DNA of 64,000 nucleotides from the human T2T-CHM13v2.0 reference genome, Homo sapiens, in the NCBI RefSeq assembly GCF_009914755.1, contig NC_060947.1. The stretch is one strand, 5' to 3'. This document shows positions 1-64,000 of the stretch, one piece after another. The translations under genes were made by a program, and so were the position numbers. The notes beneath the pieces are model-generated. The model saw only the letters and a program-made list of their open reading frames with translations, did not search any database and was not told the DNA's origin. Numbering within the stretch: position 1 is the first letter of the stretch; each line of letters begins with the position of its first letter.

Positions 1-1965
<1,965 letters not shown>

Positions 1966-2028
1966 TATGATGTTAGCTGGTTATTTTGCTCGTTAGTTGA
2001 TGCAGTTTCTTCCTAGTCTCGATGGTCT

Positions 2029-3045
2029 TTACATTTTGGCATGATTTTGCAGCGGCTGGTACCGGTTGTTCCTTTCCACGTTTAGGGCTTCCTTCAGGAG
2101 CTCTTTTAGGGCAGGCCTGGTGGTGACAAAATCTCTCAGCATTTGCTTGTCTGTAAAGTATTTTATTTCTCCTTCACTTATGAAGCTTAGTTTGGCTGGA
2201 TATGAAATTCTGGGTTAAAAATTCTTTTCTTTAAGAATGTTGAATATTGGCCCCCACTCTCTTCTGGCTTGTAGAGTTTCTGCCGAGAGATCTGCTGTTA
2301 GTCTGATGGGCTTCCCTTTGTGGGTAACCCGACCTTTCTCTCTGGCTGCCCTTAACATTTTTTCCTTCATTTCAACTTTGGTGAATCTGACAATTATGTG
2401 TCTTGGAGTTGCTCTTCTCGAGGAGTATCTTTGTCGCGTTCTCTGTATTTCCTGAATCTGAATATTGGCCTGCCTTGCTAGATTGGGGAAGTTCTCCTGG
2501 ATAATATCCTGTAGAGTGTTTTCCAACTTGGTTCCATTCTCCCCGTCACTTTCAGGTACACCAATCAGACGTAGATTTGGCCTTTTCACATAGTCCCATA
2601 TTTCTTGGAGGCTTTGCTTGTTTCTTTTTATTCTTTTTTCTCTAAACTTCCCTTCTTGCTTCATTTCATTCATTCCATCTTCCATCGCTGATACCCTTTC
2701 TTCCAGTTGATTGCATCGGCTCCTGAGGCTTCTGCATTCTTTACGTAGTTCTCGAGCCTTGGTTTTCAGCTCCATCAGCTCCTTTAAGCACTTCTCTGTA
2801 TTGGTTATTCTAGTTATACATTCTTCTAAATTTTTTTCAAAGTTTTCAACTTCTTTGCCTTTGGTTTGAATGTCCTCCCATAGCTCGGAGTAATTTGATC
2901 GTCTGAAGTCTTCTTCTCTCAGCTCGTCAAAGTCATTCTCCGTCCACCTTTGTTCCGTTGCTGGTGAGGAACTGTGTTCCTTTGGAGGAGGAGAGGCGCT
3001 CTACTTTTTAGAGTTTCCAGTTTTTCTGCTCTGTTTTTTCCCCAT
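2029..3045 (-). pseudogene. L1 ORF1 (RNA-binding chaperone), disrupted
   Basis: ATG GGG AAA AAA CAG at 3045, TAA at 2029; 1017 nt is the canonical length. Nonsense codons at 3001-3003 (TAG) and 2215-2217 (TAA). The ORF-track peptide 2215..2775 is ORF1p. Confidence 0.95.
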
Positions 3046-3495
3046 CTTTGTGGTTTTATCTACTTTTGGTCTTTCATGATGGTGATGTACAGATGGGTTT
3101 TTGGTGTGGATGTCCCTTCTGTTTGTTAGTTTTCCTTCTAACAGACAGGACCCTCAGCTGCAGGTCTGTTGGAGTACCTGGCCGTGTGAGGTGTCAATCT
3201 GCCCCTGCTGGGGGTGCCTCCCAGTTAGGCTGCTTGGGGTCAGGGGTCAGGGACCCACTTGAGGAGGCAGTCTGCCCGTTCTCAGATCTCCAGCTGCGTG
3301 CTGGGAGAACCACTGCTCTCTTCAAAGCTGTCAGACAGGGACATTTAAGTCTGCAGAGGTTACTGCTGTCTTTTTGTTTGTCTGCCCTGCTCCCAGAGGT
3401 GGAGCCTACAGAGGCAGGCAGGCCTCCTTGAGCTGTGATGGACTCCACCCAGTTCAAGCTTCCCGGCTGCTTTGTTTACCTAAACAAGCTGGGCA

Positions 3496-3804
3496 ATGGT
3501 GGGCGCCCCTCCCCCAGCCTTGCTGCCGCCTTGCAGTTTGATCTCAGGCTGCTGTGCTAGCAATCAGCGAGACTCCGTGGGTGTAGGACCCTCCGAGCCA
3601 GGTGCGGGATATAATCTCCTGGTGCGCCGTTTTTTAAGCCCGTCGGGAAAGCGCAGTATTCGGGTGGGAGTGACCCGATTTTCCAGGTGCCATCTGTCAC
3701 CCCTTTCTTTGACTAGGAAAGGGAACCCCCTGACCCGTTGTACTTCCCGAGTGAGGCAATGCCTCGCCCTGCTTTGGCTCACGCACGGTGCGCACACCCA
3801 CTGA
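3496..3804 (+). CDS. L1 antisense ORF0-like open frame (102 aa); expression not shown
   Basis: MVGAPPPALLPPCSLISGCCASNQRDSVGVGPSEPG matches primate L1 ORF0; start context gcaATGG. Confidence 0.6.
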   Translation: MVGAPPPALLPPCSLISGCCASNQRDSVGVGPSEPGAGYNLLVRRFLSPSGKRSIRVGVTRFSRCHLSPLSLTRKGNPLTRCTSRVRQCLALLWLTHGAHTH

Positions 3805-3944
3805 CCTGTGCCCACTGTCTGGCACTCCCTAGTGAGATGAATCTGGTACCTCAGATGGAAATGCAGAAATCACCCATCTTCTGCGTGGCTCATGCTGGGA
3901 GCTGTAGACCGGAGCTGTTCCTATTCGGCCATCTGGGCTCCTCC

Positions 3945-4179
3945 TTGAGGGAGATTTTCTTCTTCTCCAGGAAACCTCAGATTTTGCTTTTAAGGCCTTC
4001 AAGTGATTGGATGAGGCCCACCCAAATTTTTCAGAATAGTTTGATTTGCTTAAAGTCAACTAATTGTGGGTGTTCACTATTTCTACAAAATATCTTTATA
4101 GAAACACCTAGAACAGTGTTTGACTAAATAACTGGGTACTCTCATTTGGCCAAGTTCACACAGAAAATTAACCATCAAG
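3945..4179 (-). mobile_element. MLT2 (ERVL) LTR, partial; 3' LTR of the provirus, interrupted by the L1
   Basis: taaggccttcaagtgattggatgaggcccaccca and terminal aaaattaaccatca, typical of MLT2. Confidence 0.8.
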
Positions 4180-5207
4180 ACCACCTATTATCAAGTTGGT
4201 GTTTATACTTCTATCTTTATACCATGCTTACTCTCCAAAAATATACAATGATAAAGTCATATTACCACTTAATCTGATACATCTATCCTGTGTACAACAG
4301 AAAATGCACTAATCCTTTCTCCAAAAAGAGGATTCAAAGTCTTTCAGTGATGTTCACTCTTCTCCCTTGATAACCTGTAATTTAAATATGATGGTGTAAA
4401 ACTAACTATTGTTAATATACGTTGAGAAGACCAGGCCCCTTCTTCATTTAAGGGGTTCTGTATTGGTAAATAGGCTCACATCTTTGAATTGACTAAAGGG
4501 TCACAATTCTCTGCTTTTATGATTCAAGTGAGACTTTTACTCACTTGACCTAGGACTTTTCTGCTTATACAGATCATGTAAGAATTTAGTAGACTTCTCA
4601 TCTGTTTCACTTCTAGGAAAACTATGAAAAGCTAATCAGTGTCATAGCACTCTACAAGTTAGATACTTTGATCACTGCTTTAATTCTACCATTCATTGGA
4701 ATAACTGTGCCCACTTTGTTTTGGGTGATTAGGTGGGCAGCCTTTGGTCTTTGCATCACAAGATGTGTTTATCCCTGTGGCATTTAAGGTTCCCTGTTTG
4801 ATGGCAAAGCTTCTTAGTGTAAATCCTGACGTATACAGAGGAGTGACTATAGAACACTTCAAAGCTGGTGGGGCTTCTCTCACAAATTTATTTCTCACAG
4901 TCATGGTAAAAAAAAATGTAAACTCTAGACACTCCAGGGTGACTTAGTAGGTCTTAAGGATAAATCTACTCTAACATTCCTGTCTCCTTATGCCTTTGTA
5001 TACCCTCTTCTACACCATAGCAATGCAGTTCTGGCAATACAATTTTATTTCGTGTAGGCCATCTTTTGGTTGATGTTCCAGCCTACCAACTGTACAAACT
5101 GACCTTTCTATCCCTTCAAGCTACAACAATAAATTCAGAATTTGTGCTTATAGGTACCATATTTTAAAAATTGGCCTAATATCACTTTATGTTCCTTCCA
5201 TCATTAT

Positions 5208-5282
5208 CTCTAATATTCACCTTTTAATATTAATCCCTAAATTATTTCTAATATTCACCCTTTAATATTAATCCCTAAATAT
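5208..5282. repeat. ~38-bp tandem duplication
   Basis: tctaatattcacc(t/c)tttaatattaatccctaaat occurs twice. Confidence 0.85.
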
Positions 5283-5470
5283 ATTACCCAGATTTATGCC
5301 TGTATAATTTGGAAAAATCTTGCAGTTCTTTTGACATGTGACATACCTCCTCATGGGTCACACTTTGTACCTCACCCTGTGGGACCCACTGGAACTTGAG
5401 TCTAGTGATAGATTCAGAAACAAAGATGGGTGGCAAAAGTAGGCCCTTAAGAAAATTAATAGAGCCTTGC

Positions 5471-5824
<354 letters not shown>

Positions 5825-6544
5825 TCAGGGAAAGCAGGGTTAATCTCCTCAGACAGGGGTGGAAAAGCTTCTTGTATTACTAATGAAGACTTAGCAGAAT
5901 TTAGAGATTTCTTGTCCCCGGCTTTACTGAAACCATCCTATATATCCCCATTCCAAATTTCTGGATCATATTCTTTCTCAATCAATGCCCTTATTGTAAG
6001 AGAAGACACCTGTGATGTTGGGAATTCAATTTGCATTGTAATTTAGTCGCTTGCAAAATATTATCATGCATTTGGATTTCAGAATTTTTAGACTTGCAGC
6101 TACATGATATAAGGGTTTTCTTTTGGGACATAGAATATTTCACATCATTTTTGTGGCACTTTATCAGGTAATTTGAAGCCATGAGTTCAAATTTAAAAGG
6201 CTTTCCTTCCCACAGTGTCTTTATTGCAGTTAGGAACAACCAGCCAATCTTACTATAATCCTTAGTTTGGTTAAAATATTCTAAGGTATGAAATCATCAT
6301 CATCCAGAATCTTACTTTTTGTAAGTATTTGATTCAAAGTATCTCATAGTAATATTTTTATATCCCTATTGTCATACCAGACCATGGACTACCAGTGTCC
6401 TCTTTACCACTGCAGATAGTGAAGGCAGCTTTCAGCGCCTTCAAATCTAATCAGATTACAGAACCAACTCCAAAAAAGTTATTAAAAAATTTGAAATTCA
6501 TCCTTAAGATTCTATCCTCTAGAACCACTCTCAGTACCAAAATC

Positions 6545-6977
6545 TGTATCAGCCAGGGTTCTCCAGAGAAAGAAACCCAATAGTATATATATATATACAC
6601 ATATTTATATACATATCCCCCCGAACACACACACACAAACACACAAACACACACAAAGAGACTAATTTTTAAGGAATTGCCCCATGTGTGCGATTATGTA
6701 GGCTTCCAAGTCCAAAATCTGTAGGGCAGGGCAGCAAGCTTAAAACTCAGGCAGGAATTGATGCTGCAGTCCTGAGACAGAATTTCTTCTCCAAGAAACC
6801 TCAATTTTTGCTCTTAAGGCTTTCAACTAACTAGATGAAGGCAACCTAAATTATTGAGAGTAATTTCCATTACTTAAATTTAACCACATCTACACAACTT
6901 AAATGCAAAACTTAGTGTTTTATTAAATTATTGGTACTATAGCCTAGATAAATTGACACATAAAATGTGTCATATAC
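6545..6977 (-). mobile_element. MLT2 LTR (5' LTR of the ERVL provirus) with internal (TA)n/(CA)n
   Basis: tgtatcagccagggttctccagaga ... aaattgacacataaaat; similar to 3945-4179. Confidence 0.8.
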
Positions 6978-7099
6978 CATGACACATAACTTGTACTCTC
7001 TTTGGTTCTTGTTGATCCCCCCAACATTGTGAATCAACCGTAATAAAATGAATATTGGGTATCCTGAATGATCTATCCAAACAGAGCAACAAAGAATGG

Positions 7100-7269
7100 C
7101 AAAACATATATTGCATTTATCTCATGCTCTATTGTCTCGTCAGACTTCATTTACAAAATATAATTTCAAACAATAAATTATTAAGAGTTTCAATACAGTG
7201 ACAAACCAAGCATGAGGCTTTTCTGGCACAGAGCTTTGTGCAACAGCACAGTTTGTATTTCCATGAAGC
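7100..7269 (-). mobile_element. MER45-like hAT-Tip100 DNA transposon fragment; its terminus resumes at 16182-16193
   Basis: ctttgtgcaacagcacagtttgtatttccatgaagc|caacgctg resembles the MER45 end once the provirus is removed. Confidence 0.55.
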
Positions 7270-7746
7270 TGATGCAGTTCAGGCAAGCTCTGAAATCAGG
7301 GCTTAGCCTGGGAGGGTTCTTGGCTTGGCCCAGGAAATAATTCAAGGGTGAGCCAGTGGTATTACACAGCAACTTTTATTAAAGTGGCAGTGTGCAGCAG
7401 CAGCAGAGGTACTGTTTCTTGCTGAGCAGGGCTACCCCATAGGCAGTGTACCCAGAGTATCAGCAGTTCTGCAGTCATATTTATAGCCACATTTAATTAT
7501 ATGCAAATTATTTGTATATGATGCAGAAATTTCTAGAGAAATGGTGGTGACTTTCAGGTAGTCAGGTCATTGCCATGGAAAGAAACAGTAACTTCCAGGT
7601 CTTGCCATGGCAATGGTAAACTGACATGACACACTAGTGGGCATGTCATGGAATGTAGCTTCTGCTTCATCCCTGTTTTAGCTAGTCCTCAATTTGTTCC
7701 AGTGTCTGAGACCTACCTCCAGAATCAGGTCCCACCTCCTACCTCA
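7270..7746 (-). repeat. 3' LTR (MER66-like)
   Basis: tgatgcagttcaggcaagc...cccacctcctacctca; direct repeat of 15699-16181. Confidence 0.9.
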
Positions 7747-7789
7747 TTTTCTGCTCAGAGATGAGATACTCCTCCTTAATCTTAAGGGT

Positions 7790-9521
<1,732 letters not shown>

Positions 9522-9789
9522 AGTGTCTGGTTGGGCCTTAGAGTGGCCTTCACACCCAACAAGGACAAAAGAGATGTTTCCCAGGAGGAGGTGACTAGCT
9601 AAAGCAACAGAAAACAAGTATTACAGTCAGGAAGAAAAGAAAAATTAATGCTCCTATTTTCACCCACAGCATCATGTTACCACTTCTGGCTGACTGTTGA
9701 CTATTTTAAATAGGTAGCAGAGGTCCTCTGAAGGTTTACAAATGTAGGTCATAGTGTCCTCCCTTTGTACCTGTGACTTATAAGAATCA

Positions 9790-9960
9790 GGTTTAATCCT
9801 TGATAAGTGTACCCAAGTAGTGATTTCCTGAAGATTAACAGCAGTGGCAGTGCTTAACAATACCTGATAAAGGCCCTCCCGTTTTGGTTGTAATTAATCC
9901 TCAGAGGATTCTTCTTTTTACATTTTTTAGTAAGACTAAGTCTCCTGGTAGAATAAGGAA
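9790..9960 (-). pseudogene. Integrase C-terminal remnant (end of pol)
   Basis: PGDLVLLK ... PKREGLYQVLLSTATAVNLQEITTWVHLSRIKP, the GPY/F-type tail of class I ERV integrases. Confidence 0.8.
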
Positions 9961-12287
9961 GCTATTTTTTTTTCCATTGTGGAGAAGGGCAATATTTTAT
10001 TTTTATATTGGAGGGCCTTTTGCACCTGGCCTAAATTCTAAAGGGGAGAGGAAAGATTTATATAGCTAATTACTACAGACCAAGACCAGAGCATCTGAAC
10101 ACACAGAATCCATAAAGTTAATTTTATAACTTTGTTTCTTGGCTCCTAGTCTTTGGGTCCCACGCTGTTCAAAAGGTGTTCAAGGGCCAAGGGGTGCCAC
10201 CCACCTCCACTCTATTCAAGCCCAGTATATCCAAGTGGCTACATGTTCCCTGACTACAAGTCCCCAGGGCACAGGGACACAGTGGACTCGGGACTTGCAG
10301 AACACCACCCCAGCATTGGCACAGGACAAATTAAAAGCTTAAGCATCAACTCTGCCTTCTGAAGAAAATGCAGAAATACAAACAAAAATATCAAAATCTA
10401 TAGCCCCCAACAGACTGAATGAATGTCCCCACTCCTGGCCAAAGGGAATAGAGTTGGGCAAGCATGCACCAGCCCCCAAAACTCTTCTAAGTGATAGAAG
10501 AGTCAAAAACTAAAAGATAAAATAAGGTTGCAAATCAAAAAAATAGCAAGAGCATAGAATTAGGCTATACTGGAGAAAAACACTGCTCCTACAGACCTCT
10601 AAGACAAAACACTCTAGCATCAGAACACAACATTCAGAATCAAAGGAGAAAAACTCACAGAAGCTGACAAAAGTGCTAAAGGAGAGAGTTACATGAATCT
10701 GAGGTTTCAAAAGAAATAGATTACAGAATTGAAAAGCAAAATTTCTGATAATTTAGTAAACTAATACCTTACAAAATATCGTTTTAACATGTACACCATT
10801 CTTTAGAAAAATCTGTTATAAACAATTTCCTTTTAATTACAGCTAGCTTAATCACACACAAAATTCCTTTCAAAATTCCCCTTTACAAACCTTATCACCA
10901 GTTACACTGATCATCTACAACATGCTTGAACTTTGTAACTCATCCTATACTACCTCTTTCTTAAATAGCAAACCATTCTACTATAGAAGAATTTACTATA
11001 CAAGATCCCTTATTACACAAAATTACTCTTTCTTTATATCCTTCCTTGCAAAAATATATTTTCTATCCATAACTCCTCATGGTTTCCCTCACATTTTGAA
11101 CTTGCCTTTTAATAATTTCCAAATATGACAAAAATATTTTTCCCAGTAAAGAATACCTTTTTTGGTAACTTTTATACAAACCTAGGATGCAAGAAATCCT
11201 GAACTGCCTACCAGACAGTGGCATTCTATATGTGAGAACCATTCTACCATTTTAAGGTTTTAAACTACACAGAAAGCTCACTATTTAAGCATTTATTCCA
11301 TTCACATGTATTTAACTTTTTAAAATTTGAACAGTTTTATCTGGTTCACCTCCAAGAACCAAGATACTATGCAAAGCTAGTTCCCATTTAAAGCCATTTT
11401 AACCATTTTAAAGTCTATGAACATCACTGATTTACCTAGATAAAAATCTTACAATTAAACTTTAGAAGACAGAATATTCTCTTCAAACTAATAAGCTTAG
11501 ATTAGTCTTGTTTATGAATGCTCTTTTATTTATAATCTAGTTTGACAGCAAGCTAGACATGATATATATCACAATACCTGTATATACAACTAAACAAACG
11601 CATTAAATAAAATGACTTTTATGTGCCAAATGGATTCAAGTTATTTACAAAATTAGGAATCATCTACCTGGCCAAATTTTGTTTGCTCCAATAGGTATGG
11701 AAGACAGGAAGAGGCAGGGAAGGGGATCCCATAACATCAAATAAAGGAACAGGCAAACTGTGCTGCTCAAGGGGAGACCTCAGAGTCCCTGAGCCACCAG
11801 AAAGCTCATACAGCAGTGGAGACACTGAAGAAAAATGTTCTAGTGGCTACTTGGCTGCCACTGTGGGAAGCTGTCTGCTGGGTAAAGGGTCTGAGACTCA
11901 CAGTAAATGTACTTGAGCAATGCAGCTCATTGGAACTAGTGGAAGAAGGTTAGCTCCAGTATTGATGTGGAGCTTTCTCAATCTCTCTCTCTCTCTCTTT
12001 CTCTCTCTCTGTCTCCAGTTAAGACATTCTCATTGTCAATAGCCCTTTTGTGTATAGTAGACACACTGATTCTGACCCAGTGACCAGCAAGTCAGGGCTC
12101 TTGTCTGGGTATCCCAGATGCCAATCTAGCTACACCTTCTTGGAATGGGTAATTCTGAGGTGGGAGGGGACTGAAAGCAACTGTTAACAATTGCACTTTT
12201 TTGGCTATTTTTGGGAGTGTTTTTCACCTCTTTTTTTCTGTCCCTATTTTTTTTAAATATTAACTTTTATTCCCTGTTATACATGCT

Positions 12288-13080
12288 ATTTTTATTATTA
12301 TTATTATAGTTTAAGTTCTGGGGTACATGTGCAGAATGTGCAGGTTTGTTACATAGGTATACATGTGCCATGGTGGTTTGCTGCACCCATCAACCCATCA
12401 CCTACATTAGGTATTTCTCCTAATGCTATCCCTCCCCTAGTCCCCCAACCCCCAACAGGCCCCAGCGTGTGGTGTTCCCCTCCCTGTTCCATGTGTTCTC
12501 CTTGTTCAACTCCCACTTATGAGTGAGAATATGTGGTGTTTGGTTTTCTGTTCTTGTGATAGTTTGTTGAGAATAATGGTTTCCACCTTCATCCATGTCC
12601 CTGCAGAGGACATTAACTCATCCTTTTTTATGGCTGCATAGTATTCCATGGTGTATATGTGCCACATTTTCCTTATCCAGTCTATCACTGATGGACATTT
12701 GGGTTGGTTCCAAGTCTTTGCTATTGTGAATAGTGCTGCAATAAACATATGCGTGCATGTGTCTTTATAGTAGAACGATTTCTAATCCTTTGGGTATATA
12801 CCCAGTAATGGGATTGCTGGGTCAAATGGTATTTCTAGTTCTAGATCCTTGAGGAATTGCCACACTGTCTTCCACAATGGTTGAATTAATTTACACTCCC
12901 AACAGTGTAAAAGTGTTCCTATTTCTCCACATCCTCTCCAGCACCTGTTGTTTCCTGACTTTTTAATGATAGCCATTCTAACTGGCGTGAGAGGGTATCT
13001 CATTGTGGTTTTGATTTGCATTTCTCTAGTGACCAGTGATGATGAGCATTTTTTTATAAATTTGTTGACTGCATAAATGT
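12288..13080 (-). mobile_element. 5'-truncated L1PA6-8-like 3' end inside the provirus
   Basis: (TTA)n tail, L1PA 3'UTR, and ORF2 C-terminal peptides at 12506-13021. Confidence 0.93.
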
Positions 13081-13299
13081 AACTTTAAAGGCATTTTTAA
13101 GAGTTGACTCACAATGTTTTGAGGTCCCATTGCTGCTTTTTGTAGCTTCCTCCTAATTTCAGGGGCACATTGAGTAATAAAATATATACCCTAGAGGGTC
13201 TGTCCTTCTGGGAAGTTTGGGTTTGCATTAGTCTATTTATTGAATGCCTCAACTAAATGCTCCTGAAACAGAGTGGGATTTTTTTTTTACCTTTTTTCC

Positions 13300-14125
13300 T
13301 GAGTTATTTCTCTAACCTTGTCATAATTATCTGGCTTAACTACACACTTTCTCCTCCACATTTTTTCCCATGGAACAGCAAGCAGATGACAATACTTGTA
13401 AGTCGTGATAAGTTAAATCAAAGAACATAATTAATGTAACAAATTCCTGTATAGGCTTTTCTGAATTCTCTGAAAACTGGCCATGTTTTTCCTCATACAA
13501 AGCCAAATTAGACATAGAAAATGACACATGTACTATGAATGTTCCCCTGTTTCCATTAGCTACCTCCTGCAATGGACACAGGTTTTCCTTTAGGGGCTGA
13601 TGTGGGGACCCACCTCTGGTGGTATTGATTGGACTTACTTTTGTGGGGAGTGGAGGGTATATGCTGGGGATAGTTGGATAAGGGGGAGGGGTGCCCGATG
13701 ACCCTGGGATGGAATTCTCCATCAGAGGACTGGTGGAACCCCCCACTCAGAATTAGGGGACTGAGGAGAATCCAGGGAAGAGGCAGGCCTTCTGGGGCGG
13801 GGGGCAGCTGGGAGAGAATCCCTTAGGCATGTCTTTCTGGTGCCTAGAAGTAACATGAGCCAGTAAAGTGCCATGAAAACCTGTACATAAGGGACTTCTT
13901 GCCATTTTCCTTCTTTTTTACATGACAAGTCCAATTGTAAAATACTATTATAATGTACAGACCATGTTTAGGCCATATCTGTTGGTTTACTAACTTATGT
14001 TGAACCCAAATGGTGTTGCAATAGAAAATGAGTTTATTTTTTCTTTCAGCCAAATTTGAATTTGCTACAATCGCCTATAAAACATCCTAGTGGTGAGTCT
14101 CTGGTATGCTTATCACTGTCCCCAT
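13300..14125 (-). pseudogene. gag remnant (MA and N-terminal CA)
   Basis: MGTVISIP..., [28 protein letters not shown] and LCPLQEVANG...VHVSFSMSNL...FDLTYHDLQVL, spread over shifted frames. Confidence 0.85.
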
Positions 14126-15677
14126 GATAAACAAGGATATTTTTCTGGACACAGAAGTCTTTTTAAGTACAGTGAGAGGGACATAAACTGAGCACGTGTT
14201 TTGTTTTGTTTTTTTCCTTTTATGTTGCCACTTCCTGCAGAGAAGTTGTACGTATAGGGAGCAAGGCATTACAAAAGTGGATTATGAGCTACAAATGAGT
14301 ACTAGCATATTAATACTAAATTCCACAGAAAGCAGCAGTTGGGCAGAGAGAGGGGCTAAAAAATGGTGACTGTGGAAGGGAAGGGGGCAAACAGCATTGC
14401 CCAAAGGGAGATCTCAGAGGGCCCTGACTTGCCAGTAGTGGAAACACCAAAAAAAAATGTTTAGGTGGCCGCTTTTCTACCTGGTCATCTGTCAGGCCAG
14501 GGGCCTGGGAACCCCCAGGTTCTTCACCCAAGGGGGATTGAGCAAGGCAGTTTTATGTCAGCACACAGGGATGGGTCTGCAACTGGAAAATAATGACTTC
14601 TATCTTTAGGGCAGAAAAAGATGAGACCAATATTCTCCTAGCTGGAGGGGCTATAACTCACAATCCTAGAGGAACTGTCAATGCTGAAAATCCCAGATCA
14701 TCTGGGGGTGGCCAAAAATACCAACGTTGAAAACCTAGAATGCCTGAGTTTCAGCCAATGGGGGTCCCCTCACAGAATGCCAAAATCCCTGGGGCACCCA
14801 GTGGGCAGCCAACAGTGAACCCAAGACCATGTTGGCATCACAGAACAATGTGACTCTTGTGTCCCTGAGTCAACACAATGGGAGACCTCTCACAATTAAG
14901 TGTCCTGCCTTAAACAATTGTCTAAACATAGAACACAGTTAACAGAAACTCAAAAGCAAACATAATACTAAAAATGAAACATACATTTTGTGACTAAAAT
15001 TAAAACTACTGATTGGTAGAAAAATAAAATGGAGTCAGAGGAGAAAGGACTGGGAGAAGGGGTGACAAGGTGCTTCAGGACACCCAAATGACAGGGGAAT
15101 TTTAACTGACCACTTAGCCAAAGGCTTTTATTTTATTTTCTAGTTCTCCCAATATTAAAAAGGAAGCAGAGAAAACACTCACCCATCCACAGGAACCAAA
15201 ATGGCACCAACCAATCTTTCATGTGTGACCCAAGTGAAGATCTCTCTAAGTTCCCTCAGCTTGGGTGGGGTTGGCTATTGTGCAGTGGGGGCAGCACAGA
15301 GACTGGTAATCCACTGGTCTGCTGGTTGGAGCAGTGGGTCTTACATGAGGCAGTGGTACTATGGCCACTTGCCCATCTGCTCGGCTCCGTCACCTGACAG
15401 AGAAAATGATGGCTCTGAAAAGAGCCTTTGGTTAGCATTACAGCTCTGTATTGTTAGCAGCTCTTTATTGTTAACAGCCTTAGTGTTACAGTTCTTGCAG
15501 CCTCTATCACAGACTGCTTTGCCATCTCTCTGCTCTTCATCTCACTGAACTCCCACTGTGTGGCCTACTGCCATCTCTTGTCATCTTTCACCAATTGCCA
15601 CCTCTCCAGTGATAATTGATTGCTACCATCTCTGCTGTCTTGCCTCTCTGCTGATCATTGCTATCTCTGCTGTCTTT

Positions 15678-15696
15678 GTCCCTTTGTTAGTTGCCA
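15678..15696 (-). promoter_or_regulatory. Primer binding site, most like tRNA-Arg
   Basis: TGGCAACTAACAAAGGGAC 2 nt after the 5' LTR, compared with the Arg PBS TGGCGACCACGAAGGGAC. Confidence 0.65.
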
Positions 15697-15698
15697 GA

Positions 15699-16181
15699 TG
15701 ATACAGGGCAGGAGAGCCCTGATATTGGGACTTAGCCCAGGAGGGTTCCTTGCTTGACCCAGGAAAAATTCAAGGACAAGCCAGTGGTGTTAGACTGAAA
15801 CTTTTATTTAATCAGCAGTGTATAGCAACAATGTACTGCTCCTTGCAGTGCAGGGCAACCCCATAGTTAGTGTGCCCAGAGTAGCAGCTCAGAGGCAGTT
15901 CTATAGTCATATTTGAACCCATATTTAATTATATGCAAATTAAGGGGCAGCCTATGCAGAAATTTCTAGGAAAAGTATGGTAAATTCCACTTTGTCAGGT
16001 CATTTCCATGAAAAGGGGTTGTAACTTTTGGGTCTCGCCATGGTAATGGTAAACTGACATGGCACACTGGTGCGTGTGTTTTATGGAAAGTTGCTTCTGC
16101 CCTGTCCCTGTTTTTGCTAGTACTCAATTTGGTCTGGGGTCCAAGCCCTGCCTCTGAAATCAAGTCCCACCTCCTACCTCA
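15699..16181 (-). repeat. 5' LTR (MER66-like)
   Basis: tgatacagggcaggagagccc...cccacctcctacctca, next to the PBS. Confidence 0.9.
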
Positions 16182-16394
16182 AAGCCAACGCTGGCTAGAC
16201 ATCGTTGAGTTTGAGAATGTGTTTCCCTAGAACTACACAGCTTTGTAGTTCAGTTCTTCAGGCTTCATTTTGATGTTTTCCTTTCATCTTAGTCTCTAAC
16301 TTGTGATAATTTAAAACAATAGCCTTGGGTGGACAAGTGCCAATAATTAGCTACATGCTTGTGGTTGCATCTCAGGTACCTCTTCAGTATAAGT

Positions 16395-17223
<829 letters not shown>

Positions 17224-17231
17224 CTATAAGT

Positions 17232-18953
17232 GATTAAGTTTTCTCCATATTTTTTCATGGCTTAGTAGTGCATTTCTTTTTAGTGCTAAAAAATGTTCCA
17301 TTTTTAGGATATACCATACTTTATCCACTGATTTACTCAATTACATCTTGCTTGCTTCCAAATTTGGGCAAATATTAATTAGGCTTCTATAAACACCTGT
17401 ATGCAGCTTTTTGTGTGGATATAAGTTTTCAATTAATTTGGATAAATACCAAGGAGAAACGCTGCCAGATCATATAGTACAAGTATGTTTAGTTTTGTAA
17501 GAAACTCCCAAACTGTTGTCCAAGGTGGCTATAACATTTTACATATCCATGAGCAATGAATGAAAATTCTTGTAGATCTGCCTCCTCATGAAAATTTGGT
17601 ATTGTTAGTTTTGTATATTTGCCATTCTAATAGATGTGTAGTAAAATATCATTGCTGTTTTAATTTACAATCCCATAATGACATATGATGTGGGGCATCA
17701 TTTCATATGCTCACTTGGCATCTGTATATCTTCTTTCATGAGGTATCTATTCAAGACTTTTGCTCATTTTTTAACCCAGTTGTTCATTTTCTTATTGTTA
17801 AGTTTTAGGAGTTCTTCATATATTTTGGGTAGGTCCTTTATCAAATATTTCTTTTGCAAATATGTTATCCAAGACTATACCCTGTCTTCTCAATATTTTG
17901 ACAGTGCTTTTCACAGAGAAGAAATTTTTAATTTCAATGAAGTCTGACTTATCATGGAGAATGCCTTTAGTGTGGAATCTAAAAAGTCATCATTACACAC
18001 AAGGTCATCTGGATTTTCTCCTATGTTGTATTCAAGGAGTTTTATACTCTGTGTTTTACATTTAGGTCTATAATTCATTTTAAGTTAATTTTCTGCAAGA
18101 TGTAATGTCTTTGTTTAGATTCACTTTTTTGTACATGGATGTCCAGTTGTTCCAGCACCATTATTGAAAAGGCTGTTCTTGCTCCATCATAGTCTTTGCT
18201 CCATTGTCATGATCAGTTGATTATGTTTATGTGAGTTTATTTCTTGGTTCCTTATTCCTTTCTGTTGGTCTATTTGTATATTCTTTTAACACTATCACAC
18301 TGTCTTGATTACTGTAGCTTTATAGTAAGTCTTGAAGTAGAGTAGTATCAGTCCTTTGATTTTGTTTTTCTTGAGTATTGAGTTGACCCTTCTGGGTCTT
18401 TTTTCTCTATATATTAACTTTAGAAACATTTTGTTGATATTCACAAAATAACTTGCTGGAATTTTGACTGAGATTGCATGGAATCTATAGATTAAGTAGG
18501 GAAAAACTGACATCTTGACAATATTGAGTCTTCCTAATCATAAACATGAAATGTCTCTTAATTTAGTTCTTCTGTGATATTTTTATCTGAATTTTTGTGT
18601 TGTCTTTATACATACATTGTATGTATTTTGTTACATTTATACCCATTTCTTTTTAGAGGCTGTTCATGAAAATGGTAAAGTTCTTTTAGTTTGAAATTCC
18701 ACATATTTTCAGTTATTTTGGAAAGAAATTGATGTTTGCATATAAACTATGTATCTTGAAAGCTTGCTATAATAATTTATTTTATTAGATCCAGAAAGTT
18801 TTTTGTTCTTACAGATTTTCTACATATATGATAGTATCATCTGAAAAAGGGCCATTTTATTTCTTTCTTTCCAATTTGTGTGGGTTTTATTTCATATTCT
18901 AGTCTTATGGCATTAATTAAATTTCCAGTGTGATGGTGAAAGTGTGATGAAAA
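17232..18953 (-). mobile_element. Old L1 (L1MC-like), 3' part of ORF2; continues at 24201
   Basis: Decayed ORF2, e.g. the ORF at 18295-18513 (LIYRFHAISVKIPASYF...YYKATVIKTV). Confidence 0.85.
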
Positions 18954-18997
18954 ACTTTAAGAAGATCCAAAGAAGGTCATCATATAATAATAAAGGG

Positions 18998-19534
<537 letters not shown>

Positions 19535-20920
19535 CTACACTATAGAACAAAGGGACCTAATCAATATTTATAGAACATTTTTTTCAATGGCTGGAGAATA
19601 CACATTCTTTTCCTCAGCACATGGATTATTCTCAAAGATACACCATATGATAGGTCACAAAACAAGTCTGAACACATTTTTTAAAATTGAAATAATACCA
19701 AGTACCTTACCTGACCACAATCGAATACAACTAGAAGTCAGTTACAAGAGTAATTTTTGAAACTATACAAACAAGTGGAAATTAAATGATATGCTCCTGA
19801 ATAATCAGTGGGTCAGTGAATAAATTAAGGAGAAATTTGACAAATTTTTTGAAACAAATGATAATGAAAATGTAGCATACCAAAACCTATGGGATACAGT
19901 GAAAGCAGTACTAAAGGCAAAATTTATAGCTATAAATGCCTACATCAAAAAAGAAAAAAAATTCTAATAAGTATCCTAATGATGCATGTTAAAGAACTAG
20001 AAAAGCAAGAGCAGACTAATCCCCAAACTCGTAGAAGAAAAGAAATGATAGAGATCAGAGCAAAAATGAATAAAATTGAAATAAAAAATACAATAGATCA
20101 ATAAAAAGGAAAATTGCATTTTTGAAAAGATAAATAAAATTGAGAGACCTTTAGCCAGACTAAGAAAAAAAGGGAGAAGATACAAATAAAATCAGAAGTG
20201 AAAAAAGAGACATTATAAATGATACTGCAGACATTTAAAGATCATTAGTGGCTACTATGAGCAACTATATGCCAATAAATTGGAAAATCTAGAGAAAATG
20301 AATAAATTCCTAGAATAAATGAATAAATTCCTTGTAAACCTATCAAGATTGAACAATGACAAAATCCAAAACCTGAACAGAACAATAACAAGTAATGAGA
20401 TCAAAGCTGTAATAAAAAATGTCCCAGTAAGAAAAAGTCCTGGACATGATGGATTCATGGATGAATTCAAGCAAACATTTAAAGAAGAACTAATACCAAT
20501 CCTACTCAACTATTCCAGATAAATAAAGAAGGAGAAAATGCTTCCAAACTCTTTCTCCTTTTTTGACAGTATTACCCTGATACCAAAAACAGACAAAGAC
20601 ACATCAAAGAAAAAAACAAATAAAAAGTCAGGCCAATATCTCTCATGAATATTGATACAAACATCCTCAGGAAAATACTGGCAAACAGAATTCAGCAATA
20701 CATTGAAAAGACCATTGCTTGTGACCAAGTGAGATTTATCCCAGTGATGCAAGGATGATCTAACATTCATAAATCAATCAATGTGATACATCATATCAAC
20801 AGTATAAAGAATAAAGTCATAAGATTTTTTCAATTGATGCTGAAAAAGCATTTGATATAATTCAACATCCCTTAATGGTAAAAACTCTGAAAAAACTTGG
20901 TTTAAAATAAACATAGCTCA

Positions 20921-21242
20921 GCCAGGTGGGGTGGCTCACGCCTGTAATCCCAATACTTTGGGAGATTGAGGCAGGTGGATCATGAGGTCAGGAGATCTTG
21001 ACCATCCTGGCCAACATGGTGAAACCCCGTCTCTACTAAAATACAAAAAAATAACCAGGCATGGTGGCACGTGCCTGTAATCCCAGCTACTTGGGAGGCT
21101 GAGGCAGAGGAATCGCTTGAACCTGGGAGGCGGAGGTTGCAGTGAGCCGAGATCGCCACTGCACTCCAGCCTGGTGAGAGGGCAAGACTCCGTCTCAAAA
21201 AATAAAAAAAGGATAAATAAATAAATAAATATAAAAAAATTA
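20921..21242 (+). mobile_element. AluSc-like SINE
   Basis: Full dimer; TSD approximately aaaataaacata(g/c)ctca. Confidence 0.93.
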
Positions 21243-21757
<515 letters not shown>

Positions 21758-23779
21758 AAGAGCATTGAAATTGGAAAGGAAGAAATCATAGTATCCTTGT
21801 TTGCAGGTGACTTGTTCTTATATTTGTAAAGACCTAAAGTTAATACCAAAAAATTATTAGAACTGATAAATTCAGTAAAGTTGCGGAATACAAAATTGTC
21901 TGTCATACAAAAACAGTAGCATTTCTATATGCCAACAGTGAACAATGCAAAAAATAAATTTAAAAAGCAATCTCATTTGTAATATCTGCACATAAAATTA
22001 AAATTAAATACCTAGGAACTAACCAAAGAAGTTAAAGACCTCTACAATGAAAACTACAAAATATTGATAAAAGAAATTGAAACTGGCACCAAAAATGCAA
22101 AAATATTCCATGTTTATGGGTTGAAAGAGTCAACATTGTTAAAATGTCCATGCTCCCTGAAGCAATCTACAGATTCAATGCAATCCTTATCAAAATATCA
22201 ATGACATACTTCACAGACTTTTTTTTTAATCCTAAAATTATATGAAACACAAAAGACCCAGAATAGCCAAAGTTATCCTGAGCCAAAAGAACAAAACTGG
22301 AAGAATGACATTAGCTGACTTCAAATTGTATTACGCAGAAATAGTAACAAAAACAGCCTATCAGCATAAAAACAGACACATATAACAATGAAACAAAATA
22401 GAGAACCCAGAAACAAATCCACACACCTACAATGAACTCGTTTTTAACAAAGGTGCCAAGACCATACATTGGGGAAAAGCCAGTCTCTTCTATAAATGAT
22501 GCTGGAAAAACTGGATATCCATATGAAGAACAATAAAAGTAGACCTCTATCTCTTACCATATACAAAAATCAAATCAAAATGGTTTAAAGACTTAAATCT
22601 AAGACCTCAAACTATGAAACTACTGCAAGAAAACATAAGGGAAAATCTCCAGGACATTGATATGGGCAAAATTTTTTGGGTAATACGCACAAGCACAGGC
22701 TACCAAAGCAAAAGTGGACAAATGGGATCGTATCAAATTAAAAAGCTTCTGCACAGAAAAGAAGACAATAAACCAAGTAAAGAGACAACCCTCAGAATGA
22801 GAGAAAATCCTTGCAAACTACTCTTCTGAGAAGGAATTAATAACAAGAGGCTCAAAAAACTCTATAGAAAAAGAATCTAATTATCCAACTAAAAATGGGC
22901 AAAATATCTGAATAGACATTTCTCTAAAGAAGACATAGAAATGGCAAACAGGAATATGAAAAGGTGCTCAATATCATGGATAATCAAAGAAATGCAAAAC
23001 AAACTGCAATATGATATTATCTACCCAATTAAAATGGCTTATATCCAAAAATCAGGCAATAAAAAATACTGGTAAAAATGTGGAGAAAAGGGAACATTTG
23101 TACACTTGTTGGTGGGAATGTAAATTGGTACAACCATTATGAAGAACAGTTTGGATGTTCCTCAAAGAACTAAAAATAGAGCAACCACAGGATCCAGCAA
23201 TCCCTCTGCTGGATATATACCAAAAAAAAAAAAAGGAAAATAAGTTTATCAAAAAGATATCTGCACTCCCATATTTGTTGCAGCACTATTCACAATAGCC
23301 AATATTTGGAAACAACCTAAGTGTCTAACAGAAGTTTGAATAAAGAAAATGTGGTACTTATACACAATGGAGTACTACTCAGCCATAAAAAGAATGAGTT
23401 CCTATTATTTGCAACAATATGGATGGAACTGGAGTTCACTATGTTAAGCGAAACAAGCCAGGCATAGAAAGACAAATGTTGCATGTTTTCCTGTATTTGT
23501 GGGATCTAAAAATTAAAATAGTTGAAATAATGGAGATAGAAGAAGGATGGATATTGTAGGCTGGGAAGGGTAGTGGGGTGATTTGTGGTGGAAGTGGGAT
23601 TCTAATAGGTGCAAAAAGGTAGTTAGAAAAAATGTAAGATATAAAATTTGCTAGCGGAACAGGGTGACTATAGTCAATAATAACTTAATTCTACATTTTA
23701 AAATAACTAAAAGCATAATTTAATTGTTTATAACACAAAGGATAAATGCCTGAGGGCATGGACACTCCATTTACCACCA

Positions 23780-24004
23780 TTTTTTTCCCATCAACTTTTA
23801 AGTTCCTGGATACATGCGCAAGATGTGCTGGTTTGTTACATAGGTAAACGTATGCCTTGGTGGCTTGCTGCAAATATCAACCCATTACCCAGGTAGTAAG
23901 CCCAGCATCCGTTAGTTATGCTTTCGATTTCCCCGCTCTCCCCGGCAGGCCCCAATATGTGTTGTTCCCCGCTATGTGTCCATGTGTTCTCATCATTCAG
24001 CTCC
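23780..24004 (-). mobile_element. Short L1PA13-15-like 3' fragment in the L1MA 3'UTR
   Basis: L1PA 3'UTR motifs (ggtttgttacataggtaaacg); flanked by repeated ctccatttacca. Confidence 0.8.
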
Positions 24005-26347
24005 ATTTACCATAATAAATAATCAAATGATTATTATGTATTGCATGCCTGTATGCAAAATTTCTTAATTCCTCACAAGCACAGGCAATCAAAGCAAAAA
24101 TGGATAAATGGGATCACATCAAGTTAACTATGGTATGAAAGTATCTCATTTACCCTATAAATATATACACCTAGCATGTAATCACACAAATTTAAAAGAG
24201 AAAAAGTATGATGAAAAGAGACATCTTTTTATTATTCCTGAACTTTGCAGGAAACCTTCATGTTTTTCTTCATTAAGTATGATGTTATCTGTTAGTTTTT
24301 TGTCAATGTTCTTTATCAAATTGAGGAAGTTCCCCTTCCTATTCCTAGTTTGCTTAATTTTTAAAAATCATATATAAGTGTTGATTTTGTCAAATGTTTT
24401 TACTGAATTTATTGATATGATCATGTGATTATTTTTCTTTAGGCTGTTGATGTAATTGATTACCTTAATTGACTTTTGGATGTTGAACTAGACTTGCATA
24501 CCTGGGATAAATCTCACTTGTTGGTCAGGTATAATACTTCTTATACATTGTTGTATTCAATTTGCTAATTTTTAAGGATTTTTGCATTTATCTTTATGAC
24601 AGATATTGCTGTGTATGTTTTTCTTGTAATTTTTTTGGTATTAGGGCAATACTAGCCTCATAATATGAGTTAAGAGGTATTATCTCGGCTTCTACTGTCT
24701 GGAAGAGAGAATAGAGTATTTGGTATAATTTCTTTCCTAAATATTTGGTAGAATTCACCAGTGGACCCATCTATATGGCTCACTGCTTAATGTTTTGGAG
24801 GGCTAATAATTATTGAGCCAATTTCCTTAAATGGAACAGGCCTTATTCAAGTTGTCTATTTCTTTTTGTGTGAATTTGGGAAGGTCGTGTCTATCAAGGA
24901 ATTGGTCCAGTTTATCTAGGTTATCAAATCTTTGGATATATAAATGTTCGTAATAGTTTTTGATTACTCTTTTAATGTGCATGTGCATGGGATCTGAAGT
25001 GATGAGCCACTTTTTTATTTCTGATATTAATAAGTTATGTCTTCTCCTTATGTTCTTAGCGTGGCTACAGGTTTATCAATTTTATTGATCTTTTCAAAGA
25101 AACTGCTTTTGCATGTGTTGCTTTTTCTACTGATTTTCTATTTTCAGTTTTTGACTTCCAATCAAATGTTTATTATTTGCTTTTTCTGCTTACTTTGAAC
25201 TTAATTTGCACTTATTTTCCTACCTTGGAAGCTTGAATGATTGATTTTAGATCTTTCTTGATTTCTAATATGTGCATTAAATGATGTAAATTTCCTACTA
25301 AGCACTGCTTTTGCTGTATCTCACATATTTTAGGAAGTTCCATTTGAATTTAATTCAGATTGAGTTTTAATTTCTTTTGAGGTTTCTTCTTTGACTTATG
25401 TGTTATTTAGAAGTGTGTTGTTTAATTTCCAAATATTTGGGAGTTTTACAGCTATTTTTCTATTAATAATTTCTAGTTTACTTTCATTGTAGCATGAGAA
25501 CATTTATCTTCTTTTTAATTTGTAAGAGTGTGTTTTATGGCCCAGGATTTGATTTATATTGTGTATATTCCATGTGAGTTGGAGAATAATGTACAATTTA
25601 ATGGTTTTCGCTAAAATAGTGTATAGATTGCGATTATATCGAAATGATTGATGGTGCTATCGTGTTCAACTTTGTTCTGATTAATTTCCTGCCCATTGAA
25701 TCTGTTCATCTCTGATAAAGAGATGTTAAGATTTCCAAATATAATAGTATATTCATCTGTATCTTCTTACAGTTTTGTCAGTTATTGCATCATGTATTTT
25801 GATTATTTATTGTTATGTGTATACACTTTAGGAATTGTTGTGTCTTCGTAGAGACTTACCCTTTTCATTGTTATTTAATGCCCTTCTTTATCCTTGATAG
25901 CTTTCTTTGCTCTACATTCTGCCCTGCCTAAAATTAATATCACTGTTTCAGCTTTCTTTTGATTAGTGTTAGCATAGTATATCTTTCTCCATCTCTTTAC
26001 TTTTAATCTGTATGTGTTTTTATGTTTAAAGTGGGTTTCTCGTAGGCAACAATATAGCTGAGTCTTGTTTTTAATTCATTCTGATAAGGTCTGTCTTTTA
26101 ATTGGGAGATCATTGGAGTTAAAGGTGATTATTAGTATATTTAGAATATTATCTACCATATTTATTACTATTTTCTATTTTATCTCCTGTTCTTTGTTTC
26201 AATATTTTATTTCATACTTTTTCTGCCTTTGATAGTTTTAAGTGAGCATTGTATATGATCTCATTTCTTAACATACCAATTACATTTTTACTTTTATTAT
26301 TGTTGTTATATATTTTTTACTATCATTTACAACTAATCCAAATCCAC

Positions 26348-26348
26348 T

Positions 26349-26379
<31 letters not shown>

Positions 26380-26512
26380 TCTATTTATATTTTTGTAGAG
26401 ATGGGGTCTCTCTATGTTGCCCAGGCTGGTTTTGAACTTCTGGCCTCATGTGATCCTCTGCCTCAGGCTCTCAAAATGCTAGGATTACAGGCATAAGCCA
26501 CTGCACCTGGCC
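26348..26512 (-). mobile_element. FLAM / Alu left monomer with (TTTA)n tail
   Basis: Monomer ending ...gccactgcacctggcc; TSD aa(a/g)tccacttt. Confidence 0.88.
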
Positions 26513-26640
26513 AAGTCCACTTTCAAATAACCCTACTCCACTACACAGGTAGGTTAATTACCTTATAATGACAAAATATTTCTCATTCTTTTATTTCTTA
26601 TAACATTACCCTCATTTATTTATACACATGCATACATAAG

Positions 26641-26643
<3 letters not shown>

Positions 26644-26685
<42 letters not shown>
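26644..26685. repeat. (TA)n microsatellite
   Basis: Perfect TA run. Confidence 0.95.
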
Positions 26686-26688
<3 letters not shown>

Positions 26689-26820
26689 CTTTGCTTTGTT
26701 TTACCCCTTTTAGTATGCCTTGTAATCTTTTGTTGAAAGCAAGACATTATACACTGGGTAAGAGGAACTATTAGTAAATAAGCCATTCATAATGTATGGA
26801 AAGATGTGGCAGGGCAAAAG

Positions 26821-29593
<2,773 letters not shown>

Positions 29594-30310
29594 GGAAGCA
29601 TTCTACCATCCTATGATTAGGTTAAGTGAGCTTGTGCTCCTAGACTGAACTTTACAAGAGCTTCTCATCACTTCCATCACTCCTAGGTGGGACAGGATGT
29701 CTGGAGGGTGCTGGAATTGTGTATTTCTTTCCCCCATGTGGAAGGCAAGGACTAGTTGGAGTTGGGTCTGCCTTTTCCTCCAGGTTGGTTAGGCTATGAT
29801 AAAACTCCAGCCAGTTAGGCTCTTGTAAAATGATTTTTCCTAAAGGGAAGCCATTTTAAGAACAGAATGGTCTGGCATATTTCAAAATTTTTCCCTTTTC
29901 TCCTGCTGAAAGCAACAGGGGATTTTTCTCTGATATCCTCTGTGGGGACCTGGTCAAACTCCTGGAGGTAAAACTCACATAAGTGTAGGGTCCCCCCCAT
30001 GACTGGATCTTCATGGCATTTTTAACTCAGGGTTATTTATGCTGAGCCTCCAAAAATTTATCAATTACTGTTCAGGCTTTCCTACACCAGCACTAGTTCC
30101 CTGGATGTATCTGTTCCAGTAACTGTGATTCTCCGTATCTGCCTGTCTCTCCATTCATAAAGAAAGTATTTTGCCCTGCGACTGCACCTCTTTAACAAAT
30201 CTAAGAAAAGTTAGTGTTTTTTTTTTCTTTTTAAGTTTGCTCATCTTTTCACTTGTTAGGATGAAGTGGTGACTTCTAAGCTCCTTATATGCTACACTGA
30301 AAATCAAAAG
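29594..30310 (-). mobile_element. 5' region of the old L1M element, continued after the MST
   Basis: ggaagcattctaccatcctatgattagg continues the host sequence from 26820. Confidence 0.55.
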
Positions 30311-30354
30311 TCTGTAGATTTCTTTGGCATAAATTTTATATACAGAATACAAAA

Positions 30355-33780
<3,426 letters not shown>

Positions 33781-35541
33781 TAGTTGACAGTCAACTGATC
33801 TTTGACAAAGGAGCCAAGAACACACAATGGGAGAAAGAGTCTTTTCTATAAATAGTTTTGGGACAACTGGATGTGACCTGCAGAAAAATGAACTTGAACC
33901 ATCATCTCACACCATATACAAATATCAACTCAAAATGAATTAAAGACTTAAACATAAGACCAGAAAGTATAAAACTACTGGAAGAAAACATAGAAAAAAT
34001 TCTCTTTGCATTGCTCTGGGCAATGACTTTTTGGATATGCCACCAAAAGCACAGACAACAAAAGCAAAAATAGACAAAATAGATTGCATCAAACTAAAAA
34101 GCTTCTTTCTAGCAAAGGAAACAGTCCACAGGGTGAAAAAACAACCTACATAATGGAAGAAAATATTAACAAACCACACAGGTGATAAGGAAATAATATT
34201 CAAAATGAATCCCCTATATGGCAACTCAAACAACTCAATAGCAAGAAAACAAATATTCCAATTAAAAACTAGGTGAGAAAACCTAAATAGACATTTCTCA
34301 AAAGAATTACATACAAATGGCTAACAGGTGTAAAAGAAGAATAAATATTGTGACCCCCAAATCACTAATCCAAATAGAAAAGTCAATCTGGGAACTGGGT
34401 CAGACAAAACTAACTCCCATTTCTTTCCTAAGTAAGATAGCTACAAAGATTAAAATGTTACATACTTACCTCACAATTTGCCCACAGGAAAATTCCTTGT
34501 GCGCCTCAAGATCTTTACCTTAAAACAGTTCTGTTGAATTTCACCCTCGCAATGTAAATTGATAGCTTATCTTCACAGCTGCAGGACAAAGGACAGAACT
34601 CAAAGTCATCCCTCTGCTCACCTGAGAAAAATGCATATCTCATTGCCTTCTCTGCCCTATTGTTTATGTAAAATGCAGTTACACTGAGCCACACTAAGGC
34701 ATAAGTGACTATTCCTCTACCTCCCTCTCACATAAATTGTGTATTCAGTGAAAGGCTGATCAAAGACTCTAAAGAATGCAACAGTTTTTCTATCTACCTA
34801 TGACCTGGAAGCCTCCACTTCGAGTTGTTCTACCTTTCCTGATCAAACCAATGTACATCCTATACATATTAACTAATGTCTCATGTCTCTCTAAAATGTA
34901 TAAAAGCAAGTTGTACCACAACCACTTTAGGCAATTGTCATCAGCACCTCCTGAAGCTGTGTCATGTATATATCCTTAACCTTGGAAAAATAAACTTTCT
35001 AAATTGATAAAGTATGTCTCAGATGCTTTTGGTTTACACAGGTATATGAAAAAATGCTGAATGTCACTACTCACTAGGGAAATGCAAAACATTGAAAAAA
35101 AACACAGTGTGGTATCACCTAACACCTGTTAGAGTGGCTCTTATTAAAAAGACAAAACATAAATATTATCAAGGGTATGTAGAAAGGGGAACACTTTTAC
35201 CCTTGGTTGGAATGCAAATTGCTACAACCATTAAGAAAAACAGTATGGAGGTTTCTCAAAAAAAAAAAAAAGAGAGAGAAAAGAGAGAGAGAGAACTACC
35301 CTACAGTATAGCAATTTCACTCCTCTGGATACATATATCCAAAGGAAGTGAAATCAGTCTGTTGAAGAGATATTTGCACTCTCGTGTTTATTACAGCATT
35401 AGTCACAGTAGCCAAAATGTAGAATCAACTTAAGTGTCCATAAATGGATGAAAGGATAAAGAAAATGTGATATACATACATATATATATATATGCACATG
35501 TATTATATATAATATATATAAGCACATGAGCATATATATAT

Positions 35542-35584
<43 letters not shown>

Positions 35585-36075
35585 GAGCATATATATATAT
35601 ACAATGGAATATTATTTAGCCTTTGAAAAGAAGGAAATTCTGTCGTTGGTGACAATGTGGATGAACCTGGAGAATACTAGGCTAAGTCACATGAGCCAGG
35701 CACAGAAAGACAAATACTGTGTCATCTCACTTATATGTGGAATCTCAAAAAGTTGAACTCGTAGAACCAGACAGCAGATTGATGGTTGCCAGGAGCTGGG
35801 GATGGCGGGTAAGGGTGGTTGGGAGATGTTTGTCAAAGGACACAAAGTTTCAGTTAAACAGGAGGAAGAAATTCTGAGATCTGATATATAGCAGAACGAC
35901 TATAGTTGATAATAATGTATTGCATACTTGAAAATTCCTAAGACAGTAGGTCTTAAATGTTCACATCACAAAACAATGATAACTATGTAAGGCATAGGTA
36001 TGTTAATTAGCTTGATTTAATCATTTCCCATTGGGTATAGATATCAAAACATCATGTTGTACACCATTTTAAAAA
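33781..36075 (+). mobile_element. L1MA8/9-like 3' fragment, split by an LTR and a TA/CA microsatellite (35470-35600)
   Basis: ORF2 C-terminal remnants and an L1MA 3'UTR. Confidence 0.85.
34329..35038 (+). mobile_element. MER4-family solo LTR (ERV1)
   Basis: TG...CA ends, 4-bp TSD CAGG, MER4A-like motifs (aagatagctacaaagat, cctcacaatttgcccac). Confidence 0.85.
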
Positions 36076-36102
36076 GAAATTCTGATTATAAGAGACAGTG
36101 TG

Positions 36103-36192
36103 GTCTACAGCCATACCACCCTGAATGTGCCCAATCTTGTCTGATCTTGGAAGTGAAGCAGGGTTGGGCCTGGTTATTACTTGAATGGGAGA
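36103..36192 (+). pseudogene. 5S rRNA pseudogene (nt 1-90, 3' truncated, no poly(A) tail)
   Basis: gtctacagccataccaccctgaatgtgcccaatcttgtctgatcttggaag...ttgaatgggaga aligns to human 5S with CpG decay. Confidence 0.95.
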
Positions 36193-36519
36193 GTGTGTTC
36201 ACATGCTAACGTATAAAAAAGACCTACATGCCAAGAACACAGGAGAATTCACTGGCTAGACTGTGGGGAGTGTGAGAACCAAGGCAGCTTCACAGTTATG
36301 GCTACATTCTCTCCTCTGCCCTCCTATACTCTCCTTTCTTGCCCTCCTCTTTCCTTCCCATCCCTTTTTCTCCTCTGGCTTTCTTGTTAACTTTCTTCCC
36401 TCCGATTGGCTTTTTGTGCATATCCCACCTTCTTTCCCTCATTTTTTGTTTGCATTTGCATATGCTTCATCTTCACCCTGGATTGTTAACCCTCCTCTTC
36501 TTAGCTTGGATAGATTCTG

Positions 36520-36760
36520 TCTGCTTTTTTTAGAGTCTTCTCAGGTGCAGCCTTTTCCAGGTAGTTTCTTTTGATCCTCCAAGGCTGAGAGAAGTGACCA
36601 ACCTGTGAGCTCTCATGATAGCTAGTTCTAACTATTCCATCTTAAGTCTTTTCACTCTGTGTTATAATTGCCTGGCTATTTGTCTCTTTTCTCCACTGCA
36701 CTGTGAGCCCCTTAAAGGCAGGGATTCTTCCTTGTACCTCCAGTGCTTTACACAGAGCAT
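36520..36760 (+). mobile_element. L2 3' fragment
   Basis: ctgtgagccccttaaaggcaggga...ccagtgctttacacag motif. Confidence 0.55.
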
Positions 36761-36779
36761 GGAAAAAAATGGAAAAAAT

Positions 36780-37310
36780 ATAGACTTTTCCATTCCATCA
36801 ACATGGTATATTTTCTATTTCTTTACATTTTTAAAATGATTTTCCTTCAGTGTTTTTTTACTTTTTCACATACAGATCCTGCACATTTATGTTAGGTATA
36901 TGTGTAAGTACTTTTTAAACTTTTTTTCAATGCTATTGAAGATGATGTGTCTTCTTTCATTATTTTGGATTCAAATTTTTCATGGTTAGCATATAGGAAA
37001 TCAATTGACTTTTAAAATATTGACCTTGCTTCCTACAACCATGTTAATCTCTTTTTAAAAGTTATTTCCAGGAGTGTTTTATAGATAATTTAAAAGTTTC
37101 CACATAAATCATGTTGTCTATGAATGAAGGAAGTTCTATTTCTTCTTTGCCAATCTGTATGCCTGCTAGATATTTTTTCTCTTATTTATCTAGATTGGAC
37201 TTCCAGTACAAGATTGAGTAGTAGTGGTGAGATAAAGCATCCCTGCCTCAGTCTCTCACTCATCTTTTATTAGATTAAGGAAGCTCCCATGTATCCCTAG
37301 TTTTTGGAAA
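36780..37310 (-). mobile_element. Old L1M fragment
   Basis: Decayed antisense ORF2 (gtagtggtgagataaagcatccctgcct). Confidence 0.6.
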
Positions 37311-38076
37311 AGTAAGTTTTCTTGTTGTTGTTGTTGTTTATTTTGTTTTGTTTTATTTTTCCTTAAAAGGAATGTGTATTCACTCATCCAGTATTATAAC
37401 TATGTTTTTTTTTAATTAAGCTACTTTCAATAGATATATTGAGAAGGGTTTAGGATATTTAAAACTTTCTTAAATTTATTCTTAAAAGTGCTTTTAGAAT
37501 TTCACAAAAACTTTTGTAGTTCCCTAGTTATTATATATGCCAAAAATTTGCTTTTTAATATTCTATTTAAAAAATTCAATTAATAAAAATGAATAAGCTT
37601 GTTCTTTCAAGCAATTTTCTTCCGGTAACATACTTAGGTGCTTATTTTATGTCTCCTATAAAAGAAGTTGTGATAGCAGTTGAAAGCACGTTATGCCAAA
37701 TATATATTTTTGAGGGCTACTATTTTATACATGTTATAAAGCTATTCTCTTTGAGCACAAATAAACGAAGTGAGTAGCGTAAGTATTCAGATTCAATCTA
37801 TTTTACTAATCAAGAATTGTAACAGCTGCCTCACACAAATGTGACTAGATTACTTGTTTTCCTTCAGAAATGAAGAATTTAAGTAGCTTTCATCAGAATA
37901 ATGAAATAGAAACCCAAGAGCTAGTTCCCACAGATACTAGGGTTCATAGAATAAGAGTTAGCTTTACCTCCACAGTCTCCACAGGAATAACACAGAACAA
38001 AACTCACTACCATTCATTGGCTAACTGAATATTATTTTTAAAGTTAAATTTAATTAAACCTGTAACACATATATAT

Positions 38077-38273
38077 GACCCTCATGCACTCAAAAATGTG
38101 TGTACAACTTTTGACTCTGTAAAAACTTAACTACTAATAGCGTATTATTGACCAGCAGCCTTAGAAATAATATAAACAGTTAATTAATATATATTTTGTA
38201 TGTTATATGAATTAAATACTGTTATTCTTAAAGTAAGCTAGAGAGAGGAAAATGTTATTAAGAAAATCATAAG
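38077..38273 (-). mobile_element. Tigger2a (MER28), left part
   Basis: caactttttgactctgtaaaaacttaactactaatagc...gttattaagaaaatcataag. Confidence 0.85.
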
Positions 38274-39250
38274 GGGCTTAAGATGGTAGCTCTGGATTGG
38301 GGTGGCTAGTGACTGGGGAGGCACTGAGGAGGCGTGGGACCATGGTGGCAGCCAAGAAGTGGAGTCCAGAGAATGGAGAAGAGGAGGAATTGAAGGCAGA
38401 GATGTTGATTCCAGTAGAATTGTCAGGATTTTCTCAAAATGTGAAAATAGATGCAAGATTTGGAGAATTTACAACGAGAGGCCCATTCTGCAAGTGGACA
38501 GCTATCTCTTTGCTGGGGAGTACAAAGACACTCTTGGGACCTATGCTATATTTGAAGAAAATGTTGAAAATGTAGATGCAGAAGGCAATAATAAAACAGT
38601 GCTAAAATATAAATGCCATACAATGAAGAAGCTCAGCATGGTAACTCTTCTGACAGAAAAGAAGGAAGGAGAAGAAAATATAGGTGGGATGGAATGACTG
38701 ATAATCAGGAAAATGATTTCTCCTATAGACCCAAAATGATTTGTAGCCTTCTACATAAAAATGAAGATGAAGAAGTAGGTAGCTTCAACTCCAGATAAAC
38801 TTTTGGAGGTGGAAGAGCAAGAGATTAAAGTGGAAGAGCAAGAGATTCAAATGGAAGTTAGTTCAAACCTGAGTTATGGACAGGAGAAACCACTGCACTT
38901 GGAAATAGAGGTTTCTGGTTATGTTGCTGACATCTCTTCTAAAACAGAAGGTTCTGTTTTTATGGAAACTTAAAATGCTGCCTTACAAACCACTCCTAGA
39001 TAAAATGGTTCCCATAATAACTAGTCATGATATTTTTGAAGTTTTTATATAAAAATAATTGGCTTTGTAGCTTTCAATTGTTACTATTTTGTCATTTTTG
39101 TTGGCTAAACACACATTTCCAGTTATAGCACAACTTAATATACCAGAATCATTCAGGATCAGACATGAATTGAACTTTAAAAAATATAGTTTAAATGACT
39201 TTAGGGACCCTTCTTTGATAACTCCTTTAAATTTGAGGTTTTATTAAGGT
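38274..39250 (+). pseudogene. GTF3C6P: Processed pseudogene of GTF3C6 (TFIIIC 35-kDa subunit): 5'UTR, CDS ~38342-38986, 3'UTR
   Basis: Intronless. MVAAKKWSPENGEEEE...VELSG / SKCENRCK...ERPILQVDSYLFAGEYKDTLGTYAIFEENVE...KYKCHTMKKLSM...TEGSVFMET match GTF3C6. Frameshift near 38430 and stop at 38695-38697. The paralog number cannot be determined from sequence. Confidence 0.93.
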
Positions 39251-39255
39251 AAATG

Positions 39256-39864
39256 TGTATATTTTCTATTGTAAATGTTACAAATTACCACAAAGTCAGT
39301 ATCTTAAAACAGCACAAATATATTGTCTTAAAGTTTTATAGGTCAGAAATCTGACATGAGTCTCATCTGAGCTAAAATAAAAATATTGTCAGGACTGCTT
39401 TCCTTTTTGGAGGCTCTGGCGGTAGGGGTAGAAGGATGAATCCATTTTCTTGCTTATCAGTTGTTGGAAGAATTCAATTATTTGCAGTTGAAGGATCAAG
39501 GTCCCACTTCCTTGCTGTCTGTCAGCTGAGGGCCATTTCTAGTTTACAGAGGCGGTCCACATTTCTTGGCTCATGGCCCCCTTGTTTTCAGAGCCAGCAA
39601 TAGTAGGTCAAGTCCCTCTCACATTTTGAATCTTTCCTGTTGCTTCATCCATCATCCATCTCTCTGACCTACCCCTGTCTTCCACTTCCACTTTTAAAGG
39701 TCCATTTGATTACATTGGGCCTACTCAGATAATCTCCCTATTTTAAGATCTGTAACCTTAATTCCATCTACAAAGTCCCTTTGGCATTTAACTTAACATA
39801 CACAGGCATAAAACCAGGGATTAGGGCGTGGAAATATTGGGGTGCCATTTTTCAGTCTACCACA
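39256..39864 (-). mobile_element. MLT1 (MLT1E-like) LTR
   Basis: acaaattaccacaaa...ttaaaacagcacaaat ... cagtctaccaca. Confidence 0.8.
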
Positions 39865-40409
39865 ATAAGTATCTTATCTAGGAACAAAAAATAATTTTGA
39901 AGTGCTTAAGGATAAAGGTACAATTCCCAATATGTCCGTTGTGATTTCACTCCTTTCCCACTTAATGAAGATTATTGAAACTAAACTGTAATAGTTATTT
40001 TATTACGGCAGCAACCTAAATCTGTGCTAATTTGTATTTTTAAGTAAATTATTCACAAACTGTGATGCTTTGTAATAGATTAGGTTTATGAAATTTCCAA
40101 TATGCAATTGTTTCTGACTAAGAAAACCAGCGATTTCATACAGTTTAACCTAGAACTAATAAGTTAAAATGCATCTCATATCAATTACATCTCATAATTG
40201 ATGGCGATGTAAATGTTCTTGCAGGTTAGAGAACTAATGTTCTAGGATGATAATTTCTTATTTGAAAAGTTTTACTATTTAATTGGAAAATAACTTACCT
40301 TGATGAAAAGCACTTTCAAATCATAAGCACATGTATCTTCCCAGTTTTTATGACTTTTTTAGTCTCAGCTTTTTAATAAAAAGCTCATTTTTCCCACCAT
40401 GTGTATGCG

Positions 40410-40755
40410 TAGGAGAGATTTCTAATTGAAGGACCCAATATCTGTTCTTCCTTTATCTCTTTGTAACAGAATCTGTGAATTTATTCAGGTCAGCACTATA
40501 TACCCGACTTTTCTTGCAAGTACCTGTGACCATATGACTAAGTTCTGGCCACTGGCAGGGACTTAGAAGTGTTGAGTGATGCTTTTGGGAAGTTTTCTAC
40601 ACATTCTCTTTGTTCCTCATGGGACATGAATATGGTGGCTAGAGCTCTAGCAGGATTCTTGGGCTTTAAAGAAACCTTGGAAACAGAAGCCATGAGTGGC
40701 AGAGCAACAAGATAGAAGATTGGGTCCTGATACTGTGAGACAGCCCTGGACTGCT
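40410..40755 (+). mobile_element. MLT1J/I-like LTR, 5' part; 3' part at ~41683-41776
   Basis: tgtgaccatatgactaagttctggcc; ccctggactgc|ccatctctggccttcttttacatgagagagaaataaa. Confidence 0.65.
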
Positions 40756-40769
40756 ATTAGTAAAGGTAC

Positions 40770-41003
40770 GATAATGAGGTATGATTGATATGCAAAAACT
40801 GCACATATTTATCATATACAACTTCATGTGTTTAGACATACAAACACCAGTAATAACCTCACCATAATCAAGGTAATAGACATATCTAACACCTCCCAAA
40901 ATGTCCTCATGTACCTTTGTTTTTATTCTTTTTTATTTTTTGTTTGTCTTTTTTTGTGGTAAGAACATTTGACACGATATCTACCGTCTGAATACATTTA
41001 AGT
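40770..41003 (-). mobile_element. L1MA/MB 3'UTR fragment
   Basis: accataatcaaggtaatagacatatctaacacctcccaaaa. Confidence 0.65.
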
Positions 41004-41933
41004 TCTAGAAACCTGCCATGCAACATAATGTCTATATTAGCAATAAGATATTATGTACTGTATAAATTCTTCAAAGAGAATATCCAGACCAAAAGAGAAT
41101 ATCCAGACCCTTTCACTTTATCCCTGGTTAAAATGACCTTGAGTTTACCTTTCAGCACTATTTCTCTAGACTCCTGCTAGGCAAAATAATAATGAAATGT
41201 CAGCTGTGATACCAGGCAATATTGTTTATGATTGAAAATGACCCTTTCTTGGTAAACTGTATCTGGACCAGGAAGATTGTGACAAGTACTATAAATGCCT
41301 ATTGGAAAACACGGACTTTGGAATTCCGTAAATTCCTTAAATATGAAGTTGCTTATTGCAAAGATCCCTAGAAGCTAAACTCATTGGCTGTTTCAAGAGA
41401 TAGCTGTTCTCATACAGCATGAAGCTTCTAAACCAGGTGGTTTCTGCACCAACCCAGATGATCTGATTTACTTATACCTGAGCTGACGCTTGGAAAGGTG
41501 GAGTAAAGACTCCTGCTGAAACCACCTCAGGCTACCATGCTGTTGTGCTGTTTCTTGTTGGTATTCTGCAAAATTAAGTGAGCCTGGTGAAAAGTCGGGT
41601 TCCATAGGCTTATTAGGTCTTGTGAGCATGAACATCATTCCAAACCTGTAACTACTGCTGCTGTTCAGAGAAGGCATTGCCACTGCCCATCTCTGGCCTT
41701 CTTTTACATGAGAGAGAAATAAAGTTCTCTCCTGTTTAAATCACTTTGTAAGAGCACCACTTAATCCTAATTGATATGTATGTATTTTAGAAAATATCAA
41801 AAATGTAAAAAAATGTATAAAGTAGAAGATTCTTGAGATTTGTAATCTTGCAAAAGAAACTGATGTAGATTATAATGTAGTCCTTCTACCTTAAATTGAA
41901 GAGAAAAATAAAGTCTTAAATTCAGAAAAAAAG

Positions 41934-42140
41934 AGAAAGTCATAAGAAAGATAAATATATTTACTATTCATTAAGTGGAAGTGGATCGTCATAAAGGTCT
42001 TCATCCTCATCGTCTTCACCTTGAGTAGGCTGAGGAGGAGGCAGAAGAGAAAGGGTTGGTCTTGCTGGTCTCAGGGTGGTAGAGGTGGAAGAAAATTCAT
42101 GTATAAATGGACCTGCCCAGTTCAAGCCTATGTTATTCAA
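41934..42140 (-). mobile_element. Tigger2a (MER28), right part
   Basis: atatatttactattcattaagtggaagtggatc...ggacctgcccagttcaagcctatgttattcaa; joins 38273 seamlessly. Confidence 0.88.
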
Positions 42141-43359
42141 TTTTTCTCTTCCACCCACTGCTGTAAGATTCTTAAAAAGTAGACAAAATAAATGATATAA
42201 ATCTTTTTTGTAGACAATTAATGAGCAAAACATCAGATCTTTTGGTTCTAAAATGTTAGTTCTCTTAATAATTTGTTTTAAATATAAGTAGAAGGTTAAA
42301 TTCTCCACAAAGTAAAATTGGATATAATTAATTTTATAGGTTAATTCAACCTTAACTAATTTAAGTTTGAATGATTGGAAAGTCTTTAGTTTTTTGAGAT
42401 TCTTTTTTGAAAAGTGCCCTCATTTGAAATTATTTCTAAAGTTTTGTTTTAATTCCTCTGATCCTCTATTATAATATCTCTATATCTTTTGTCTTATATC
42501 CTCAGATTTTCTCAGCCAACCATTCCAAAATGATATATTTGAAAGCCATTATTAGTTTTCCTGCTTGATCACACGATTATTGCCATTATTAATTTCAGCA
42601 ATATAAAATTTAGCAGAAGAAATTGAGAACTAATCAAGAGGAAATGTTTCAGATTCTGGCACATTGAAAACCTTGAGTATATATTCATTTGGACATTACA
42701 GATTTAAGGTGTGCAACTTTCATTAATATTTGGTAATGCCTTTTCTTATATCCCAGGTATTGAAGTTGACACCCATAACACAGAGTGATCAAGCCGAGCA
42801 TCAAAAAGCATAAGACAATTTAATTTACACACCAAGAGTTTTACTGTGTTTACCAGGTAAATAATCAGGTTTGGTGTGTGACAAAGAGTTGGCAGTTGAA
42901 ACTTTTTTTATGTATTAACATGCAAAAATGTTATCTACTGTCCGAACTATTCCACAACATACCAAATATAATGGTAATCAGGCAGAACAACTAGTTTTAC
43001 CTATCTATATTCAATGCAACTTTGGTCAGAAATGTAATGGAAGCCAGAGGAATTATTTTAATGATGCTTGCCCAATGCCTTGAATTTCAATAACACCCTT
43101 TTTGTGAGAAGTGTAAGGCTCCATTTGTCTTTAAAGAATTCAAATATGTGCAGCATGGCGTGAGTCTTAAAGGACTTAGAAAATTTGGAATGTTAAAGAA
43201 GTGTTTATTGGAACATAGGAAAGCTAAATTCCAAGCCATGACCTCCTTTTTCATTTCCTTGTCCCTACTAGCACTACTGAGAAGCACAGCTGGCCCTACA
43301 TAGGAAGAAAAAAAAAATGTGACTTAGATGCTATGGACATTTTTTTAAAAGTGTCTCCA

Positions 43360-43878
43360 TCTTTATCTGCATTGGATATCACCCATATATCTTTTATATC
43401 CATGCTTCACCCTGCTGTATATTCTAGGGACTGAATTATGTGAATCATTTAAAAGTACCTCCATGTCCTCTGGCTTTGGATAGGTTTTGATTAATGGGGA
43501 GTGCTGGTAGGAAATCAGTAGGAGTGGGGATAATGAGGATAGCATATATATTCTCTTGGCCTTCTCCCTGCAGACTTCCTGGGCTGGCTATGTCCTTTGA
43601 CTAAATAAAGGTCATAGTTTCTATTAGGATACTGTCCCCACACAGATCCTATTCTTCCTCCTATTTCTATCATCCATTCCTTCCCTTTGCCCATTCAGTT
43701 CTAAGGAAGTAACCTACTCTGTCACTCTCAACCCCATGTTACTAACCCCAGATTCTTGTATTATTCATTGCGGTTTTGCTACTATATGCCTGCTACTTTG
43801 TAAATAGCCCATTTACTAAACTCTCTTCAAATAATTTAATTTGAGTTAATCAGCTGCTTTCTGCTATCACTCTGATAT
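43360..43878 (+). mobile_element. LTR33-like ERVL LTR
   Basis: gtcctctggctttggataggttttgattaatggggag; actaaactctcttcaaataatttaatttgag. Confidence 0.6.
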
Positions 43879-44129
43879 ATTGTCCTGTATTAATGTCTGA
43901 TACTCTGTCATGAGAGATTTATTCTTTTGGCTTTCATTTTATCACAAGAGTCATACTGTTAGAAACTTCAAATCCATTATCAACCATTTACATATCCATA
44001 TAAAACCTATTTTTTTCTGATTTAACAACTCACCATGTCTGGTGTCATTCAAGGAAGAGCTATAAAATAATTTATCAACAAATATTGACATAGAACATAT
44101 GTTATTCACTTTTATATTTTGTTATTGGA

Positions 44130-44355
44130 GACAGTATATTGTAGTGGTTAAAAGTCAGATCATCTGGATTTTAATCCTGGCTCTATTGCTTATTACTCAT
44201 GTAACTTTAGATAATTATCTTACCATCCTGAATTTTAGTTGCATTATCTGGGAAATAAGAGTAATAACAGTACTTATCTACTGGGGTTCCTATAATGAGT
44301 AAATAACTTATTTAACATAGTGCCTGGTAATTTCAATACATGATAACTATTATTA
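44130..44355 (+). mobile_element. MIR SINE
   Basis: cagtatattgtagtggttaaaag...atcctggctct...gtaataacagtactta. Confidence 0.75.
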
Positions 44356-44974
44356 ACACTTAGCATATTTATAGCATATTAATTTGTCTCTGAATCCATT
44401 CTTATATCCACCCATTCAATATATCTTCGTTCTTATCATGTATTGGGAACTGTATTTTGCCTTTATGCCTGAGATAAAATGTTGAAGTAAACCACAAAAG
44501 ATTTGTATCTACAGGTAACATAAGATCTAGATATAGAGGCAAAAATACATGGACAAAATAAATGGAATCACAAATTACAGTCACAAATAAATGTAAAACT
44601 GGGATAAACACTCTGCAGGAAAAGGGCCTAGTATCATACTATCAAATAATAGGGACATTCTATCTCTGAAGGAAAAGTGGAAGCCAACATTCAATAGTTA
44701 CTAGAGAGGTACTGACAATCCATATTTTGTATGGGGATAGATAATGATCTTTATGGATTTCTTCCAAATCTTTGGTTTAATCATGGTTTCATCACTAACT
44801 GACTATGTGTTCTGTTGCAAGACATTTACCTTTCTTGAGCTTTGGGTCTATCAACTGCAAAATAAGAGGCTGAATTAGTTGATCTACAAAAATAAAGTTC
44901 CAGCACTCTCTAAAATGACTTGATTTTACAAAAGTTAATAAGCAAGCCAGAGACAAAAGCCAATTGTAATAGCT

Positions 44975-45078
44975 TTATATTCTAATTATACAACTCTACT
45001 TCCTTTTATTCTCTAAATGTATTCTACTTCCTCTTTATATTCTAATCATGCAATCCTACTTCCTCTTATTCTCTAAAA
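44975..45078. repeat. Imperfect tandem duplication (~60-bp unit)
   Basis: tttatattctaat..at.caa..ctacttcct.ttattctctaaa occurs twice. Confidence 0.7.
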
Positions 45079-46004
45079 GTTAATTGCTATTAAATATTTC
45101 AAATTAAGAACAAAGTATAATAGAAACTGGAGTATGATAATCAGACATATTAAAACCAATTACTTTATTAATATAAATAAAATAGGTGGCAATTGTAGAT
45201 CAAACTTCGGGAGACTAAAGTTGTCTGCTTTGTGTGTTGCTTTTTTTTTTAGCAGCAATCATTCTAATCAACTAATTATTCCAAATTTCCATTTCACTTT
45301 TCTTATTTCAAATACTGTCATAACTATTATTATTGGTGTTACTATATCTATAGTTTTATTATTCCCAAAAATGAGTTGAGGAAACTAACAATAAAATGTA
45401 TCTTGGTTCAATATAATTTCTAAAATGAAAGAAAATACATGTAGTAAGTATGGAGGAAAGGGTAGCACAAGTTTCAAACAGTTCCTTAAGTGAATACAAT
45501 TACTGTGAGTAAACATTAAGCTTCAATGAATTTCTTTTTTTTTTAATTTAAAAACCATTTAATACACAAAGTGAAAAACTGTTAGAATATAAAAGCATTT
45601 CACATTTTTTAAGACAAATAATATCGTCTAAATTACTTAACAGATGATAGAGGTCCACAGTCCTTTATCTGAAACCCTTGGGGCAAGATGTTTCAGAATT
45701 ATGAAATTTTAGATTTTAGAAAAGTAATTTTGTGCATATACCATACTACATTAACCAGCCCTCACCAGAGTCTGTGGCACACAACAGAAAAATGTGAGCA
45801 GTTAGATAATATTCATTGTCTGATCAAAGGAAACACGGCTGCATTCTAGGAACAAATTTTCTCTCCTGGACTCAATTCTAAAAGGAATGAATGGCATAGC
45901 TTCTTAGACTGGGGACACTGAAAAACACCATATTATTTTTCTGTATTTCTAGCAAATAAATATGCCCAAACATTAGAAAACAGTGGAGCTATGGTGGGTG
46001 ATGA

Positions 46005-46170
46005 AAAGCAAGAAAATAGACATTATTGGGTACCCACTAGGTGTGCCGTACTATGTTTTTTATATTTATCATTATATTTTATCTTCACCAATTTCCTATG
46101 AGATAGATATTATTTCCACTTTAAATATGGGAATCCTGAGGCTTGCAGATACTAAGTGTCCATAGCCAGC
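46005..46170 (-). mobile_element. MIR fragment
   Basis: cctatgagatagatattatttccactttaaatatgggaatcctgaggct. Confidence 0.65.
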
Positions 46171-46391
46171 ATTACAGGTATTTACAATCTTTGGTGTGTT
46201 AAGCATCAGATTTGAAAGTGTTTATTCATATTGATTTCTAGAGATTACTGTTCATGGTGCTAGTTTCATGCTTCTTGCAGGTCTTAGACTTTATCAATTG
46301 GACTTGTGTTGCCTCAAAGCCACACTTGTGATACAAGAATATGGGAGAGGTTCTGTCCTAGGTTCCAGCTTCTCTAGTTGTACCATGCATC

Positions 46392-46988
46392 TGTAGGGGC
46401 CAAGGGAAAACTTCCCATGTGCCCTCTGAAACTTTACTGAAAAATCAACTGGCAAAAGGTAGTTTAATAGGAATAATTGCATACAAACTTATTAGCATGC
46501 ACAGGGGCAAATCACAGAGTGATTACCAAATATCCCCATGACGTATAGAGTTGTATATACCCTACTTCTTGGGGGAAAGGGAAATAGGAAAGTGTGGGTG
46601 ATTTTAGGTGGTAGTAAATGATTTCGGAGGAAATGTAATGGGCTTGAAGTACATACAGTGGCCTGGGACAAAGTCTGTTGAACCTGCAGAGCACACAACG
46701 GTTTGTCACAAAAGTCTCTCTGAGTGTGTTGACAGACTGTAGTCTTTCTTCCTGTGATATGAGTTCAGTTAATAAAAACTCAGAGAAGAACCAGAGATTA
46801 TTTTTTCTTTTGTGGCAGGTCCAGACATTAGGCAGATAAAGGAACTTCAGAGAACAAGGTCATCCTGTGCTTTGAGAGAGACAGAGTATTGGGGGATGGA
46901 GGGAAGGTCAGAAAGATCCTGAGGCTTTTTCTTCAGTTCAGCATGTCAAAGTGCCATATTTTGAGGTAACAGTTACCAAGCCTCAACA
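46392..46988 (-). mobile_element. ERV1 solo LTR (MER34/MER39-like)
   Basis: TG...CA ends (tgtaggggccaagggaaaacttccc...cctcaaca), 4-bp TSD CATC. Confidence 0.8.
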
Positions 46989-47830
46989 CATCCAACCCAT
47001 GTGAGTTGCTATGATCTCCTGAGGGTGTTGCCACCATTTTGTACATAGGTTTCATGGATACCTACTGAACCCCCATTCTGATTCTAGTCGCTGGGAATTT
47101 TTCTTCTTCTCCTCTATTTGACCTTATGTGTCACTTTTCTCTTTCAGCTGTCCCTCAGGAACAAGGAGATTATTTATTTTTTGTGTTTAGGCTTTTACAA
47201 AGGATTCTGCTTCCTACATTGCAAAAAATCTGGTCTCCTGATTGAAATGGAGTGGAGGAAAGCCCAAAATGTACATTTATCTCGAGAAATATCCTACAAT
47301 ACTAGTAAATTGCTGGTGAAAAGCCAGAAAGAAAACTTAGTTATATATATAAAAAAGTATGTATATTATACCAGTATTGCACAGAGCTTCAATGCATGGC
47401 CTCACAAGTTAAACAGAAATGGCTTTGAATTCTGGTTCTTCCACTTAATAAGTTTCTGACCTTGGGTAAGCTATCTACCCTTTCTGCACTTCTTCTTATC
47501 TTTTTTCCAAAATAGAGATATACATTGTTTGCATAACTAGATAATTTCTAGGATTAGAGATCAAAGACATAATGTGCTGAGGGCAAGGTCCAGTACATAG
47601 TGTTTGAGCATTAGAATATTCCAAAGTAACTTTTCGAATTAAAGTGCATGAGAGGTAAACCATACACAAAAATTAGTTCAAAATGAATCAAAGAGCTAAA
47701 CATAAGCACTAAAATCATAAAACTGTTAGAAGAAAACATAGGAAAAAAGCTTTATGACATCAGAGTTGGCAATGATTTATTATATATGGCACCAAAAACA
47801 TAGGCAACAAAAGAAAAAATAGATAAATTG

Positions 47831-48436
<606 letters not shown>

Positions 48437-50297
48437 GAATTGGACTTTATCAAAATTAAAAACTTTGGCACAACAAAGGACATTATCAAGAGAGTAAAAA
48501 TATGACCCACAGAATGAAAAAAATTGTAAATCAAATACCTGATAAAGGATTAATATTCAGAATATATAAGAAACTCCTAAAACTCAGCGGCAAAATAATG
48601 AATAGCCTAATTTTAAAATAGGCCAAATATTTGAATAAACATTTCTCCAACGAAGATATACATATGTCCAATAAACACATGAAAGATGCTTACCATCACT
48701 AGTCGCTAGGAAAATGCAAGTCAAAACCACACTGAAATATTAACTCATACTCATTATGGTGGCCACTATTTAAAAAGAGAAAATAACAAAATAACAAGTG
48801 TTGGTGAGAAGGTAAAGAAACTGGAACTTTATGCATTGCTGGTGGAAATGTAAAATAATACAGCCACTGTGGAAAACTATGGTGGTTCATCAGTTAAACA
48901 CAGAATAAGCATCTAATGCAACAATTTCACTTCTAGATATATAGCCAAAATACTTAAAACTGGGAAACCAAAGAGGTGTTTGTACAGTCATATTCATAGC
49001 ATCATTACTGATAATAGCCAAAAGGTAGAAACAACCCAAGTGTCCTTCAACTAATAAATGAACAAACAAAATGCAGGATATACAGACAATGGAATATTAT
49101 TTAGCACTAAAAGAGGATGAAGTTCTGACGCATGCTACAACATGAATTAATATTGATGCCATTGAGTTAAATGAAATAAGCCAGTCACAAAAATAAAGAT
49201 ATTTTATTATTCCACTTATATCTGGTACCTAGAAGCATCAAATTCATACAGACATAAAGTGGAATGGTTGTTTCCAGAGGCTAAGGAGAGAACGAAATGG
49301 GGAGTTATTGTTTAATGGTACAGAGATTCAGTTTTGGGAAGATGAAAACATTTTGAAGATGGATGGTGGTGATGATTGCACAACAATGTGAATGAATTTA
49401 ATGCCACAGAGCTGTACATTTACAAATGGTTGAAATTGTTAATGTTATATTATGCTCATTTAGTCACAGTAAAGAAAAATAGAGTGCTTAGTAACTCTCA
49501 AGAACCATAGACAGAAATATTGTCTCCACTAAGAGAACAGCAAGTTCAATTTAAAAGACAACTCAAGATGCATTAACAGTAACTGCAAAATGACCTGCAA
49601 AAATAACTCTAATACATGCTACAAATTCAAGTATGTGTTCATATGAGTTAAGGTTAGATTTATGATCAGTTAGGAAATTCCCATCTTACTTTTGTTGTCA
49701 CTTCTCAATTTCAGCCTTTTATTGTGACGGAGAACACATTTATTTCCTGGAATATTTTGGCCTTTAACTGTTCTTTCTGCTTATGTCATAGATCATCTGG
49801 TAAACCTGGGAATTATCGAATCTATACCTTATTTTTAACACATGTACATTTAAGATTAGCCTTAGGCAAGATTGTTAAGTAGGAAAGGTTTTCCTCTAAT
49901 CTACTTTTTAAAATTTTTTCCCTGTCAGCAGAGACCTAACTTACAACTGTTGAGCCAGGATATAGGATTTTCTTGATTACACTTCTCCTATCAATACAGA
50001 TTTACCTCCTGTCACATTTTAAAAAACAAAACACATGCAAGGATTCAAAGTAATTTAATTTTTGGTAATTGTTTCTAATATTTTCCATACTTGATATGGT
50101 TTGCATTTTGACATGAACTTACACTGTTTCGTCCCAAACAGATTATATGACAATTTCAAGAAAACTATGAGGGGTAAATGGAAGATAAACTTTTTGCTGT
50201 GCACTTCAAATTACATGAAGGCTGCTCTGTACTACATATCAATGTGAATCTGACATTATATAAAATACTGTTTGGTTTTTTTTCTCAGAAACTCTAT

Positions 50298-58577
<8,280 letters not shown>

Positions 58578-58727
58578 TGGAAGGATTTTTAAAAAAAGCT
58601 GTGGAAAGGCAGGAGTAAAAAATTAACCAGTTTTTTATTTTTTTGATATAGTTATTGATCACCCATCTGACATAGTTAATTCTGAGTATTTTTAATGGTT
58701 GCTCAAGAACTACCCCCTCCCTCAGTA

Positions 58728-58770
58728 TACACACACGCACACACACATACACACACACACACACAGACAC
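58728..58770. repeat. Interrupted (AC)n microsatellite
   Basis: AC run with substitutions. Confidence 0.9.
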
Positions 58771-60673
58771 ATTTCCCTTTCCCCTTTAATCAGGCAAATG
58801 ATAAAATAGAATGCTAATCAGTGGCCTACGGGAAAAAACAACAACAACAACAAAAAAAAAAACAGCAAACATGGCATTTCAGGAGGAAAAAATACATGGT
58901 TTCTACAAGAGTAAGTGAAGGGTGATGGTATTTCTAGGTAGCATCACAGGAGACTCATTTCACAATTTAAATAGGGGTAACTACCAGGCTAAAAAAGAGA
59001 TTGGCCCTGATCTGAAGGCATAGCACAGAGTACAGAAACAGGTACTGGAATATTAGCATCCCGTTGTGCTCATAATTTTTTTTTTAATTTACTTTCAGCT
59101 GTGCAGCTTTCTCTAATGCTTCTCCTGTGGCCATGCTGTTTTTTAACTTTGGCATGTTTTATTAAAAAGAAGAACACAGCAGTAATTGAATTCCAGAGAA
59201 CTAAACATCCCCAACTTAGATGTCTTTAACAAAACAAGAGATTTTGTGTTGCTTTAGGGACAACAGAAATAGAAGTTACAATTTTGATAAAACTCTAAAG
59301 AAATAAAGGTCACTAAGGGACGATTGTTTCCTGGTCACAATATCATGTTTTATGTCCTCAAAAAGCAACAAATTCTATACCTGTAACCTCAGTAACTGAA
59401 CAGCAGAGAAGCATTCCTATATTGTTGAAAAGAGAAGTTTTTGTTAATTACCTTGTTTTCATGTTCTTTCATTTCTTCTCTTAGTTATTTCTCAATGTCT
59501 ACTAGTCTCTGCTGGTTTTAATTTCAGCTCATTTCCTACTCCAACTACTAGATCTACTCCTTTCAAAATTTGTTTTCCTTAACATCTCTTTAATTCAGTA
59601 AGTGGATTCATTTGAAAAGACATAAAAATGGCACCGATATTATAGGATGTGGACCACCACGACAAAGAGAAAATACCTAGCACATCTAATAGGAAAGAGG
59701 ACTAATATTTGAGTGGGTTATTCTTATCATTTTTTCATTGTAAAAGTCACATAAAATACATTTTTGTGAAATGACAAGATAGCCATGGAAAATGCCATGT
59801 ATTTTGCACTAAAGGTTTGGACACTGTCACATTTTCCTGTGAAGTATATTTTTGAGGCAATTATTCCTGACTAATTATCTTTATGAGTTAAGTCTTCTCT
59901 AGGGCCAAGCAGATTCAACACTTACCTCTAGAAAAAGGATAAATTGTACTGTGAATTTTGATACCTAAAAATTAGTTAGTTATCAAATTATTCTTTTAAA
60001 AACCTGATCATTTACTTATAGATTGGCAACTAGTGGTCTTGGGCCAGGGAAAAGGTCATTTCTACCCTAGTTGTTTCATAGTATTTCTGAGGCCATATTC
60101 CTTGGTGATCATTCAAGGGTACCTTTGTGAGTAGTATAGCTTTAGAATTCAGTCTGGGGATTTTATAGATAATGGAGGATTCAGCTTTTCATATTACTTT
60201 CCATCATGTTTACTTCCTTTCAGACCTCAATCTTAACCTATAGATGATACTTCATTTTGAGTGAGTTTTTGCCATAACTTGCTTGCATCTTGATTCTCCC
60301 TGTACTTTTAAGGCCTAGGAGAGATAATAAGCATGTGCTGTCATTTTGTGCAGAAAATATAGGAAAGATAATTCCAAATCAAGTAGCTAAGGTAAATTCA
60401 AGCAATCCATGCAGAAGTAATTGTATAAAAATAAACACTAGATAATAGGGGGAAAAGCAAGATTTTTAACATACACAGTGAAGCTGTATTATGAATCCCT
60501 GTTGCTCATGCTAAAAAATTCATTTGAAACGTTGCTACAAATGTGAGTAACTTACAGGAGATACTGATTTTAATAAGATCCATTTGGTGCCTTAATCACC
60601 AAATCTCGGACAGGATTAAGTATAGATATCTTTCACATGAATGTTGCAAAATGTCCCAATATTTTAGGATATG

Positions 60674-60836
60674 CCATATTTTATTGATTTTTTTTACATT
60701 TTAGTATCTCTGAAATCAGTACATCCCTTAAAATTGATGGTATGTCAGAGTTTAATAGATAGATTTTTTTCTTTCTTGATGTAAAAATATAGTGCATCTT
60801 ATAACTGATGGCATCCTAGATGTGATAAAATACAGT
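60674..60836. mobile_element. MER104-like TcMar MITE
   Basis: acattttagtatctctgaaatcag...gatggcatcctagatgtgataaaatacag. Confidence 0.55.
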
Positions 60837-62129
60837 GTTATCTTGCTATTGTTCCTGAAGACATGTATATATGCTTTATTTTCTGTGCTTGACTATTTCA
60901 GCTTTTAAGAATGAAAGTTTCTGCCTGAAACTGGAAATCATAATTCTATTTTAGTAACTTTCCTTATGAATAGCCACAATTTAGTCTTGTCCCATTTTGG
61001 TGTAAACTTTTAACTTTCACATACACTAAATTACTAAAAGGATTGGTATACTACATATATAATCTAAGAGATATTTATTGACTAGACTAGATAAACAGAA
61101 GGATCAATATTTGTTTCAATTTTTATAATCAAATAATTCCTCTATTGTCTATTATAGTGAAAATTGTTAGTATCACAGCAATAATAGTATATTAATTTTC
61201 TAATGTCAAGCAAATTCAAATTAAGTTACTACAATCATTTTAACTTTGGCCCAAAATTTTATTTTGGTGGTGACAAGAAAAAATGTATAAATGCAATAAA
61301 ATGACAATGATAAAAATACAGTTTTAATGTACTTCAGTTGTCATCAAAATGTCATACAGCAATATGAATTAACATTTACGATAAAAATGCAGAAAATATT
61401 TTAAATCGTCTATTAGTTAATATTTTTCTTTTGAAGCATATATGAGTTTAGAATGTACTATACCTGATACCACATTATAATTTGTAATATAAAACACAAT
61501 TTCTAATAATTCATTGTCTCTGTCTTACTTGAACTTCAGAATATTTAAGTTGCTTATTTGCTGTGGGCAAAGCTGTTACAATCAATACAGTCTAAAGAAT
61601 TAAAGTGGAATCTCTGAAAGCAAATAAACAAAGATTTTAACTAATTTTATGGTAAATTATCATAAGAGAGTGTTTTCTGTGGGCTTGCATTATCTACATT
61701 TGCATCCTACACTAAGTGAATTTATCATTGGGTGATTATTCAAACAATGTGTTCTACGGTAAGCTCCTAGAAGTCTAATGCCAGTTTTTATGACTCTCTG
61801 TATTTCGTCAGCACCTAACAAAATGCTTTGAATTCAATAGAGTCTCAGTAATAGTCTGTGGAATAAACTGCACAACTATGAAAACATATTGCCAAGCTCC
61901 AAATGTGGGGTTATATGTTCTTTTCTTTCCACTGTACAATAGAATAATTGCAGACTCAAACATAGTAATTCCTCAACTGAGAAGCATTTTCAGTAATACC
62001 CTACTACTTTTGGATTACTAGCTATGATATAGATTAAAAACTTACCTCTCAAAGTCTCAGTACTATCATCCATGAAATCAGGAGAAGAGACCGTGGAGTT
62101 CACATGTGGACAGAAATATTTCATGAAAT

Positions 62130-62360
62130 AAAAAATAGTATACAACAATAAGTTAGTATATATTTTCAAAAAGTTAGAATATTAGGAAAGTTTCCAACAC
62201 AAATAAATGATAAATAGTTGTGATGGATATCCCAATTATCTTTATTTGATCATAACACATTATATACATGTATCAAAATAGCATATGTACCCCATAAATA
62301 AATATATACAATTCTTATATATTAATAAAAATATCATAAAAATTTAAGTTTTTAAAAATA
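62130..62360 (+). mobile_element. L1MA 3' terminal fragment
   Basis: ccaacacaaataaatgataaat...gatggatatcccaatt...atgtaccccataaat. Confidence 0.75.
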
Positions 62361-62408
62361 AATTCAGGACTGCCAACTTGCATGACATTGGGGAGCAACA
62401 TCCATATC

Positions 62409-62849
62409 TGTAATGTAGGGGTTGACTTCATTTTTGAGGTTTCACTGCTGACAGATTTCAAGTTCCAACACTTCACCTTCCCATTCTGCCCCATATCTTG
62501 GCAAACTGATAAGAAGGCTCAGGTGATCCCTCCTTTTTGATGTCAGCAGAAGTTAAACCACACAGACTCCAGCCTGTGTGCAAGAATCCTAACCCTGGCC
62601 CTAACCACATAAACACCCCAAGCCATTTCTTTTCCCTAATCTATCAAGGCATTTTCAGACCAACTTGGGAGCCATCTTGCTATTCCTTGAAAGCTTCGCT
62701 ATCTAGTAATAAACCTTTTCATGCCTTCTTGGTGTGTATGTGTGTGTGTTTGTGTGTGTGTGTGCACATGTTGTGTCATCAGTCTTGCCATCAAAACGAC
62801 ATTCTGAGTGTGGAGAAATCCACCCCACTTATGCAGAGTAGCCACAACA
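62409..62849 (+). mobile_element. Old solo LTR (MER54/73/74-like group)
   Basis: TG...CA ends, ctgataagaa motif, AATAAA at ~62708; family and left edge uncertain. Confidence 0.5.
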
Positions 62850-64000
62850 ATTTCCATTAGTCAATGTAAATGTATTTCCTTTTAGTTTTACAGTGTATAG
62901 TCAGTACTGCTGTACACAATGGCTCTGGATAGTTTCATCTATTTTTCAGTATCAGAAATACCACCAGTTTTGTTTTGAATAATGGACTTATATTTCTGGA
63001 AAGAGGTCAACTATTTTCAACATACATTTCTCATCCCTAGGACCTCTTTACAAATAAAGAAAGAAGACGACTGAAAAATTAAATAATTCATGCAGGGTCC
63101 CCCATTAGAAACCAAGTTTTTCAGTTCCCAGTTCAGTGGTATTTGCACTACATTGCTTTGCTTTTATGGCCTATCCACCAATTCCAAAGAGATCTTGCCT
63201 TGGGATGTGTCTGGGTGTGGCTTTCTATTTACATATAAAAAGTCATTCTGGAAGTAGCACAAATTTCATAGCCTCCCAAGCAGTCATGTCTGCTGACCCA
63301 ACTCTTCCCTGGAACTATAGACGATCTCCTGAAAGTCTAATAAAACTTCCTAAAAGGATTTCTTGGTAATTATGAATCTCTGAGTATAATGTCTCAAATT
63401 AGTCTTCAATTCTAACATATTTGTATTACGGTACTTCTTCACTCAAAGCATCAATTTAATAAAGACATCAGTAATGTGGATCAATTATTATTTATTGAAA
63501 AGCTTAATTTCAGAATGCTCTTGGATAATCCATGGGATTAGATTACTACCTGATAATGTAACCTATATATTTTATAGTGAAGGAATACTCACTAGGATGT
63601 TATCCAAATAGATTTTACAGCAATTAAACTGCAAACTTCTAGGGACCAATGTATTTAAATATAACATACCAGGCATCAGTTCAAAAGTTGCATTAAATCA
63701 TTGATCCAATGTGTTTCAGCATTAAAATACATAATTTACTACTGTATAACATAGCAATAACTGCAGAGATAGGGACACAGAGGAAGATACAGAAATAGAG
63801 AATAAGCCAACAGGAAAATTAAAAATTAATTTCACATTTAAAAAAATAGCTATTCTGTATCTGAGGAAAAAGAAAACTCTCCCTGAAAAATGTAAATGTA
63901 ACATTGAGGTTTACTAAGTGAAAGCAGGCCCCTCTCATTTTATTTTTAATAAAGTAATTCATTACCAGTAATTGGCATAAAATTTCTCCCTAAATGAGAC

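What the first reader, a model, noticed from the sequence alone, without database searches (positions are those of the whole stretch)
38261..41946. GTF3C6 retrocopy seems to have brought ~2.7 kb of extra 3' sequence, placing ancient LTRs inside a younger transposon
Seen: the two halves of one Tigger2a (ending 38273, resuming 41934) are separated by 3.66 kb bounded by a 13-bp TSD AGAAA(A/G)TCATAAG. The insert starts at the GTF3C6 5'UTR and ends with AATAAA (41907-41912), 13 nt, and a short A-run (41926-41932). It contains MLT1E- and MLT1J-like LTRs. Established: those MLT1 families predate Tigger2a, so they could not have jumped into it independently. Inference: one L1-mediated event copied a long-3'UTR or read-through GTF3C6 transcript (or a transcribed earlier retrocopy plus its flank), preserving an ancestral distal poly(A) isoform.
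Basis: partly seen in the sequence, partly recalled or inferred. Interest (0 to 1): 0.75.

Follow-up and report, generated by a model that had tools for sequence, protein, structure and literature searches.

The report
Full-length GTF3C6 retrocopy with long 3'UTR
This is an ordinary but unusually complete processed pseudogene: an ancient GTF3C6 messenger RNA with a multi-kilobase tail was copied into an old DNA transposon, and it records a far-downstream poly(A) site of the parent gene.

Summary
Window 38274-41933 is one insert between a 13-nt target-site duplication (12 of 13 identical). It splits one copy of a multi-copy Tigger-like repeat: in 24 of 29 other genomic copies the two halves are contiguous and share exactly those 13 nt.

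The whole insert is colinear with the six exons of the chr6 gene plus the sequence downstream of its last exon. Homology ends 13-14 nt after an AATAAA that is still intact in the parent. The MLT1-like repeat sits at the same place in the parent, so it was carried in the transcript.

The genome holds only two other retrocopies. The chr7 copy ends at the same nucleotide with its own duplication. The chrX:105.57 Mb copy ends 27 nt after an intermediate ATTAAA. All 3 of 3 therefore derive from long-3'UTR mRNAs. They differ in age (K2P to parent 0.222, 0.185, 0.044) and carry none, one (a half-length, Alu-monomer-like segment), and at least five of the parent's Alu-type segments.

About 2.5 kb was carried. 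Positions 40767-41108 are a later 342-bp patch, 96% identical to chr5. This is a known kind of event, and the RefSeq pseudogene span understates it by 2.9 kb.

The parts
38076..38273 (.). Left half of the interrupted Tigger-like repeat copy.
   Evidence: 39 non-self matches at 79-85%, starting at query 37-67, which is window 38076-38106; contiguous with the right half in 24 of 29 other copies.
38261..38273 (+). 5' copy of the target-site duplication, AGAAAATCATAAG.
   Evidence: these 13 nt occur once in uninterrupted copies.
38274..41933 (+). Full-length processed retrocopy of a long-3'UTR GTF3C6 mRNA. The RefSeq GTF3C6P1 span covers only 38277-39069.
   Evidence: six parent exons spread over about 9 kb of chr6 are joined here without introns. 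Colinear to the distal poly(A) site.
38342..38973 (+). Disabled coding region. The ATG is at 38342. The frame shifts between the stretch that opens at 38282 and the one that opens at 38290. There are in-frame stops at 38695-38697 and 38796-38798, and a 21-nt tandem duplication at 38809-38850 that the parent lacks.
   Evidence: (TFIIIC_sub6, E 5.9e-11).
39046..39069 (+). Position of the proximal poly(A) region, where the RefSeq-derived pseudogene span ends. The window has TATAAA here and the parent has CATAAA. All three retrocopies read through it.
   Evidence: plus the hub annotation.
39070..40766 (+). First part of the carried 3' extension, colinear with chr6:112146497-112150522 once the parent's later Alu insertions are removed.
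39254..39868 (+). Ancient dispersed repeat (MLT1-like; name untested), carried inside the 3'UTR.
   Evidence: 19 other loci at 66-73%; the same repeat at the same place in the parent, in chr7 and in chrX:105.57 Mb.
40767..41108 (+). Later 342-bp patch, not part of the transcript. It replaces 12 nt (GTTAATAAAAYC in the parent, chr7 and chrX:105.57 Mb), has no duplication of the target, and carries a 15-19 nt local repeat at its right junction. Positions 40774-41094 are 96% identical to chr5:28800290-28800610.
41109..41925 (+). Second part of the carried 3' extension, up to the cleavage site.
41236..41241 (+). ATTGAA, at the position of the intermediate ATTAAA signal of the parent and of chr7. 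The younger chrX:105.57 Mb retrocopy used that signal.
41907..41912 (+). Distal AATAAA poly(A) signal.
   Evidence: The same hexamer is intact in the parent (about chr6:112152065-112152070) and in chr7.
41926..41933 (+). Remnant of the poly(A) tail (AAAAAAAG).
   Evidence: The parent continues with CGAAAAC at this point.
41934..41946 (+). 3' copy of the target-site duplication, AGAAAGTCATAAG.
41934..42140 (.). Right half of the interrupted Tigger-like repeat copy.
   Evidence: matches reach query 207 of the right half, which is window 42140.

Best explanation
Shown:
- A capped, spliced, polyadenylated GTF3C6 mRNA of about 3.3 kb was reverse-transcribed and inserted into a resident Tigger-like transposon copy on the X chromosome. 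The insertion made a 13-bp target-site duplication.
- The mRNA ran from the gene's start site through all six exons. It passed a weak proximal signal and an intermediate ATTAAA, and ended at a canonical AATAAA about 2.5 kb (ancestral length) beyond the proximal site.
- Its 3'UTR already contained an old LTR-type repeat, which is why an older repeat now lies inside a younger transposon.
- The distal site was used repeatedly: a second retrocopy on chr7 ends at the same nucleotide. A third, much younger one (chrX:105.57 Mb) ends at the intermediate site.

Inferred:
- L1 endonuclease and reverse transcriptase did the copying.
- The event dates to roughly the origin of primates.
- Long-3'UTR isoforms were the main germline forms.

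The copy is a dead pseudogene with no sign of function.
For: Intron loss and colinearity:
- Window 38277-41932 aligns in order to chr6 exons at 112137331, 112137843, 112139039, 112139192 and 112141016, and to the last exon from 112146125. It continues in order to 112152090. The exon set is confirmed with the younger copy as query.

3' ends:
- Parent: ...GGAAAATAAAATCTTAAATTCTGA then CGAAAAC.
- Window: ...AAAAATAAAGTCTTAAATTCAGA then AAAAAAG, then the duplication.
- chr7: ...GGAAAATAAAGTCTTAAATTCTGA then AGGGAAAAAAAG, then its own 16-nt duplication (14 of 16).
- The parent-chr7 alignment stops at chr6:112152084.

5' ends:
- The 5' ends of the window copy and the chrX:105.57 Mb copy fall within about 4 nt of each other in parent exon 1.

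Target site:
- The duplication and the empty-site test are positive in 24 of 29 paralogous repeat copies.

Copy number:
- The genome holds only three retrocopies plus the parent (7 of 7 candidates scored). All 3 of 3 extend far beyond the proximal site.

Ages (1652 columns shared by all four):
- K2P window-parent 0.222, chr7-parent 0.185, chrX:105.57 Mb-parent 0.044.
- 97 sites split (window, chr7) against (parent, chrX:105.57 Mb); the other two splits have 8 and 1.

Stratigraphy:
- An Alu-monomer-like segment of about 125 nt is shared by the parent and chr7. It is precisely absent from the window copy, which has a single target site there.
- The chrX:105.57 Mb copy shares at least five Alu-like segments with the parent, in alignments of 89-95%.
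Against: - The poly(A) remnant is only seven A.
- The target (TTA|AGAAAA) fits the L1 endonuclease preference only loosely.
- No transcript, 3'-end sequencing or annotation data for chr6 could be consulted. Present-day use of the distal site, and whether it is already annotated, are unknown.
- The extension shows no purifying selection. Parent-lineage changes run at 0.047-0.102 per site, against 0.041-0.091 in the dead chr7 copy. The long 3'UTR need not be functional.
- No other species could be examined, so the empty site is inferred from paralogous repeat copies, not from an orthologue.
Confidence: 0.93

Rival explanations
1. The long transcript was an accidental read-through past the normal poly(A) site, not a regular isoform. 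The retrocopy would then preserve a one-off aberrant RNA.
For: The proximal site is where the RefSeq-derived pseudogene span ends (hub annotation). The extension evolves at the neutral rate in the parent lineage.
Against: Two independent retrocopies of different age end at the same nucleotide after a canonical AATAAA. A third extends 4.2 kb (present-day length) to an ATTAAA. None of the 3 retrocopies ends at the proximal site. The proximal hexamer is a weak variant: CATAAA in the parent and TATAAA in the window.
Confidence: 0.05
2. An earlier retrocopy was transcribed together with its genomic flank and copied again, so the 3' extension is foreign flank rather than GTF3C6 sequence.
For: None found.
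Against: The extension is colinear with the parent gene's own downstream DNA on chr6, up to the cleavage site. The three retrocopies have unrelated flanks and separate duplications.
Confidence: 0.01
3. A short retrocopy inserted first, and the LTR-type repeats and other sequence entered it later by independent insertions or by a DNA-level duplication.
For: One piece, 40767-41108, really is a later insertion.
Against: Everything else is shared in the same order with the parent and with the other retrocopies that reach it, including the MLT1-like repeat. A single duplication brackets the whole 3.66 kb.
Confidence: 0.01

Closest known systems
L1-mediated processed pseudogenes (retrocopies) used as fossils of past transcripts
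   Same: It is an intronless copy of a multi-exon gene. It starts at the transcription start, ends in a poly(A) remnant after AATAAA, is flanked by a target-site duplication, and has a disabled reading frame. A review that I read in passages names the poly(A) tail and the duplications as the signatures (PMC5470649). The 'genomic fossils' idea of Shemesh et al. 2006 I saw only as an entry in that review's reference list. The paper is not held, so its content is recalled.
   Different: Nothing in kind. The particular points are a carried 3'UTR about three times longer than the annotated pseudogene, and three retrocopies of different age that all record long-3'UTR forms.
L1 3' transduction
   Same: A retrotransposed RNA carries downstream genomic sequence because a weak proximal poly(A) signal was bypassed in favour of a stronger distal one (passage in PMC5470649).
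   Different: Here the RNA is a cellular mRNA mobilised in trans, not an L1. The 'extra' sequence is the gene's own alternative 3'UTR.
Processed pseudogenes made from mRNAs with Alu elements embedded in the 3'UTR (PMC5199112; listing abstract and three passages seen; GTF3C6 occurs 0 times in its main text)
   Same: The youngest copy (chrX:105.57 Mb) was made from a GTF3C6 mRNA whose 3'UTR held at least five Alu-like segments.
   Different: The window copy was made before any Alu-type segment had entered the 3'UTR, so Alu content cannot explain its formation.

Membership tests
L1-mediated processed pseudogene | Intronless copy of a spliced multi-exon parent | tested here: met
   six chr6 exons spread over about 9 kb are contiguous in the window.
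L1-mediated processed pseudogene | 3' end at a poly(A) site with an A-tail that is not encoded in the parent | tested here: met
   AATAAA, 13-14 nt, then A7G. The parent has CGAAAAC at that point.
L1-mediated processed pseudogene | Target-site duplication bracketing the insert, present once at the empty site | tested here: met
   (12 of 13). (24 of 29 paralogous copies have the 13 nt once, with the halves contiguous). No orthologous empty site could be examined.
L1-mediated processed pseudogene | Target resembling the L1 endonuclease site (TT|AAAA on the top strand; recalled) | tested here: inconclusive
   the pre-insertion sequence is TTA|AGAAAATC. It is A-rich after a T-rich stretch but not the consensus.
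L1-mediated processed pseudogene | Loss of coding capacity | tested here: met
   a frame shift and stops; only a partial TFIIIC_sub6 match.
Alternative polyadenylation isoform of GTF3C6 (distal site) | Canonical signal in the parent gene at the place where the retrocopy ends | tested here: met
   AATAAA is intact at about chr6:112152065-112152070.
Alternative polyadenylation isoform of GTF3C6 (distal site) | Repeated, independent use of the same cleavage site | tested here: met
   the window and chr7 copies end at the same nucleotide and have different duplications.
Alternative polyadenylation isoform of GTF3C6 (distal site) | Use of the site in present-day human transcripts | not testable with these tools
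   No transcript or poly(A)-site data are on hand. Literature searches found nothing relevant.
Tigger2a (non-autonomous Tc1/mariner-type DNA transposon) | Both flanks belong to one multi-copy family and are adjacent in other copies | tested here: met
Tigger2a (non-autonomous Tc1/mariner-type DNA transposon) | Match to the family consensus (Repbase/Dfam) | not testable with these tools
No repeat library is on hand.
MLT1 (MaLR LTR) elements inside the insert | Ancient dispersed repeat, more diverged than the host transposon family | tested here: inconclusive
   39254-39868: 19 loci at 66-73%, against 79-85% for the Tigger-like family. This is consistent, but both sets are best-of-many samples. 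41247-41800: no dispersed family found. Family names are untestable here.

The most novel reading that the evidence does not exclude
For roughly the whole of primate evolution the germline form of GTF3C6 mRNA carried a multi-kilobase 3'UTR. It ended at sites 4.2 and 5.6 kb (present-day length) beyond the end implied by the RefSeq-derived pseudogene span.

The three retrocopies form a dated series that shows this 3'UTR growing from about 2.5 kb to about 5.6 kb. The copies carry 0, then 1, then at least 5 of the Alu-type segments now in the parent, which holds about 10. Meanwhile the parent lost about 60 nt that all three copies still keep.

If the distal site is still used but missing from gene models, the human GTF3C6 annotation is incomplete.
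Probability: 0.4. Interest if true: 0.3.

Novelty: new member of a known kind. Interest (0 to 1): 0.22.

Why it matters
It matters mainly for annotation.
- GTF3C6P1 is 3.66 kb long, not 0.79 kb.
- The apparent paradox of an older LTR-type repeat inside a younger transposon has a simple explanation.
- GTF3C6 has, or had, strong distal poly(A) sites that its retrocopies document.

As a worked example, it shows how a set of retrocopies of different age can date the Alu insertions and deletions in a parent gene's 3'UTR. It opens no new question about mechanism.

Tried and rejected
- Literature: 'GTF3C6' with 'alternative polyadenylation' gave one unrelated paper. 'GTF3C6P1/P2/P3' gave 0 papers. 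These searches cover main texts only, not supplements. Shemesh et al. 2006 is not held.
- An Rfam scan of 36000-43000 found only the annotated 5S pseudogene at 36106-36214 and nothing inside the insert. An embedded small-RNA gene therefore does not explain the long transcript.
- I searched for the rest of the 3'UTR downstream of the chrX:105.57 Mb copy, in about 11.8 kb downstream. Nothing was found. That copy truly ends at the ATTAAA site and is not interrupted.
- I looked for purifying selection on the extension and found none.
- I considered that the 342-bp patch came from template switching during the original reverse transcription. I rejected this because the patch is 96% identical to its chr5 relative, while the retrocopy is about 80% identical to its parent, so the patch is much younger.
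- MAFFT aligned unrelated Alu elements of chr7 and the parent to each other around chr6:112149455-112150011. I did not count these as shared, because BLAST gives only 65-75% there and partly on the opposite strand.
Full report
**1. The observation**

Read directly:
- The 13-mers AGAAAATCATAAG (38261-38273) and AGAAAGTCATAAG (41934-41946) differ at one position.
- Between them lie 3660 nt (38274-41933).
- That stretch ends with AATAAA (41907-41912), 13 nt, seven A (41926-41932) and a G.

To test whether the flanks are two halves of one repeat copy, I searched the genome with the left half (38040-38273).
- The first look gave 2518 candidates. 40 were scored, and the 39 non-self matches were 79-85% identical.
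- I then blasted both halves against the 29 fetched copies.
- In 24 of 29 the right half begins so that it overlaps the end of the left half by exactly 13 nt, once alignment ends trimmed by 1-3 nt are taken into account.
- In 3 of 29 the halves are 133-628 bp apart, because of other insertions.
- In 2 of 29 there is no right half on the same strand.

So the 13 nt occur once in uninterrupted copies, and the duplication is real. I could not test the name Tigger2a, because no repeat library is available.

**2. What the insert is**

A whole-genome search with the insert and local BLAST show that window 38277-41932 aligns, in order and on one strand, to chr6.
- Exon pieces lie at 112137331-442, 112137843-882, 112139039-094, 112139192-238 and 112141016-129.
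- From 112146125 the alignment runs through the last exon and on through downstream sequence to 112152090.
- Using the youngest retrocopy as query gives the same six exons at 82-100% identity; five of the six are at 96-100%, and exon 1 is at 82%.
- A 135-aa reading-frame piece matches Pfam TFIIIC_sub6 (E 5.9e-11).
- The frame is broken by a shift and by stops.

The stretches present only in the parent are Alu-like units of about 300 bp. I recognise them from the recalled Alu sequence and from their mutual similarity. They are not removed introns.

**3. The 3' end**

One search gives the ends:
- Parent: ...GGAAAATAAAATCTTAAATTCTGA followed by CGAAAAC.
- Window copy: the same sequence (TTCAGA) followed by AAAAAAG and the duplication.
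- chr7 copy (29689296-29693703): the same sequence followed by AGGGAAAAAAAG and its own duplication, AAGMAGCMTATAATCC (14 of 16).

The parent-chr7 alignment stops at chr6:112152084. Two independent events therefore used the same cleavage site 13-14 nt after a canonical hexamer that is still intact in the human gene.

**4. The third retrocopy**

- chrX:105568114-105572229 starts within about 4 nt of the window copy's 5' end in exon 1.
- It ends 27 nt after an ATTAAA, 16 nt into an Alu-like segment of the parent.
- It is followed by AAAAATAAATAAATAAATAAATAA and a probable duplication GAGAATGYAG.
- No further 3'UTR sequence lies in the next ~11.8 kb.
- The ATTAAA is also present in chr7 but reads ATTGAA in the window.

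A search with the 895-nt 5' part of this copy found only the parent and the three retrocopies, with 7 of 7 candidates scored. So 3 of 3 retrocopies derive from long-3'UTR mRNAs, and none ends at the proximal site. The proximal hexamer is a weak variant, CATAAA in the parent and TATAAA in the window. That these are weak variants is recalled knowledge.

**5. The old repeat inside the younger transposon**

- Window 39254-39868 matches 19 other loci at 66-73%, as expected of an ancient dispersed repeat.
- The same repeat sits at the same place in the parent (window 39182-39744 against chr6:112147217-761, 79%) and in both other retrocopies.
- It was therefore part of the transcript. This settles the nesting paradox directly.
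- The second 'MLT1J-like' stretch (41247-41800) is also shared with the parent and chr7. It found no dispersed family: 10 candidates, of which 7 were short hits. Its repeat nature stays open.

**6. Relative ages**

K2P distances on the 1652 columns where all four sequences align:

| Pair | K2P |
|---|---|
| window - parent | 0.222 |
| window - chr7 | 0.210 |
| window - chrX:105.57 Mb | 0.211 |
| chr7 - parent | 0.185 |
| chr7 - chrX:105.57 Mb | 0.183 |
| parent - chrX:105.57 Mb | 0.044 |

- Singleton differences: 148 (window), 111 (chr7), 27 (parent), 21 (chrX:105.57 Mb).
- 97 sites group (window, chr7) against (parent, chrX:105.57 Mb). The two other splits have 8 and 1.
- This fits three separate copies taken from one evolving parent, in the order window, chr7, chrX:105.57 Mb.

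Insertions agree with that order.
- An Alu-monomer-like segment of about 125 nt (chr6:112151848-968) is shared by the parent and chr7. It is precisely absent from the window copy, which has one copy of the target there.
- The chrX:105.57 Mb copy shares at least five Alu-like segments with the parent, inside alignments of 89-95%.
- The parent has at least four more.
- About 60 nt (window 39897-39954) are kept by all three copies but lost from the parent.

Coding exons are 91-92% identical to the parent, while the 3'UTR is about 80%. This fits roughly 9-10% change on the pseudogene lineage. Using recalled primate neutral rates, I infer an age near the base of primates for the window copy. By the same reasoning the youngest copy would be about 15-25 million years old. 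These dates are inference only.

**7. Selection**

Counting changes by lineage along the extension, parent-only changes run at 0.047-0.102 per site. The dead chr7 copy shows 0.041-0.091. The long 3'UTR as a whole shows no purifying selection.

**8. A later patch**

- Window 40767-41108 is absent from the parent, chr7 and chrX:105.57 Mb. It replaces 12 nt that all three share (GTTAATAAAAYC).
- It has no flanking duplication and no A-tail beyond AAAA. It carries a 15-19 nt repeat at its right junction (D13).
- Positions 40774-41094 are 96% identical to chr5:28800290-28800610. The 38 other scored copies of that repeat family are 71-84% identical and cover only about the first 230 nt (40 of 396 candidates scored).
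- On chr5 the family homology also ends near 28800515, with an inverted piece up to 575. The patch therefore shares with chr5 some sequence beyond the common repeat.
- I read this as a much later copy of chr5-like DNA or RNA into a break, with a small deletion. The mechanism is not established.
- So the mRNA carried about 2.5 kb of extra 3' sequence, not about 2.7-2.9 kb.

**9. Comparison with what is known**

This is a standard L1-type processed pseudogene. The signatures are named in a review that I read in passages (PMC5470649). Using such copies as records of past transcripts is an established idea. I saw Shemesh et al. 2006 only as a reference entry, so its content is recalled. No paper in the library names GTF3C6P1, P2 or P3. 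The one paper holding both 'GTF3C6' and 'alternative polyadenylation' is unrelated.

New here:
- the true extent of GTF3C6P1;
- the shared distal site;
- the three-step series.

I could not see gene models or poly(A) data for chr6, so the distal isoform may already be annotated.

**10. Verdict**

This is a new member of a known kind, of low to moderate interest.

Noticed in passing
window 40767-41108: A 342-bp patch lies inside the retrocopy and is absent from the parent and both other copies. It replaces 12 nt, has no target duplication, and is 96% identical to chr5:28800290-28800610. Other members of that old repeat family are only 71-84% identical. It looks like a later capture of chr5-like sequence at a break.
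   Followed up: partly
window 41073-41109: AAAGAGAATATCCAGACC occurs twice, 19 nt apart, at the right junction of the patch. The first copy is shared with chr5 and the second is not.
   Followed up: partly
window 38809-38850: A 21-nt tandem duplication (GTGGAAGAGCAAGAGATTMAA, two copies) lies in the dead coding region. The parent and the other two retrocopies lack it.
   Followed up: partly
L015/L017: chrX:105568114-105572229: A second X-linked GTF3C6 retrocopy is only 4% diverged from the parent on the backbone. It carries at least five of the parent's 3'UTR Alu-like segments and ends at an intermediate ATTAAA site, 16 nt into a further Alu-like segment.
   Followed up: yes
L014: chr7:29689296-29693703: A third GTF3C6 retrocopy is 5'-truncated by about 57 nt. 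It ends at the same distal cleavage site, has its own 16-nt duplication, and holds three later Alu-like insertions of its own.
   Followed up: yes
L012/L013: chr6:~112149144: The parent gene's 3' region lacks about 60 nt that all three retrocopies keep (window 39897-39954). This is a deletion in the parent lineage after the youngest copy was made.
   Followed up: partly
window 36106-36214: There is a 5S rRNA match at the gathering threshold (41.1 bits), corresponding to the annotated RNA5SP510 pseudogene. It is unrelated to the finding.
   Followed up: no
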